Positions 1 through 64,000 of a stretch of 64,000 bases of DNA are shown here, piece after piece. The first letter of the stretch is position 1; each line of letters begins with the position of its first letter. Under the pieces are notes generated by a model that was not told the DNA's origin, searched no databases, and saw nothing but the letters and a program-made list of their open reading frames with translations. The position numbers and the translations under genes were made by a program. Source of the DNA: an uncultured Planctomycetales bacterium (GTDB lineage: Bacteria > Omnitrophota > Gorgyraeia > Gygaellales > Profunditerraquicolaceae); the NCBI GenBank assembly GCA_964645795.1, contig CAZYCL010000002.1, forward strand, positions 16,352 to 80,351, given 5' to 3'.

Positions 1-792
1 GCCGGCCAGGAGCTTGACTATCTGGAACTGGGCGAAGTTGGTATCCTGGAACTCGTCGACCAGGATATACCTGAACTGCTTCTGATAATTGCTTAAGATA
101 AGCGGGTGCTCGCGCAGGAGTTTTAGGGCAAGGTAGAACTGGTTTCCGAAGTCCACCAGGCCATTCTTGGCCAACAGGTCCAGATACCTGCCGTAGGCCC
201 TGGCCAGCTCTTCCTGCCGCACAGCTTCTTCCTTCAGGGCCCGGTCCTCGGGTTTATCGACCGAGGCGGCTTTAAGCCCGGCAGCAAAATCAATATAGTC
301 AGAGGCGGATATATCCTCGTCCCTTGCGCGGTTAAAAAGGGTTATGAGGGCCTCCACGAAGCGCGTGGGGTCGGCCAAGGGACGAAAGTATGAGAGCTCA
401 AACTCGAAAAGATGCTCGCGAAAGAAAACCGCGGACTCGGGCCTGGTCAGGACCTTGAAATCGCTGTCTAAGCCGGCGATAAGGGAGTTTTCGCGCAGGA
501 CCCTGTCGCCGAAGGCATGGAACGTAGATATCCAGATATCGGTGTAACCGTAGGGCAGGAGCACGTCCACCCTTTCGGTCATTTCCCTGGCGGCCTTATC
601 CGTAAAGGTAAGGGCCAGGATCTCATTGATCCTGCAGATCCCCTGCGAGATAAGCCAGGCAATACGCCGGGTGATCACCGTGGTCTTGCCCGTTCCGGCT
701 CCCGCGATGATCAAAAGCGGGCCCTCGGAATGCGTCACCGCTTCTTTTTGCTGGGGGTTGAGATGTTCGGTTATGTCTACCCGGTCATTCAT
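1..792 (-). CDS. UvrD/PcrA-family DNA helicase, N-terminal part; the gene continues beyond the window start
   Basis: Minus-strand translation from the ATG at 790-792 reads MNDRVDITEHLNPQQKEAVTHSEGPLLIIAGAGTGKTTVITRRIAWLI. This is a Walker A/helicase motif I of the UvrD type, and the frame stays open to position 1. Confidence 0.8.
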   Translation of the reverse strand, partial: MNDRVDITEHLNPQQKEAVTHSEGPLLIIAGAGTGKTTVITRRIAWLISQGICRINEILALTFTDKAAREMTERVDVLLPYGYTDIWISTFHAFGDRVLRENSLIAGLDSDFKVLTRPESAVFFREHLFEFELSYFRPLADPTRFVEALITLFNRARDEDISASDYIDFAAGLKAASVDKPEDRALKEEAVRQEELARAYGRYLDLLAKNGLVDFGNQFYLALKLLREHPLILSNYQKQFRYILVDEFQDTNFAQFQIVKLLAG

Positions 793-806
793 CGCTGTCT
801 TGCTCT

Positions 807-836
807 ATTATAATAGGCAGTTATTTGCCTTGACAA
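807..836 (-). promoter_or_regulatory. Putative sigma70 promoter for the helicase gene (TTGTCA-18-TATAAT). The ATG lies about 14 nt after the -10 box, so the mRNA would be nearly leaderless.
   Basis: The reverse complement of 831-836 is TTGTCA and that of 807-812 is TATAAT. The -35 hexamer is part of the palindrome CTTGACAAG, which is shared with the plus-strand promoter. Confidence 0.35.
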
Positions 837-857
837 GCCGATATTTTTTTGTATACT
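830..857 (+). promoter_or_regulatory. Putative sigma70 promoter for rpmB (TTGACA-16-TATACT)
   Basis: TTGACA sits at 830-835 and TATACT at 852-857. A GAGGTG Shine-Dalgarno follows at about 872-877, with the ATG at 885. Confidence 0.45.
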
Positions 858-884
858 TTAACTCTACGGAATTGAGGTGAAAAA

Positions 885-1112
885 ATGCTTAAAATTTGCG
901 CTATATGTAAAAAAGGTGAGTTAACGGGCAAACGCATCTCCAGAAAAGGCCAGTATAAGGCTAAGGGCGGTACGGGCAGCAAGATCGCGCGCTGGACCAT
1001 GCGCAAGTTCCTTCCTAATCTGCAGAAGCTGCGTATCATAGTAGACGGAATACCCAAGCAGGTATATATCTGCACCAAGTGCATCAAAAAAGGAAACTTC
1101 CAGAAAGCCTGA
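885..1112 (+). CDS. rpmB: 50S ribosomal protein L28
   Basis: The 75-aa product is basic and reads MLKICAICKKGELTGKRISRKG...FLPNLQKLRIIVDGIPKQVYICTKCIKKG, the L28 signature with its C-x-x-C pairs. A good SD precedes it. Confidence 0.85.
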   Translation: MLKICAICKKGELTGKRISRKGQYKAKGGTGSKIARWTMRKFLPNLQKLRIIVDGIPKQVYICTKCIKKGNFQKA

Positions 1113-1114
1113 TC

Positions 1115-2803
1115 CTACTTCAAGAAAATATCTTTGGCTTCCAGTATGAGAGAAGACTCACCCTGCCAGGTGTCTAACCTCGGGGTATAGACCAGGTCAA
1201 ATTCCTCAGCCGCCTCCAAGCTTTCTTTCAAGGGCGCCATGCCGAAGCCGATCACCTGGTGCGTAAAATCCCCGTCAGTTACCCAGAATTTAAGGGTGTC
1301 CCGGCTTAGCTCCTGAATGCGGCTTTTTAGCTTCAAGCTGCGGCTTAAAAAAAGCGGCTCGGGGTTTCCGGCGCCGAAAGGCTCAAGCCGCTCCAGCTCT
1401 CCCACCAGCCTTTCGTTTATTTCACAAAAACCAAGCTGCGCGTCTATGTCGATGCTGGGCAGAAGGTCTTCGACAGTCAGCTCTTCGCGGGCAAAACGGT
1501 TGATGCTTTCGCGAAAATCTGCGATATTGTCGCGGGTGATCACCAGGCCCGCGGCGTGGCTATGCCCTCCGAAAGAATCAAGCAACCCCTGACACTCGGA
1601 CAGGGCGCGGAACAAATGAAAGTTCTTTATCGAGCGGCCCGAGCCCTTACAAAGCTCTTCGTTAAGGGAAATGACTATCGCCGGGCGGTAAAACCTGTCA
1701 GCCAGCTTCGAAGCCACAATACCCAGCACGCCGTGGTGCCAGTCTTCCTTGGCTATGACTATGACCTTATGCTCCTTGAAGTTCACTTCCCGGTTGATAA
1801 TATGCTCGGCCTCCTCCATAATCTTATTCTCGATCTTCTGACGCTGGCGGTTATGCAGCTCGACGATCCTGGCAAGCTCCGAGGCGTTATCGGCATTTTT
1901 GCTCATCAGCAGCTCGAATGACACCTCGGCCTGCCCCATGCGTCCGGCGGCGTTGATACGCGGGCCCAGGATAAAACTTACGCTGCTGGAGCCAAACTTC
2001 CTGTTCTTTATCCCGGCGCTCTCGATAAGCGCCTTAAGCCCGGGGCGGCTGGTGCGCGCAAGCCTCAACAGTCCTTCCTTGGCGATGATCCTGTTTTCAT
2101 CCACCAGCGGCACGACATCCGCGATGGTGCCCAAAGATACCAGGTCCAGCTCCTCCAACAACTCATCTGCGGCCAGGGCCTGACAGAACTTGTAAGCTAC
2201 CCCGACTCCCGCCAGCTCCTTAAAAGGATACGGGCAGCCGGCTATCTTGGGGTTGATTATCGCCGAAGCCTCGGGCAGCTCTGGCGTACGGGGCTGGTGA
2301 TGGTCGGTAACGATAACGCGCACGCCGCGAGAAACCAGTTCTCTTATCGGGCGATGATCGCTTATGCCGCAATCGGCGGTTATCAGGAGGCTGACGTGGC
2401 GGGATTGCGCCATCTCCAGGGCTTGCCTGCCAAGGCCGTAACCCTCTTTGATCCTGTTGGGAAGGGCGTGTATCGTCTGAATGCCCAAGCGCTGGAATGT
2501 CTCTTTAAGCAGCGCCAGGGAAGTTATCCCGTCGACATCGTAATCCCCGAAAAGCATGATCCCGGAGCCGCGGGAGGCCTCGCTCTTGACCAGCTCCACG
2601 GCCTTTTGCATATCGGAAAAGATGAACGGGTCGCGCAGGTCCCCGGTAGAGACGTTCAGGAACCTTTCTGCATCTTTTGTCGATCTTATGCCGCGATTGT
2701 AAAGGATGGCGCAGAGCGTTTTAGAGACGCCGAGGTTTTTTACGGCCTCGGCTTCAAAGATGGGGTCACGAAACGCTAAATTGAGGATTTTGTGAGTATG
2801 CAT
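1115..2803 (-). CDS. recJ: Single-stranded-DNA-specific exonuclease RecJ
   Basis: 562 aa with DHH-family motifs (LFGDYDVDGITS, VIVTDHHQP) and a DHHA1-type C-terminal region, giving the RecJ architecture. Confidence 0.9.
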   Translation of the reverse strand: MHTHKILNLAFRDPIFEAEAVKNLGVSKTLCAILYNRGIRSTKDAERFLNVSTGDLRDPFIFSDMQKAVELVKSEASRGSGIMLFGDYDVDGITSLALLKETFQRLGIQTIHALPNRIKEGYGLGRQALEMAQSRHVSLLITADCGISDHRPIRELVSRGVRVIVTDHHQPRTPELPEASAIINPKIAGCPYPFKELAGVGVAYKFCQALAADELLEELDLVSLGTIADVVPLVDENRIIAKEGLLRLARTSRPGLKALIESAGIKNRKFGSSSVSFILGPRINAAGRMGQAEVSFELLMSKNADNASELARIVELHNRQRQKIENKIMEEAEHIINREVNFKEHKVIVIAKEDWHHGVLGIVASKLADRFYRPAIVISLNEELCKGSGRSIKNFHLFRALSECQGLLDSFGGHSHAAGLVITRDNIADFRESINRFAREELTVEDLLPSIDIDAQLGFCEINERLVGELERLEPFGAGNPEPLFLSRSLKLKSRIQELSRDTLKFWVTDGDFTHQVIGFGMAPLKESLEAAEEFDLVYTPRLDTWQGESSLILEAKDIFLK

Positions 2804-2920
2804 GAGTTACGACTTATCCCTTACGCTTACCTGATTAAAAGATCGGGCAGGGGTAAGGGATGAATTCGGTCATAAGCTTACGTTCGCTCGCTGCGCTCAT
2901 TCCGTAAGCTTATACCTCAT

Positions 2921-4558
2921 TCACATTTTTTCGGGCTTAGAGACTCCCAAAAGGTCAAGGCCGGCGGCCAGGACCTGGCGCACGGCGTAAATGAGACAAA
3001 GGCGGGCGTTGCTAAGCTGCGCATCCTGCCCCAGGACGCGATGAAGGTCGTAAAACTTATGGAAAGCCTCAGCCAGCTCCTGCAGGTATACCGTAAGCAT
3101 ATACGGATCTAAGGTGCTAAGGCATATGTGAAGCGTGGAAGGAAAAGCCAGGGCCTTTCTCATCAGCGCTATCTCTTCGGCCTCATTCAAAACGGAAAGG
3201 TCCGCATTCTTATCCAGCCCCGAAGAGTTATTATTGAGTATGTTGGAGATCCTGGCGTGGGCGTATTGGACGTAAAATACGGGATTCTCGGCTGTCTGCT
3301 TCTTGGCGACCTCGAGGTCGAAATCGAGGTGGCTGGAGGTGCGCCGCATGACGAAGAAGAACCTGGCGGCGTCCTTGCCCACTTCGTCAAGCACTTCACG
3401 CAGGCTGATATACTGGCCTTTGCGCGTAGACATGTGCAGGATCTTGCCCGCCCTGTAAATGGTGGCCAGCTGCACGATAACTACCGAAAGCGCATCCGAG
3501 GGATGCTCGAAAGCCTGAACCGCCGCATTTATGCGGCTGATGTAGCCGTGGTGGTCAGGGCCCCAGAGGTTTATCAATCGCTGGAATCCGCGCTTGAACT
3601 TGTCCTGATGGTAGGCGATATCCGGGGCAAGATAAGTCAAGGCCCCGTCGCTCTTAACTACCACCCGGTCTTTGTCGTCGCCAAACTGCGTGGACTTGAA
3701 CCAAAGGGCGCCTTCCTTTTCATAAAGCAGGCCTCTTTTCTTCAGGTATTCGAAAGCCTCCTCGATCTTGCCGCTCCTGGCCAGCTCTTTCTGCGAATAC
3801 CAGCTGTCAAAGCGCACGCCGAAATCGCAAAGCTCCTTCTTTATCGTCTCCAGGATCCTTGCCGCGGCAAAATCACCCAAGTCCCGGCTCTGGATCTTAA
3901 GCCCGCTGGCCTGCCTGGCCAGATCGTAAATATAGTCGCCCTGATAAAAGTTCTCTGGAAAATCGTGCTTTTCGCCGGCCAGCTCTTTGGCGCGCAGCTC
4001 CACGGACGAACCGAGTATATTTATCTGGTTGCCCTCGTCGTTAAGATAATACTCCCGCTGCACGCGAAAACCCAGAAACTGCATTATGTTGGCCAGGCAA
4101 TCACCCACCGCGGCCTGCCGGGCATGGGCAACGGAAAGCGAACCGGTGGGATTGGCGCTGACGAACTCTATGAGCACCTGCCTGGAGTCGCCGGCGTCAT
4201 ATCTTAGGGCCTCTATGCCGGAGTGCAGAATCTCGGATATCCCGCGCAGGAAGTAACGTTTATCAAAATAAAAGTTTATAAAACCTGCGCCTTCCGCCCG
4301 TATCTGCGCGATGTAATCCTTGAGCTCTCCCTTGTTTAGATCTTGTGTTAACTTTTCGGCGATCTCGCGGGCCACTTCGATAGGCGGCTTTTTCAGGGGT
4401 TTGGCCAGCCGCATCGCCAGGTTAGTGGAAAGGTCCCCGAACCTGTTGTCGCAGACGGCATCAAGCAGGATCTGCGTACTGCCTGAAACCTCAAACCCGA
4501 GGTCCTGGACTGCGGTGTTTATCGCCCGGATAAGCGAATCCTGAATGTCTATTTTCAT
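2921..4558 (-). CDS. argS: Arginyl-tRNA synthetase
   Basis: Class I synthetase with the HIGH-type motif (VSANPTGSLSVAHARQAAVGD) and an ArgRS anticodon-binding C-terminus. The start is set at the internal MKIDIQ; the longest ORF extends to 4600. Confidence 0.9.
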   Translation of the reverse strand: MKIDIQDSLIRAINTAVQDLGFEVSGSTQILLDAVCDNRFGDLSTNLAMRLAKPLKKPPIEVAREIAEKLTQDLNKGELKDYIAQIRAEGAGFINFYFDKRYFLRGISEILHSGIEALRYDAGDSRQVLIEFVSANPTGSLSVAHARQAAVGDCLANIMQFLGFRVQREYYLNDEGNQINILGSSVELRAKELAGEKHDFPENFYQGDYIYDLARQASGLKIQSRDLGDFAAARILETIKKELCDFGVRFDSWYSQKELARSGKIEEAFEYLKKRGLLYEKEGALWFKSTQFGDDKDRVVVKSDGALTYLAPDIAYHQDKFKRGFQRLINLWGPDHHGYISRINAAVQAFEHPSDALSVVIVQLATIYRAGKILHMSTRKGQYISLREVLDEVGKDAARFFFVMRRTSSHLDFDLEVAKKQTAENPVFYVQYAHARISNILNNNSSGLDKNADLSVLNEAEEIALMRKALAFPSTLHICLSTLDPYMLTVYLQELAEAFHKFYDLHRVLGQDAQLSNARLCLIYAVRQVLAAGLDLLGVSKPEKM

Positions 4559-4610
4559 TTCTTTAAGGCGGAGTAACTTCCGAGGTAGGCAACAGAGCAA
4601 AAAATAGGGC

Positions 4611-4973
4611 CTATTTCAGGCTCCTGGGGATCCTGACCCTTTTGGCATCGCTCCACAAGCGCTCCAGGGCGTAAAAATCCCGGACAGGCTTGTGGAACAC
4701 GTGAACTACTACCGAAGAGAAATCCACGACGATCCATCCGGACTCGTCGTTGGCCGGGATACCCGAGAGCGGCCTGATCCCTTCTTTTTCCAGCTCATCC
4801 CTGATGCCGTGGGCAAAGGCATTGACCTGCCTCAAGGATGTGCCGCTGGCGATAACGAAATAATCGCAGAGGCTGGAAAGCCCGCTCAGATCCAGGACTA
4901 AGACGTTCTGCGCTTTCTTTGCCCTGGCTAAAAGCGCGATCCTTAAGGCTAGTTTTTTTGTGTCTGTCTTCAG
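4611..4973 (-). CDS. rsfS: Ribosomal silencing factor RsfS (Iojap family). The start codon is uncertain because no in-frame ATG, GTG or TTG lies upstream of the conserved region.
   Basis: The conserved RsfS core reads ...VLVLDLSGLSSLCDYFVIASGTSLRQVNAFAHGIRDELEKEG...WIVVDFSSVVVHVFHKPVRDFYALERLW. The frame is open from 5015 down to the TTG at 4835. The N-terminal homology needs a start near 4950-4975 (CTG or ATA). Confidence 0.7.
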   Translation of the reverse strand: MKTDTKKLALRIALLARAKKAQNVLVLDLSGLSSLCDYFVIASGTSLRQVNAFAHGIRDELEKEGIRPLSGIPANDESGWIVVDFSSVVVHVFHKPVRDFYALERLWSDAKRVRIPRSLK

Positions 4974-4995
4974 AGGTTCCTTCTTCTGGTTAGTC

Positions 4996-5145
4996 TCTAT
5001 TTTTTGCCCAGTATCTTATACATTCCGGTTCCGCAGCTGGGGCATTTTCCTTTTACCGCCGCGCGGCCGTTTTTCATCGTCACCTTCTGCTCGTCCTTCA
5101 TTTCTCTGCTAGCTTTGCACTTTACGCAATAACCTTTCTCACCCA
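4996..5145 (-). CDS. Small zinc-ribbon protein of about 49 aa (DUF5679-like), absent from the ORF track
   Basis: The ATG at 5143-5145 is preceded by AAAGGAGGAATCGA. The product is MGEKGYCVKCKASREMKDEQKVTMKNGRAAVKGKCPSCGTGMYKILGKK, with two CxxC pairs. Confidence 0.6.
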
Positions 5146-5179
5146 TTCGATTCCTCCTTTAGTAAGTCAACTAGTTAAA

Positions 5180-5207
5180 ATGATACCACAAAAAGAAAAA
5201 CAATCAA
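5180..5207 (-). promoter_or_regulatory. Possible extended -10 promoter (TTGATT-16-TGgTATCAT) for the small zinc-ribbon gene
   Basis: The reverse complement of 5180-5185 is TATCAT with TGg immediately upstream. The -35-like TTGATT is at 5202-5207 and overlaps the end of the upstream CDS. Confidence 0.25.
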
Positions 5208-6221
<1,014 letters not shown>

Positions 6222-6223
6222 AT

Positions 6224-7489
6224 CTAGGACCCTATCCTTTTATGGATCTCTTTTTCATAAGGCTTAAGCTCGCCGATCAAGGCCAGGTTTATCTTGTCTT
6301 TCTTAAAAAGGTACTCCGCGGCTTCCTTTATGTGATGGCGGCCGATCTTCTCTACTTCCCGGTTGATCTCCTGCAGGCTGTAAGTCTTGTCCAGCGCCAC
6401 CGTCGAATCCCCTATCCAGAGCATGTGGTCCATGGTGTCTTCCAAGGCAAGGCGCAGCTGCCCCACGTAATAGTCCTTGGCGCGCTTGAGCTCATCCGCA
6501 GTTACGGGCTTCTCCCGCACCAGCTCAAGCTCTTTTAGTATGAGGCTCAATGCCTGGGCGGTCTTTTTATTATCCGTGCCGGCGTGCACCAGGAATGCCC
6601 CGGTATCGGCGTAGCGCTTAACCTGCGTGCCGATCTCGTAAGCCAGCCCGCGCCTCTCCCTTACTTCTTCGAACAGCCGGCTGGACATATTCGCGCCCAA
6701 TATAATATGCAGGAGCGAGACAGCATGGTGCAGCGGATGGCCCCGCTTGAAACCATGAAAACCTATGGCCATATGAGTCTGGGCGGTTTTCTTATGCAAA
6801 AACTTTACCTGCGGCATATCCTGGCTCTCTATGGCTGAGAAGAAAGTCGCCTTCTCGCTCTTTTTGAGGCCCGAGAACGCCTGGCGGCTTAGCTCAAGCA
6901 ACATCTCGTGTTCAAGGTTGCCTGCTGCCGCGATCACCAGATGCGAAGAGGAGTAATGCTGGTTTCTATAGGCCGCCAGGTCTTTGCGGGATATCGAACC
7001 AACGGTGGATTTCCTGCCGATGATCGGACAGCCCAAAGGCTGGTCCGGCCAGAGCAGCTCATCGAGCAGCTCATAGACATGGCTTTGCGGCAGGTCTTCA
7101 TACATCTTTATCTCTTCGAGGATCACCGTTTTTTCTTTTTCTATGTCGGACGGCTTTAATAAAGGATGCAGCATCATATCCGAAAGTATCCTGAACGCAA
7201 GCCTAAGATATTTAGCGGGGACCTTGGCCAGATAACAGGTATTTTCTTCCGAGGTAAATCCGTTGAGGTTTCCGCCGATGCCTTCGATCTCCTCTTTTAT
7301 CCTGCGGCAGGAGTATCTGGGCGTGCCCTTGAAAAGCATGTGTTCGAGAAAATGCGAAATGCCCTTCTGCTGGAGCGTCTCAAGACGGCTGCCCACGCGC
7401 ATCCACAGCCCAAGGGTGACCGATTGCATCAAGGGCATCCTGTGGGTAACCAGGGTCACGCCGTTTGCCAGCTTGGTCTTTCTATACAC
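6224..7489 (-). CDS. M16-family zinc peptidase (pitrilysin-like)
   Basis: Inverted zinc-binding motif HFLEHMLFKGT (HxxEH) near the N-terminus; 421 aa. Confidence 0.85.
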   Translation of the reverse strand: MYRKTKLANGVTLVTHRMPLMQSVTLGLWMRVGSRLETLQQKGISHFLEHMLFKGTPRYSCRRIKEEIEGIGGNLNGFTSEENTCYLAKVPAKYLRLAFRILSDMMLHPLLKPSDIEKEKTVILEEIKMYEDLPQSHVYELLDELLWPDQPLGCPIIGRKSTVGSISRKDLAAYRNQHYSSSHLVIAAAGNLEHEMLLELSRQAFSGLKKSEKATFFSAIESQDMPQVKFLHKKTAQTHMAIGFHGFKRGHPLHHAVSLLHIILGANMSSRLFEEVRERRGLAYEIGTQVKRYADTGAFLVHAGTDNKKTAQALSLILKELELVREKPVTADELKRAKDYYVGQLRLALEDTMDHMLWIGDSTVALDKTYSLQEINREVEKIGRHHIKEAAEYLFKKDKINLALIGELKPYEKEIHKRIGS

Positions 7490-8279
7490 GAACGTCTCCT
7501 TTCAAAGCGCTTACGAATCTGCCCAGGCGCCTAAGGGCGCCCTTTTTACCCAGGCCTTCCCCGATCTTCTTGACGATAGCGCTGCCTACGATCACGCCGT
7601 CGGCAAAAGCCTGCACCTGCCTGACCTGGCTTGGGGTTGAAACCCCGAAGCCCACGCATACGGGATTCCTGGTCAGGCGCTTTAAGGCCGATACTTTTTT
7701 CTTGAGTTCTCCGGCAAGCGCCCTTCGCTGGCCGGTCACCCCTGTCAGCGATACGTAATAAATAAAGCCTCTCGCGCGGCGGCAGATATTCCTGGCCCGA
7801 TCTATTGAGGTGGTCGGAGACACAAAAGAAATGACGTGCAGCCCGAGCTTATCGGCGGATGCCTTAAACTCTTGCGCCTCCTCCTGCGGCAGGTCCGGGA
7901 CGATCACCCCGTCCACTCCGCTTGCGCAGGCGGCATTGATAAAACGCTCCTGCCCGAAGGAAAACACCGGATTAAAATAAGTCATAAGACATATCGGGAT
8001 ATCGACGCTGGCGCGCGCCCTCCTGACCATGCGCAATATCTTATCGAGGGAAACCCCCTTTTTTAACGCTGCCTTCGAAGCCTCCTGTATAACCGCGCCG
8101 TCGGCCATCGGGTCGGTAAAAGGCACCCCCAGCTCAACGATGTCCACGCCGATACGTTCAAACTCGACCAAGAGCGCCTCGGTCATTTTAAGGCTGGGGT
8201 AGCCGGCGCTGATAAAAGCGATAAATGCCTTCTTGCCGCATTTGCGCAGTTCTTTGAATTTTGAGTCGATGCGGTTCAT
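7482..8279 (-). CDS. trpA: Tryptophan synthase alpha chain
   Basis: 265 aa TIM-barrel TrpA with conserved GVDIVELGVPFSDPMADG and YFVSLTGVTG regions. Confidence 0.9.
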   Translation of the reverse strand: MNRIDSKFKELRKCGKKAFIAFISAGYPSLKMTEALLVEFERIGVDIVELGVPFTDPMADGAVIQEASKAALKKGVSLDKILRMVRRARASVDIPICLMTYFNPVFSFGQERFINAACASGVDGVIVPDLPQEEAQEFKASADKLGLHVISFVSPTTSIDRARNICRRARGFIYYVSLTGVTGQRRALAGELKKKVSALKRLTRNPVCVGFGVSTPSQVRQVQAFADGVIVGSAIVKKIGEGLGKKGALRRLGRFVSALKGDVRV

Positions 8280-8282
8280 GCT

Positions 8283-9464
8283 TTACTCTACCTTCAAATA
8301 CTTCGTAACTATACCCATATCCTTGTCTCCCCTTCCGGACAGACATACTATGACCAGTGAATTCTTCTTTATCCTGCCCCTGTTATTAAACAGGTAAGCC
8401 AGCGCGTGCGCGGACTCCAGCGCCGGGATTATGCCCTCTTTCTCCGACAGGATCCTGAAGCCATTGAGCGTTTCTTTATCGCTTACCGCCGCGTATTCAG
8501 CGCGCCCGATCCTGTTGTAATAGGCGTGCTCCGGGCCTACGCCGGGATAATCAAGCCCCGCGGATATCGAATGCGTAGGCAGTATCTGGCCGTCCTTGTC
8601 GTAGAGTAGGTTGGATTTTGAGCCATGTAGGACGCCGATTTTTCCCACGACAATGGTCGCTGCATGCTCTCCCGGACCTCTGCCTCTGCCTCCGGCCTCT
8701 ACCCCTATAAAAACCACCTTTTTGTCTCCGAAGAAAGGATGAAACAACCCCAAAGAGTTGCTGCCGCCTCCCACGCAGGCAACCAGATAATCCGGCAGCC
8801 TATTCTCTTTCTTGAGGATCTGCCGCCTGGCTTCCCGGCCGATCACTGCCTGAAGATCGCGCACGAGGGCCGGATAAGGATGCGGCCCGGCGACGGTCCC
8901 GATGACATAATGCGTAGTTCTGACATTGGTCACCCAATCCCTTAACGCCTCGGTCATCGCATCTTTAAGGGTCCTTGAACCGCTCTTTACGGGGATAACC
9001 CGGGCGCCTAATAGCTTCATGCGGTAAACATTAAGGGCTTGACGGGCGATATCCTCTTCTCCCATATAAACGTCGCATTCAAGACCGAAGAGACTGGCCA
9101 CTGTAGCGGTGGCCACGCCGTGCTGGCCGGCTCCGGTCTCGGCGATAACGCGCCGCTTCTTCATCCTTAAAGCCAGAAGCGCCTGTCCGATGGTATTGTT
9201 GATCTTGTGCGCCCCGGTGTGTAAAAGATCCTCTCTCTTCAGATAAACCCGAAAACCCAGGATTTTGCTTAAGTTGGCGGCATAGTAGAGGGGAGTGGGC
9301 CTGCCGGCATACTCCTTGAGATAATAATCGAACTGACCAAGAAACTTCTTGTCGCGTCTGGCCCTGGCGTACTCCCTTTCCAGCTCTTCCAGCGCATACA
9401 TCAACGTCTCGGGTACGAACTTGCCTCCGAACTCTCCGAAATGCCCTTTTTTATCCGGCAACAT
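8283..9464 (-). CDS. trpB: Tryptophan synthase beta chain
   Basis: 393 aa; PLP-site motif HTGAHKINN and [10 protein letters not shown]; an AGAGGA SD lies 5 nt upstream. Confidence 0.95.
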
Positions 9465-9479
9465 ATTTCCTCTTTGCTT

Positions 9480-9517
9480 GGGGACTGTTCTTGGGACCTG
9501 TCCCCAGAACCGTCCCC
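9480..9517. repeat. GC-rich imperfect inverted repeat (about 17 bp arms) in the trpF-trpB spacer, immediately 5' of the trpB SD
   Basis: GGGGACTGTTCTTGGGAC / CTG / TCCCCAGAACCGTCCCC; the arms are complementary apart from two mismatches. Confidence 0.5.
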
Positions 9518-9522
9518 AAATC

Positions 9523-10137
9523 CTATCTCTTGGCTGCTTTTATGAACTCATCGACTTTCTTGTGGTCTTTTTTGCCTCGGCGCTCCTCGACTGAACTGGA
9601 GACATCTACCCAGTCCGGAGATACGCACTTAATGGCCTCAGGTACATTCCTGGCAGTAAGCCCTCCGGAAAGGAATATCACTTTACCTGCCAAATCGATC
9701 TGCCTGATCAGCTCCCAGTCGAACTTCTCTCCCGTGCCTCCGGCCTCACCCTTTACATAAGTATCAAAAAGATAGGCGAAGGTATCGTAGCGCAGCGCTC
9801 CCCTTAAATCCCTTTTTCTGTCGATCCTGAAGGCCTTGATTATTTTTTTACCCGCGAACTTGGAGCAGAACTCAGGGCTTTCGTCTCCGTGAAACTGAAG
9901 CATGTCGAATTTACAAAGCTGGTCGACCCAGCGGATATTGCTCTCCTTCTCATCGACAAAAACGCCGACTTTCAAAACTTCTTTATCCAGGCGGCTGGTT
10001 ATCTCGGCCGCTCTTTTGGGGGTTATATAACGGGCGCTCTCTTTATAGAAGAGGAAACCCAGGGCATCTGCTCCCGAATCAACAGCTGCCCGGGCATCTT
10101 CAAAATTAGTTATCCCGCAGATCTTTACCTTGACCAT
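9523..10137 (-). CDS. trpF: Phosphoribosylanthranilate isomerase
   Basis: Start set at the [10 protein letters not shown] motif, which is the second Met; the longest ORF begins at 10158. Confidence 0.85.
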
Positions 10138-10173
10138 ATGGTTATCTTGTCTCGTCATGCCATCTTGTCTTTC

Positions 10174-10202
10174 GCAAAAAAATCTCTCAAAGATTTTTTT
10201 GC
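10174..10202. repeat. Perfect 11-bp palindrome GCAAAAAAATC / 7-nt loop / GATTTTTTTGC in the trpC-trpF spacer, an A7/T7 hairpin
   Basis: Read directly from the sequence. It is followed on the transcript by a twice-repeated AGACAAGAT. Confidence 0.55.
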
Positions 10203-10265
10203 AGACAAGAAAAACTCGGCCCAGCAGTTTAGGCTCCTTTTAGCCGCTTAAGCTGTGGCCTCATT

Positions 10266-11063
10266 TCACCATCCCATGATCTCTTCGACCCTGGCGCGGA
10301 TATCGGGGCTTTCCATGAAGGCCTGTCCGATAAGCACGGCGCTTACTCCCAGTATCTTTAAAAATAACACATCCTGGCGGCTCTTTAATCCGCTCTCTAC
10401 CACCACCGTCTTATCTTTGGGTATCAGGATATAGAGCCTCTCGGTGGTCTTGGGGTCGACCTCCAAAGTATGCAGGTCGCGGTTATTGATCCCGATCACC
10501 GGCACGCCTTTCAAGGCAAGTATTTTCTTAAGCTCTTTTTCGGCATGGACCTCAACTATATAATCGAGATCCAGGGAGTCGGCAACACTCATAAGCTCGA
10601 CCAGCTGATCCTTGGTAAGGAGGTCGGCGATAAGCAGGATCGCGTCGGCCCCGAAGGCCCGGGATTCGTATACCTGATAAGGATCGAAGATAAAATCTTT
10701 CCTGAGCAACGGCAGCTTTACGGCAGCCTTTATCTCTTCGAGAAAGCCGAGTGACCCTTGAAAATGATCTTCTTCAGTCAAAACCGAGATCGCCTGCACC
10801 TCGGCTTCTTCGTAGATGCGGGCGATATCCAGATGGTTGAAATCCTGGCGGATTATCCCCGCTGAAGGAGAGGCTTTCTTTATCTCGGCAATAAGGGATA
10901 TCTGCCTGGGTTTGGATATCGCCTCCTTAAACGCGCGCGCGGCAGGCAAAAGGCTTATCCTGTCTTTGAGCTGCTCTATCGGCAGGGCCTGCATAGCGGC
11001 TGCCAGCCGCTCCTTTTTCCTGACCACGATCTCTTTAAGCCCGTCTTTTTTGGCCATGATCAA
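10266..11063 (-). CDS. trpC: Indole-3-glycerol phosphate synthase
   Basis: 265 aa; IAEIKKASPSAG and LLIADLL motifs of IGPS. Confidence 0.9.
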   Translation of the reverse strand: MIMAKKDGLKEIVVRKKERLAAAMQALPIEQLKDRISLLPAARAFKEAISKPRQISLIAEIKKASPSAGIIRQDFNHLDIARIYEEAEVQAISVLTEEDHFQGSLGFLEEIKAAVKLPLLRKDFIFDPYQVYESRAFGADAILLIADLLTKDQLVELMSVADSLDLDYIVEVHAEKELKKILALKGVPVIGINNRDLHTLEVDPKTTERLYILIPKDKTVVVESGLKSRQDVLFLKILGVSAVLIGQAFMESPDIRARVEEIMGW

Positions 11064-12079
11064 ACCGTTTCGTTAGAATACTTCTTTAATAGCTCAAGCT
11101 TCTCCATGGCCCTGCCTTTATCTACGGACTCCGCGGCCAAAACTATCCCTTCCCTGATCGAGGCTGCCTTGTCTGCGGCGTATATGGCGCAGGCGGCGTT
11201 AAAGAGCACTATATCGCGGCACGGCCCCTTCTTGCCTTCTAAAACCTGCCTGGCTATAGAAACATTCTCCTCAGTCATGCCGCCGAGAATGTCTTCGGGT
11301 CTTGCCTTCTTGAATCCGAAATCCTGCGCAGATATCGAGTACTCCTTAAAAGACCCGTTTATTACCTCGCAGACTTTGGTCCCGGCGGTAGTCGTTACTT
11401 CATCCAGGCCGTCATCTCCGTGTACGACCATTACATGGCGCGTTCCCAGGTTATGCAGGACCCGCGCCAATACCGCAACCCATTCGGGGCTGTAGACGCC
11501 GATGAGCTGATTGGTCGCCCGCGCGGGGTTGATGAGGGGTCCGAGCATATTAAACATCGTTCGCCTGCCGATTTGTTTGCGCGCCGGCATGACATGCTTC
11601 ATCGCCGGATGCAGGTTGGGCGCGAACAAGAAAGCGATGCCTATCTCTTCCAGACAGCGCTTGATCCTATCTTTATTCATGCTTATATTGACGCCCAGGG
11701 CTTCCAGGATGTCGGCGCTGCCGCATTTACTGGAGACCGAACGGTTGCCGTGTTTGGCGACGGTCACCCCCGCCCCGCTTGCCACAAAAGCGCAGACGGT
11801 AGAGATATTAAAAGTCCCCTTTTTATCGCCGCCTGTCCCGCAGGTATCGAGGATATTGGGCCTGTCCACGATAATAGGTTCGACATACTCAAGCATCACC
11901 CCGACCGCCGCGGTAAGCTCCTCGACCGTCTCGCCTTTATCGTTCAAAAGCGTAAGGAACTCGACGATATCGGCGGTAGAGCCGACGCCGCTGAATATCT
12001 CCTGCATCGCCGCCTGCATATCCGGCCCCTTCAGATCAGCCTTCTGCGCCAGCCGGTTTATCGCTTCTTTTATCTTCAC
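11060..12079 (-). CDS. trpD: Anthranilate phosphoribosyltransferase
   Basis: 339 aa; CGTGGDKKGTFNIST glycine-rich PRPP loop. Confidence 0.9.
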   Translation of the reverse strand: MKIKEAINRLAQKADLKGPDMQAAMQEIFSGVGSTADIVEFLTLLNDKGETVEELTAAVGVMLEYVEPIIVDRPNILDTCGTGGDKKGTFNISTVCAFVASGAGVTVAKHGNRSVSSKCGSADILEALGVNISMNKDRIKRCLEEIGIAFLFAPNLHPAMKHVMPARKQIGRRTMFNMLGPLINPARATNQLIGVYSPEWVAVLARVLHNLGTRHVMVVHGDDGLDEVTTTAGTKVCEVINGSFKEYSISAQDFGFKKARPEDILGGMTEENVSIARQVLEGKKGPCRDIVLFNAACAIYAADKAASIREGIVLAAESVDKGRAMEKLELLKKYSNETV

Positions 12080-12080
12080 G

Positions 12081-12653
12081 CTATCCTTTTATTTTGAGAA
12101 AATTAGCCAACAGGTCCTTGCCGGCAGCAGTCAGTATCGACTCCGGGTGAAACTGCACTCCCCAGACCGCGAAGTCCCTGTGTTTTAGCCCCATTATCTC
12201 TTTATCCGCACGCGTATAGGCAACGACCTTCAGACACGAAGGCAGCCCTTTTCTTGCGACGACCAGCGAATGATACCGCGTGGCCTCAAACGGGTTATCA
12301 ATGCCTTTAAAGATACCTTTTGCGTCATGATAGACAAGCGAGGTCTTGCCATGCATAAGGCTTTTAGCCGATGAGATCTTTGCCCCGAAAACATGGCCTA
12401 TTGCCTGGTGCCCAAGGCAGACGCCTAGTATCGGGACCTTGCCCGAGAACTCCCTTATCAGCTCGCATGAGATCCCGGCATTCTCGGGTCTACCCGGCCC
12501 GGGGGAGATAACTATCTTGGCCGGCTTTAGCCTTGCGGCCTCCTCAACGGTTATCTTATCGTTCCTGACGGTCTTAACCCTGGCGCCCAGCTCTCCCAAA
12601 TACTGCACGAGGTTGTAGGTAAACGAATCGTAATTATCTATCATCAATATCAT
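12081..12653 (-). CDS. trpG: Anthranilate synthase component II / class I glutamine amidotransferase (TrpG/PabA type)
   Basis: GATase catalytic triad context ([10 protein letters not shown], and H with E near the C-terminus). The start is set at the [11 protein letters not shown] Met, which abuts the murA stop. Confidence 0.85.
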
Positions 12654-12654
12654 G

Positions 12655-13917
12655 CTATTCCTTCTCTCTCCAGATCTTTGCCCCGAGCTTATCAAGCTTA
12701 TCTTCGATATTCTCGTAGCCCCGCTCAAGATGATAGATCCTGGAGATGGAGCTCTTGCCCTTGGCAGCCAGGGCTGCCAGAACTAAACACGCGGATGCGC
12801 GCAGGTCCGAGGCCATGACCGGCGCACCCGAAAGGCCTTTTATCCCCTCGACTATCGCGTGGGGCCCTTCCCTCTGAATATGGGCGCCCATACGGTTAAG
12901 CTCGGCGACATGCATGAACCTGTCGGGGTAGATCTTTTCGCTGATTATGCTTACCCCCGGGGTAACGCTCATCAGGGCCATGAACTGCGCCTGCATATCC
13001 GTGGGAAAACCCGGAAAGGGGAGTGTCGTGATATTTATTGACTTCAACTGTTTCCTGTAAGCCGCGCGCACCCAGTTATCGCCTGTCTTTATAAAAGCCC
13101 CTGCCTCACGCAGCTTGTCGATAAGCGCACCCTGGTGGTCGACGCGGACATTACGGATAGTCACGTCCCCGCGGGTGATGAGCGGGGCGATCATCAGCGT
13201 GCCGGCTTCTATCCTGTCCGGGATGATGGTATGCGCAACACCCTTGAGGCGCTTGACGCCCGTAACCTCGATAAGCGGCGTGCCCTGCCCTTTTATGCGC
13301 GCGCCCATCTTGATAAGGAACTCCGCCAGATCCACTACTTCGGGTTCGCATGCCGCCGACTCTATAATGGTCTTGCCTTCTGCCAGCGTCGCTGCCATCA
13401 TCACGTTATCGGTGGCCAGGACGGAAGAGCCGAATACGCCTCCCAGATAAGTATAACAGCCTTTAAGACGCGGGGCCTTGGCGCTTACGTAGCCGCCTTC
13501 GATGTCGATGTCGGCACCCAGGGCCTTCAGGCCTTTTAAATGCAGGTCAACGGGACGTACGCCGATAACGCAACCGCCGGGAAGGGAAACCTTGGCTTTT
13601 TTGAGCCTTCCCAACAACGGCCCCAGTACGCAGAATGACGCGCGCATGGTTGCGACAAGCTTGTAGTCGGCTACGTGGTTAAGCTTTCCGCAAGAGCTGA
13701 CCTGCGCCACGCCTCTGTTGAACTCGACGGTCTTGCCGAGGGCACGCAGGATCCTAAGCATGGTAAGGGTGTCTCTTAAGTTCGGCACGCCCTTTATCAC
13801 GCAGGGCTCGTCGCTCAACAGCGTCGCCGCCAATATCGGTAAAGCTGAATTCTTGGCTCCCGAAACGACAGCCTCACCTCTTAAAACCACTCCCCCCTCG
13901 ATCACCAATTTGTCCAT
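12655..13917 (-). CDS. murA: UDP-N-acetylglucosamine 1-carboxyvinyltransferase
   Basis: 420 aa EPSP/MurA fold with the active-site Cys in [20 protein letters not shown]. Confidence 0.9.
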
Positions 13918-13927
13918 TGCCCGTCCC

Positions 13928-14704
13928 TCATTTAGTGGTTTTGGCCCTTAAGGTCAGGACCCTGTCAAGATCATTGTAGTCTTTGAAAACCTTTATCTGT
14001 GCATACTCCGGGTAACTCCGGAAAATAGCGGCCACCTCCTGCGCCTGGTTCCATCCGATCTCCATGGCCAGCAACCCCGCGGGCGCGAGATGAGCCGCAG
14101 CCCCAGCCGCTATGCGACGGTAAAAATCCAGCCCGTCGCTGCCTCCGTCAATTGCCGATACCGGCTCAAAGGCTATCTGTGCACCAAGTCCTGGGATATC
14201 GCCGCTGGCAACATACGGCGGGTTGCTTATGATAAGGTCAAAGGGCGGCTGGGCATCAAGAGAAGCAAAGATATCGCTTCTGATAAAATCAATGGCGGCG
14301 GCGTGCCTTAGCGCATTCCTTGCGGCGGTATCCAGGGCTTGGCGCGAGATATCCACGGCCGTGACTTTAGCGCCTTTAAAATGCCTGGCCAGAACAACGG
14401 CGATGCAACCTGAACCCGTGCCGATATCCAAGATCCTGGAGTACGGGCCCAGCTCCAATGCTTTTTCTATCAATATCTCCGTCTCCGGCCGCGGTATAAG
14501 CACCGAACGACTGACCTCAAACTCCAAACCGAAGAAATCCGCCCTCCCCAGTATGTACTGCAAAGGCTCACCCTCAAGCCTTCTTCTGAACACCGAAGAA
14601 GCAAATGCTGCCTCCTCTTTCGTAAGGGGCAGCTTGCGCCTGGCATAAAGCCCGGCCCGATCGCATTTAAGCATATGACTGAATAACAATTCCGCCTCGT
14701 TCAT
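13928..14704 (-). CDS. prmC: Release-factor glutamine N5-methyltransferase
   Basis: NPPY motif (IISNPPYV) and SAM-binding motif DIGTGSGCIAV. Confidence 0.85.
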   Translation of the reverse strand: MNEAELLFSHMLKCDRAGLYARRKLPLTKEEAAFASSVFRRRLEGEPLQYILGRADFFGLEFEVSRSVLIPRPETEILIEKALELGPYSRILDIGTGSGCIAVVLARHFKGAKVTAVDISRQALDTAARNALRHAAAIDFIRSDIFASLDAQPPFDLIISNPPYVASGDIPGLGAQIAFEPVSAIDGGSDGLDFYRRIAAGAAAHLAPAGLLAMEIGWNQAQEVAAIFRSYPEYAQIKVFKDYNDLDRVLTLRAKTTK

Positions 14705-15768
14705 GATTTCGCCTGCTGTTTTCTCTCTTGCTCGGCCCTGAGCAGCGCATCCGATAATTCATCCAGATCGCCTTCCATGGCCGCCTCCAGCCTATGGGTG
14801 GTAAAGTTTATTCTGTGGTCGGTGATCCTGCGGTCGGGAAAGTTATAAGTGCGGATCTTTTCGCTGCGGTCACCGCTGCCGACCTGGATCTTTCTTTCCT
14901 GCGAGATCTTCTTGGCCTCGGATTCGATCTTGGCTTCCAGGAGCTTGGCGCGCAGTATCCTCATGGCCTTGATCTTGTTCTTGTTCTGGGAACGCTCATC
15001 CTGACAGGCAACAACTACCCCCGAAGACAAATGCGTGATCCTTACTGCCGAATCCGTCTTCTGCATATGCTGGCCGCCGGGGCCGCTGGAGCGGTAGGTC
15101 TCGATTTTGAGATCCTTGGGTTCGATGACCAGATCGATCTCCTGAGGCTCGATAAGTATCGCTACCGTAGCCGTAGAGGTATGGATCCTGCCCTGCGCCT
15201 CGGTCTCCGGCACGCGCTGCACTCGATGCACGCCGCTCTCAAACTTAAGCCTCCTGTAGGCGTCCTTGCCTTTGACGCTGAAAGTCACCTCTTTCAGGCC
15301 CCCGATCTCAGTCTGATTCAGCGACATCGGCTCGATACTCCAGCCTTTTATCCCGGCATACATCGTATACATACGGTAAAGATCGGCGGCAAATAACGCC
15401 GCTTCCTGTCCGCCGGTGCCCTGCCTGATCTCGACGATCACGTCGCGTCCGGCATCCTTGTCTTCGCCGGCCAGGAGCTTTTTTATCTTGTCCTCATTCT
15501 CCGCCCGCCGCGCCTCCAGCTCCACAAGCTCTCTCTTAGCCAGCTCCACAAAATCGCGCTCATGCTTGTCTTTCAATACCAGGCCGAGATCCTCTATCTC
15601 TTTCTCGATCTTTCGCTGCTCGCGAAATAACGAAACCGGCCCTTTAAGATCGGAAAGCTCTTTGGCCAGGCGGTTATACTGCTCCTTGTCGGCAAAGATC
15701 CCGTGGTCTGCGAGCATCCGCTCGATCTCTTCGTAGCGCTTTTCCATTTTCTGGAGTTGATCGGTCAT
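14701..15768 (-). CDS. prfA: Peptide chain release factor 1
   Basis: GGQ motif (SGPGGQHMQKT) and an RF1-type PxT tripeptide, here PET, in RVQRVPETEAQGRIHTS. Confidence 0.9.
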   Translation of the reverse strand: MTDQLQKMEKRYEEIERMLADHGIFADKEQYNRLAKELSDLKGPVSLFREQRKIEKEIEDLGLVLKDKHERDFVELAKRELVELEARRAENEDKIKKLLAGEDKDAGRDVIVEIRQGTGGQEAALFAADLYRMYTMYAGIKGWSIEPMSLNQTEIGGLKEVTFSVKGKDAYRRLKFESGVHRVQRVPETEAQGRIHTSTATVAILIEPQEIDLVIEPKDLKIETYRSSGPGGQHMQKTDSAVRITHLSSGVVVACQDERSQNKNKIKAMRILRAKLLEAKIESEAKKISQERKIQVGSGDRSEKIRTYNFPDRRITDHRINFTTHRLEAAMEGDLDELSDALLRAEQERKQQAKS

Positions 15769-15851
15769 TTAATGAACGCTTGACTGTCTAACACAAAGTG
15801 TGAGTAAGTCGATGCGTGAATTAACCCCGCCATTTTGGCATGGGCATGGTT

Positions 15852-16052
15852 TTATTTCTTGCCGTACTTCCTCATGAATTTATCCACGCGTCCTGCGGAG
15901 TCCACGAACTTCTGCCTGCCGGTAAAGAACGGATGGCACTTGGAGCAGATCTCCACGCGGATGCTGGGTTTGGTAGAGCGCGTGCGAATGGTCTCTCCGC
16001 AGGCGCAGACGACGGTGCTCTCCTTGTAATTCGGATGGATTTTGTCTTTCAT
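15852..16052 (-). CDS. rpmE: 50S ribosomal protein L31
   Basis: 66 aa reading [11 protein letters not shown]...CACGETI...[10 protein letters not shown], the zinc-ribbon form of L31. Confidence 0.9.
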
Positions 16053-16176
16053 TACTCTCTCCTGTTTTGATTATTTGACTTTGTCGCCTCTCTCCAGGTC
16101 ACAATGTCACCGGAGACTTGGCGGCCACTTCAGTCCACTGCTTGGGTGACCTGGTGAGACTCAAAATTGATTATCC

Positions 16177-17433
16177 CTATTGATTCATGCTGCCCAGGAA
16201 CTCCTCGTTGTTCTTGGTCTTGCCTAACTTTTCTATCAAGAGCTCCATGGCCTCGACGTTGCTGAGCTCATTAAGCACTTTGCGCAGTATCCAGGTCTTC
16301 TGCAACACGTCGCTCTTTACCAGCAACTCCTCGTGCCGGGTGTTAGAGCGCTTAATATCGATGGCCGGGTAGATCCTTCTCTGAAAAAGGTTCCTGTCCA
16401 GCTGGGTCTCCATGTTGCCGGTACCCTTGAACTCTTCAAAGATGACTTCATCCATGCGGCTTCCGGTATCGACAAGGGCCGTAGCGATGATGGTGAGGCT
16501 GCCCCCTTCATCGATTGCCCGGGCAGCGCCGAAAAACCGCTTGGGCCGTTGCAGGGCGTTGGAGTCGATGCCGCCGGAAAGAACCTTGCCGCTGTGCGGC
16601 ACTACCGAGTTATAGGCCCGGGCCAGACGCGTAATGCTGTCAAGCAGCACTACCACGTCGCGCTTATGCTCGACCAGGCGCTTGGCCTTCTCCAGGACTA
16701 TCTCGGCGACCTGCACGTGGCGCTCAGGCGGCTCATCAAAGGTCGAAGAGATGACTTCGCCCTTGACGTGTCTTTGCATATCGGTGACCTCTTCCGGACG
16801 CTCGTCGATCAAAAGCACTATAAGGGCCACGTCGGGATTGTTTGAGGTGATGGCGTTGGCCAGCTTCTGCAGGAGGACGGTCTTGCCGCTGTAAGGCTGG
16901 GCTACGATCAGGCCGCGCTGCCCCTTGCCGATCGGCGTCAAGAGCTGCATGATCCTCATCGATACCTCCTCGGGCTTGGTCTCCAGGTTAAACGCCTCCC
17001 GGGGATAGACGGGGGTAAGGTTGTCGAAGAGAACTTTTTCTTTGACGTCATCCGGGTTCTCAAAGTTCACCGCCTCAACCTTGAGCAGCGCAAAATACTT
17101 CTCTCCTTCTTTGGGCGGACGGATCTGGCCGCTGACGGTATCCCCGGTGCGCAGGTCGAACTTGCGTATCTGGGAAGGCGAAATGTAAATATCGTCCGGA
17201 CAGGGCAGATAATTGTAATTGGGGCTGCGCAGGAAACCAAACCCTTCGGGCAGTATCTCCAGGACCCCTTCGCCGAACATCAACCCTTCCTTCTCGGCCT
17301 GGGCCTGCAGGATCTTGAATATCAGGTCCTGCTTCTTCATGCCGCTGATGCCGTTGACGTTCATTTCTTTCGCCACCTTGTTAAGTTCGGTGATCTTCAT
17401 GTCTTTAAGATTTCGGATATCCAACTTCTCCAC
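16177..17433 (-). CDS. rho: Transcription termination factor Rho
   Basis: RNA-binding N-terminus ([28 protein letters not shown]), Walker [16 protein letters not shown] and the Q/R loops. The start is set at a GTG preceded by AAGGAGG; the longest ORF reaches 17484. Confidence 0.85.
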
Positions 17434-17499
17434 AACTACCTCCTTGACGAGCCGCGCAGCATTATTAGAGCCGCGCAGGGTCACCCCTCCGTGCCTGCC

Positions 17500-18129
17500 T
17501 CAACGGCATAAGAGGGATAACAATTTTTCGAATAACTGCTTCACCTGTTTTCTTGTTTTGCTTATCGGACCGTTGTTGTCTATGATAAAATCCGCGTTAA
17601 GCGCTTTTACGCGTAAAGGCATCTGCGAGCGGATCCTCTCTAAAGCGCCGGCCCTTCCCAAAGCGGGCCTTTTTTTCAGGATGCGGCCTATCTGCAGCTT
17701 TTGACTTGAGACCACGACTACCGTGCGGTCAACCTGCTTATCAAAACCGACTTCGAAAAGCAGAGGCGCATCCACGACGACCAGACCCCGGCCGCCTTCT
17801 CTTATTCTTTTTTTTATGCCCTTGATTATCTCGGGATGAATAAGACGGTTGAGCCTGCTTAAAAGGCCCTTGTTGGCGAAAACATGTCGCCCGAGCCGGC
17901 CGCGGTCTATGGAGCCGTCTGCGGCCAGGAAGTTTCTGCCAAACTGCCTGACTATCCTTTTATGAACTTTGCTGCCGGGAAGCAGCAGGCGGTGCCCGAT
18001 CTCATCGGCGTCAATGACGCGCGCACCCAAAGACCGCAATAACCGCACGACCGTGCTCTTGCCGCTGCCGCAGCCCCCGGTTACGCCGACGACTAAAAGC
18101 GCTTTTTTAGCCGGAGTTGGCTTTCGCAT
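17500..18129 (-). CDS. coaE: Dephospho-CoA kinase
   Basis: P-loop GVTGGCGSGKST at the N-terminus; about 200 aa. Confidence 0.85.
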   Translation of the reverse strand: MRKPTPAKKALLVVGVTGGCGSGKSTVVRLLRSLGARVIDADEIGHRLLLPGSKVHKRIVRQFGRNFLAADGSIDRGRLGRHVFANKGLLSRLNRLIHPEIIKGIKKRIREGGRGLVVVDAPLLFEVGFDKQVDRTVVVVSSQKLQIGRILKKRPALGRAGALERIRSQMPLRVKALNADFIIDNNGPISKTRKQVKQLFEKLLSLLCR

Positions 18130-19495
18130 AAAGCTGTATGTATTTCTTTGCCGATTCTTTCCAGGAAAAATTATAACTCATAGCAAGCCTTACGAGGCTG
18201 GCCCATTTTTCTTTATCCCGCCAAACCTTCGATGCCTTCTGCAGGGTCTTGAGCAGCGCGCTCTGGCGGTACTCCTCAAAGACAAAACCATTCTTTCTGT
18301 TGACGGTGTCGGCAAGCCCGCCGGTCTTAAAGACCAGGGGGATCGTTCCGTACCTGAATGCGATCAGCTGGCCCAGGCCGCAGGGCTCATACTTGGAAGG
18401 CATAAGGAAGATATCGCTGCCGGCGTAGATCTTGTGCGCCAGGGGATCGTCGAAACGGATGTTCAAAGACATGACCTTGGGGTTCCTGCGGCAGGCCTGC
18501 TCCAGGATCTTCTGGTACCTCAGGTCCCCTGAACCCAGGATCACCAACTGCAAACCCATCCTGCAGACATCATCGATAACTTCGGAAAGTATGTCCATCC
18601 CTTTCTGCTCGGCCAGCCTTGAGACTACGCCGACTACGGGCACATTATCCTTGCGGGGCAGCCCCACCGCTTTCTGAAGCTCGGCTTTGCAGAACTGCTT
18701 GTCCTGGAAATTGTCCGCGGAGTAATTCTGGGTGATGAACCTGTCGGTCTGAGGGTTCCATATGGAATAGTCGATGCCGTTAAGGATGCCTGACAGGACG
18801 TTGCTGCGCTTGCGCAGGATCCCATCCAGCCCAAAACCGAACTCCTTGGTCTGGATCTCCATGCTGTAGGTGGGGCTGACGGTATTTATGCGGTCCGAGA
18901 ATACCAGGCCCCCCTTTAATATGTTGACCCTGCCATAAAACTCCAGGCCTTCTACACCGAAAAATTCCCAATCAAGTCCGAGCTTGGGGAATTCGCTCTG
19001 GGCAAACAGCCCCTGATAACCTATGTTATGGACGGTAAGGAGCGTGGAGGTGGATTGAAAAAACGGGTCTTTGGAGTACAGGCTCTTCAGGTATACCGGT
19101 ATGAGAGAAGCCTGCCAGTCATGCACGTGAATGATGTCGGGCTTGAACTTTATCTCTTTTAAAAGCTCCAGGCTTGACCGGCAGAAATAAGAAAACCTGT
19201 CGAGGTTATCGGGATAATCGCCGTTCTTGTCTGTGTAAAGTGCTTCGCGGTTGAAGTACGCCTGGTTCTCGACGAAATACACCGCGATGTTCTTGCCGAT
19301 AAGGGCAGAAGAGAAGTTTCTGCTTACCTTCTTTATCTTGAACCTGGAATCGCTGATGCATTTATACCTGGGCATCACCAGGACAACCTGGTGGCCTTCG
19401 TCCTCCAGGGCCAAAGGTAGCGCTCCGGCAACATCGGCCAGGCCTCCGGTCTTGGCAAAAGGTACTATCTCGGATGCGGCAAAGACTATCTTCAT
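18107..19495 (-). CDS. glgA: Glycogen/starch synthase (GT5)
   Basis: N-terminal KTGGLADV motif and a GT-B C-terminal domain. Confidence 0.85.
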   Translation of the reverse strand: MKIVFAASEIVPFAKTGGLADVAGALPLALEDEGHQVVLVMPRYKCISDSRFKIKKVSRNFSSALIGKNIAVYFVENQAYFNREALYTDKNGDYPDNLDRFSYFCRSSLELLKEIKFKPDIIHVHDWQASLIPVYLKSLYSKDPFFQSTSTLLTVHNIGYQGLFAQSEFPKLGLDWEFFGVEGLEFYGRVNILKGGLVFSDRINTVSPTYSMEIQTKEFGFGLDGILRKRSNVLSGILNGIDYSIWNPQTDRFITQNYSADNFQDKQFCKAELQKAVGLPRKDNVPVVGVVSRLAEQKGMDILSEVIDDVCRMGLQLVILGSGDLRYQKILEQACRRNPKVMSLNIRFDDPLAHKIYAGSDIFLMPSKYEPCGLGQLIAFRYGTIPLVFKTGGLADTVNRKNGFVFEEYRQSALLKTLQKASKVWRDKEKWASLVRLAMSYNFSWKESAKKYIQLYAKANSG

Positions 19496-22038
19496 TATCC
19501 GGTCTCCTCCATGTCTAACCAGTTTTTCCCTTTCTTGACACTCACCCTCACCGGGACATCCAGCCCCAGCACATTTTCCATCCTGTCTTTGGCCAATTCC
19601 CTGAAACTTAACAGCTCTTTTTCCGGCACGTCGAAGACCAGCTCGTCATGTATCTGCAGGATCATCCTGGACTTCAATCCCTTTTCCTTGATCAATCTGT
19701 GTATATCGACCATCGCCAGCTTTATCAGGTCGCTGGCAGAACCCTGTATAGGGGTATTTATGGCCTGGCGTTCGGCGAACTGACGGATACCCGGGTTTTT
19801 GTTGTTTATATCCGGTATATACCTCCTGCGGCCGAGGATCGTGGTAACGAACCCGGCTTTACGCGCCCTCTCCACCTGCTCTTCCATGTACAGCTTGACG
19901 CCGGGGTAGCGGATAAAATAAGCATCGATGAAACTCTGGGCCTCTGAGGCGGAAATACCCAGGTCCCGGGAAAGCCCGTAAGCGGTCAAGCCGTAGACGA
20001 TGCCGAAGTTCACGCGCTTGGCCGTCTCGCGCAGGTCTTTAACGACCTGGCTTTCCTCCAGGCCGAAGATGAGGGCGGCGGTCGCCTTATGGATATCCTT
20101 GTCATCCCTGAAAGCGGATACAAGGCGCTGGTCCTTGGATATGTGCGCCAGTATCCTTAATTCTATCTGAGAATAATCGCAGGATAAAAGACAGCTATGC
20201 TCCGACAGCGGGACCACCGCCTGCCTTATCCTGCGGCCGATCTCGGTCTTGACCGGGATGTTCTGCAGGTTCGGATTAGCGGAGCTCAAGCGTCCGGTCT
20301 CGGTGCCCGTCTGATTAAAAGACGAGTGCACCCTGCCCGTGGCCGGATCAACCAGCTGCGGAAGCGCGTCTATATAAGTATTCTTAAGCTTTGTCAGCTG
20401 CCTGTATTCGAGCAACAAAGAGGGCAGCTTGTGTTTATCCGCCAGCCTCCTTAAAACCTCTTCGTCGGTGGAGGGGCCGGTCTTGCTTCTTTTTATTACC
20501 GGAAGCTTCAATTTTTCGAATAAGACCGAGGCCAGCTGCTTGGGGCTGTTAATATTGAACTGGGTGCCGCTGGACTCGTAGATATCGGCGATCAAACCTA
20601 TCAGCTTTTTCTCGATCTGGGAAGAAAGTCCCTTGAGCAGCTCCAGGTCCAGCTTTATCCCGCAGCTCTCCATCTCCGCCAGGACTTCTTCCAGGGGCAT
20701 CTCCAACTCGAAAAAAAGCTTGGACAAAGACTTCTCGCCCAGCTTATCTTCAAGCCCGGGCCTTAAGCGGATGATCGCATCCAGGGCCTGCCCTGAAGCA
20801 AGCCGGCGCGTATCCAAGCGCTCCTGGAGATAATCCCAGGCCAAATCCTCTATCCTGTATGCGGAGCTTGAAGGGTCTAGCAGCCAGGCGCAGATCATGG
20901 TATCAAAATATAATCCCTGTAAGCATATGCCTTCTTTTTCAAAATCTACCTTTATGGCTTTAAGGTCGTGGCCGAGCTTTTTTATCCGCGGATCGGAAAA
21001 CAGCTCTTTTAGGGCAGCGGTTGAGCGCGGGCGGCAAAGACTATCCTGCGCGCCCAATACAAGGCTACCACCCTCCTCTCTCCAGATATAAAGCTCCTTT
21101 GACTGGCGGGCAAGCCTGTCAATCTCGTCCTCCTGCACCGGCTTTAGTCCCCCTTCGCCACTCTTTTCCTGCGGCGCGGGTATTTCTTTTAAAAACTTCT
21201 TGAACTCCAGGCGCTTGAATATCCTGAAGAGCGCCTCGTAATCGGGGGGCTTGGCCTTGAGCTTCTCGGGATCGAAATCAAGTTCCAGCCTGTCGTTGAG
21301 ACCGACCAGCTCCCGGTTAAGCTTGAGCATATCCAGATGCGCGTTTACGCAATCGCGCGTCTTTTCCTTTTTTATCCTGTCCCGGCCCTTAATAAGGGCT
21401 TCCAGCGAGCCGAACTCCCGGATAAGCGCGCTCGCCGTGACCTGGCCTATCCCGGGCAGATTTGGGATATTGTCAACCGAATCCCCCATAAGCGAGATCA
21501 TATCCGGGATCTGGCGGGGAAGCAGGCCGTAGACCTGCCGGACTTTCTTTTCATCGAAAAGCATATCCTGCTGCTTATTGGGGCTTAATACGCTGACGTC
21601 TTTATCTACCAACTGCAGCATATCCTTATCAGAGCTTACGATGACTACCTTAAAGCCCTTTGACTTGGCTTGAACGGCAAGCGTGGCGATGACATCATCG
21701 GCTTCAAAGCCTTCTTTCTCAAAGATCGCCATGCCGTAAGCAGAGATGATCTCTTTAATATAAGGAAATTGGCTGGTTAGCTCATCCGGCGCCGCAGGCC
21801 TGTTTATTTTATACTCGGCGAACTTCTTCTGCCTGAAGGTATCCCGGGAGACATCGAAACACACCCCTATATATGCACAATCGTAATCCCTGAGCAGCTT
21901 CTTGAGCATCCCCACGAACCCGTATATGGCGCTGGTGGGCTGGCCGAAAGAGGTAGAAAGATTCTGCCTCTGCAGGGCGTAAAACGCGCGGTAACAGAAA
22001 GCTGTGGCGTCAATCAGGTATACTTGCCTTGATCCCAT
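19495..22038 (-). CDS. polA: DNA polymerase I
   Basis: 847 aa with a 5'-nuclease N-terminus, a 3'-5' exonuclease-like middle region and polymerase motifs A/B/C (DYSQIELR, RRxxKxxNFGxxYG, HDE). Confidence 0.9.
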   Translation of the reverse strand: MGSRQVYLIDATAFCYRAFYALQRQNLSTSFGQPTSAIYGFVGMLKKLLRDYDCAYIGVCFDVSRDTFRQKKFAEYKINRPAAPDELTSQFPYIKEIISAYGMAIFEKEGFEADDVIATLAVQAKSKGFKVVIVSSDKDMLQLVDKDVSVLSPNKQQDMLFDEKKVRQVYGLLPRQIPDMISLMGDSVDNIPNLPGIGQVTASALIREFGSLEALIKGRDRIKKEKTRDCVNAHLDMLKLNRELVGLNDRLELDFDPEKLKAKPPDYEALFRIFKRLEFKKFLKEIPAPQEKSGEGGLKPVQEDEIDRLARQSKELYIWREEGGSLVLGAQDSLCRPRSTAALKELFSDPRIKKLGHDLKAIKVDFEKEGICLQGLYFDTMICAWLLDPSSSAYRIEDLAWDYLQERLDTRRLASGQALDAIIRLRPGLEDKLGEKSLSKLFFELEMPLEEVLAEMESCGIKLDLELLKGLSSQIEKKLIGLIADIYESSGTQFNINSPKQLASVLFEKLKLPVIKRSKTGPSTDEEVLRRLADKHKLPSLLLEYRQLTKLKNTYIDALPQLVDPATGRVHSSFNQTGTETGRLSSANPNLQNIPVKTEIGRRIRQAVVPLSEHSCLLSCDYSQIELRILAHISKDQRLVSAFRDDKDIHKATAALIFGLEESQVVKDLRETAKRVNFGIVYGLTAYGLSRDLGISASEAQSFIDAYFIRYPGVKLYMEEQVERARKAGFVTTILGRRRYIPDINNKNPGIRQFAERQAINTPIQGSASDLIKLAMVDIHRLIKEKGLKSRMILQIHDELVFDVPEKELLSFRELAKDRMENVLGLDVPVRVSVKKGKNWLDMEETG

Positions 22039-22093
22039 TCAAATTTATCCGGAAATTCACCAATTTAGGAAGGAATCCTGCGGTTGTGGTTTG

Positions 22094-22870
22094 CTATCTG
22101 GTCAAAAGCCTCTTCTGGACCTTCTCGATGAAGTTATCGATCGCCTTATTTTTGGGGTCAAGCAGGTGCGCATCGATAGCCTGACTTAAAGCCTTTACCT
22201 CTTCTCCTTTTTTGAAGCTTTCCTTTGCCATGGTAAAGAGGTCCCTGGACTGCTCATGCGTATCCTTTCGCAGCACCTCTTTCTTCTGCTCGACTTCGCG
22301 TATCAGCCCCAGGACCTGCCTTTCCTTGCTTTCTTCCGGGCTGACAGATGTAATCAACCCTATATCGACGCATCTGGCCCTGGCCTTCTCGGTCCAGGGG
22401 TCATTGGCTAAGCCAAGGTCGGCTCTTTTCTTCCAATAATATGCCGCCTTGTCCAGGTCGCGTTTAGTCTCGTAGAAAAGCGCAAGGTTTGAGTAGGCGC
22501 TTAGGAAATTCGGGTCCGTCTTTATCGACTGCAGATATGAGTTTTCCGCGCGCTCTAACTCTCCGTTAGCCTCATAGATGATACCCAGGTCATTATAAGC
22601 TATTGCGTAGGCCGGATCAAGCTCTACCGCTTTCTGATAATAGGCCAGGGCCTTGCGCAGATCTCCCAGATTCTGAACCTGGAGCCCCTGCTGCCGGTAA
22701 ATCCTGGCCTGCTCCTGCTGCATCGAAAGCTGCGGCTCGCTCCTGTCCGTTTTTGTGCCGCCGGCAACGGCCTCGGCAGAAAACAGAAAAAAGAAGATCA
22801 GCGGCGCATATCCGCAGGCAAATAATGAAGTTATAAATTTTGTTTTCTTGGGGAGGGGCGGAATGAACAT
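22094..22870 (-). CDS. TPR-repeat protein with an N-terminal signal or lipoprotein-like sequence
   Basis: Hydrophobic N-terminus with a Cys (LFACGY) followed by several 34-aa TPR units (AYYQKAVELDPAYAIAYNDLGIIY...). Confidence 0.7.
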   Translation of the reverse strand: MFIPPLPKKTKFITSLFACGYAPLIFFFLFSAEAVAGGTKTDRSEPQLSMQQEQARIYRQQGLQVQNLGDLRKALAYYQKAVELDPAYAIAYNDLGIIYEANGELERAENSYLQSIKTDPNFLSAYSNLALFYETKRDLDKAAYYWKKRADLGLANDPWTEKARARCVDIGLITSVSPEESKERQVLGLIREVEQKKEVLRKDTHEQSRDLFTMAKESFKKGEEVKALSQAIDAHLLDPKNKAIDNFIEKVQKRLLTR

Positions 22871-22883
22871 TTGTATTGAAATT

Positions 22884-22911
22884 ATTATACTCTAACCGCT
22901 TGTTACGTCAA
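22884..22911 (-). promoter_or_regulatory. Putative sigma70 promoter (TTGACG-16-TATAAT) giving a near-leaderless TPR mRNA; the 6-bp palindrome CGCTTG..CAAGCG overlaps the -35
   Basis: The reverse complement of 22884-22889 is TATAAT and that of 22906-22911 is TTGACG. The ATG at 22870 is only 13 nt after the -10. Confidence 0.3.
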
Positions 22912-22933
22912 GCGAAATTTGAAAGTATATATA

Positions 22934-23848
22934 TTATCTGGCTTCAAGGCCTTGCACGCAATCTATGACTGAACCATCTTTCCTGAATCCGAGCCGGTAC
23001 GCTGCCACTTTTGAGGCGATTTGCGAACAAAGAACGACTTGCTTGGCCAGCCTTTCCCTGTCCCAGAAGGCCGCAAAGATATACGAAGAAAGCGTTCTGA
23101 AGGCGCAAGCCGCAGGAACTCCGGTGATCCTGTTTTTGCGGCAATGGTAAATGAAAAAGATCTTTTTAAGAAGGGCGCTGCCGGTTATGGATGCGGAGTA
23201 ATCGCTGAAGTTGCCGTGCCAGGGCGTGCCGTGCATAAGAAATCCGCCCTTGCCTGCGGTGATCAGCACGCGGTCGTCGTTAAAAACGCGGGCATTCGAA
23301 GACCTCCCCCATATACCGGCGATGGTAGATTTGCCTGCCCCGGAACGGCCGCAGAAGATCATGCCGCTGGCTTTCTTTTTGTCTATCCCGGCGCAGTGCA
23401 CGATCACTCCGCCCCTATCCGCATAATAACCGATGAGCATGATATGGATGCAATCGTAAATGAGGTCTTCGCACGACCAACCAAAGCGTTTTTTACCGCC
23501 GTCCATATAAACCGCGGCCTTCCTGTAATCCGGGGTTAAGACCATCACCTTCTTCCTGGCGGCAAGGCGCTGCCGGAAGATAAAATACCCGTCTTTTTTG
23601 AATGCCTGCCAAGCGGTCTTGTCCCTTAAAGGATGGATAGTGGTAAACACGGGTTTAGCGCCTTTAAGCAGGTCTGACGGCAGGTCGCTCTTGGGCATTA
23701 TCCGCATACTGCACTGCGAAGGCTGGCGCCCCCGGTAAATAAAGCGCGGGTACTTGAGGAAAGCCGGCGCATCTTTGATGTCGGAGCGGGCACGCTCGCT
23801 CTCCAGCCGCAACACAACATCCCCGATCTTAAGCCTTACTGTTTTCAC
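22934..23848 (-). CDS. HprK-fold P-loop kinase-like protein, last gene of the peptide-maturation operon
   Basis: P-loop GRSGAGKST preceded by GVIVHCAG and followed by NDDRVLI, matching the arrangement of the HPr kinase C-terminal domain. The start is set at a GTG that overlaps the upstream TGA as GTGA. An alternative ATG at 23944 would overlap rSAM-3 by 100 nt. Confidence 0.6.
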   Translation of the reverse strand: MKTVRLKIGDVVLRLESERARSDIKDAPAFLKYPRFIYRGRQPSQCSMRIMPKSDLPSDLLKGAKPVFTTIHPLRDKTAWQAFKKDGYFIFRQRLAARKKVMVLTPDYRKAAVYMDGGKKRFGWSCEDLIYDCIHIMLIGYYADRGGVIVHCAGIDKKKASGMIFCGRSGAGKSTIAGIWGRSSNARVFNDDRVLITAGKGGFLMHGTPWHGNFSDYSASITGSALLKKIFFIYHCRKNRITGVPAACAFRTLSSYIFAAFWDRERLAKQVVLCSQIASKVAAYRLGFRKDGSVIDCVQGLEAR

Positions 23849-24894
23849 GATGCCGTCCTTTGCGCGCAGGCCTGCGCCAGATCGCAATAATAGGCAACCG
23901 CTTTGTGCATATCGCCGCTCTCCAGAAGCGCCCTTCCCGGACAACGCCTGCAGCTATCCAGAAACTGGCAGGGCGCGCACGGTGAATCTTTTCTAAAATC
24001 CTGGCTGATAAGCCGGCTCAACGCCCTCATCCCTTTTTCAATCCCGTACCTGCCCAGATCGAAGCTGGGGGTTCTCACGGCAGTGCAGAGAAACATCCTG
24101 CCGCAGGGATCTACGCCAAAGCCGTCTCTTGCGGCATTGCACCTGAATAGCCTGCGGTTGCGGCCTTTGGGAGCTTGGTTTGCGCCCCTGCAAAACTCCG
24201 TATCCAGGCCCAATGAACCGTCCAAGCGGATTAAACTCGACGCATCCAGGCGGAGCGCGCAGACAGAGCTGTCGCGGTCAAGACGCGGCAAGATCAATGA
24301 CGATACCTGGTAGCCACAGCCGAGGCCGGCGGCAAAACTTTTGATCCGGTTCAACTCCTGATGGTTATCCTTTAACGCCATGCTTTTTATCTTAAAAGCG
24401 ATACCCGAAGCTTTAAGCATCCCGATCGAAGCCATGACCCTTTTGAGCACTCCCCGCCCGCCGGATATCCGGTCCAGCTTATGCGGATCAAGGCTGTTAA
24501 GCGTCAGCTCCACGCAAAAAGGCTTATGCATCTCTAAGACCCCGATCACCTCTTTATCGATAAGCATGCCGCTGGTGAATACCGTAATGATAAAACCCTT
24601 GCTGTGGGCATAAGCATAAATATCCGCAAAGTCGCTTCTGGCTAAAGGGTCTCCGCCGGTAAGGCCCAGCCAGAGTATGCCGTAATCATAAAGCTTATCC
24701 AGGACGGCGAACACCTTCTTTGTGGAAAGCTGGCGCCTTATAAATTGCCTGCGGTTGTAACAGTCGCTGTAACAATACCGGCAGTGCAGCGGGCAGGCAA
24801 AGGTCAGCTCAAACTGGCAGAGGGCCGGCCGCCCAAGCCTGCGGCTTGCCTTATGCGCCTGAAAGCTGAAATCTTTATACTCGAGATTGCGCAT
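23845..24894 (-). CDS. Radical SAM/SPASM-domain peptide-modifying enzyme, paralog 3
   Basis: CPLHCRYC (CxxxCxxC) near the N-terminus and a Cys-rich C-terminal SPASM region (CNAARDGFGVDPCGRMFLC...CAPCQFLDSCRRCPGRA). The start is set at the MRNLEYKDF Met, homologous to the starts of the two paralogs. Confidence 0.8.
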   Translation of the reverse strand: MRNLEYKDFSFQAHKASRRLGRPALCQFELTFACPLHCRYCYSDCYNRRQFIRRQLSTKKVFAVLDKLYDYGILWLGLTGGDPLARSDFADIYAYAHSKGFIITVFTSGMLIDKEVIGVLEMHKPFCVELTLNSLDPHKLDRISGGRGVLKRVMASIGMLKASGIAFKIKSMALKDNHQELNRIKSFAAGLGCGYQVSSLILPRLDRDSSVCALRLDASSLIRLDGSLGLDTEFCRGANQAPKGRNRRLFRCNAARDGFGVDPCGRMFLCTAVRTPSFDLGRYGIEKGMRALSRLISQDFRKDSPCAPCQFLDSCRRCPGRALLESGDMHKAVAYYCDLAQACAQRTAS

Positions 24895-25972
24895 CTTTCT
24901 TCTTGCGGACAAGGTCCCTGGTAAACTGCGCCTGCTTACGGTAATACGGGTCGCAGCTGAAAAAACTGCCGTCATTAAGGTAGGCCCTGGCCGGACACCA
25001 GCAGCAGTAATCGAATACATCGCAGCTCAAACACTCCCAATCAACAGGCGGTTTTATGCGGTCACAAGAAGCCTTGAGCTCCTGCCATCCGGCGGCAAGC
25101 CCTCCCCGCAGTATATCGTAGCCCGGATAATCTATCTGAGTACAAAAGTTCATCCTGCCGCAGGCATCCACGCTAAAATGCGATTGCGCCACGCCGCAGT
25201 TAAAGATGCTTTCTTTGAACCTGCGCCTTGACACAACCGGCCCGTTCTTTTTGCCTGTGCCCGGATTATTGAACATTTCCGGATAGCAGGCCCGGCGCAA
25301 TAAATAGCTCTCTTTGGGCGAAAGCATCCGGCGCATATGCGTCTTTGAACCGTCCAGGCGCGGCAAGAGCTCATTATCCAGGCGATAAATCACGCCGAGC
25401 TTGCGGGCAAAGGCGTTGACCTTGGGTATCTGGGATACATTATCCTGCATGCCGCAGGATTTTAGGGAAAAAGGCACCTTGTTCCTGCGCAATAATCTTA
25501 TGGCCCTGAAGACCTTTTCCGCCGAGCCCCTGACCCCGCTTATCGAATCAAATATTTTTTCATCCATCGCATGGACCGTTATGTCGACCTTATTCAAAGA
25601 TAACCTGCCCAGGGCCGCAGCCGTCTTTTCATCGATGAGCGAGGCATTGGTCAGGACGATCGTCTGCAAACCCAGCCTTTTGGAGTAATCGAGTATATCG
25701 AAGATATCTTTTCGTAAAAAAACCTCTCCCCCGGTAAATCCGACAAAGATGACCCCGATATCCCTCATCTGTTCCAATATAGAAAATACCTGCCGCCCGG
25801 AAAGCTCTTTGCCGGCCTTTAGAGACCTTCTTTCCGGAGGCAGGTAACAATGGAGGCATTGGAAGTTGCAGCGGTAGGTCAGCTCAAAGGCCGCCCTCAA
25901 CGGCAGCCTTTGCTCTAGCGAGACGCTCGATAGGCCCCTTACAAACTCCTTATAATCAAGCTCTTTTATCAT
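24875..25972 (-). CDS. Radical SAM/SPASM-domain peptide-modifying enzyme, paralog 2
   Basis: CNFQCLHC motif and SPASM cysteines (CGVAQSHFSVDACGRMNFC...CLSCDVFDYCCWCPARA). It overlaps paralog 3 by 20 nt. Confidence 0.8.
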   Translation of the reverse strand: MIKELDYKEFVRGLSSVSLEQRLPLRAAFELTYRCNFQCLHCYLPPERRSLKAGKELSGRQVFSILEQMRDIGVIFVGFTGGEVFLRKDIFDILDYSKRLGLQTIVLTNASLIDEKTAAALGRLSLNKVDITVHAMDEKIFDSISGVRGSAEKVFRAIRLLRRNKVPFSLKSCGMQDNVSQIPKVNAFARKLGVIYRLDNELLPRLDGSKTHMRRMLSPKESYLLRRACYPEMFNNPGTGKKNGPVVSRRRFKESIFNCGVAQSHFSVDACGRMNFCTQIDYPGYDILRGGLAAGWQELKASCDRIKPPVDWECLSCDVFDYCCWCPARAYLNDGSFFSCDPYYRKQAQFTRDLVRKKKDAQSRV

Positions 25973-27039
25973 TATCCTTTTAGGTCCAAACCCGAAAGCT
26001 GCCTCTTTCTGGCCTTAGCCAGGCGGCAGTAGTAGGGCACCGGCGCATGGTTATCTGCGGTCTCCAGATACGCGCGCTCAGGGCACCAACTGCAGTAAAC
26101 CCGCAGCCTGCAGCCTGAGCATTTTGACGCCTTGCGAAAAACCTCTTGGCTTAATCCTGCCAATTTTTTATAAAAAGCCCGCTTAAAGCCTGTCTTTAGC
26201 AGGCTTGATGAACGCTTGGAGCTTATATTGCAGAACTGCAGCCTGCCGTCGGGAGTCAGGAAGAACGAATACTGCCAGCTGTTGCAAAAGTACAGGAACC
26301 TGCCGGGCCTGGACCTTTTGCGTATCTGATGGCTGCTCTCGAGTAACTGCTTGCACATCTGGGCATCTTTTTCTTCTATAGAAATTATCTCTTTGGGCTC
26401 CAGCCTCCACAGGCAAGGCGTTTTATCTCGGTTAAGGCGCGGGAAAACAAATGCATCGAATTTGAACCTCCCCTTTCCCAAAAGCTTTTCGCTGAAAGCC
26501 TTAAGCCTGAGAACGTCATCTTTATTATGCTTTAGGCCGATGCATTTTACCACTGCGGGTATCCCTGCCTTTTTCAGGGCACCAAGCGCAGTCACGCTTT
26601 TATTAAACGAGCCACCAACCCCGGTAACCGATTCATGCGTTGCGGCGCTAGAACCGTAGAGGCTCACCTCTACCGCAAAAGGGGGATGCTGCCTGAAAAG
26701 ATCAAGGAGCTCATTGTTTATAAGCGTAGCATTGGTGAAGACCGTGACCAGAAAGCCTTTCTTTAAGGCGTACCTGTAGATGGCCGGGAAATCTTTATGT
26801 AAAAGCGGCTCTCCTCCGCTAAAGGTTAGCCACAGGCAGCCTCCGGACCTTATATCATCGAGGATCTTTTTCCATCGGCCAAACCCCAGCTCCCTCAAAG
26901 ATACCAGCGGCTTACCATGGTCACAGGTAAAACAATGCACGCATTTAAGGTTGCAGCGGTAGGTAAGGTTAAGGGTGGCTTCCAACGCTCCTTTATTCTG
27001 GCAAGCGCAGGCAAACTGGCGGTAGGCTAACTCCTGCAT
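25972..27039 (-). CDS. Radical SAM/SPASM-domain peptide-modifying enzyme, paralog 1
   Basis: CNLKCVHC motif and SPASM cysteines (CNSWQYSFFLTPDGRLQFC...CSGCRLRVYCSWCPERA). Its stop overlaps the paralog-2 start as TAATG. Confidence 0.8.
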   Translation of the reverse strand: MQELAYRQFACACQNKGALEATLNLTYRCNLKCVHCFTCDHGKPLVSLRELGFGRWKKILDDIRSGGCLWLTFSGGEPLLHKDFPAIYRYALKKGFLVTVFTNATLINNELLDLFRQHPPFAVEVSLYGSSAATHESVTGVGGSFNKSVTALGALKKAGIPAVVKCIGLKHNKDDVLRLKAFSEKLLGKGRFKFDAFVFPRLNRDKTPCLWRLEPKEIISIEEKDAQMCKQLLESSHQIRKRSRPGRFLYFCNSWQYSFFLTPDGRLQFCNISSKRSSSLLKTGFKRAFYKKLAGLSQEVFRKASKCSGCRLRVYCSWCPERAYLETADNHAPVPYYCRLAKARKRQLSGLDLKG

Positions 27040-27049
27040 AGGAAAGGTA

Positions 27050-27331
27050 TTAAACCAACGCTTTTATGTCTTTGAGGTCTTTAAGGAAAGGTGTCAGGGA
27101 CGCATCCAGTGTTTCCGGCCCCACCGCGTACTCTCTGAGGATTATCCTTTTTATCGAAAAAATATCCTTTTTCCCGTCGAACAGGCTCCAGATGCGGGCG
27201 CCGACGGCATCGAGGGTGTATATACAGTCTGCGTCTTTTGAGCTCTTATAAAGCGGGACCAGGATCGTTTCCTGTCCGAAAACGCGGGTAACGACCTCCG
27301 GGTTTTTCTTATATATATAGGAGTCTTTCAT
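27050..27331 (-). CDS. PqqD-family peptide chaperone (stand-alone RRE domain)
   Basis: 93 aa with the typical PqqD pattern (...ETILVPL...YTLDAVGARIWSLFDGKKDIFSIKRIILREY...LDASLTPFLKDLKDIKAL). Confidence 0.7.
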   Translation of the reverse strand: MKDSYIYKKNPEVVTRVFGQETILVPLYKSSKDADCIYTLDAVGARIWSLFDGKKDIFSIKRIILREYAVGPETLDASLTPFLKDLKDIKALV

Positions 27332-27361
27332 TAGGCGGGTACTTGCGTCCGGCTCCGTTCT

Positions 27362-27583
27362 TTAGGTGTTTACCGCGCTTATCGAGCCGCCGGTACCGCA
27401 ATTGTTGATCCAGCACATCGAACCGACAGGATTATTGAATACCGACTTGGTACCGACCGAACAACAGGCCAGGACCGCCTGCTCGGGATTAAGCCTGATC
27501 CTGGTGATCTCTGGATTGCGCCAGGCTTTTTTGGCTGGGGACTTCTGCCTTGCGCTTCGATGACCGCTCTTGCTGGTCGGCAT
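27362..27583 (-). CDS. Candidate RiPP precursor peptide of 73 aa, with a basic PqqA-like leader and a Cys/Gly/Ser-rich C-terminal core
   Basis: The ATG is preceded by AAAGGA-N8. The leader segment KKAWRNPEITRIRLNPEQAV resembles the PqqA recognition motif W-x-x-P-x-h-x-x-h-R-L-x-x-E. The core is CCSVGTKSVFNNPVGSMCWINNCGTGGSISAVNT. The gene lies 30 nt upstream of the PqqD gene. Confidence 0.5.
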   Translation of the reverse strand: MPTSKSGHRSARQKSPAKKAWRNPEITRIRLNPEQAVLACCSVGTKSVFNNPVGSMCWINNCGTGGSISAVNT

Positions 27584-27624
27584 AGATGATCCTTTGTAAT
27601 AAGGCTGGATGCTTACCTAGTTAT

Positions 27625-27653
27625 ATTTTAATGTATGGCCAAATAAAGGTCAA
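27625..27653 (-). promoter_or_regulatory. Near-consensus sigma70 promoter (TTGACC-17-TAAAAT) driving the precursor/PqqD/rSAM/kinase operon
   Basis: The reverse complement of 27648-27653 is TTGACC and that of 27625-27630 is TAAAAT, with an exact 17-nt spacer. The precursor ATG is about 40 nt downstream. Confidence 0.45.
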
Positions 27654-27660
27654 GTATAAA

Positions 27661-29847
27661 TTATAGCAGCGGCGGCATCTGGAGCGCCGGATGTTTTACT
27701 TTTTCAAGGTATGTCAGAAGCCCGCTGGATGTGGTAGCCACCGTCTCATCGGCAATGCGCTCCAGCAGGTCCGGTACGCCTTCTTCCTGGCAGCGCTTCT
27801 TGAGCTTATCGGACAAGACCTCTTTTAGCTCTTTAGGCATCCAGACCACGCGCCTCAAGCCTCCCTCTGCCCGGATGAACTTCTTGCTTACTACATAAAG
27901 CTTTCCCACCCCCAGGAACCCCGGCGTTTGCACGCCTCCGCCGACCGAACCGGCAAGAGTGGTAAAATTCATACCGCAGGGGGTCATGCCTACGTAGTCG
28001 CGGTTGACCACGATCACCCCGTTAGCTTCGGGTATTATCGCCACAATGCACTCAAAGCAGCCGCATGAAGACTGGGGTCCTTCCATCATCGAATACATGC
28101 TGACCTGCTCTACGGTCTTGTTGGATTTGGAGTAGATAAACTCATCTATGCTCTTCCATTCTCCGATGCGCTCATCGACCAGCCCGTTTTTGATTATCGG
28201 CTGGTTCGGGCCGGTAGGCATGATCTCAAATGATGCCTTGGCGTCAAGCCATGAGTAGGCCCCGCAAAGCCCCAGCCTTTCCGGGGTAATAATGCAGACA
28301 TGATTCGGGGCGAACGACTGGCACAAGAGGCATGAGTAAAAAGTATCGACGCTCTCGTCGGTCATCCCGGCCAGGCGCTCATCCCGCTCATCATAGGAGA
28401 GCTTGGCCTTCTCCAGCAGCTTCTGGACATCCTCCTTGCCGGTATATAGCTTGACCTGCACCTTATCGACGATACTGCCGTACTCCTGATGGAGCATTGC
28501 ATGAAGGATCACCCCGATATGCTTGAGGCGAAAGCCCTTGGCAAAGGCGTCCTTGGAGATCCTTATCCAGTTCATGTCGCGCTGGCCTACGTGCATAATG
28601 CCCATGGCGTAGTTGATAAAACGGTGGATCTGCCTTTCCAGTATGGGCTCGAAATCCTTCTGGGTCTTCCTGCCTGCCACCTCGACGATTATGGCCAGGG
28701 GCATGGACTTTTTTCCCGGCGCCAACTTATCGATATCTGGCCCTATGATCTCTATCTTGGCGTCATCGACTTCATTTAGCTGGCGGCAGTAGAGGTATTC
28801 GAAAGAAAGCTCGCCCTTCCCGCCGAATTCGACATAGAGCTGTTCTTTCCTCACCCTCTCGCCTTCGAATGCGGCCGCGTATGATACCGGGACATCGATG
28901 TTGGCGACTTTTACCTTCAGACCCCGCACCTCGATGCACTTGGCGGCAAGCTTGCCGTAATCCTTTTCGACAACCAATGCCTCGTATGAAGTAGTTTCGA
29001 TCTTCGCCAGCTCCGGCACATCCAGGTCCGATATGATCGGAAAACCCAGGGCCAGCGCCCCTAATCCCGTGGCCACGATCACCTCATCGACGTGGCTTAA
29101 AAGCACTACAAACGCCGGAACCTTTTGACGGCTATACTCCAGGATCCTGGCCCACTCTCCGCTCTTAAGCCCTCCATACATCAGCGGCGCTCTTATCGCC
29201 CAGTTGACCGCGTATATCGCCGAAAGGTAGTCTTGGCCGAGAGGCACGATATAATTTTCCAGCCCCATCTCCACTTTCTGGTCTTCCAGCTGCTTCTTAA
29301 GGCTCAAGCCGTCTTTGCTCCCGGCCAAAAGACAGACAATGCTCCTGGCCTGAAAATCCCGCACAAGCCTTACTGCCGAATCCGCATCTTTGGCCGGACC
29401 AAGGATCACCGCGATACCGGCGATGCGTCCGTCTACCAGCTGGATACCCAGAGACCGCAGCAGCGTATCCGACAAGAACCCTGCGCAGCCCTCCTGCGGG
29501 TGGCGTTTTTGCGCATACTCCAGCGCCGCCAGGAGCTCTTCGCACAAAAGCGTTGCCAGCCCTTTGTTAAGCATGCCCGAGAGGGCACCCAGATATAATC
29601 CGTTTGAAGCAGGTTTATTCGAAGATAATTTTTTTGCGTCATCCAGGATCCCGCGGCAATCGCCGAGGCTCCTGGCTTCTCTGTGCAAAAGGGCGTCGGC
29701 CAAAGGCAGGTAGTAATTGGTCTGATCGAAGCTCAAGGGGTCTTGGCCGCCTTTCTCTTTTATGCGCCTATCCAGCGCATCTTCGGTAAGGCCCAATATC
29801 GCCTCTGCCCCCCTGGTCCCCAGTTGCACTAAGATGTCTGTTGACAT
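27661..29847 (-). CDS. acsB: Acetyl-CoA synthase (CODH/ACS beta subunit, AcsB/CdhC type)
   Basis: 728 aa with extended similarity to ACS, including the A-cluster cysteines (CLLCQSFAPNHVCIITPERLGLCGAYSW and the Cys-Gly-Cys motif SSCGCFEC). Confidence 0.9.
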   Translation of the reverse strand: MSTDILVQLGTRGAEAILGLTEDALDRRIKEKGGQDPLSFDQTNYYLPLADALLHREARSLGDCRGILDDAKKLSSNKPASNGLYLGALSGMLNKGLATLLCEELLAALEYAQKRHPQEGCAGFLSDTLLRSLGIQLVDGRIAGIAVILGPAKDADSAVRLVRDFQARSIVCLLAGSKDGLSLKKQLEDQKVEMGLENYIVPLGQDYLSAIYAVNWAIRAPLMYGGLKSGEWARILEYSRQKVPAFVVLLSHVDEVIVATGLGALALGFPIISDLDVPELAKIETTSYEALVVEKDYGKLAAKCIEVRGLKVKVANIDVPVSYAAAFEGERVRKEQLYVEFGGKGELSFEYLYCRQLNEVDDAKIEIIGPDIDKLAPGKKSMPLAIIVEVAGRKTQKDFEPILERQIHRFINYAMGIMHVGQRDMNWIRISKDAFAKGFRLKHIGVILHAMLHQEYGSIVDKVQVKLYTGKEDVQKLLEKAKLSYDERDERLAGMTDESVDTFYSCLLCQSFAPNHVCIITPERLGLCGAYSWLDAKASFEIMPTGPNQPIIKNGLVDERIGEWKSIDEFIYSKSNKTVEQVSMYSMMEGPQSSCGCFECIVAIIPEANGVIVVNRDYVGMTPCGMNFTTLAGSVGGGVQTPGFLGVGKLYVVSKKFIRAEGGLRRVVWMPKELKEVLSDKLKKRCQEEGVPDLLERIADETVATTSSGLLTYLEKVKHPALQMPPLL

Positions 29848-30746
29848 AACGAGCTTCCCCTTTCGAGGCTGGCGATAAGGTTTTTGGCTACGATGACCCC
29901 TTCATTGCAGGACTCCTCCCAGCTCTTGCTTTCGCCCAGCTTATCCTCCAGGCAACAGACGCTGCCGCAGGCAAAAATGTTATCGAGATTGGTATGCATG
30001 AGCTCATCCACGATGATGTAACCGTCTTCAGCCCTGATCTGCGAGTCTTTCAGGAATTCAGTGCAGGGCTTATAGTTGCCGGCAAAAAGTATTAGGCTGG
30101 CTTCTATGGCCTTGCCGCTGGATAGCTTGTAAGCTTTTAACTCCGCCCCCTCCCCGATGATCTCGGTAAGAGTGGAATCGGCAATCCACTCGGAGTTCTG
30201 CGGCAGCTCTACGTCGGCCGGTTTGGGGGAAGCGATCACCTTTATGTGTTTGCCCGTCTTCGATATCGCCTCATGGAAGCCGAGGGCGGTCCCGGAGTCG
30301 GCGATAATGCAGACTGAGTCGATTATCTGCAGCCTCTCCCTCACAGCCTCAAACTGTTCCAGATTATATAAGGTAAAAACGCCGTTCTTGGTCTTGCCGG
30401 GGATATCGGGCAGGATGGTCTTACGGCCCGAAGCGATGATCAGAAAATCGTAGCTGATCCTGGTGTTATCCTTAAGGCAGACCCTTTGTTTATGCTCTTC
30501 GATACGGCTGACAGATGCGCCTTTTACCAGCTCTATATTGTTATCCCTGTAAAAAACCTCTTCGCAAAGAAAGAGGCCTTTTTCTTCAACAGAACCCCTT
30601 AAAAAATCCAGCAATAAACACTTGTTGTAAGGCAGGCAGTTTTCCTGCGTGAGCACCGTGATCTTGGCTGCTGCGGAAGAGGCGGCCAAGGTCTTGGCTG
30701 CCGAGAAACCGGCGGCGGAGTTTCCGATGATGAGTATTCTGTTCAT
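29829..30746 (-). CDS. FAD-dependent pyridine-nucleotide-disulfide-oxidoreductase-family protein (short, two-domain)
   Basis: N-terminal dinucleotide-binding motif ILIIGNSAAGFSAA and a second Rossmann motif VCIIADSGTALGF; 305 aa. Confidence 0.7.
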   Translation of the reverse strand: MNRILIIGNSAAGFSAAKTLAASSAAAKITVLTQENCLPYNKCLLLDFLRGSVEEKGLFLCEEVFYRDNNIELVKGASVSRIEEHKQRVCLKDNTRISYDFLIIASGRKTILPDIPGKTKNGVFTLYNLEQFEAVRERLQIIDSVCIIADSGTALGFHEAISKTGKHIKVIASPKPADVELPQNSEWIADSTLTEIIGEGAELKAYKLSSGKAIEASLILFAGNYKPCTEFLKDSQIRAEDGYIIVDELMHTNLDNIFACGSVCCLEDKLGESKSWEESCNEGVIVAKNLIASLERGSSLCQQTS

Positions 30747-30751
30747 GTTTT

Positions 30752-31621
30752 CTACAGGCCCGCGGCGTCCAGCACCAGGGGCACGTTTTTATTCCAACCG
30801 ATAGGCATGATGTGTATGCCCTGGCACAAAGGCCTGAACTGCCTGATAAGACGGCTGGCGATATCCACGGACCTGGCGACCTTATCCTGCGCCGACTCCA
30901 TCTCCCGGATAAGCCTCTCCGGCACGGTTATACCGGCGACGTTCTTGTTGACGAACCGCGCCATGGAGGCGGACTTTAAAAGAAGCACCCCGGCAAAAAC
31001 CTTGACCTTGAGATGCCGAATCTTGTTCATGAAAATCTCCAGGACCTCCGGTTCAAATACGGCCTGGGTTTGAAAGAACTCCGCTCCCGCGGCAACTTTC
31101 TTTTCCATTTTGATGATCTGCGGCTCCAAGGGCTCTGAGCCGGGGTTGACCACCGCCCCTACGCAGAACTTAGGCGCAATGCCCTCCAGCTTGTTGCCGT
31201 TCATGTCCCGGCCTTCCTGGATCATTTTTACAACCTGAAGCAGCTGCACGGAATCAAGATCAAAAACGGGCTTGGCCTGGGGATGGTCGCCGAGCATCGG
31301 ATGATCTCCGGTAAGTATAAGCAGGTTCTCGATGCCCATGGCCGCGGCGGACAATATATCCGACTGCAGCGCCAGGCGGTTGCGGTCGCGGCAGGCCAGC
31401 TGATATATCGGCTCCAGCCCTCTCTGTTTAAGGAGTGCGCTTACGGCAAACGAACCCATGCGCATCACCGAGCTCTGAAGCTCGGTGACGTTAATAGCGT
31501 CAACCCTGTCACGCAGAAGCTCGGCTTCTGCCAACACCAAAGACGGGTCGCTGCCCTTTGGCGGACCGATCTCGCAGGTAACGATGAAATCGCCCGACTT
31601 TATTCTTTCTTTGAATGTCAT
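30752..31621 (-). CDS. metF: Methylenetetrahydrofolate reductase
   Basis: MTHFR TIM-barrel signatures (FIVTCEIGPPKG, ILTGDHP). The start is set at MTFKERIKSG; the longest ORF reaches 31786. Confidence 0.8.
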   Translation of the reverse strand: MTFKERIKSGDFIVTCEIGPPKGSDPSLVLAEAELLRDRVDAINVTELQSSVMRMGSFAVSALLKQRGLEPIYQLACRDRNRLALQSDILSAAAMGIENLLILTGDHPMLGDHPQAKPVFDLDSVQLLQVVKMIQEGRDMNGNKLEGIAPKFCVGAVVNPGSEPLEPQIIKMEKKVAAGAEFFQTQAVFEPEVLEIFMNKIRHLKVKVFAGVLLLKSASMARFVNKNVAGITVPERLIREMESAQDKVARSVDIASRLIRQFRPLCQGIHIMPIGWNKNVPLVLDAAGL

Positions 31622-32268
31622 TGCGGCTGCGCGGCTATATTCTGACCTTGGTTGATCCTTGCCGATAATAACCTGTAGGCGTAAGCCTGGGCTACCATAG
31701 TCAGCGGTATGGTAATAAGCATCCCCAGCATAAGGGCCAGGAGCCCGGCGATATTTAGAAGCATAATGACCAGATACAGCACACAAAGCTGGCCCTTAAA
31801 ACCACTGGTAAGGACGCTGCTTTTCTTCAACGCTTCGATCGGCCCGGCTTCCTTATCTACCACCAGATAAGCGCTGAGGCTGAATTTTATGCCCCAGACA
31901 ATCCCGGGAACTATCAACAAAAATAATCCCAGTATCGTGATCAAACCCACCAGCAGCGAGGCAGCGAAGAATTTAAAGAATAGGCGCGCATGCATATAAA
32001 GGTCTTCCACTCTGACCTCTTGTGCGTCGTGAAGCTTGAGCGCTATCTTGATCAACCCGATCTGCATGACCATGCTCACCGCATACGAGAATAGCGCGAC
32101 TACCAGGCCTACCGGCTGACGGCCCTCGGACATCTTCTGCAGTATATAGGTCACCACCTCTACCGAGGCATAAACAAGTATCGTTCCCAGGACAATCGCC
32201 AGATTACCCCTGACCCTTGCCCAGGCAAAACTCAAAGCCTCGCCCACACGGATAACCTTTTCTTGCAT
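31618..32268 (-). CDS. Integral membrane protein of unknown function (6 predicted TM helices)
   Basis: 216 aa, strongly hydrophobic with repeated TM segments; no catalytic motif recognised. Confidence 0.5.
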   Translation of the reverse strand: MQEKVIRVGEALSFAWARVRGNLAIVLGTILVYASVEVVTYILQKMSEGRQPVGLVVALFSYAVSMVMQIGLIKIALKLHDAQEVRVEDLYMHARLFFKFFAASLLVGLITILGLFLLIVPGIVWGIKFSLSAYLVVDKEAGPIEALKKSSVLTSGFKGQLCVLYLVIMLLNIAGLLALMLGMLITIPLTMVAQAYAYRLLSARINQGQNIAAQPQ

Positions 32269-32285
32269 CTGGCCCTCCCTCTGGT

Positions 32286-33134
32286 TTATGATGACTGCGC
32301 AAGCTCGGCAGCTTCTACGAGATTGCGCATAAGCATGACCACCGTAAGCGGCCCGACTCCGCCGGGAACCGGAGTGATATAGGCGGCCCTGGTCCTGGCC
32401 GTCTCAAAATCCACATCACCAACTATATTAGCCCCCACCCGGTTAATGCCCACGTCAATTACCACGGCCCCCTCCCTGATCCAGGGACCCTTTATAAGAT
32501 GCGCCTTTCCTGCCGCCACCACCAGGATCTCTGCCCTTTCCACATGCTCCTGGAGCTTGTCCGCAAGAGACGTACCTATATGGCAGACCGTCACCGTAGC
32601 CAACCTCTCCACCAACATCAGGGCCAGAGGCTTGCCCACGATCTCGCTGTGCCCGACGATAACCGTCTCCTTGCCTTTAAGATCCATGCCGGTGGATTCG
32701 ATGAGCGCCATCACTGCCGCCGGCGTACACGGCAGGATGCGCCCCTTGCCAAAAACCAGCATCCCAACGTTGTGCGGATGCAGCCCCTCGACGTCCTTAT
32801 CTGCGGGTATATAGCGGCTGATCTTCTTCTGATCGATATGCGAAGGCAGGGGCATCTGGATGATCACGCCGTTTGTCTTCTTATCGGAGCCGGCTTTCAT
32901 CAAGAACCCGGCAAGCTCCTCCTCGCTTACGTCTGACTTAAAAGCATGGAGGCGGTAATCGATACCCAGCTCTTCGGCGCACTTCTCCTGACTCTTGACG
33001 TAACTGGCCGAACCGGGATTATCGCCTACCAGGATGCTTACCAGAACAGGCCTTGCCGCTAAAGCCCTGACCCGACAAGCAAGCTCCGCTTTGATCTTTT
33101 GGGCGATAGGCCTAGCCTCTAACAACTTTGCCAA
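32286..33134 (-). CDS. folD: Bifunctional methylene-THF dehydrogenase / methenyl-THF cyclohydrolase
   Basis: 282 aa with FolD motifs (SYVKSQEKCAEELGI, PGGVGPLTVVML). Confidence 0.9.
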   Translation of the reverse strand: MAKLLEARPIAQKIKAELACRVRALAARPVLVSILVGDNPGSASYVKSQEKCAEELGIDYRLHAFKSDVSEEELAGFLMKAGSDKKTNGVIIQMPLPSHIDQKKISRYIPADKDVEGLHPHNVGMLVFGKGRILPCTPAAVMALIESTGMDLKGKETVIVGHSEIVGKPLALMLVERLATVTVCHIGTSLADKLQEHVERAEILVVAAGKAHLIKGPWIREGAVVIDVGINRVGANIVGDVDFETARTRAAYITPVPGGVGPLTVVMLMRNLVEAAELAQSS

Positions 33135-33675
33135 TTTTCTCCTCCACCAGTTTCCTGGTTTTCTTTACCAGCGCCTCTTTGTGAAGCAGCTCTTTGCGCA
33201 CAGCCTTAGACAGCCTTTCGTCCTTTAACGCTTTAAGGTTTATCTCAACATTAAAGTAGGCTGAAGTAAAGGCTGCCTCCAGCATTATCGCCGCCACGGC
33301 TACATCGCTGATAAGGTTGACGTTCCCTTTTTTTATGAGGGCCGGGCACAGGCGCATGCCCTCATACGAAAGCCTGCATACCATAAGCGGAACATCCAGC
33401 GCATCCCTGATATTCCTGCTCTTATAAGCGACCACGTCAAGGTCGATGAGCCTGGTCAGCTCTTCGCGAAGCTTCTCGCAGCGATTAAGCATCTTCCTGA
33501 GATCCGCATCGTAAGAGGAGTAACGGGGCTTACCGACGGTGAAATTAACCACCATGCTGATAAGAGAGGCGCCCATTGCCGCGCTCATGGCCGCAGCCGA
33601 GCCGCCCCCCGGAGCGGCAAGCTTTGCCGCCAAATCCTCAAGGTAGGTGTTCAGATCCCGGTCCTTATAATCCAT
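33112..33675 (-). CDS. Cyclodeaminase/cyclohydrolase-domain protein (FtcD C-terminal-domain-like; methenyl-THF cyclohydrolase FchA type)
   Basis: 187 aa, all-helical, with the AAPGGGSAAAMSAAMGASL motif typical of the formiminotransferase-cyclodeaminase family. Confidence 0.7.
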   Translation of the reverse strand: MDYKDRDLNTYLEDLAAKLAAPGGGSAAAMSAAMGASLISMVVNFTVGKPRYSSYDADLRKMLNRCEKLREELTRLIDLDVVAYKSRNIRDALDVPLMVCRLSYEGMRLCPALIKKGNVNLISDVAVAAIMLEAAFTSAYFNVEINLKALKDERLSKAVRKELLHKEALVKKTRKLVEEKIGKVVRG

Positions 33676-33701
33676 ACTGACCTCTTTTTATAAACCTGGG
33701 T

Positions 33702-34058
33702 TTAATCCGCGTCAAAGGCATTCTTGATCAGATCGGCTTTCTTTGCGGGTGCGCCGATTATCGATACCACATCAAATCGCGCGCGATGGTCCAGGAGCCC
33801 GTTCTTTTTCAGGTAATCCAGAGCGCAGTTTTGCATCCGGCGGCGCTTGGAAAAATCCAGCGCCTCTTGCGGCAAACCAAATCTATCGCAACTGCGGCTC
33901 TTGACTTCCACAAAACAGTAACACTGCCCGTCCCTGGCGATGATGTCGATCTCCCCGTATGGCGAACGGTAGTTCCTTTTCAGGATCCGGTAACCGCTCT
34001 TCTTGAGAAGATCCAAAGCAAGCCTCTCGCCGTCCCTGCCTTTTTGTTGATTAGACAC
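33702..34058 (-). CDS. YraN-family (UPF0102) putative endonuclease
   Basis: 118 aa with GERLALDLLKKSGYRILKRNYRSPYGEIDIIA...FVEVKSR. Confidence 0.75.
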   Translation of the reverse strand: MSNQQKGRDGERLALDLLKKSGYRILKRNYRSPYGEIDIIARDGQCYCFVEVKSRSCDRFGLPQEALDFSKRRRMQNCALDYLKKNGLLDHRARFDVVSIIGAPAKKADLIKNAFDAD

Positions 34059-34653
34059 AAGAGAAGCTCCTGCGATGGATAAAACTCGGGCCCAGCGACC
34101 TCAAAACCTTCCTGTGTAAAGCAGTAGGATAGCCTTTATGACGAGAGAATCCGTATCCGGGAAACTGCCTGTCATAATCGTTCATGATATCATCGCGGCT
34201 TACCTTTGCCAGGATCGATGCACAGGCAATGCTTCTGGACCTGGCGTCACCCTTTATTATGCAGCTGTGGGCAAAAGGTATGTCCGGTGGGACATTACCG
34301 TCTATGAGCACGTGCACCAGAGACCGGTCAGCTAATACGGCCTTGGCGGCAAGCTCCTCTATCGCCCGGCGCATGGCCAGCCTGGTCGCCTGCAGGATAT
34401 TGATCTCATCGATGGTTTCATGGCCGACGCAGGCAATGCCGTAGTCGCATTTAGCGACGATCTCTTTATAGGCCTTCCTGCGCTGGGCATCCGTGAGTTT
34501 CTTGGAATCGTCGATACGGCAGCTAAATCCTTCTTCGCTTAATATCACGGCGGCAGCTACAACCGGACCGGCTAAAGGGCCGCGTCCGGCTTCGTCCACT
34601 CCGATAAGCGTAGTAAAACCCTGCCTTTTGAACTTTCGCTCGTAATAGAGCAT
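34051..34653 (-). CDS. rnhB: Ribonuclease HII
   Basis: GVDEAGRGPLAGPVV catalytic motif; 200 aa. Confidence 0.85.
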   Translation of the reverse strand: MLYYERKFKRQGFTTLIGVDEAGRGPLAGPVVAAAVILSEEGFSCRIDDSKKLTDAQRRKAYKEIVAKCDYGIACVGHETIDEINILQATRLAMRRAIEELAAKAVLADRSLVHVLIDGNVPPDIPFAHSCIIKGDARSRSIACASILAKVSRDDIMNDYDRQFPGYGFSRHKGYPTALHRKVLRSLGPSFIHRRSFSCV

Positions 34654-34714
34654 TGCGCTAACGTGGGGAGTTAAGGGATTTATCGGGTTCGGTGGGCCTT
34701 ATAACGGACAGGGC

Positions 34715-35083
34715 TTAAGCGCTGGCCTTCTCTTTTTCTTCTCTGTCCTTGATCTTGGTCGCGCGCTTACCGACCTTCTCCCTCAGATAGTAAAGCTTGG
34801 CCCTTTTTACCTTGCCCCTGCGCACTACTTCGATACGTTCGATGCTGGGCGAATAGAGAGGGAACACCCTCTCGATGCCCTCTCCGTATGAGACCTTGCG
34901 TATGGTAAAGCTGGTATTGACCCCTGAGCCCTTCCTGGAAATGACCACGCCCTCACAGGGGTGCAGGCGTACCTTATCAGAGCCTTCCGGTATCTTGGTC
35001 AGGACCTTTATTGTGTCTCCTACGCCAAAGTTGGGCAGCTCTTTTTTCAGCGTTTCGGCATTGATAAGCTTTAATTTATCCAT
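34715..35083 (-). CDS. rplS: 50S ribosomal protein L19
   Basis: 122 aa reading ...FGVGDTIKV...[22 protein letters not shown]...[22 protein letters not shown]. Confidence 0.9.
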
Positions 35084-35774
35084 CTGGTGTTTCTCCTTTC
35101 AAAAGGTCCGGCCTTCTTTTTCTGGTGCGGCTGTGCGCCTGTTCTTTTCTCCAGGCCTCGATCTTCTTATGATCTCCGGTCAAGAGGAGCTGCGGCACCT
35201 TCATGCCCCTGAAATCAGCCGGCCGGGTATAGTGGGGATATTCTAATAGATTACCTTCGAATGACTCAAAATTCAAGGAATTTTTATCGCCCAGCACCCC
35301 CGGTATCAGCCTCACGACCGCATCAACTACTACCATAGCGGCGCACTCCCCCCCGGTAAGCACGTAATCCCCTATAGATATCTCTTCGTCTGCCAGGCGT
35401 TCTGCCACCCTCTCGTCAATCCCTTCATAGTGGCCGCATATTAAGATAATACTTTTATATTTAGATAATCTCAGGGCCCGCTTCTGATCGAACCTTTGCC
35501 CTTGGGCCGAAAGCAGAATGACGCGGCTATTGCGGCAGGCCGGTATTTCCTTTATCGCCTCCACAGCCCGGAATATCGGCTCAGGGCTCATCACCATGCC
35601 CGAGCCTCCGCCAAAAGGACGGTCATCGACCTTGCGGTGCTTATCCAGCGTGTAATCGCGCAGGTCATGCACATAAACCTTAAGCTTCTTCTTTTCCTGC
35701 GCGCGCTTGAGAATAGAATCATTGAGCACGGGGCCGAACATCTTCGGGAATATGGTTATTATGTCGATGCGCAT
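35076..35774 (-). CDS. trmD: tRNA (guanine37-N1)-methyltransferase
   Basis: SPOUT/TrmD motifs ([31 protein letters not shown]). Confidence 0.9.
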
Positions 35775-35781
35775 ACTTAAG

Positions 35782-37864
<2,083 letters not shown>

Positions 37865-37877
<13 letters not shown>

Positions 37878-38017
37878 GATTTATCCTCCGGCTTCTGATT
37901 GCAGCAGCATTTGGAGTTTTTGGCCTTCTCTTTCAGATTCTTGTCTAGATTAGAAAATAACCGGCTTAAAAACCCTGCTAACTTACCCTTTTTCTGGTTC
38001 TTATCAAACTGGTTCAT
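37865..38017 (-). CDS. Small Cys-rich peptide of about 50 aa, translationally coupled to the permease; absent from the ORF track
   Basis: The ATG is preceded by AAGGAGG-N6. The product is MNQFDKNQKKGKLAGFLSRLFSNLDKNLKEKAKNSKCCCNQKPEDKSCCS, and its end overlaps the permease GTG start. Coordinates are accurate to about 1 nt. Confidence 0.4.
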
Positions 38018-38041
38018 GGCTTCCCTCCTTTTATCCTTAAC

Positions 38042-39031
38042 CTACAATATTAGCATAGCGTCGCCATAGCTGTAAAATCTATATTTTCGTTCGATCGCCT
38101 CCCGGTAAGCCCTATGGGCAAGCTCTGTGCCGGCAAATGCGCAGACCAGCATGAAAAGGGTGGTTTTGGGAAGATGAAAGTTTGTGACTAGGCAATCGGC
38201 AAGCCTGAAGTTGAAGCCCGGATAAATAAACAGATCGGTCCTGCCCTCGCTTATTCCCGCCGCATAGGCCTCCAGAGCCCGCAGAGTTGTGGTGCCGACA
38301 GGTATTATACGCCTGTTGCCCCTGCGCGCCTCATCGATCATCGCACGGGTCTTTGCGGGGATAAAGAAACTCTCGCCCTCCATTTTATGTTTAGAGGGGT
38401 CTTCGGTTTTTACCGGCCTGAAGGTCCCCGGACCGACATGCAAAGTCAGATACCCTATATCCACGCCGCTGCCCCTGATTGCCGAAAGCAACCCCTCGGT
38501 AAAATGCAGTCCTGCGGTAGGACTGGCTATCGCTCCGTCGTTCTTGGCATATACGGTCTGATAATCCTGCCGGTCGGATTCCTGCGGCTCCCTTTTTATA
38601 TAAGGAGGCAGCGGCATGACCCCTGCCTTATAAATTTCTTCAACGCTGCCGGCTTCAAATGCCAATTTGTCTCTGGCGATTATCGTGGCGTTAACGCCGG
38701 TCCCATCGAAGCTTATCTTTTCCGAGAGCTTGAGTCTGGCGGGCTTAAGCATTGCCTGAAATACAAGACCGCCCAGATGAGAAATAAGCAGCGCTTCCAC
38801 CCTGCCTCCGGTCTTGCGCCTGCCCAGCAGCCTGCAGGAAAGGACCCTGGTATCGTTTAGCAGAAGAAGGTCACCCTTGCTTAGATACAGCGGCAGGTCT
38901 TTAAACTGCCTGTGGGCGATATCTGCCGAATGCCTGTCTAAGACCAAAAGGCCTGCCTTGTCTCTGTCTTGGAGAGGATGCTGGGCTATCAGCTTGCCTG
39001 GAAGGTGGTAATCAAAACTGGAGAGTTTCAA
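38042..39031 (-). CDS. queA: S-adenosylmethionine:tRNA ribosyltransferase-isomerase
   Basis: QueA motifs (FDYHLPGKLIAQHP, GTTTLRALE). The start is uncertain; a TTG near 39031 is used, while the longest ORF to 39148 would overlap the upstream gene by 137 nt. Confidence 0.8.
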   Translation of the reverse strand: MKLSSFDYHLPGKLIAQHPLQDRDKAGLLVLDRHSADIAHRQFKDLPLYLSKGDLLLLNDTRVLSCRLLGRRKTGGRVEALLISHLGGLVFQAMLKPARLKLSEKISFDGTGVNATIIARDKLAFEAGSVEEIYKAGVMPLPPYIKREPQESDRQDYQTVYAKNDGAIASPTAGLHFTEGLLSAIRGSGVDIGYLTLHVGPGTFRPVKTEDPSKHKMEGESFFIPAKTRAMIDEARRGNRRIIPVGTTTLRALEAYAAGISEGRTDLFIYPGFNFRLADCLVTNFHLPKTTLFMLVCAFAGTELAHRAYREAIERKYRFYSYGDAMLIL

Positions 39032-40154
39032 TTTTGCATCCGGGGTAGTAGTAGCTGATGATCTCTTCGGCGCTCCTGCCAAGCTTGGCCTGGAAGTAGG
39101 CGCCCCATTGGCAGAAGCCCACGCCGTGGCCCCAGCCAAACCCTTCAAAGATCACGTCTGCGTCGGCCATGGTCAGGGAGAAGTTGGTGCTGCGCACAAG
39201 GTTAGCCCCCAGCGCCAGGCGGAAATCCTTAGCCGGTATCTTAATGGCGTCTTCTTTGCTTTTTATGCTTATGTCGGTGATGCGTCCGGAACGGTCCCTG
39301 TCCAGGATGGCTATCTCCTCAATAGCGCCTACCTTATAACCTGCCTGGCGCAGCTTATCGGCCATCTGGAGCCTTGAACAGACATAAAACCATCTGTAAT
39401 GCGGCGCTTGCTTGCAAAAACCGCAAGGAACGCCTTTGAGCGGCTCAAGATCCGTGTTCCAGAGCAGGCCGGCATCTTCCGTATGCCCGGCGCAGGTAGC
39501 ATGAAAATAGGCCGGGAGTATCTGATTTTTATACAGGATAACCTTGCCTTTGGTCTGGTCTACGGCATCGTTGGTCCGGTAGCGTTCGGAGGTCTTGCCC
39601 CCGTATACCTGCGAAAAGACATCGCTGGTAGCGTCAAAATCCTTGGACTTATTCTGCTGGGCCAAAAACAGCGCGAAGGTGCGCGAAACGATGGCCTGAG
39701 CCTTAATCGCCTCTATCGGCCAATAGTGGGATATCTCATGATAAAGTATGCCCCTGACATAATCCTCCAGCTCTATGAAATTTACCGCATAAAGTGCGTT
39801 ACGGCCTCTGCGCAAAAACTCTATCCTGCCCCTGAATTTTCTGCCGTTAAGCGAAACATGCCCGTTGGGATCGGCGGCCTGAATAAAGATCTTGTCCTTG
39901 CCAAAGCTTTTTTCTCCAATAGTTATCCCGCCGGAGTATGCGCTGACAAAAGAATTCAGGTTTTTTGCGCGAAAGAAACAGCGCTTGCCGCTAATATCCG
40001 TAACCTCGTAATACCCCTTGATGTTTACATTGATCCTCGAGGCATCGCGCATGACCGCCACGCGGATGTACTTCTGGGCGAAGGCCGGGGTAAAAGGGCC
40101 AAGCACTATGACGACGCCTAGAATAAAATATCTTATTTTCTGGAGAATAACCAT
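39012..40154 (-). CDS. SpoIID/LytB-domain protein
   Basis: 380 aa with an N-terminal signal/TM segment and a SpoIID-like region (...YHATCAGHTED...). Confidence 0.7.
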   Translation of the reverse strand: MVILQKIRYFILGVVIVLGPFTPAFAQKYIRVAVMRDASRINVNIKGYYEVTDISGKRCFFRAKNLNSFVSAYSGGITIGEKSFGKDKIFIQAADPNGHVSLNGRKFRGRIEFLRRGRNALYAVNFIELEDYVRGILYHEISHYWPIEAIKAQAIVSRTFALFLAQQNKSKDFDATSDVFSQVYGGKTSERYRTNDAVDQTKGKVILYKNQILPAYFHATCAGHTEDAGLLWNTDLEPLKGVPCGFCKQAPHYRWFYVCSRLQMADKLRQAGYKVGAIEEIAILDRDRSGRITDISIKSKEDAIKIPAKDFRLALGANLVRSTNFSLTMADADVIFEGFGWGHGVGFCQWGAYFQAKLGRSAEEIISYYYPGCKIETLQF

Positions 40155-40348
40155 AGCGCAAGACTCAGGATCACGCTGATTAAAAGCGAGGTCGTCAGAG
40201 GAAAGTAGATGGTGAGGTTTTCTTTCTTTATCAGGATATCTCCGGGGAGCTTTCCCAGAAAAGGGATCCTGTTAAAGAAGGCGCACAGAAACCCCAGGCC
40301 CAGGAGCAGCGCTCCGAAAACAATCAGCATCTTTGCCAAATACGCCAT
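40133..40348 (-). CDS. DUF2905-family small membrane protein
   Basis: 71 aa with two TM helices and the GKLPGDI motif. Confidence 0.6.
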   Translation of the reverse strand: MAYLAKMLIVFGALLLGLGFLCAFFNRIPFLGKLPGDILIKKENLTIYFPLTTSLLISVILSLALWLFSRK

Positions 40349-40887
40349 TACCTCTTTCTCCTTGCCGACCTTTCAATATCGGAATAAACGCAACCGCAAT
40401 ACTTCTGGCAATACAGGCCCGTTGCCCTGGCCTCTTCGTGGGCCTTGGCAAAACCCGGGCGGAAGTCTTCATAATAAAACCTTACTCCCGCATCCTTTTC
40501 TGCCTCCTCCCCCAGCTTTTTTATCATCTCCTGGCTCTGATAAGGGCTGACCAGAAGAGTAGTCGTGAAGGCATCGAATAATTTATCCTTGGCGCACCTT
40601 GCGGCCTGTTCAAGACGTAGCGACCAACAGATAACGCACCTCTGGGGGCTGTTCTCTTTCATATTCACCGCGCGGAAGAATTCGGTAGGCTGATACTCGG
40701 GTATAAACAGCTCCAGGCCTGCGCGCAGGGCAAAATCCTCGGCCGCGCGCCTGCGCAGCTTATACTCACCGTAGGGATGGACGTTGGGATTGTAAAAGAC
40801 CCCGGAGACTGAATGACCGGATTCCTTTAGCCGGCGTAAGGGATATATGGCGCATGGCGCGCAGCATATGTGAAGCAGGAGCTTCAT
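40348..40887 (-). CDS. queH: Epoxyqueuosine reductase QueH (DUF208)
   Basis: Begins LLLHICCAPCA and has further Cys (CVICW, CQKYCGC), the QueH signature. Confidence 0.8.
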   Translation of the reverse strand: MKLLLHICCAPCAIYPLRRLKESGHSVSGVFYNPNVHPYGEYKLRRRAAEDFALRAGLELFIPEYQPTEFFRAVNMKENSPQRCVICWSLRLEQAARCAKDKLFDAFTTTLLVSPYQSQEMIKKLGEEAEKDAGVRFYYEDFRPGFAKAHEEARATGLYCQKYCGCVYSDIERSARRKR

Positions 40888-40892
40888 TTGCT

Positions 40893-41024
40893 AACCCCTG
40901 CGCCTGCCTGAAGGTTTGTTGGCGCCCAATCCCCTCTTAAATATCCGCCTAAAACAAAAGGCAGCCATGCCCAGGATAAAAAACCAGGAGACCGCCATAA
41001 ATACCCAGCCCCACGGCTTCATCT
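40893..41024 (-). CDS. Possible small hydrophobic peptide of about 43 aa
   Basis: The ATG is preceded by GGGGAAG. The product MKPWGWVFMAVSWFFILGMAAFCFRRIFKRGLGANKPSGRRRG ends 4 nt before queH. It could be non-coding. Confidence 0.25.
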
Positions 41025-41041
41025 CTTCCCCTTTCGAAACA

Positions 41042-42253
41042 TTAGAGATATATCATATCACCGGAATGAAAAAGCGAAAGGAATAAAAGCAGATAGTCCT
41101 TAAGGTGGCGCGTCAGCAGGAAATTATTCTTGACGTGCTCCTTGCCGTTCTCTCCCAGTCTTCTGGCGTAGGCGGGACTATTGAGGATCTGCTTTATCGA
41201 AAATGCAGCACCCTCCACGGAGTGGCAAAGTAGCCCCGAGTATTTATGCTTGATCTGAAGCGGTATGCCTCCGACATTAGAGGCTACTACCGGCTTGGCT
41301 TTCCAGAGGGCTTCGGAGACCGTCAGGCCAAAACCTTCGCGCAGGGACTTCTGCAATATCACGTCTGAGGCCCTTTGCAGGGCGTTGACTTCGATGTCGT
41401 TATGCGGCAAGAGCAGCACGTGTATATCTTTGTCGCCCTTAGCCCTTTCCCGCACTTCATCCAATACCTGCAGCCCTTCGGGATCGTCGCTGGCAGTGCC
41501 TCCCGCAAGGACCAGCTGGCAATCGATATACTTTTTGACCCGGGAATACGCCTGTACTACGCCGACCGGATCTTTTAGCCGGTCAAAACGGGAGATCTGG
41601 GTGATCATGGGCTTATCCCTGGTCAGGCCGTATTTAGCCAGGACCGCACTGATCGTTTCCTCCGGCAGCTCCCTGTTTTTATCGCTTAACGGGTCGATCG
41701 AAGGAGCGATCAAGAACTGCCTTATGGGCAGGGGCCGGGAGAAAGAAGGAGCGGAGAAAACGGATGCGTCGTAACTTTTGATGAAATCCATCAGGAAACC
41801 CCATACCTGTTGGTTGGGATTGGAGACGTCGATATGGCAGCGCCAGATCCATTTATTGGAAGCCTTCTTCTCGATAAGCGCGATAGGTTGGGGGTCGTGA
41901 ATAAAGACCACGTCTCCGTAAGTTTCCACCTCTTCGATGTTCTTGCGGCTGGTCTCCATGAAGGCCTCGAAGTCCGCATCGCAAATCGGCTCCTGTTTGC
42001 CGTGAAGCAGATTATGGAACTTCTTGGTCACGTCAAAAAAACGCTCGCCGCCCTTGATCAGGTCCCAGCGCGCATCCACCCCCAGTTCTTTAAGCAGCGG
42101 GACCATGCGGTTGAGTATTTCGGCCACCCCGCCGCCGACCGAAGTGGAGTTGATGTTCTGGATGACCTTGCCTTGGAGCTTCTCGGCAAGCATCTTAAGG
42201 CCATCGACCAGTTCGCTTCCGATTATGGGAGTATAATCCTGTAATCCTGCCAT
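41042..42253 (-). CDS. treT: Trehalose glycosyltransferring synthase (TreT-type GT4 glycosyltransferase)
   Basis: Collinear with TreT: INSTSVGGGVAEILN, FFDVTKKFHNLLHG, WIWRCHID, ITQISRFDRLKDP and ASDVILQKSLREGFGLTVSEALWK. Confidence 0.75.
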   Translation of the reverse strand: MAGLQDYTPIIGSELVDGLKMLAEKLQGKVIQNINSTSVGGGVAEILNRMVPLLKELGVDARWDLIKGGERFFDVTKKFHNLLHGKQEPICDADFEAFMETSRKNIEEVETYGDVVFIHDPQPIALIEKKASNKWIWRCHIDVSNPNQQVWGFLMDFIKSYDASVFSAPSFSRPLPIRQFLIAPSIDPLSDKNRELPEETISAVLAKYGLTRDKPMITQISRFDRLKDPVGVVQAYSRVKKYIDCQLVLAGGTASDDPEGLQVLDEVRERAKGDKDIHVLLLPHNDIEVNALQRASDVILQKSLREGFGLTVSEALWKAKPVVASNVGGIPLQIKHKYSGLLCHSVEGAAFSIKQILNSPAYARRLGENGKEHVKNNFLLTRHLKDYLLLFLSLFHSGDMIYL

Positions 42254-42256
42254 TTT

Positions 42257-42922
42257 TTATGCGAACATCTGCGCTATTTTGATCAGAGTCAGCCTCAATT
42301 CTTCCATCGTATAAGTATAGGGGTCAAGCCGCGAGATCTTTTCCGCCAGCACTTTGTTACCCAAGGAAGAATCGATCCACCAGGAGAAATCATTGGTTGT
42401 CTTACCCAGGCGCAGGCGCGCTTCAAAGATATGGAAATAGAGAGAGTCAATGCCTACCTTCTTTAGTATTTCTACGAAATCCGCCAGATTGCTTGCCGTA
42501 TAAGAAGTAGGGAGGATAAAACTGACCGACTTTATGAAGTTGAACTCCTCTTCGCTCCTGCAGAACTTGAGCTTGCTTAAGGGGTTTTCCCCCAGGTAAG
42601 CCTCGATTATCCTTACAAACTCTTTCCTCAGGTCTTCCAGGCAGACGAACTGTATTACGTCGACACTGGCCAGCTCCTCGGCAAGCCTGTCTTCGCCCAG
42701 GGCCTCCGCCACCCAGTAAGAAAAGTCATTCGGCGGCTCAGGAGAAAAAGTCTGGTGCTGCTGAAGGAACCTGTGGGTGTGATGGTAGATGCAGGATTCC
42801 GGGACCTGCTTGACCAGGTCCAAGAGCTGGCCCAAGGTAGCGGCACGCAGCCCCGTAAGCTCGGTTAAATGAAGCCTGGTATAAAACCTGAAACCCTCTT
42901 TGGCCTGTTGATCCTGGCTCAT
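42257..42922 (-). CDS. Hypothetical protein embedded in the trehalose gene block
   Basis: 221 aa with no recognisable motif. It overlaps the otsB stop and sits 3 nt before treT. Confidence 0.5.
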   Translation of the reverse strand: MSQDQQAKEGFRFYTRLHLTELTGLRAATLGQLLDLVKQVPESCIYHHTHRFLQQHQTFSPEPPNDFSYWVAEALGEDRLAEELASVDVIQFVCLEDLRKEFVRIIEAYLGENPLSKLKFCRSEEEFNFIKSVSFILPTSYTASNLADFVEILKKVGIDSLYFHIFEARLRLGKTTNDFSWWIDSSLGNKVLAEKISRLDPYTYTMEELRLTLIKIAQMFA

Positions 42923-43725
42923 AATCTGGCGACCCTCAGCTCAAAAAACCTGTTCAACAAAACCCCTGTTTCCCTGCAGTTATTCAGGTAATAATCCGAA
43001 GAGAACGCTTTCTGGGGCTTGCCCACCAAAACGGTCAGGCCTTTTCCTTTGAGCGCCCTGAACGCGTCCTCATCGGTAGAGTCGTCTCCCAGATAAACGG
43101 CTAATACCTCTTTTTCGCAAGCACGCAGCTTCTCCCGGGCCAAAAGCCACATCACGGCCTTTGCCTTGTTCCAGGACAAAGACGGCCTGACCTCAAGCAC
43201 CATTTTCCCCGCCTTTACGGCCACCCTGCCCTCCCTAACATAAGGGGCCAGGACATCACGGAACCTTTTTTTAAGCAGCGCCTGCTCGCTTTTGCGGACT
43301 TTACGGTAATGCAGGGACAACGTAAAATCTTTATCCTCAAGTATCGCCCCTTTAATGCCTTCCAGGGCGCATCTTAGCCCAAAACAGATCTCCTTGATCT
43401 GCTGCTTTAGCTGCGGGCTCATGTAGCTGTTGAACTTTATATACGGACCCTCTATCTCCATGCCGTGATTGCCGCAGTAAACGATACCTTTGAGCTGGAT
43501 CTTCTCCTTTATATCAGCCAATGACCTGCCGCTTATAATAGCCAGCCTTACCGAAGGCAGCACCGAGATGGCCGCCAGGGTAAGCCGCACCTCCTGATGG
43601 ATAAGCGCTTTCTCCGGAGAAGAGACGATAGGGGCGAGCGTGCCGTCGTAATCAAGAAAAAAATAGACGTGCTTTCCGGCAAGCTCCCGGGAGACCTTCT
43701 TCCAGTCCTTGAATAGATGCCTCAT
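42919..43725 (-). CDS. otsB: Trehalose-6-phosphate phosphatase (HAD family)
   Basis: HAD motif I FFLDYDGTLAPI, plus motifs III/IV (LGDDSTDEDAF). Confidence 0.8.
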   Translation of the reverse strand: MRHLFKDWKKVSRELAGKHVYFFLDYDGTLAPIVSSPEKALIHQEVRLTLAAISVLPSVRLAIISGRSLADIKEKIQLKGIVYCGNHGMEIEGPYIKFNSYMSPQLKQQIKEICFGLRCALEGIKGAILEDKDFTLSLHYRKVRKSEQALLKKRFRDVLAPYVREGRVAVKAGKMVLEVRPSLSWNKAKAVMWLLAREKLRACEKEVLAVYLGDDSTDEDAFRALKGKGLTVLVGKPQKAFSSDYYLNNCRETGVLLNRFFELRVARL

Positions 43726-43728
43726 CCC

Positions 43729-45960
43729 TTAAGCCTTCCTTAAAGAAACCAGCTCCGTGATTATGTCCCCGGCCCAGCGATAGACGTTGTTCTCCTTTAT
43801 CATATTGCGCATGCTTTCCATGCGTCGCGCCCTTTCTTCCATGGGCATCTCCACCGCCGTTTTTATGGTGTCGGCAAACTCCTCGATGGCGTAAGGATTT
43901 ATCTGCAGGGCATCATTAAACTCCCGGGCCGCTCCGGTAAAACGGCTCAATATCAGGACCCCGTTAAGATCGGTCTTGGAAGCTACATACTCTTTGGCCA
44001 CCAGGTTCATGCCGTCATGCAGGGAGCTTACGATACAGATATCCGCAAGGCTGTAAAACGGCAGTATCTCATCGGCGGAAAAATGCTTCTTCAAGTATAT
44101 TATCGGCATCCACTCCCCGTCGGAGTATTTCCAATTCTTTTTTTCCACCAACTCGTCGATCTCTCCCATGAGGTCATGGTAGCGTTTGATATGGGTGCGG
44201 CTGGGAGCGGCAAGCTGTACCAGGACGAATTTATTGCGGTACTGCGGGTACTTTTCGATGAACCTGTCCACCGCCATGATCCTCTCCGCCAGCCCCTTGG
44301 TGTAATCAACCCTGTCCACGCCTACGGCAACAATCTTATCCTCCAGGCCGAACTCCTTACGGATGACCTCTATCTTTTTCCTGTCGGACTCCGGGATGCT
44401 GGAAAGGCAACCCGCTACGCTGATAGGAAAAGATTTAACCATGGTTTCTTTGCCGAAACGCACCACGCTGAACTTCTCCGTATCGACCCTGGATTCAAGA
44501 AGCCTGTTTGCGGTATCAAGAAAGTTATTGCAGTGGTTCTGAACATGAAAGCCGATCAAGTCGCAGGACAACATCCCTTCCAGTATCTGCTCCTGATAAG
44601 GACAAGTGGCAAAGACCTCCGGATTCGGCCAGGGTATATGCCAAAAAATGGCAATTATGGTATCGGGACGCTTTTCCTTGATGAACTTGGGCAGGAGGGT
44701 AAAATGGTAATCCTGGACAAAGACAAACGCCGGTTTGTTCGGAAGCTCCTCCAGAAGGCTTTCGGCAAACTTGCGGTTTGCCTTCTCGTACATCTTCCAG
44801 TCGTCTTCCCGGAAGATCGGACGGGTATGCGTGATGTGACAGAGCGGCCAAAGGCCTTCATTTGAGAAACCGTAATAATAACCTTCCTCTTCTTCCTTGG
44901 TAAGCCATACACGTTTTAAGATATAGCGCTCATCCTTCGGAGGCACACCCAGCTTATTCTTGGAGTTGACGAATTTTCTATCGGCATTGCCGCTTCCGTG
45001 GCCCACCCACATGCCGCCGCAGGCGCGCAGTATCGGGTCTAGCGCCGTAACTACGCCGCTTGCCGGCCGGAAGCATTTGTAATTACCCGTGGCCTCATCT
45101 ATCACATGCATGTACGGCTCACGGTTGGAGACCACGAATAAAGCGTTATCTCCGAGCTTGGCCCTGATAAGATCACGAAGTTTAGCCTCAGTCCAGATCT
45201 CTTCTTTGGCGATGCGCTCCGCGGCCTTATCGGATACTACCCGTCGGGCAACCCGCAGGCTAAGGGCTATCTGTTCTACTTCGCTGGCAAGCTTGCCGAG
45301 GTCGTCTTTAGCCTTAATGGGATGGGGGATATCGGTCTCGCCTTTCTGGAAGTAGTGAAACCACTCCGTAAGCCTTTTAACCGGAAGGATGAATATCCTC
45401 CATTGTATAAGCAGCATGGTCAGGAGTATCAGCACCAGAAGGGTGATCAGCGATATGCTGATACGTCTCCAGAGCTCCGCAATAATCGAAAACACATAGG
45501 AAGTGTCGTAGACCACCTCGACCAGGCCCAGGATATTATTTTCTTCGTCTTTAACCGGCAAAATATAGCTATATACCGAAAGCTCCCTGAACTGCTCCAG
45601 CGATGCGCGCGGCTGTTTTTTCTCGATTATCTCTCTAAGATATGGCTTGTCCTTTTCTCTCCACTCCGCCAGCCTCTCGGTTATAGCTATTATCTTGCCT
45701 TCCTTGTCGTAGATAACGCAACCCTGAAGCCGCTCCCTGTTCTGAAAGCTCTCAACCAGGCGTTTGGCGCTCTTCAGGTCGTTTTCGGAAAAAATATGTT
45801 TTGCCGTAGCCTCGATACTCTCGTCCACCGCCCTGGCTTTCCTTTTCAAATCATCCATCAGCCGCTCTTCTTCAAAGCGGACCTGACGCACCCCGAAGAT
45901 GGCGAACACCGCGGTAACGATTATCAGTATCGGCAGTATGAACAAAAGCAGTCTTTTCAT
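43729..45960 (-). CDS. otsA: Trehalose-6-phosphate synthase (GT20) fused to an N-terminal TM / extracytoplasmic domain / TM / HAMP-like module
   Basis: Residues 1-260 contain a TM (LLLFILPILIIVTAVFAIFGV), a soluble domain of about 140 aa, a second TM (ISISLITLLVLILLTMLLIQW) and a HAMP-like helix pair. From about residue 270 the sequence is GT20 OtsA (FVVSNREPYMH ... WHIPWP ... SLHDGMNLVAKEY). Confidence 0.85.
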   Translation of the reverse strand: MKRLLLFILPILIIVTAVFAIFGVRQVRFEEERLMDDLKRKARAVDESIEATAKHIFSENDLKSAKRLVESFQNRERLQGCVIYDKEGKIIAITERLAEWREKDKPYLREIIEKKQPRASLEQFRELSVYSYILPVKDEENNILGLVEVVYDTSYVFSIIAELWRRISISLITLLVLILLTMLLIQWRIFILPVKRLTEWFHYFQKGETDIPHPIKAKDDLGKLASEVEQIALSLRVARRVVSDKAAERIAKEEIWTEAKLRDLIRAKLGDNALFVVSNREPYMHVIDEATGNYKCFRPASGVVTALDPILRACGGMWVGHGSGNADRKFVNSKNKLGVPPKDERYILKRVWLTKEEEEGYYYGFSNEGLWPLCHITHTRPIFREDDWKMYEKANRKFAESLLEELPNKPAFVFVQDYHFTLLPKFIKEKRPDTIIAIFWHIPWPNPEVFATCPYQEQILEGMLSCDLIGFHVQNHCNNFLDTANRLLESRVDTEKFSVVRFGKETMVKSFPISVAGCLSSIPESDRKKIEVIRKEFGLEDKIVAVGVDRVDYTKGLAERIMAVDRFIEKYPQYRNKFVLVQLAAPSRTHIKRYHDLMGEIDELVEKKNWKYSDGEWMPIIYLKKHFSADEILPFYSLADICIVSSLHDGMNLVAKEYVASKTDLNGVLILSRFTGAAREFNDALQINPYAIEEFADTIKTAVEMPMEERARRMESMRNMIKENNVYRWAGDIITELVSLRKA

Positions 45961-47028
45961 TTATGACTTTTTCTCCTGTTCGTAATTGATCGCCCGGATG
46001 GGATATGGAATGATTATGCCTTCTTTGGCGTAACGCCGGTGGAGGCGCTTTATGAACTCGTGCTTAATAAGATACTGGTCCACGAACTCCAGCGCGCGCA
46101 GTATCACCGTAAAGTTTATGCTGAAAGCGTCGAACGTATGATACCGGATAAAAGGATCGAAGCCTGCCACCCCGCCCTGGACTTCCTTCATTACTTCCTT
46201 TGCCACCTCGCAGGTAACCTTCTCGACTTTTACCAGGTCACTGTCATAATGCACCCCGATGTTTATAAGGACCGCCATCTCTTTGTCCGGCAGATAAAAA
46301 TTGGTTATGATGGCCTTGGCCAGCTTTTCGTTGGGCACCAATACCACATTGTTAGGCAGCATCCTTATCTTGGTAGTACGCCAGCTTATATCGGTGACGT
46401 AACCCTCCTCTCCCGACTCTATCTTGATATAGTCGCCGATCTTTACCTGGCGGGCGGCAATGATATGGAAACCGGAGAAAAGATTAGACAGGGTATCCTG
46501 AAGCGCCAGGGCAACGGCCAGGCCTCCTACGCCAAGCGTTGCCAATATGGGGGTGACCGAAATACCCAGGCTGTTGAGTATAATAAGGATACCCAGGCCG
46601 AAGATTATTATGCGGGCTACGTTGCGGCTAAGGGACGATACTGCTACGGCCGTGCTGAACTTGCGCGCATAAAGCTTTATCAGGCCGCTGGATAAATTGG
46701 CAAGCGTAAACGTCACCGAAAGTATGCCCAGGACCAAAAGCAGGCGGCTGAGGAACTGCGCTACCGGATCGGAGACGGTAGCCGCCTTTACCCCAAAGAA
46801 TATACCCAACATGATAAACCACAGGATAAAAGGGTGCTTTATGGACCCGAGTATGACATCGTCAAGCTCGCTCTCGGTCCTCTTAGACCAACCTAACAGC
46901 TTGAAAAACAATATCTTGCGAAGTATATATCCGAAAATGACCGTTAAAAGGAAGACGGCAGCCGGGACAGCCAACATCAGAGATTTATCGAGCAATATCT
47001 GTATATAATCCTGCATTCCTACCTCCAT
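45961..47028 (-). CDS. Mechanosensitive channel, MscS family
   Basis: 355 aa with N-terminal TM helices and the MscS pore-helix/beta-domain region (GLGILIILNSLGISVTPILATLGVGGLAVALALQDTLSNLFSG). Confidence 0.8.
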   Translation of the reverse strand: MEVGMQDYIQILLDKSLMLAVPAAVFLLTVIFGYILRKILFFKLLGWSKRTESELDDVILGSIKHPFILWFIMLGIFFGVKAATVSDPVAQFLSRLLLVLGILSVTFTLANLSSGLIKLYARKFSTAVAVSSLSRNVARIIIFGLGILIILNSLGISVTPILATLGVGGLAVALALQDTLSNLFSGFHIIAARQVKIGDYIKIESGEEGYVTDISWRTTKIRMLPNNVVLVPNEKLAKAIITNFYLPDKEMAVLINIGVHYDSDLVKVEKVTCEVAKEVMKEVQGGVAGFDPFIRYHTFDAFSINFTVILRALEFVDQYLIKHEFIKRLHRRYAKEGIIIPYPIRAINYEQEKKS

Positions 47029-47088
47029 AAAAAAGCCGGCACCTGCAAATTCTGCAGATGGCCCACCTGCAACTTTTTGTGTGTTTTC

Positions 47089-47118
47089 ATTATAGGCGTT
47101 TTCCTACCGGATTTCAAT
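47089..47118 (-). promoter_or_regulatory. Possible promoter (TTGAAA-18-TATAAT) with a leader of about 70 nt ahead of mscS
   Basis: The reverse complement of 47089-47094 is TATAAT and that of 47113-47118 is TTGAAA. The leader holds direct CACCTGCAA repeats and a U-run before a GGAGG SD. Confidence 0.3.
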
Positions 47119-47194
47119 CATTTTCTAGTCTTTGATCACAGACTTAAGTCTTTAGCGCGCTAATAGTTAGCGTATAGTTCTTTGAATTACGGCC

Positions 47195-47560
47195 TCAACC
47201 TAAAAGCCTGTTTACTTTTCTAACCAGCTCGGAGATATTCTCGGATTTACAGTAATAGTCATCGGCGTCAAATACCGCCAGCTCCTGTTCTTCTACCGGC
47301 CAGACGCTTGCTACCATGACCTTTATCCCGGGAAAATCGTTCTTTATCCTCTCATAAAGATCCATCCCGCTGGAAAACGGCAGGATGAGATCAAGGATGA
47401 CCAGATCCAAACCTTCCTTTCTGAGGAGCTCCAGGGCATCCTGCTGGCTCTGCGCACTCAGACAGCAGTAACCCGCGTCTTTGAGCTTGCGGGAAAAGAT
47501 CTCTATTAAACCCCGCTCATCCTCTATGATCAGTATGCGCTTCTCCTGCTTCTTCGTCAT
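47195..47560 (-). CDS. Stand-alone response-regulator receiver protein (CheY-like)
   Basis: 121 aa; D-D-K receiver signature (ILIIEDE..., LDLVILDLILP). Confidence 0.75.
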   Translation of the reverse strand: MTKKQEKRILIIEDERGLIEIFSRKLKDAGYCCLSAQSQQDALELLRKEGLDLVILDLILPFSSGMDLYERIKNDFPGIKVMVASVWPVEEQELAVFDADDYYCKSENISELVRKVNRLLG

Positions 47561-47912
47561 GGCCTATCGTATTACGCACCAGTTTTAAGAGTGAGTGTAT
47601 CCCCTGCGACTTGTCAAAGTATCCCTGGGCATCGGGGATATGCTTCTTCTGCTCTTCGACAGGGTAAACGCTGGCAACAATTACCTTTGTGTAATTGTGG
47701 AACAGCCTGATTATCTCATAGAGCGTCACCCCGTCGACTTCCGGCATCTTGATGTCCAGGAGGACGAGGTCAAACTTTTCTTTTTTGAGCTTATCGTTGG
47801 CCTGAACGGGATCAGTCACCCCTACAACTTCACACTCCGCCGAAGACAGAAGCCTGCTGAACACCCAGTTGATCTTCTGCTCATCATCTACTATGAGGAT
47901 GCGCTTTTTCAT
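47517..47912 (-). CDS. Stand-alone response-regulator receiver protein (CheY-like)
   Basis: 131 aa; receiver signature (ILIVDDE..., FDLVLLDIKMP). Overlaps the next gene by 44 nt. Confidence 0.75.
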   Translation of the reverse strand: MKKRILIVDDEQKINWVFSRLLSSAECEVVGVTDPVQANDKLKKEKFDLVLLDIKMPEVDGVTLYEIIRLFHNYTKVIVASVYPVEEQKKHIPDAQGYFDKSQGIHSLLKLVRNTIGHDEEAGEAHTDHRG

Positions 47913-48003
47913 CTTGCCTCCTTTCTAAGCTAAAACCAGCTTATCAAACAGGCAATTAAGGACGAATGAATTTAGGATTAATTTTTCTTAATGGGCGGGG
48001 ATC

Positions 48004-49455
48004 TTAAGGCAGGGGCAGCTTTACCGTAAAGACAGAGCCCTCGCCGTAGCGGCTGGAAACCGTAACCTGGCCGCCATGGGCCTTGGCGATTGACTGACAG
48101 ATACTTAGGCCCAGTCCGCTTCCGGGTATTTCTTTGGCTTGAGGCTGGCGCGTCCTGTAGAACTTCCTGAACAGGTTCGGCAGCTCTTCTTGCGGTATGC
48201 CTCTTCCTGTATCGGCGATCAAGATATGCGCGTCGTTGCCGGAAAGCTCCAGCTTCAGGTCTATCCTGCCGCCTTCGGAGTTGAACTTCATGGCATTGTC
48301 CAGAATATTGAAGAAGAGCCTGCGCAAGGTAAGCTTATCCCCTTTTATGTATAACGGACCGGCAGGAAAGCTGCAATTAACGGTAATTTTCTTTTTGGCC
48401 GCCAGGAGCTTGGCCTGCTCGCAGATCTCGCCAAGAAACTCCGTCAGCTCGAACTCCTCGGATTTAAAGGCATCTTTTTTGAACTCGAGCCTGGTAAGCA
48501 ATAGCAGCTGATCTATGGTCACCAGCATCCTTTCGGCTTCCGCCAGGACCTCTTCCATTGCCGACTTGTACTCTTTTACGGACCTGTCTCTTTCCAGGGC
48601 CAACTCCGCCTCTCCCCGGATTATGGCCAGCGGCGTCTTTAGCTCATGAGTGGCGTAAGCAGTGAAGTCGCTCATGTACTGGAAAGAGTTCTCCAGACGG
48701 CCAAGCATATCATTAAAAGAATCGGCCAAAAACCGCATCTCTTCGTCCATACGTTCAGTCTTGAGGCGGCGGCGCAGGTCTTTGTAAGATATGCCCCTGG
48801 CCGTAATGGCGATATCCATGACGGGGTTGAGTATCCTTATGATAAAAAGCCTGCCGATGAGGCTGGCCAGGACAAGGACGATGGAAAGGCCGATGAGATT
48901 TTGTTTTAATCTGCTGGTCAGAAGATTGTGTATGCGCTCTATATCGACTCCCGCAAACAGGATGTAGGCGCCATCCCCTCCCCGGGAAACGGTCCTGCGT
49001 ATAAACCTTAACGCATGATTCTGGTGATGAAGGTTATAGATTTGGTTTCGCTGCCAGTTACTCTTATAAAAAACCGCCTTTATCTGCTCGGGGATGTTCT
49101 CCGTAACGTATATGAGCCTGCCCGCGCTATCCAAAACGCAGACATAAAGCTCGTCATTAGCGGGATAAGAAGCGGCCTGGGCCGCATCATCCTGGCTATT
49201 TTTAAGCAGCTCGATGCGCGGCGTAACTCCTTTTACCGCCGAGACCAGCGCATCCGCATCCGCTTTCTCAGCCGATAATCCGCTGCTAATAGCAAAGGCT
49301 ATCTCTTCTGCCTTAAGCTGGAGCGTGGCGTCCACATGCGAGTAGAGGCTGCGGTACAAACTGATAAATAAAGCCCCCCTGTAGATAATAAGGATCCCCC
49401 CGAGGATAAGAACATATAATACCGTGATCTTGAATTTTATGGAGCTAAACTTCAT
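48004..49455 (-). CDS. Sensor histidine kinase (TM / periplasmic / TM / HAMP / HisKA / HATPase_c)
   Basis: H-box ATHELKTPLAIIRGE, plus N, G1 and G2 boxes (DTGRGIP, GSGLGLSI). Confidence 0.85.
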   Translation of the reverse strand: MKFSSIKFKITVLYVLILGGILIIYRGALFISLYRSLYSHVDATLQLKAEEIAFAISSGLSAEKADADALVSAVKGVTPRIELLKNSQDDAAQAASYPANDELYVCVLDSAGRLIYVTENIPEQIKAVFYKSNWQRNQIYNLHHQNHALRFIRRTVSRGGDGAYILFAGVDIERIHNLLTSRLKQNLIGLSIVLVLASLIGRLFIIRILNPVMDIAITARGISYKDLRRRLKTERMDEEMRFLADSFNDMLGRLENSFQYMSDFTAYATHELKTPLAIIRGEAELALERDRSVKEYKSAMEEVLAEAERMLVTIDQLLLLTRLEFKKDAFKSEEFELTEFLGEICEQAKLLAAKKKITVNCSFPAGPLYIKGDKLTLRRLFFNILDNAMKFNSEGGRIDLKLELSGNDAHILIADTGRGIPQEELPNLFRKFYRTRQPQAKEIPGSGLGLSICQSIAKAHGGQVTVSSRYGEGSVFTVKLPLP

Positions 49456-49457
49456 TT

Positions 49458-50126
49458 TTACATCTTAAGAATATATCCTACGCCGCGGATGGAGCTTATC
49501 AGGTTGGTCTTAAATCCGGAGTTTATTTTCTTACGCAGGTTGTTGATATGGACATCGATGACGTTGGAGAAGCTGTCGAAATCCTCATTCCAGACATGCT
49601 CCGATATCATCGTACGGGTGATGACCTCGGTGGGATTGAGCATAAAATACTCCAATAACGCGTATTCTTTGGCCGTAAGCGGGATCGGTTTTCCGCATCG
49701 TCTTAGCTGACGCGTAAGCTGATCCAGCTCCAAATCCTCGAATTTAAGCAAGCTGGTCTTCTGCTTCCTGTTCCTGCGTAAAAGCGCCCTGACCCGGGCC
49801 AGGAACTCCGAAAAAGCAAAAGGCTTGGCAAGGTAATCGTCCGCCCCGCAATCGAGTCCGACAACCGTATCCCTGACGCCGTCTTTGGCGGTAAGGATCA
49901 GCACCGGGGTATCGATCTCTTGTTTCCTGAGTTTTCGGCAGACGGACAGGCCGTCTTCGCCCGGCAACATTATATCCAGTATGATAAGGTCGTAGGGGTT
50001 GGTCTCTGCCAAAAACAGGGCGTTTTCGCCGTCATAGGCCAGGTCAACCACGTAACGCGCCTCTTTCAGGCCCCTGCGGATGAAGCTGGCGATCTTTTTT
50101 TCGTCTTCCACTACCAGGATTCTCAT
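49458..50126 (-). CDS. OmpR-family response regulator
   Basis: Receiver domain (ILVVEDE, LIILDIMLP) followed by a winged-helix DNA-binding domain. Confidence 0.85.
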   Translation of the reverse strand: MRILVVEDEKKIASFIRRGLKEARYVVDLAYDGENALFLAETNPYDLIILDIMLPGEDGLSVCRKLRKQEIDTPVLILTAKDGVRDTVVGLDCGADDYLAKPFAFSEFLARVRALLRRNRKQKTSLLKFEDLELDQLTRQLRRCGKPIPLTAKEYALLEYFMLNPTEVITRTMISEHVWNEDFDSFSNVIDVHINNLRKKINSGFKTNLISSIRGVGYILKM

Positions 50127-50131
50127 GGCAA

Positions 50132-51025
50132 TTACCTGTGCTTGAAATACACGACGCAGTCGCAGCCGGAGTACTCTTTTATCAAACGGCGCTCGAGATT
50201 CTCAGCCAGAAGCCTGGCCTGCCTTACGGTGAGCTCCCCGCTGACCAGCAAACAGACGTCCAAAAACAGTTTGCGACCGGCTTTTCTTACCCGGACGCGT
50301 TCGATCTCCAGGACATCAGAGCCTTGCTGACAGGCAAGCTCTCTTATCTTCTCCTGGATACCCGCTGATGGAACGGCATCAAGCAGTTCGCGGATGTGCG
50401 CGGGGATACTAAGAAGCGGTATGCGCACCAGCAATAAAGCCAGCAGTATCGCCATCACCGGATCGACATAAGGGGTAATCCGGGTAAACCCGAGCCTACC
50501 CAGGACCGCGCCTGCCAAAAAACCCAAAAACATACCCAGGGAAAATGCGGCATCGATGAACCAGTGGGAAGAAGAAGTCTTAAGCACCGATGAGCACACA
50601 TACCGCGAGACTTTTCTAATGTAGAGGCCCAGGGCCAAAGCGATAAGACAGGTAGAGAGCGCGGCCAGGACCGGGATATCGTAACGGACGATATCTTCCG
50701 GATGGATGATATCCTGAAGGGCGAACTTAACGCCCAGGAGGCAGGTTATTATGATCGCGGCGTTCTGCAGGAGGACCGTCAACGGCTCATACTTATCGTA
50801 TCCGAAATTGAACGAATCATCAGGCGGTTTGCCGATCTTTTGGATTATGCGGCGGACAAATACTGACACCAGCACGATCACCAGCCCCGTGGATGCATCC
50901 AGCAACAGGGTCACGGAATCGCAGATTATCCCGGCGGCCAGCGAAATAAGAAAAACCACCGCCGCCCCCGCCACAGACACGCCTGCCGCAAAATCCTCTC
51001 TGCTACGCTTAACGTTGTTGTCCAT
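50132..51025 (-). CDS. Cation diffusion facilitator (CDF) family transporter
   Basis: 297 aa with six TM helices, conserved Asp/His in TM2/TM5 (DSVTLLLDAS ...), and a C-terminal cytoplasmic domain. Confidence 0.8.
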   Translation of the reverse strand: MDNNVKRSREDFAAGVSVAGAAVVFLISLAAGIICDSVTLLLDASTGLVIVLVSVFVRRIIQKIGKPPDDSFNFGYDKYEPLTVLLQNAAIIITCLLGVKFALQDIIHPEDIVRYDIPVLAALSTCLIALALGLYIRKVSRYVCSSVLKTSSSHWFIDAAFSLGMFLGFLAGAVLGRLGFTRITPYVDPVMAILLALLLVRIPLLSIPAHIRELLDAVPSAGIQEKIRELACQQGSDVLEIERVRVRKAGRKLFLDVCLLVSGELTVRQARLLAENLERRLIKEYSGCDCVVYFKHR

Positions 51026-51041
51026 GTGCGCGATCTTCGAG

Positions 51042-52103
51042 TTAAAACAGTTCTTTTTGTTTCTCGCTTTTTATATTGAAGTGATCCAGGGCAAGACGTG
51101 TGGCTGTGCGCCCACGCGAAGTCCTTTTAAGATATCCGGCCTTAAGCAGATAGGGCTCAACGGTATCGGTTATGGAATCGACTTCTTCGTTGAGGCTGGC
51201 GGCGAGGGCTTCGACGCCTACGGGGCCGCCGTTATAGGTATCTATGACGAGCCTGAGTACCTTACGGTCCATCTCGTCAAGCCCGGCCTTATCTATCCCT
51301 AAACTTTCAAGGGTGGCGCAGGCAGAGGCGATATCGATCTTCTCCAGCTTCTTTACCTGTATGTAATCGCGCACCCGGCGCAAAAGGCGGTTGGCTATCC
51401 GGGGGGTACCTCGCGAACGCCTGCCTATCTCCTCGGCTGCCGCCTCGTCTATGCGCACACCCAGGCTTTTAGCAGATGAGCCTATGATCTCGGCCAGATC
51501 TGCGACCTTGTAAAAATCGAGATTGTAAAATAAACCAAAGCGGCTGCGCAAGGGTGCTGCCAGGAGGCCGCTGCGGGTGGTAGCGCCAACCAGGGTAAAA
51601 GGCTTGAGGTTGAATTTTATCGTCTTGGCGTAAGGGCCCTTATCGATGACGAAATCGATCTGGAAGCTTTCCATCGCCGGATACAGAAACTCCTCGACAA
51701 CCTTGGAAAGCCTGTGGATCTCATCGATAAAAAGCACGTCTCCCTTCTCAAGGTTGGTAAGTATGCCTATAAGATCTCCGGCGCGCTCGATGGCCGGACC
51801 GCTGGTCGAAGTGATCTTGGAGCCCATTTCGTGGGCGATGATATGGGCCAGCGTAGTTTTGCCCAGGCCCGGGGGGCCGCTTAACAACACATGCTCCAGC
51901 GGCTCCTTTCTTTGGGCGGCGGCCTGGATGGCGATCTTTAAGTTATCCGCCATGTCCTTGTGGCCTACAAAATCAGAGAGCCTGCGTGGCCGCAAGGAAA
52001 GATTCAAAACCAGGTCTTCCTCTGACTCCTGGGGCCTAACCAGCTGTGTCGGCTGCGCAGGAGCCTGGCCCTTGAGCAGCGTCTGCCTGTCTTCCCGGCT
52101 CAT
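51042..52103 (-). CDS. ruvB: Holliday junction branch-migration helicase RuvB
   Basis: AAA+ motifs: Walker A LLSGPPGLGKTT and Walker B VLFIDEIHRL. The N-terminal extension overlaps scpA by 68 nt, so the true start may be internal. Confidence 0.9.
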   Translation of the reverse strand: MSREDRQTLLKGQAPAQPTQLVRPQESEEDLVLNLSLRPRRLSDFVGHKDMADNLKIAIQAAAQRKEPLEHVLLSGPPGLGKTTLAHIIAHEMGSKITSTSGPAIERAGDLIGILTNLEKGDVLFIDEIHRLSKVVEEFLYPAMESFQIDFVIDKGPYAKTIKFNLKPFTLVGATTRSGLLAAPLRSRFGLFYNLDFYKVADLAEIIGSSAKSLGVRIDEAAAEEIGRRSRGTPRIANRLLRRVRDYIQVKKLEKIDIASACATLESLGIDKAGLDEMDRKVLRLVIDTYNGGPVGVEALAASLNEEVDSITDTVEPYLLKAGYLKRTSRGRTATRLALDHFNIKSEKQKELF

Positions 52104-52860
52104 CTTTACTCTCCAAGCTTTTCTCCTCTAACGGAGTGATATTCTCGGTGTTGCGCACGATCTCTATCTCCTCAAACGGTGCTTTCTGGACGGCGATTAT
52201 CTCCTTCATCTTGATAAGCTCCAGCACCGAAAGGAACGTCACGATTATCTCGATCTTGTTCTTTGACTTGTCGAACAGCTGCGACAACCTTAACCTCGGC
52301 TGCACTAACAATAGATGCAGGAGCGAGTGCACCTTCTCCTCGACAGTAAACTCATCCTTGATGACCTCATAAAAGATCTCTTTGGGTATGTCTTTGAGCG
52401 CCTGAGAAAAAGCGCTTATCAGATCAAAGATGCTTGCCTCAAAGTACGCTGGCCTCTCCTGGGGCAGGTCCTTTAATTCTACCTCGCTCTTCGGCCGCTT
52501 AAAAACCTCCCGCTGCGCTTCTTCTCTTTTACGCAGCTCTTCGGCGGCCTGCTTGTATTTCTCGTACTCCAGAAGCCGGCGGACCAGCTCTGCGCGAGGG
52601 TCCTCTTCCTCCTCGGCCTGGGCAGACTCTTCCACGGGTAAGAGCATCTTGCTCTTTATCTGCATGAGTGTGGCCGCCATAACCAGGAATTCGCCGGCCA
52701 CCGACAGGTCCAAAAGCTGCATTAGGTTGAGATACGCCAGATACTGTTCGGTAACTTTAGCGATAGGGATATCGTAAATATTGAGATGGTCCTTCTTGAC
52801 CAGATATAAAAGAAGATCAAGGGGGCCTTCGAACATCTCCAGCTTTATTTTGTAGGACAT
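52036..52860 (-). CDS. scpA: Segregation and condensation protein A (kleisin)
   Basis: Begins YKIKLEMFEGPLDLLLYLVKK and has a C-terminal winged-helix region. Confidence 0.8.
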   Translation of the reverse strand: MSYKIKLEMFEGPLDLLLYLVKKDHLNIYDIPIAKVTEQYLAYLNLMQLLDLSVAGEFLVMAATLMQIKSKMLLPVEESAQAEEEEDPRAELVRRLLEYEKYKQAAEELRKREEAQREVFKRPKSEVELKDLPQERPAYFEASIFDLISAFSQALKDIPKEIFYEVIKDEFTVEEKVHSLLHLLLVQPRLRLSQLFDKSKNKIEIIVTFLSVLELIKMKEIIAVQKAPFEEIEIVRNTENITPLEEKSLESKDEPGRQADAAQGPGSCAADTAG

Positions 52861-53002
52861 ATTAAAAAGTTTATTGATTACGGTGATTTCAAAATGATCC
52901 CGGTGATCAAGCCGTTGCGTGTTAAGTATATTAATCTAGCATTGTATCTGCATAACCTCTTTTTAAATCACTGTAATCGCTTTTAAAACCACTACGATCA
53001 TT

Positions 53003-54025
53003 CTAAATATTAAGTATTTTTCTCACCTCTGCCATCGTCTTCTGCGCCGAGGCCCTCGCCTTTTTATTGCCCTCTTCCAGGATGTCGCGCAGGCGGCCTT
53101 TCTCTTTTAGTATCTGGCGGCGCCTTTCCTGTATCGGCTCAAGGTGTTTTATGATTATCTCGGCCAGCTCTTTCTTGCAATCCGTGCAACCGATGCCGGC
53201 CCGCAGGCAAAGCTCGCTTATCTGGAGAGCGCGTTGCGGGGCGAATAACTCGTAATAACCGTGGAGATTACAAGCCTGGGGATGGCCGGGATCGCCGACC
53301 TTTACCCTTGCCGGATCCGTAAACATGCTCGATACTTTCTTGCGGATATCCTGAGGTTCATCGGAAAGGGCGATGAAGTTATTGTAGCTCTTGCTCATCT
53401 TCCTGCCGTCAAGACCGGCCAGGCGAGGCTGCTTGGTAAGCAGGGCTTGCGGTTCAGGGAAGATATCGCTCCTGTAGAGATGATTGAACTTCCTGCAGAT
53501 CTGGCGGGCCAGCTCCAGATGCGGCAACTGATCTTCGCCTACCGGCACGGCCTCGGCCCTGTACAAGAGTATATCCGCCGCCTGCAGGACAGGATAACCC
53601 AGAAACCCGTAAGTACTAAGATCCCGGTTAGCCACTTCCCTGAGCTGCTCCTTGTAAGTAGGGCACCTCTCCAGAAGCCCCAAAGGCGTAATCATGGAAA
53701 ATACCAGGTAGAGCTGGAGGTGCTCGGGGATGACGGACTGGATGAAGATGACCGACTTCTCCGGATCTATGCCGCAGGCAAGCCAGTCCGCGACATTATC
53801 GATAATATTGTCTTTGAGCCCTGAGGGGTCGGCGTATTCGGACATCAACGCATGCCAATCCGCGACCATAAAATAACAGTGGTATTCTTCCTGAAGAACC
53901 TTCCAGTTATTCAGCGCGCCCAAAAGATGCCCCAGATGGAGCCTGCCCGTCGGACGCATGCCGCTTAAGATTACCTTTTTCATATGATCGCAATAATAAT
54001 TCGGGGTCACCGGGTCACCGGACAA
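53003..54025 (-). CDS. trpS: Tryptophanyl-tRNA synthetase
   Basis: HIGH-type motif (TGRLHLGHLLG) and KMSKS. Confidence 0.9.
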   Translation of the reverse strand: MSGDPVTPNYYCDHMKKVILSGMRPTGRLHLGHLLGALNNWKVLQEEYHCYFMVADWHALMSEYADPSGLKDNIIDNVADWLACGIDPEKSVIFIQSVIPEHLQLYLVFSMITPLGLLERCPTYKEQLREVANRDLSTYGFLGYPVLQAADILLYRAEAVPVGEDQLPHLELARQICRKFNHLYRSDIFPEPQALLTKQPRLAGLDGRKMSKSYNNFIALSDEPQDIRKKVSSMFTDPARVKVGDPGHPQACNLHGYYELFAPQRALQISELCLRAGIGCTDCKKELAEIIIKHLEPIQERRRQILKEKGRLRDILEEGNKKARASAQKTMAEVRKILNI

Positions 54026-54068
54026 ACGGCTGACTTGGCGACTTTGTGCCTTAGTGGCCTTATTAAAA

Positions 54069-56300
54069 CTATTCTAGTTTGCGCAGTATCTTCTGTGTCT
54101 CGAAGGCCTCGATTACGTCGCCTTCTGCGATCTGATCGTATCCGGCGATGCTCATGCCGCATTCAAAACCTTCCGCCACATCCCTTACATCATCTTTGAA
54201 GCGCTTGAGGGATGAAAGCTTGCCTTCGTGAATGACCTCTCCGTTACGCACCAGGCTTACCTGCGACTGGCGGTTGAATTTACCCTTGGTAACATAACAG
54301 CCGGCGATGATGCCGCGGGTCAGCTTAAAGACCTTGCGGATCTCCGCCCGCCCCAAGAAAACTTTCTTGAGCTTCGGCTCAAGCATGCCTTCGATCGCCG
54401 CCCTCAATTCGTTGGCCAGCTCATAGATAATATTGTAGATCTTTACGTCTATGCCTTCCTTATCGATCATCTCTTTGGCCCGCTCATCCGCCGAGATATT
54501 AAAACCCATGATCAGGGCGTCGGATGCTACCGCCAGCACGACGTCGGAAGTATTTATGTTACCTACCCCGCTATGTATCAGCTGGATCTTGATCTCCGTC
54601 GCGGGTATCTTGGATATCACGTCCTTTATCGCCTCCAGCGACCCCTGTACGTCGGCCTTAAGGATTATCTTAAGCTCCCTTATTTTTCCTTCTTTTATCT
54701 GGATATGCAAATCCTCAAGGCTTACGCGCTTGATAGGCATCGTGGAGAGCTCTCTCTGGGCCTGCTGCCTCCTGGCTGCGATATCTTTTGCAAGCTTCTC
54801 ATCCTCTATAACGTAGAACTGTTCTCCTGCCTCGGGCACTTCGGTAATACCGAGGACCTCCGCTGCTACCGATGGTCCGGCGCTGGCGGTATTCCTGCCG
54901 CGGTCATCGAACATGGCCCTGATCTTTCCGTAGAAGTTACCCACCACTATATTATCATTCAGGCGAAGAGTGCCGTTCTGGACAAGAAGAGTGGCTACCG
55001 GGCCCCTGCCTCTCTCCATTTTTGCCTCAATCACTATCCCTTTGGCGCTACGGTCGGGGTTTGCCTTAAGCTCGAGCATCTCAGCCTCAAGCAGGATCAT
55101 CTCCAGAAGATTATCTATGCCTTCTGCGGTCTTGGCTGAGACCGGCACGACAATGGTCTTGCCTCCCCAATCCTCGGCAAGCAGGTCTTTGGACTGGAGC
55201 TGCTTCTTGACCCGGTCCGTATCCGCCTGAGGCTTATCAATCTTGTTCAGGGCTACGATTATAGGCACGCCGGCGGCCCTGGCATGGTCGATGGCCTCTT
55301 CTGTCTGAGGCATAATGCCGTCATCGGCGGCAACCACCAGGACCACTAGGTCCGTGACCTGCGCACCGCGGCCGCGCATGGCGGTAAATGCCTCGTGTCC
55401 CGGGGTATCCAGGAAAGTTATCTCGCCTTTCTGCACCCTGACTCTATAGGCGCCGATATGCTGGGTGATACCGCCATGCTCTGACTCGGCGACCTTGGTC
55501 TTGCGGATAGCATCAAGAAGCGAAGTCTTGCCATGATCGACATGGCCCATGAAAGTTACTATGGGAGAGCGCGCTTTCAGTTTTGAAGGGTCGTCTTGCT
55601 GCTCGTGAAGCTGGAAAGCCTGTTCGTCCTGGGTAAGCGCTTTTTTGATGACGCATTTATATTTGGCGCATATCTTCTGCAGCACATCTTCCTGCAGGGT
55701 ATGGTTGATGCTGACCATCACTCCCATGCCCATCAGGTCCTTTAAGATCGCCGACGGCTTTTCCTGAAGCTTCACTGCCAGATCCTTGACCGTGATCGGC
55801 AGCTCCAGCTCAACTTCACGCCTGCCCGCAGGAATGCCGGGCTCAATTGGGGCCACAGCCTGGGGTTCTGGCGTTGCAGGCTTGACAGGCGCGACGGACT
55901 TTACGACATGCTTATGAACAGGCGGCTTGTGTACTTCCGGCCTGGCCGGTGCCTGAGGCGCGGGTATCTCGATCTTGGGACGCTCTTCTATTTTAGGCTT
56001 TGGAGTATGGACTGCCGGCCGGACAACCGGCGCAGCCACAGCCTCCTTGGGGGCCTCTTTAACTACGGCAGCCTGCGGATGATGCTTGGGCGCCACGTGC
56101 CTGGCCGCAGAAGGCTCAACCTTAGCCTTGATGGCAACCTTGGGTTTTAGGCCGGCAGTTTTCTTTTCGGCCGGCGGCTTAGGCGCGATCTTCTTTGCGG
56201 CCGGGGCTTTTACGGCCGCAGCCTTCTTTATCCTGGGTTTCGCATCGACCGGTTTCTTGGCCTTATCGACGGCTGCTTTTATTTTTTTATCCTTGATCAT
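54069..56300 (-). CDS. infB: Translation initiation factor IF-2
   Basis: Low-complexity A/K/P-rich N-terminus followed by G-domain motifs ([18 protein letters not shown]) and C-terminal IF-2 domains. Confidence 0.95.
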
Positions 56301-56323
56301 AACTCTCTTCTTTCCGGGATTAT

Positions 56324-57586
56324 TTATTTAGCTTTTTTGGCTTGTTCAATAATCTTCTCTGCCTTCTTCTGCCCTATCCCTTTTATCTCCAGGAGCCCCT
56401 CGACCCCTGATTTCAGTATATCCTCTATGGATGCTATCCCCGCCTCTTTTAGGCTCTCCATGGTCTTCTGGCCTATGCCATCAAGCTCCGCAAGAGACAA
56501 ACGCGCTTCTTTCTTTTTCCTTCCTTTGGGTTTTGCCGCGGCTTCTAAGGGCAGCTCCTGTGCAGGCGCCGGCTCCTGAGCGGATGCGTCCTGGGCAAGG
56601 GTAACCGCCTCTTGCGCCGGACCTTTGCCCGCGCTGTCTTTGGTGCGGATATCCAACTCCCAGCCTACAAGCCGGGAGGCCAGGCGCACGTTCTGGCCGT
56701 GTTTGCCGATAGCCAGCGACAGTTGATCGTCGGCAACGATCACTTCGGCCTTCTGCGTCTCTTTGTTCAGTTTTATCTCGCAGACTTGAGCCGGAGAAAG
56801 CGCGGCCTTAATATACTCCCTCATATCCTCGTTGAAGCGCACGATATCGATCTTCTCCCCGTGCAGCTCCGTGACAATGTTCCTGACCCGGTTGCCGCGC
56901 ATACCGACGCATGCCCCCACGGAATCCACCTTGTCGTTCTTGGATAAGACTGCGATCTTCGTGCGCTCGCCCGGCTGGCGGGAGATGGATTTTATCTCCA
57001 CTATCCCCTCATATATCTCCGGGACTTCAAGCTCGAAAAGCTTCTTAACGAAGCTGGCGTGGGTGCGCGATAGTATTATCTGGGCCCCCTTGGACTCCCG
57101 TCGCACATCCACGATATAGGCGCGGATGCGCTGCCCCTGCCTGAACTCCTCCTTCGGTGACTGTTCGCGCTTAGGCAGTAGCCCCTCGGCCTTTCCCAGG
57201 AGGTCTACTACGATATTGCCTTTTTCAAAACGGTAGACCGTGCCGCTGACGATCTCGCCTACCTTTCCCTGGAACTCATTGAAGACCACGTCCTTTTCCG
57301 CTTCCCGGATCTTCTGGATGATCACCTGGCGGGCGGTGGAAGCGGCGATCCTGCCAAAGTCCACTGCCGTTACTTCTTCCTCGTTGCGGAAAACCCTGAT
57401 CTTGGCCGTGACCCTGTCCAGGCTGACTTTAAGCTCTTCCTCGGGCTTGACGTCTATTACCTTCCTGGCCGCGCTTAACAAAGCACTCTCTATGGCCTCG
57501 ATCAATACGTCCTTCTTTATGCCCTTCTCGCGCTCTATCTGTTCGACTATCGCCAATAATTCCTGACTCATCTTGGGTCTCTCCAA
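56324..57586 (-). CDS. nusA: Transcription termination/antitermination protein NusA
   Basis: S1, two KH domains and a C-terminal HhH acidic repeat region. Confidence 0.95.
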
Positions 57587-57588
57587 TC

Positions 57589-58047
57589 CTAAAATAACTG
57601 TTTTGCCTTATTGACCTTTGACAGGGGTATCCGAATCGGACCGCCCTCGCCTACCAGAATGAGCGCTTCCTCATCGGCTGAACCGATCGAGCCTTCCCAC
57701 TCCAGCTTATCCTCCACCTTATCATTCAAAAAAACCCGCACCCGCCTGCCCAGACAACGCAAAAAATCGCTTTTATCCCTCAATGGGCGATCGAGCCCGG
57801 GAGAAAATACCTCTACGATATAAGAACGTTTTATAAGCTCCTGCTCTTCGATGGCCCCGGATATAAAACGGTTAAGCTCCAGGCATTCCCGCAGGGTTAT
57901 CCCGCCCGCGGGCCTGTCCGCAAGTATCCTGACCGCATACCGTTCACCTTCAAATCTAACGGAGAAATCCACCAGTTGGAGATTTCTGGCTTGGAGCATG
58001 CCTTGGACCAAATCCCGTATTTGCTGGCAAACAAGGGCATCCGTCAT
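57589..58047 (-). CDS. rimP: Ribosome maturation factor RimP
   Basis: 152 aa; conserved position directly upstream of nusA, with a RimP-like N-terminus. Confidence 0.8.
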   Translation of the reverse strand: MTDALVCQQIRDLVQGMLQARNLQLVDFSVRFEGERYAVRILADRPAGGITLRECLELNRFISGAIEEQELIKRSYIVEVFSPGLDRPLRDKSDFLRCLGRRVRVFLNDKVEDKLEWEGSIGSADEEALILVGEGGPIRIPLSKVNKAKQLF

Positions 58048-59286
58048 CTAAAACCCCTTTATCTGAGAGACGATCTCTTGACTGGATGCCACTATCTTCT
58101 GCTGTGTCCGGCGCGTCTTTAACTCTATCTTGCCCTCTTTTAGCGAGCCCTTTCCCACGATCACCTGCAAAGGTATCCCCAAAAGATCCGCGTCCTTGAA
58201 CTTCACTCCCGGCCTTTCGTCCCGGTCATCGCATAATACCTCGACGCCCTGATCCCCCAGCTGCCGATAAACGGAAAGCGCCGCTTCCATAATCGCAGTA
58301 TCCTGCACATCAAGGGGCAGGACGATAACTTTGTAGGGACTTACCTGGGCCGGGAATATGATCCCGTCCTTATCGTGGTTTTGCTCGATTATCGCCGAAA
58401 CCAGCCTTGAGACGCCGATGCCGTAACATCCCATGATCACCGGCTGCTGCCGGCTATGCGCGTCGAGGAAGTTTACGTCTAAGGCACTGGTATACTTAGT
58501 CCCCAGCTTGAATATATGCCCGACCTCAACGCAGTGCGTCTCTTCGAGCACAACCTTACAAACCGGGCATGACTGCTCCTGATTTACTGCGGGCCTGGAG
58601 TAGCCGCATTTCGGACAGGAAAGAACAATGTCTTCCCCGCTTTCCGTAGCCACCATAAACTCATGCGAAACATCTCCGCCCATGACCCCGCTGTCCGCCT
58701 CGCTGACAAGCGCCTTTATGCCGCAACGGCCAAATATCCGGTTATAGGCGGCCTGCATCGCCTTATAGCTTTTATCCAAACCCTCCTGGTCCTTATCGAA
58801 GCTGTAGGCGTCCTTCATGATGAACTCGCAGCTGCGCACCAGACCGAAACGCGGCCGCATCTCGTCGCGGAACTTGGTCTGGATCTGGTATAATATAATG
58901 GGCAGCTGACGATAAGAAGAGATGTGGTTTTTTACCAGCTCGGTTATCACCTCTTCGTGGGTCGGGCCAAGGCAGAGGCTCCTGCCGCGCCTGTCCTTGA
59001 AAGCGAACATTATATCGCTGATCACCTTATCGCGCCCAGACTTCTGCCAAAGCTCCTGCGGCTGCAGGGCGGGTAGCAATACCTCTGCCGCGCCCGCTGC
59101 ATCCATTTCCTGACGCACAATCCTCTCGATATTATCAAGCACCCTTAAGCCCAGGGGCAGATAAGAGTATACCCCGGCCATGAGCATGCGCACCAGGCCC
59201 GCGCGCAGCATAAGCTTATGACTGACAGACTCCGCCTCCTGCGGCGTCTCTCTTAAGGTCGGAATAAAGCTCTTGGTCCAGAACAT
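58048..59286 (-). CDS. proS: Prolyl-tRNA synthetase (short form without an inserted editing domain)
   Basis: Class II motifs plus a bacterial-like N-terminus (FIPTLRETPQEAESVSHKLMLRAG). The start is set at MFWTKS. Confidence 0.85.
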   Translation of the reverse strand: MFWTKSFIPTLRETPQEAESVSHKLMLRAGLVRMLMAGVYSYLPLGLRVLDNIERIVRQEMDAAGAAEVLLPALQPQELWQKSGRDKVISDIMFAFKDRRGRSLCLGPTHEEVITELVKNHISSYRQLPIILYQIQTKFRDEMRPRFGLVRSCEFIMKDAYSFDKDQEGLDKSYKAMQAAYNRIFGRCGIKALVSEADSGVMGGDVSHEFMVATESGEDIVLSCPKCGYSRPAVNQEQSCPVCKVVLEETHCVEVGHIFKLGTKYTSALDVNFLDAHSRQQPVIMGCYGIGVSRLVSAIIEQNHDKDGIIFPAQVSPYKVIVLPLDVQDTAIMEAALSVYRQLGDQGVEVLCDDRDERPGVKFKDADLLGIPLQVIVGKGSLKEGKIELKTRRTQQKIVASSQEIVSQIKGF

Positions 59287-59293
59287 CTTTCTT

Positions 59294-60553
59294 TTACTCT
59301 CTCCTGAACTGGTCGTGCGAAATATCAAGCCCCACTTTTCTAAACAGCGGATAGAAAACAGGCTCAATGCCCGTGGACTTCCACCTGCCGCTGATGGACC
59401 CTTCGGCGCTCACTTTCTCTATATCGTAGATGAATATGTCTTCCAGCGATGCCTGGCCGTCTTTTATGCCGTTGACCTGGGTAATATGCGTGATCTTCCT
59501 TGAGCCGTCGATAAGCTGCTCCTGCTGGACGATAAGATTGAGGCTGGAGGCGATCTGACGGTGTATTGCTTCAAGGCTCAAATGTATGCCGGAGGTCAGG
59601 ATCATCGTCTCCAGGCGATAGAGGACCTCCTGAGGGGAATTAGCGTGAATTACGGAAAGCGCTCCGCGGTGTCCGGAGCACATCGCCTGAAGCATATCCA
59701 GCGCTTCCCCGCTTCTCATCTCGCCCAAAATCAGCCTCTGCGGACGCATGCGCAGCGAGTTCTTGAAAAGGTCCCTGATGGAGATCTCGCCTTTGCCCTC
59801 GATGTTGGGCTGCTTGGTCTCAAGCCTCACCACATGTTCCTGGGCCAGGTGCAGCTCCGCGGTATCCTCAATGGTTATAATACGCTCATCGTGACCTATA
59901 TAGGAGCTCAATACTCCGACGGTAGTAGTCTTGCCGCTGCCCGTCGCACCGGCAAACATGATATTGACCTTGGCCTTGATGCAGGCGACCAAAAAATCCG
60001 CCATCCTCTGGTCCATGGTCCCCAACGCCACAAGATCTTCCACCTTCTTTATTTCCTTTAAGAACTTTCTGATGGTAACGGTCGGGCCGTCCAGGGCCAG
60101 CGGCGGGATGATGATATTTACGCGCGAGCCGTCCTTTAAAGAAACATCGGTATAAGGATAAGATTCGTCGACCCTCCTGCGGGTGACGCCCAGGATCTTC
60201 TGGACCATATACATAAGCTGCTGCTCGTTATCGAAGGCCGCCTTGACAAGCTGCTTTTTGCCGTGGCGCTCGACATACACCTTCTTGGGCCCGTTGATCA
60301 TGATCTCGGTGACGGTGGGGTCCTTCATGAACTCCTCGATCGGGCCCAGCCCCGAGAATTCGTCGAGCATCTCGCCGATTATCCTCTGCTTGTCTTCTTC
60401 GGTTAAGCTCCCCCTTGGCCGCGAGACTATAGAGTCCAGCACCTGCCTTATGGCGCACCGCAGCTTGTCCTGGTCGCGCATGTTGTCAAAGGCGGAAAAA
60501 TCAAAACGTGCAAAAAGCGCTTCTCTTATCCTGTCCTTGAGTGTCCCTGCCAT
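59294..60553 (-). CDS. CpaF/TadA-family secretion ATPase (VirB11-like), genomically orphan
   Basis: Walker A FAGATGSGKTT; the flanking motifs and the C-terminal domain are typical of Flp-pilus CpaF. Confidence 0.8.
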   Translation of the reverse strand: MAGTLKDRIREALFARFDFSAFDNMRDQDKLRCAIRQVLDSIVSRPRGSLTEEDKQRIIGEMLDEFSGLGPIEEFMKDPTVTEIMINGPKKVYVERHGKKQLVKAAFDNEQQLMYMVQKILGVTRRRVDESYPYTDVSLKDGSRVNIIIPPLALDGPTVTIRKFLKEIKKVEDLVALGTMDQRMADFLVACIKAKVNIMFAGATGSGKTTTVGVLSSYIGHDERIITIEDTAELHLAQEHVVRLETKQPNIEGKGEISIRDLFKNSLRMRPQRLILGEMRSGEALDMLQAMCSGHRGALSVIHANSPQEVLYRLETMILTSGIHLSLEAIHRQIASSLNLIVQQEQLIDGSRKITHITQVNGIKDGQASLEDIFIYDIEKVSAEGSISGRWKSTGIEPVFYPLFRKVGLDISHDQFRRE

Positions 60554-61612
60554 TTATCTCTCCAGTTCTTTCATTAAAACGCCGATGCAATCTTCTGCGC
60601 CGATCTTTCTGACCGGTTTGCCGGCTTTGAATAAAAGAGCTTTGTCCTTCCCGAATGCCACTCCGATATCGGCTCCCCTGGCCTCGCCGGGACCGTTAAC
60701 TACGCAGCCCATAACGGCTATTTTCTTATGTTTTAAACTGCGCCCGTTAATAAGGGCTAACTGTTCTTCCAATTCCCTTACTATCTTGATCAGATCGACT
60801 TCACAGCGGCCGCAGGTAGGACAGCTTATGACCTCCGGACCGAAGCTACGCAATCCCAGGGCCTCCAGGATCGCCCTTGCCGCCTTTATCTCTTGTTCCG
60901 GGGTATCGGTCAAAGATACCCTTACGGTATCACCGATGCCCTCCATCAGCAAGGCCCCCAGGGCGACAGCCGATTTTATCGCCCCGCCATAAGGGGCGCC
61001 CGTAGCGGTAACGCCCAAGTGCAGCGGATAATCGCAGCGTCCGGCGATCAGACGACAAGCGTCTACCGTATCCATCACGCTCGAACCCTTAAGCGAAACG
61101 ACGATATCATAAAACTTCAAGCTTTCTATCAGCCGCAGATAATCCAGGCAGCTTTTTACCAATTGCCTGGCAAGCGGCACTCTTTTTAGAACCCCTCCTC
61201 TTATCGAACCGGAGTTGACCCCTACGCGCAAAGGGATCCCGGCCTGCTTCAGTGCGCTGACTACCTGGCGCACCTCTTCTTTTTTATAAATATTGCCCGG
61301 ATTAAGCCTTATTTTATCGGCGCCGCTGTCTATGGCCTTAAGGGCAAGCTTATAATCAAAATGGATATCCGCTACCAACGGCATGCGTATCGCGCGCTTT
61401 ATGGCCCGTATTGCCAGGGCGTCTTCTGCGTCCTTTATTGCTACCCTGACGATCTCGCAGCCGCAGCCTTCAAGCGTCCTGATCTGGGAGACGACCTTAT
61501 CGACGCGCGAGGTCTTTTCCTTGGCCATCGACTGTATGGCCACGGGAAAGCCTGCCCCCACCGAGACGCTGCCGATATGGATTACTCTGGCCTTCCTTCT
61601 TTTTAGAGGCAT
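60554..61612 (-). CDS. ispG: 4-hydroxy-3-methylbut-2-en-1-yl diphosphate synthase (flavodoxin)
   Basis: GcpE TIM-barrel with C-terminal [4Fe-4S] cysteines (CPTCGRC ... C). Confidence 0.9.
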   Translation of the reverse strand: MPLKRRKARVIHIGSVSVGAGFPVAIQSMAKEKTSRVDKVVSQIRTLEGCGCEIVRVAIKDAEDALAIRAIKRAIRMPLVADIHFDYKLALKAIDSGADKIRLNPGNIYKKEEVRQVVSALKQAGIPLRVGVNSGSIRGGVLKRVPLARQLVKSCLDYLRLIESLKFYDIVVSLKGSSVMDTVDACRLIAGRCDYPLHLGVTATGAPYGGAIKSAVALGALLMEGIGDTVRVSLTDTPEQEIKAARAILEALGLRSFGPEVISCPTCGRCEVDLIKIVRELEEQLALINGRSLKHKKIAVMGCVVNGPGEARGADIGVAFGKDKALLFKAGKPVRKIGAEDCIGVLMKELER

Positions 61613-61619
61613 ATAAAAC

Positions 61620-62699
61620 CTACTTGCCGATAAATCCCGAGATCCTGTCTCCGAATATCCTGACTATATCATGGTAAGTGACAAAGAGAGCCAGAAAGAT
61701 AATGAAGCTGACCCCCGCACGGTTGATGATGCGCTCGGTCCGCTCGCTTATATATCTGCCCCTTATCTTCTCAACCCCCAGCAGGAATATGTGTCCGCCG
61801 TCAAGTATGGGCAGCGGCAGGAGATTGAATATCGCCAGGCTTATGCTTAGGATCGCCACCAGGCTTAATACCGCCACAAACCCCAGACGCGCGGCCTGGG
61901 AGGTGATCATGAAAATACCCAGCGGACCGGCCACGGAATCCTTAAAAGGGATCTTGCCGCTTATCATATACCAAAGCCCCTTCAGAGTGATCGTAGTAAT
62001 CTCGCCGGTCCTGACAAATGCCGCCCACATGGATTTGGCCGCTGTGTACTTGAGGATAACCACGTCTTCATGAGGGGTTATGCCCAGGAGGCCGACCTTC
62101 TTTTTCTGGCCCAGCGCGTCATCCAGCCCCTTCTCCTGTATGGTTATGTCCACGTCCAGGCTGCGTCCGGAACGCAGGATGGTCACGCGCACCTTTTCGG
62201 ATGCCCTTCTTTTATGAATCTCGGCCTGCAGGCTCTCCCAATACTCCACCGGCTTGCCGTCTACCGCAATTATCTGATCGTTTACCTGGACGCCGGAGCT
62301 CTGAGCCCCAAACCCGTCTACCAGGCCTCCTACTTTAGTGGTAAGGGCAGGGTAGCCTATCATGAATATGAACCAAAAACATATTATGCCCATCATATAA
62401 TTGAGCAGCGGCCCGGAGAATATTATCCAGAAGCGCTTGCCTACAGGCTTAGAGAAGTACTCGTCCTGCTCGCCCTTGCATTCGTTAAGGCTGTCACCGG
62501 CCAGCTTCACATACCCGCCGAAAGGAAACAACCCCAAGCTATATTCAGTCTGGCCTTTCTTGACCTTATAGAACTGGGGGCCAAAACCGATGGAAAACTT
62601 CTCCACTTTTACTCCCGCTTTACGGGCGGCAATAAAATGCCCGAACTCATGGACTACGATGAGTAGCCCCAGAATGACGAAAAAGATCACAAAACTCAT
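61620..62699 (-). CDS. rseP: RIP metalloprotease RseP (site-2 protease, M50)
   Basis: HEFGHFIAA zinc motif, an internal PDZ domain and a C-terminal LDG motif. Confidence 0.85.
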   Translation of the reverse strand: MSFVIFFVILGLLIVVHEFGHFIAARKAGVKVEKFSIGFGPQFYKVKKGQTEYSLGLFPFGGYVKLAGDSLNECKGEQDEYFSKPVGKRFWIIFSGPLLNYMMGIICFWFIFMIGYPALTTKVGGLVDGFGAQSSGVQVNDQIIAVDGKPVEYWESLQAEIHKRRASEKVRVTILRSGRSLDVDITIQEKGLDDALGQKKKVGLLGITPHEDVVILKYTAAKSMWAAFVRTGEITTITLKGLWYMISGKIPFKDSVAGPLGIFMITSQAARLGFVAVLSLVAILSISLAIFNLLPLPILDGGHIFLLGVEKIRGRYISERTERIINRAGVSFIIFLALFVTYHDIVRIFGDRISGFIGK

Positions 62700-62701
62700 T
62701 T

Positions 62702-63859
62702 TTAATTCATCCTTGCGATCGCTTCTTTTGCCCTTACCCTGGCATGCCTGTCTGCCTCCAGCACATCAGCCAGAGCCGGCCGGGACATGATCCTGTGCCT
62801 GGAAAGGACTCTTTCGATAACCTTGGGAATGGCGCTGAAAGCAAGCCTGCCCCTGAGAAACTCCTCGACCGCTACTTCATTGGCGGCATTCAACACTGCC
62901 GGGGCCGTCCCCAGCTGTCTGGCTGCCTCGTACGCTAAGGCCAGGCAGGGGAATTTATCCATATCCGGGGATTCGAAGTGGAGCTGCTTAAGGGCGTAGA
63001 AATCCAGCCACTTGCCCGAACTGTTATCCAGCCTCCTGGGATAAGAGAGCGCGTATTGTATGGGTATGCGCATGTCTGTTTGCGACAACTGCGCCATTAC
63101 CACCCCGTCGCAGAACTCTACCATCGAATGCACGATGGCCTGCGGGTGGATAACGGTCTTGATCTTTTGCCAGCCCACATCGAACAAAAACATCGCCTCC
63201 AGCACTTCCAGCCCCTTGTTCATAAGGGTAGCCGAGTCCACGGTGATCTTTTTACCCATCTTCCAGCGCGGATGCCTCAATACCTTCTCAAGGCAGACTT
63301 TTTTCAGCTGCGACTTCTTAAGCTTAAGCAGCGGCCCGCCGGAAGCCGTCAGGTATATCCGGCGCAATCTCTCTTTATCCTCTCCGTCCAGACACTGCCA
63401 GATCGCGGACTGTTCGCTGTCAACAGGCAGGATCCTCGCTTTGCTTCTTGAAGCGGCCTGCCAGATAATCGGTCCTGCCATGACCAGGGCTTCCTTGTTA
63501 GCCAGGGCCACTTCCTTACCGCACTCGACTGCCTTTAACAGCGGCTTAAGGGCCCCGGAGCCGCTGATGGCCAGCAGCACCTTGTCTGCCTGGCTGTATA
63601 ACATCCCGCAATCATAGGCTTCATCGCCGCAATAAACCTTTACGCAAGAAGGCAGCTTCTTCTGAAGCCTTGATCCGGCCCCATAGTCCTGCACGCAGAC
63701 AACCCGGGGCGCAAACTCCCTGATCTGCCTGTATAAAAGAGCGGTATTGGTTTTGGCGCTCAAGGCAACAACCTTGAACTCACCCGGGAAACGCCTTACT
63801 ACTTTAAGCGCACTTTCTCCGATCGAGCCGGTAGAACCGAGGATCGCGATACGCGTCAT
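62702..63859 (-). CDS. dxr: 1-deoxy-D-xylulose 5-phosphate reductoisomerase
   Basis: N-terminal NADPH-binding motif [13 protein letters not shown]; 385 aa. Confidence 0.9.
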
Positions 63860-64000
63860 CTCATCAAAATGTTTATGTAAAAATAAAACGCCGGGGCCGT
63901 AAAAAGAAGGCTGTCTATTTCATCGAGTATCCCGCCCATCCCGGGAAGCAGCCCCCCGGAATCCTTGACCCCGCAATCCCTTTTGATCAGCGACTCGGAA
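63856..64000 (-). CDS. cdsA: Phosphatidate cytidylyltransferase, C-terminal fragment; the gene continues beyond the window end
   Basis: The minus-strand frame open to the window end reads ...[32 protein letters not shown]. Its stop overlaps the dxr ATG as ATGA. Confidence 0.7.

Follow-up and report, generated by a model that had tools for sequence, protein, structure and literature searches.

A trehalose-6-phosphate synthase carrying a transmembrane Cache-HAMP module: a predicted receptor-type enzyme of Omnitrophota

Why should a trehalose-6-phosphate (T6P) synthase carry a membrane-spanning module at its N-terminus, and could that module control the enzyme? The coupling of osmolarity to compatible-solute synthesis in bacteria is understood mostly in terms of transcription or of salt effects on soluble enzymes. 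In the stretch of Omnitrophota DNA analysed here (64,000 nucleotides, hereafter the window), a single open reading frame on the minus strand (43729..45960) encodes a receptor-type trehalose-6-phosphate synthase of 743 aa, followed by a stop codon. The first-pass annotation had read this protein as a sensor kinase in which the kinase was replaced by OtsA. We find it plausible that osmotic or envelope conditions act on T6P synthesis directly, through the protein itself. We lean towards a one-polypeptide transmembrane receptor-enzyme in which HAMP output would gate T6P synthesis, the most probable stimulus being hyperosmotic or envelope stress. In this reading we infer that HAMP signals as a dimer, that catalysis is regulated and what the signal is.

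The gene begins with an ATG that abuts the TAA stop of the preceding MscS-like gene, and a GGAG motif lies 12 nt 5' of it. The encoded domains follow the order TM1, periplasmic single-Cache/PDC domain, TM2, divergent HAMP, helical linker and complete GT20/OtsA domain, all on the minus strand. Kyte-Doolittle hydropathy (19-residue window) has exactly two strong peaks in the 743 aa, corresponding to TM1 (45889..45951, aa ~4–24, maximum 3.14), just after Lys2-Arg3, and to TM2 (45385..45462, aa ~167–192, maximum 2.95). The stretch between them, of ~140 aa as the first-pass annotation had proposed, holds the sensor domain (45472..45879, aa ~28–163). In AlphaFold models, which describe the monomer only, TM1 is one helix running on into the periplasmic domain and TM2 lies within a continuous helix, 154–206. 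The HAMP (45241..45384, aa ~193–240, with the Pfam match at 189–236), the fixed-length helical linker (45142..45240, aa 241–273) and the GT20 catalytic domain (43732..45141, aa 274–743) complete the protein. The proposed succession of a HAMP-like segment and GT20 also stands, as the helix-loop-helix that follows TM2 is collinear with a kinase HAMP and GT20 starts at 274. No HisKA or HATPase_c domain was found in the 743 aa by Pfam or NCBIfam; the protein is not a kinase and has only the input half in common with sensor kinases. A second open reading frame of exactly 743 aa in the window (54069..56300) encodes IF-2, the equal length being coincidental.

The otsA gene is part of a cassette with the order mscS-otsA-otsB-DUF5752 (OrfY-like)-treT (41042..47028, minus strand), spaced by 3-nt gaps or 4-nt overlaps. 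The first gene encodes an MscS-family mechanosensitive channel of 355 aa (45961..47028), with Pfam MS_channel_1st, _2nd and _3rd above their cutoffs. The otsB gene (42919..43725) starts 3 nt past the otsA stop and encodes a T6P phosphatase of 268 aa (Pfam Trehalose_PPase, E 1.9e-42; NCBIfam T6PP, 156.4 bits, cutoff 68). It overlaps by 4 nt the gene for a DUF5752 protein of 221 aa (42257..42922; Pfam E 6.4e-68), an OrfY homolog that matches PDB entry 4CSO, described as "ORFY protein, transcription factor" (E 4.2e-25); our literature search on DUF5752 found nothing relevant. The last gene (41042..42253) encodes a TreT-type trehalose glycosyltransferring synthase of 403 aa (Pfam TreT_GT1, E 1.7e-54; PDB 6ZJ4, E 1.5e-122, and the TreT structure 2X6Q, E 2.7e-101). 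A sigma-70-like promoter candidate (47089..47117, minus strand; TTGAAA-17-TATAAT, 11/12 matches, a consensus match only) lies in the 166-nt gap between a REC gene (47195..47560) and the start of mscS (47028). On the other side, 3' of treT, a hairpin followed by a T-run resembles a terminator (40959..40972, minus strand), a pattern match only, as such sites are no more numerous in the region than in shuffled sequence.

Related loci were compared in a sample of 80. The scan that supplied them matched 264 species genomes, most of them Omnitrophota, a count that covers the Omnitrophota-type family only, as the scan used the close-family alignment. In this sample mscS lies directly 5' of otsA in 22 loci and between otsA and otsB in 10, so that it belongs to the cassette in 32/80 and is missing from it in more than half. 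OtsB is encoded 3' of otsA on the same strand in 59 of the 66 loci with enough sequence, and the order otsB, DUF5752, treT is retained in 50/56. The cassette also occurs in another flanking context. It is not kept in distant clades, and the two-component system and REC genes beside the cassette in the window are not conserved there in relatives.

A cassette of similar content is known from Thermoproteus tenax, in which msc-gt-tpsp form an operon and a coupling of trehalose synthesis and release in osmotic stress has been proposed (PMC3634074). The T. tenax enzyme is a TPS-TPP fusion whose TPS becomes active when it forms a complex with GT (PMC3634074). Both cassettes bring together genes for TPS, TPP, a GT4-family glycosyltransferase and an MscS-type channel, the cassette described here holding the msc-gt-tpsp gene content plus an OrfY-like gene and treT; its DUF5752 protein is an OrfY homolog and its GT4 enzyme is TreT. 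They differ in that otsA and otsB are separate genes here and the TPS carries a sensor module. Kouril et al. in 2008 reportedly placed treT and orfY as neighbours in T. tenax. Because the cassette also encodes TreT, a putative regulator resembling OrfY and an MscS channel, we read it as a trehalose and turgor module. The osmotic reading rests on association, since most of the loci lack MscS in the cassette and distant clades do not keep the cassette itself.

The sensor module itself has clear relatives among histidine kinases. Residues 2–240 are matched by the NCBIfam models that describe the N-terminal halves of the kinases WalK, CreC and BaeS, and the nearest relatives of the module that lack GT20 are sCache_3_2-HAMP-HisKA-HATPase_c kinases. 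The profile of the module aligns with one HAMP-HisKA-HATPase_c kinase, P0357, at 98.7% hhalign probability and without gaps, 12–255 to 12–255. The neighbouring histidine kinase in the window (48004..49455), whose kinship would have hinted at a common signal, was ruled out as a paralog of the module (hhalign probability 0.5%). In the periplasmic part, the N-terminal fragment scored 27.5 bits with Pfam dCache_3 (cutoff 25.7), covering half of this double-domain profile, and 24.3 bits with sCache_3_2 (cutoff 28.4), which gave 21.7 on the full protein. The AlphaFold model of the Cache domain (pLDDT ~77–93 per 10-residue block) has strands at 79–84, 90–93, 118–124, 127–137 and 143–152, and between the two TMs it shows the Cache/PDC layout, in which a long N-terminal helix leads into an antiparallel sheet flanked by helices. 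Superposed with Foldseek on solved WalK extracellular domains, it gave target-normalised TM-scores of 0.72–0.78 and rmsd values of 2.6–3.3 Å (0.76–0.78 for 4ywz/7dud), with further matches to CitA (0.73–0.78), DcuS (0.69) and KinD. One variant of the family has a tandem-duplicated sensor domain.

Sensor-kinase architecture with the kinase replaced by OtsA is thus an accurate description, because the nearest relatives without GT20 are Cache-HAMP-HisKA-HATPase kinases collinear over 12–255; the NCBIfam matches, the WalK superposition and the hhalign result agree. The protein thus resembles the WalK/YycG-type sCache-HAMP kinases in its homologous, collinear first 255 residues, in a periplasmic fold closest to WalK and in a topology that places HAMP immediately after TM2, but it lacks HisKA, HATPase_c and the phosphorelay, and from ~256 a short helix and GT20 stand where the kinase core would be. 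Moreover, those kinases phosphorylate a response regulator, whereas the output here would be a metabolic reaction.

What the Cache domain perceives bears on the main alternative, in which the protein is likewise a receptor-enzyme but the stimulus is a small molecule bound in the Cache pocket (a carboxylate, a sugar or another metabolite) that reports nutrient or host status, with trehalose serving as carbon store or protectant. We consider this unlikely, yet worth keeping in mind. Among the closest folds are PDC domains that bind ligands, namely those of CitA, DcuS and KinD, and residues R75, E76, R77, Q79, C81, Y84, T94, R96, W100, Y130, Y132, E148 and D152–Y155 are invariant or nearly so in the Omnitrophota-type family, as expected of a pocket; F72, Q79, G80, C81, Y84, T94, Y132, P135 and G145 are invariant in the close family. 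Periplasmic residues are not conserved between clades, and therefore there is no single conserved ligand site. These differences would fit diverged ligand specificity, and the tandem duplication of the sensor domain in one variant is also in keeping with ligand sensing. Against this, the best structural match is WalK, for which we know of no established small-molecule ligand, and the linkage to MscS, together with the T. tenax precedent, points to turgor.

A second alternative concerns the N-terminal module as a whole, and the segment between the membrane and the enzyme bears on it. HAMP domains have as their hallmarks an AS1 helix that starts from a conserved Pro, a flexible connector and an AS2 helix with a conserved Glu, over ~50 residues. 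In the present protein AS1 (PVKRLTEWFHYFQKG) is followed by a connector and by AS2 (DDLGKLASEVEQIALSLRVAR), and the AlphaFold models show the segment after TM2 as a helix-loop-helix, 154–206 and 220–251 (mean pLDDT ~84), with the hallmark features of a helix to 205–206, a loop at 207–219 and a helix from 220. P193 is kept in at least 90% of sequences, W200, E227, L235, W256, T257 and L261 are invariant across phyla, and hydrophobic residues recur at a spacing of 3–4 from L224 to I250 on direct reading of the sequence. The Pfam HAMP model (PF00672) scored 14 bits on this protein (E 0.067, profile positions 5–52 of 53), below its cutoff of 25. It is reached by some homologs, including three of 13 distant family members (best E 1.8e-6); the HAMP of kinase P0357 (Pfam E 1.3e-15) is collinear with the segment by hhalign, and the NCBIfam SiaA model matches the region weakly. 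Around the linker, which holds the invariant W256-T257...L261 motif, the model has a helix at 220–252, a break at 253–257, a helix at 258–269 and a β-strand at 274–278, and the segment from AS2 to GT20 aligns with hardly any gaps even in relatives that share just 22–32% identity in the N-terminal module.

On the second alternative, the module would have lost its signalling and be a mere membrane anchor, dimerisation device or scaffold, which seems to us rather improbable, as does its corollary that the inner membrane is where T6P and trehalose are made, either to be close to MscS or to protect the membrane. The divergence of this HAMP speaks for it, as does the fact that GT-B enzymes are not known as HAMP outputs, and the T. 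tenax enzyme is controlled by complex formation with GT, without a sensor. An anchor would, however, leave a 136-aa periplasmic domain needless, although it is kept at ~69% identity, with HAMP at 77%. The near-invariant length of the linker, the invariance of W256, T257 and L261 across phyla and the retention of the signature HAMP residues P193 and E227 likewise argue against a simple anchor.

The catalytic half is a complete GT20 domain. Pfam GT20 (Glyco_transf_20) matches residues 274–737 with E 1.4e-123 and 413.6 bits (cutoff 32.5), over profile positions 3–471 of 473; the OtsA structure 5JIJ matches the domain at E 2.5e-86, and the GT20 model superposes on the OtsA/Tps1 structures 5L3K, 5HVL, 1GZ5 and 6JBR with TMt 0.85–0.89 and rmsd 3.1–3.8 Å (Foldseek). 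The catalytic motifs SNREP, SGVVTAL, YYxGFxNxxLWPLxH, QDYH, WHIPWP, DRxDYxKG, PSR and DGMNLVAKE are invariant and all align with Mycobacterium thermoresistibile OtsA; their residues we take to make the substrate contacts assigned from E. coli OtsA structures. R280, G302, W371, D417, H441, R550, K555, R588, D649 and E657 are invariant in 37 family members. The protein thus shares with soluble OtsA/Tps1 enzymes (5JIJ, E. coli 1GZ5) a GT-B fold, 30–35% identity, all catalytic motifs and an adjacent otsB. It differs from them by 273 extra N-terminal residues, which anchor it in the membrane as an integral protein and add a periplasmic domain, and from 5JIJ by an 8-residue insertion near 328–335. 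The domain is predicted to make trehalose-6-phosphate from NDP-glucose and glucose-6-phosphate, an activity to which the neighbouring OtsB, above its equivalog cutoff, lends indirect support.

That the product might instead be glucosylglycerol-phosphate or another sugar-phosphate disaccharide is a very doubtful proposition. It draws on the NCBIfam equivalog cutoffs for OtsA, which were missed (TIGR02400, 428.8 vs 564.85 bits; PRK10117, 267 vs 759), as was that of the bifunctional-enzyme model PRK14501 (482.1 vs 634), and on a match to the GgpS model (318 bits). Nevertheless, the OtsA models score highest among the NCBIfam matches, each of the top PDB matches is a T6P synthase, the next gene is above the T6P phosphatase equivalog cutoff and TreT is encoded in the same cassette.

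The fusion is widespread in Omnitrophota, where hundreds of species have it, and recurs in metagenome-assembled genomes labelled Acidobacteriota and Methylomirabilota, the distant clusters including two with the former label and one with the latter. Relatives that are 22–32% identical in the N-terminal module begin GT20 at ~residue 275, and the architecture is the same at an identity of 25–30% there. When 30 close homologs are compared pairwise, identity averages 69% over the periplasmic domain, 67% over TM2, 77% over HAMP, 69% over the linker and 79% over GT20, and every part of the protein appears, from these alignments, to be under selection. A search with the first 275 aa gave only short or partial proteins, which the full-length search and the loci identified as truncated gene calls, not stand-alone modules. 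Both transmembrane helices are present and residues 1–270 are conserved as part of the fusion, and the idea that a frameshift, mis-assembly or read-through joined a sensor gene to otsA, to which we attach next to no credence and for which we found no support, is refuted by the two halves being contiguous and in one frame in 80/80 independent genome loci, by more than 120 proteins of 740–759 aa from many assemblies that match at 71–77% identity over 97–100% of the query, and by a 100% identical protein recorded on a 345,694 bp contig at NCBI.

Returning to the receptor-enzyme under osmotic or envelope control, this reading gains plausibility because the MscS linkage is conserved and the linker length is near-invariant. 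Points against it are the HAMP score below the Pfam cutoff, the missed TIGR02400 cutoff for OtsA and the divergence of periplasmic residues between clades. The N-terminus would be cytoplasmic, TM1 leading out to the periplasmic Cache/PDC domain and TM2 back in to HAMP, from which the AS2 helix, of fixed length, would run into the first β-strand of the cytoplasmic GT20. By analogy with the homologous sensor kinases the protein is probably a dimer. A periplasmic or membrane stimulus may then alter the HAMP bundle, and the rigid linker, which enters GT20 ~10 residues ahead of the conserved SNR motif, could relay this change to the N-lobe of the GT-B fold, where the acceptor binds, switching catalysis on or off without transcription. 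OtsB would dephosphorylate the T6P product, TreT would offer a second route to trehalose, the OrfY-like protein may act as a regulator and MscS as a solute release valve, making the whole cassette a putative self-contained trehalose and turgor module.

Other enzymes are known to be coupled to HAMP, among them class III adenylate cyclases (Rv3645), GGDEF/EAL proteins and PP2C phosphatases (SiaA). In these, as would hold for the protein described here, the catalytic domain is under direct control of a TM-HAMP module that belongs to the same chain; however, those are signalling enzymes, which make, destroy or modify a messenger and whose activity depends on dimer geometry, whereas the output here would be a biosynthetic Leloir glycosyltransferase with its active site inside one monomer. 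Kinases, cyclases and chemoreceptors use dimer geometry as output, while the GT-B active site lies within one monomer, and we know of no experimental or structural precedent for a HAMP domain regulating a GT-B enzyme. Our literature search found no paper on a Cache-, HAMP- or TM-fused OtsA/GT20. We therefore put forward, tentatively, that this may be the first transmembrane Cache-HAMP receptor with a direct Leloir (GT-B) output, a one-protein osmo- or envelope sensor that could turn synthesis on within seconds.

If this is true, compatible-solute synthesis would be switched on without transcription or a second messenger, and the HAMP repertoire would extend to enzymes with monomer active sites, through a coupling unlike that of kinases, cyclases and chemoreceptors. 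The protein would be a minimal system with its input (a periplasmic or membrane stimulus) and its output (UDP release, T6P) in one polypeptide, so that the coupling question could be put to a direct test in vitro. Work on signalling would gain a way to ask if HAMP is able to drive enzymes that do not rely on dimer geometry for catalysis, as well as a new output module for engineered receptors. In databases the fusion is annotated as plain "trehalose-6-phosphate synthase", a flat label that the receptor-enzyme architecture corrects. The conservation of the mscS-otsA-otsB-orfY-treT cassette suggests that control of trehalose and turgor is a core trait of the Omnitrophota, a group still largely uncultured.

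The receptor-OtsA ORF (43729..45960, minus strand) encodes 743 aa and is the second gene of a five-gene cassette on that strand, mscS-otsA-otsB-DUF5752-treT, in which neighbouring genes are separated by 3 nt or overlap by 4 nt. No spacer separates its ATG from the TAA stop of the gene before it, and a GGAG lies 12 nt 5' of the ATG. Kyte-Doolittle analysis of the whole protein gave two strong hydropathy peaks and no more, at residues ~4-24 and ~167-192, which bear out the two TM helices claimed in the first-pass annotation; the helices were assigned from these peaks together with the helices of the AlphaFold model. A complete GT20 domain occupies residues 274-737 (Pfam, E 1.4e-123), placing the catalytic domain behind a sensor-type N-terminus as had been claimed, and the earlier description of the protein was accurate in all measurable respects. 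The N-terminal module is ignored in public annotations.

Pfam searches with the N-terminal fragment showed similarity to the Cache clan at residues 31-162, with dCache_3 at 27.5 bits, barely over the cutoff and covering only half of the profile, and sCache_3_2 at 24.3 bits, under the cutoff. Among NCBIfam models, WalK, CreC, BaeS, ArsS and MtrB align only via their N-terminal sensor/HAMP parts. In the AlphaFold model of the module (40 homologs as input, mean pLDDT 84.5; all our models are monomers), a single helix runs from TM1 into the periplasmic domain, residues 50-152 form a five-stranded sheet with flanking helices, an unbroken helix at 154-206 comprises TM2 and the first HAMP helix (AS1), and a loop at 207-219 precedes a helix at 220-251. 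Foldseek against the PDB ranked WalK first, followed by KinD, CitA and DcuS; the integrative full-length WalK model matched with E 1e-10 over 260 columns, and crystal structures of the WalK extracellular domain with target-normalised TM-scores of 0.72-0.78 and rmsd of 2.6-3.3 A. The lone periplasmic cysteine, C81 (RERLQGC, nt 45718-45720), is invariant across a 40-sequence Omnitrophota-type alignment, whereas distant clades have L, V, I or M at this position; it could be a clade-specific pocket residue or a redox-sensitive one. P0111, an 864-aa variant, has the periplasmic domain tandemly duplicated (its residues 1-179 match query 1-154, and 178-863 match query 58-742), which gives it a double-Cache-like sensor. 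Its 90% cluster holds six 864-aa members, each on a separate contig, and a 469-aa 'Candidatus Schekmanbacteria' entry which looks like a truncated gene call.

Hyperosmotic or envelope stress is the most probable signal for this domain, an assignment that we hold loosely because the MscS gene is present in only ~40% of cassettes, because periplasmic residues vary between clades and because PDC domains often bind small ligands. A specific metabolite ligand as the stimulus is less likely.

The segment following TM2 had been called HAMP-like. The window sequence falls under the Pfam HAMP cutoff (14 vs 25 bits), although its match at residues 189-236 covers the entire profile; the HAMP is divergent. 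This identification is made because the module profile aligns without gaps, 12-255 onto 12-255 (probability 98.7%), to the kinase P0357, in which Pfam finds a strong HAMP at 188-236 and, after it, HisKA and HATPase_c; because some homologs do reach the Pfam model; and because signature residues are retained, with W200 and E227 invariant across phyla and P193 present in at least 90% of sequences. All seven long relatives lacking GT20 that were scanned are Cache-HAMP-HisKA-HATPase_c kinases, and the homology thus bears out to the letter the description of the protein as a sensor kinase in which OtsA has taken the place of the kinase.

The coupling region is the most informative part of receptor-OtsA. 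The full-length model (mean pLDDT 84.3) has the second HAMP helix (AS2) running on as one helix as far as residue 252; residues 253-257 (EEIWT) form a short break and 258-269 a further helix, directly after which comes the first GT20 strand (274-278, LFVVS), ahead of the SNR motif. Hydrophobic residues recur at 3-4-position spacing from L224 to I250, as read off the sequence. The stretch from AS2 to VVSNR is nearly gap-free across clades with 22-32% identity in the N-terminal module, with a one-residue deletion in 3 of the 7 distant sequences compared, and W256, T257 and L261 are invariant across those clades. One would expect a fixed-register helix with invariant anchor residues if the region transmits a signal mechanically, but not if it is a passive tether, and it is quite improbable that the N-terminal module is a mere membrane anchor or scaffold. 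Among close homologs, mean pairwise identity is highest in GT20 (79%) and HAMP (77%), with 69% in both the periplasmic domain and the linker and 67% in TM2; no part of the protein is decaying.

Over its catalytic half, receptor-OtsA shares 30-35% identity with OtsA/Tps1 enzymes of solved structure (E 2.5e-86 vs 5JIJ); the model of this half superposes on those structures with TMt 0.85-0.89, and donor- and acceptor-binding motifs are invariant within the family. It does not reach the strict NCBIfam OtsA equivalog cutoffs, as expected of a divergent, fused member; the product of the next gene, OtsB, exceeds that for T6P phosphatase. We accept receptor-OtsA as a predicted T6P synthase, pending assay, and consider a product other than T6P very improbable. 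The GT20 N-lobe contains an 8-residue insertion relative to M. thermoresistibile OtsA (KFVNSKNK, residues ~328-335, nt ~44956-44979), near which model confidence is lower (pLDDT <50 at 302-305).

An assembly or frameshift artefact, which lack of conservation of residues 1-270 would have indicated, is refuted, as in 80/80 loci retrieved the module and GT20 are joined without interruption in one reading frame. The full-length search returned >120 proteins of 740-759 aa (71-77% identity, 97-100% coverage), most labelled Candidatus Omnitrophota and annotated merely as 'trehalose-6-phosphate synthase', and when one genome per species was scanned, 264 proved to encode a close relative of the N-terminal module. 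Exhaustive HMMER with the N-terminal 275 aa yielded 799 cluster representatives at E <= 1e-3; nearly all relatives that are 25-33% identical and long enough carry GT20 from about residue 275 (for example P0242, P0270, P0298, P0312 and P0342). Two of these distant clusters have members labelled Acidobacteriota/Terriglobales and one Methylomirabilota; the fusion is old enough to span several phyla. Longer forms were also seen, P0237 (913 aa) with ~170 residues ahead of the sensor module, and P0391 and P0393 with 827 and 826 aa vs ~750 in other distant members. Modules 59-70% identical occur in MAG records titled Planctomycetia/Planctomycetales, Spirochaetes, Elusimicrobia, Nitrospirae, Kiritimatiellae or Actinomycetota (loci L011, L019-L022, L034, L036, L039, L041, L042, L047, L048, L053, L057 and L076), probably as a result of misbinning, mislabelling or recent transfer, because identity to Omnitrophota sequences is high.

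In the cassette, an MscS-family channel gene (45961..47028, minus strand, as are all those following) comes first, and otsA is followed by otsB (42919..43725), the DUF5752 gene (42257..42922) and treT (41042..42253). The last encodes a clear TreT-family GT4 synthase (E 1.5e-122 to 6ZJ4, 2.7e-101 to 2X6Q). The DUF5752 protein is clearly homologous to OrfY, deposited as PDB 4CSO under the label 'ORFY protein, transcription factor' (E 4.2e-25); our literature search found no paper mentioning DUF5752, and the protein is possibly a regulator, or a partner of TreT/OtsA. A sigma-70-like site (11/12 matches) 5' of the cassette and a terminator-like hairpin 3' of it are pattern matches only, and terminator-like sites in the region are no more numerous than in shuffled sequence. 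The presumptive 5' leader, 3' of the promoter-like site and ahead of the MscS start codon, contains a 9-bp hairpin with a T-rich stretch behind it (47040-47060, minus strand), which may be a leader structure or attenuator, or may be chance. OtsB lies downstream in 59/66 loci with enough downstream sequence, and the order otsB-DUF5752-treT is kept in 50/56. Among the 80 loci, the MscS gene is directly 5' of otsA in 22 and between otsA and otsB in 10; it shifts position in, for example, L029, L040, L064, L070, L071 and L073, and is replaced by a more distant paralog (24-28% identical) in L008, L012, L026, L027 and L078. A 72%-identical relative has the cassette within wholly different flanks, and in distant clades only OtsB is sometimes found near receptor-OtsA.

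Just 5' of the cassette are two overlapping single-domain REC genes (47195-47912) and an HK/OmpR pair (48004-50126), all on the minus strand; comparison rejected the HK as a paralog of the sensor module. REC/RR genes also lie immediately 5' of distant receptor-OtsA genes (L089, L088, L006), that of L089 (136 aa) ending 14 nt before it. They are not conserved upstream among close Omnitrophota loci, and the proximity may be coincidence. Translation initiation factor IF-2 is encoded by another ORF of precisely 743 aa (54069-56300, minus strand), the equal length being coincidental; the region around this ORF, with genes for NusA, a TrpRS/TyrRS-class synthetase, ScpA, RuvB, a CDF transporter, QueA, QueH and SpoIID, is ordinary chromosomal.

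We propose that receptor-OtsA would act as a dimeric receptor-enzyme, in which the Cache domain and TM helices would read a periplasmic or membrane stimulus, HAMP would convert it, and the fixed-length helix would carry the signal to the acceptor-binding GT20 N-lobe, gating T6P synthesis. OtsB would then finish trehalose synthesis, with TreT as a second route, OrfY as a possible regulator and MscS as a release valve. Among described systems, the msc-gt-tpsp operon of T. tenax comes closest, a proposed osmotic stress module joining trehalose synthesis to an MscS-type release valve, in which GT switches on the synthase by forming a complex (PMC3634074). Trehalose synthesis genes have already been noted in Omnitrophota, with the fusion unmentioned (PMC8542988). 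Our literature search found no paper linking a HAMP, Cache or TM sensor to OtsA/GT20. To our knowledge, the HAMP outputs so far described comprise kinases, chemoreceptor signalling domains, cyclases, c-di-GMP enzymes and PP2C phosphatases, and no biosynthetic glycosyltransferases. All the parts are known; what is new is their combination and the HAMP-to-GT-B coupling that it implies.
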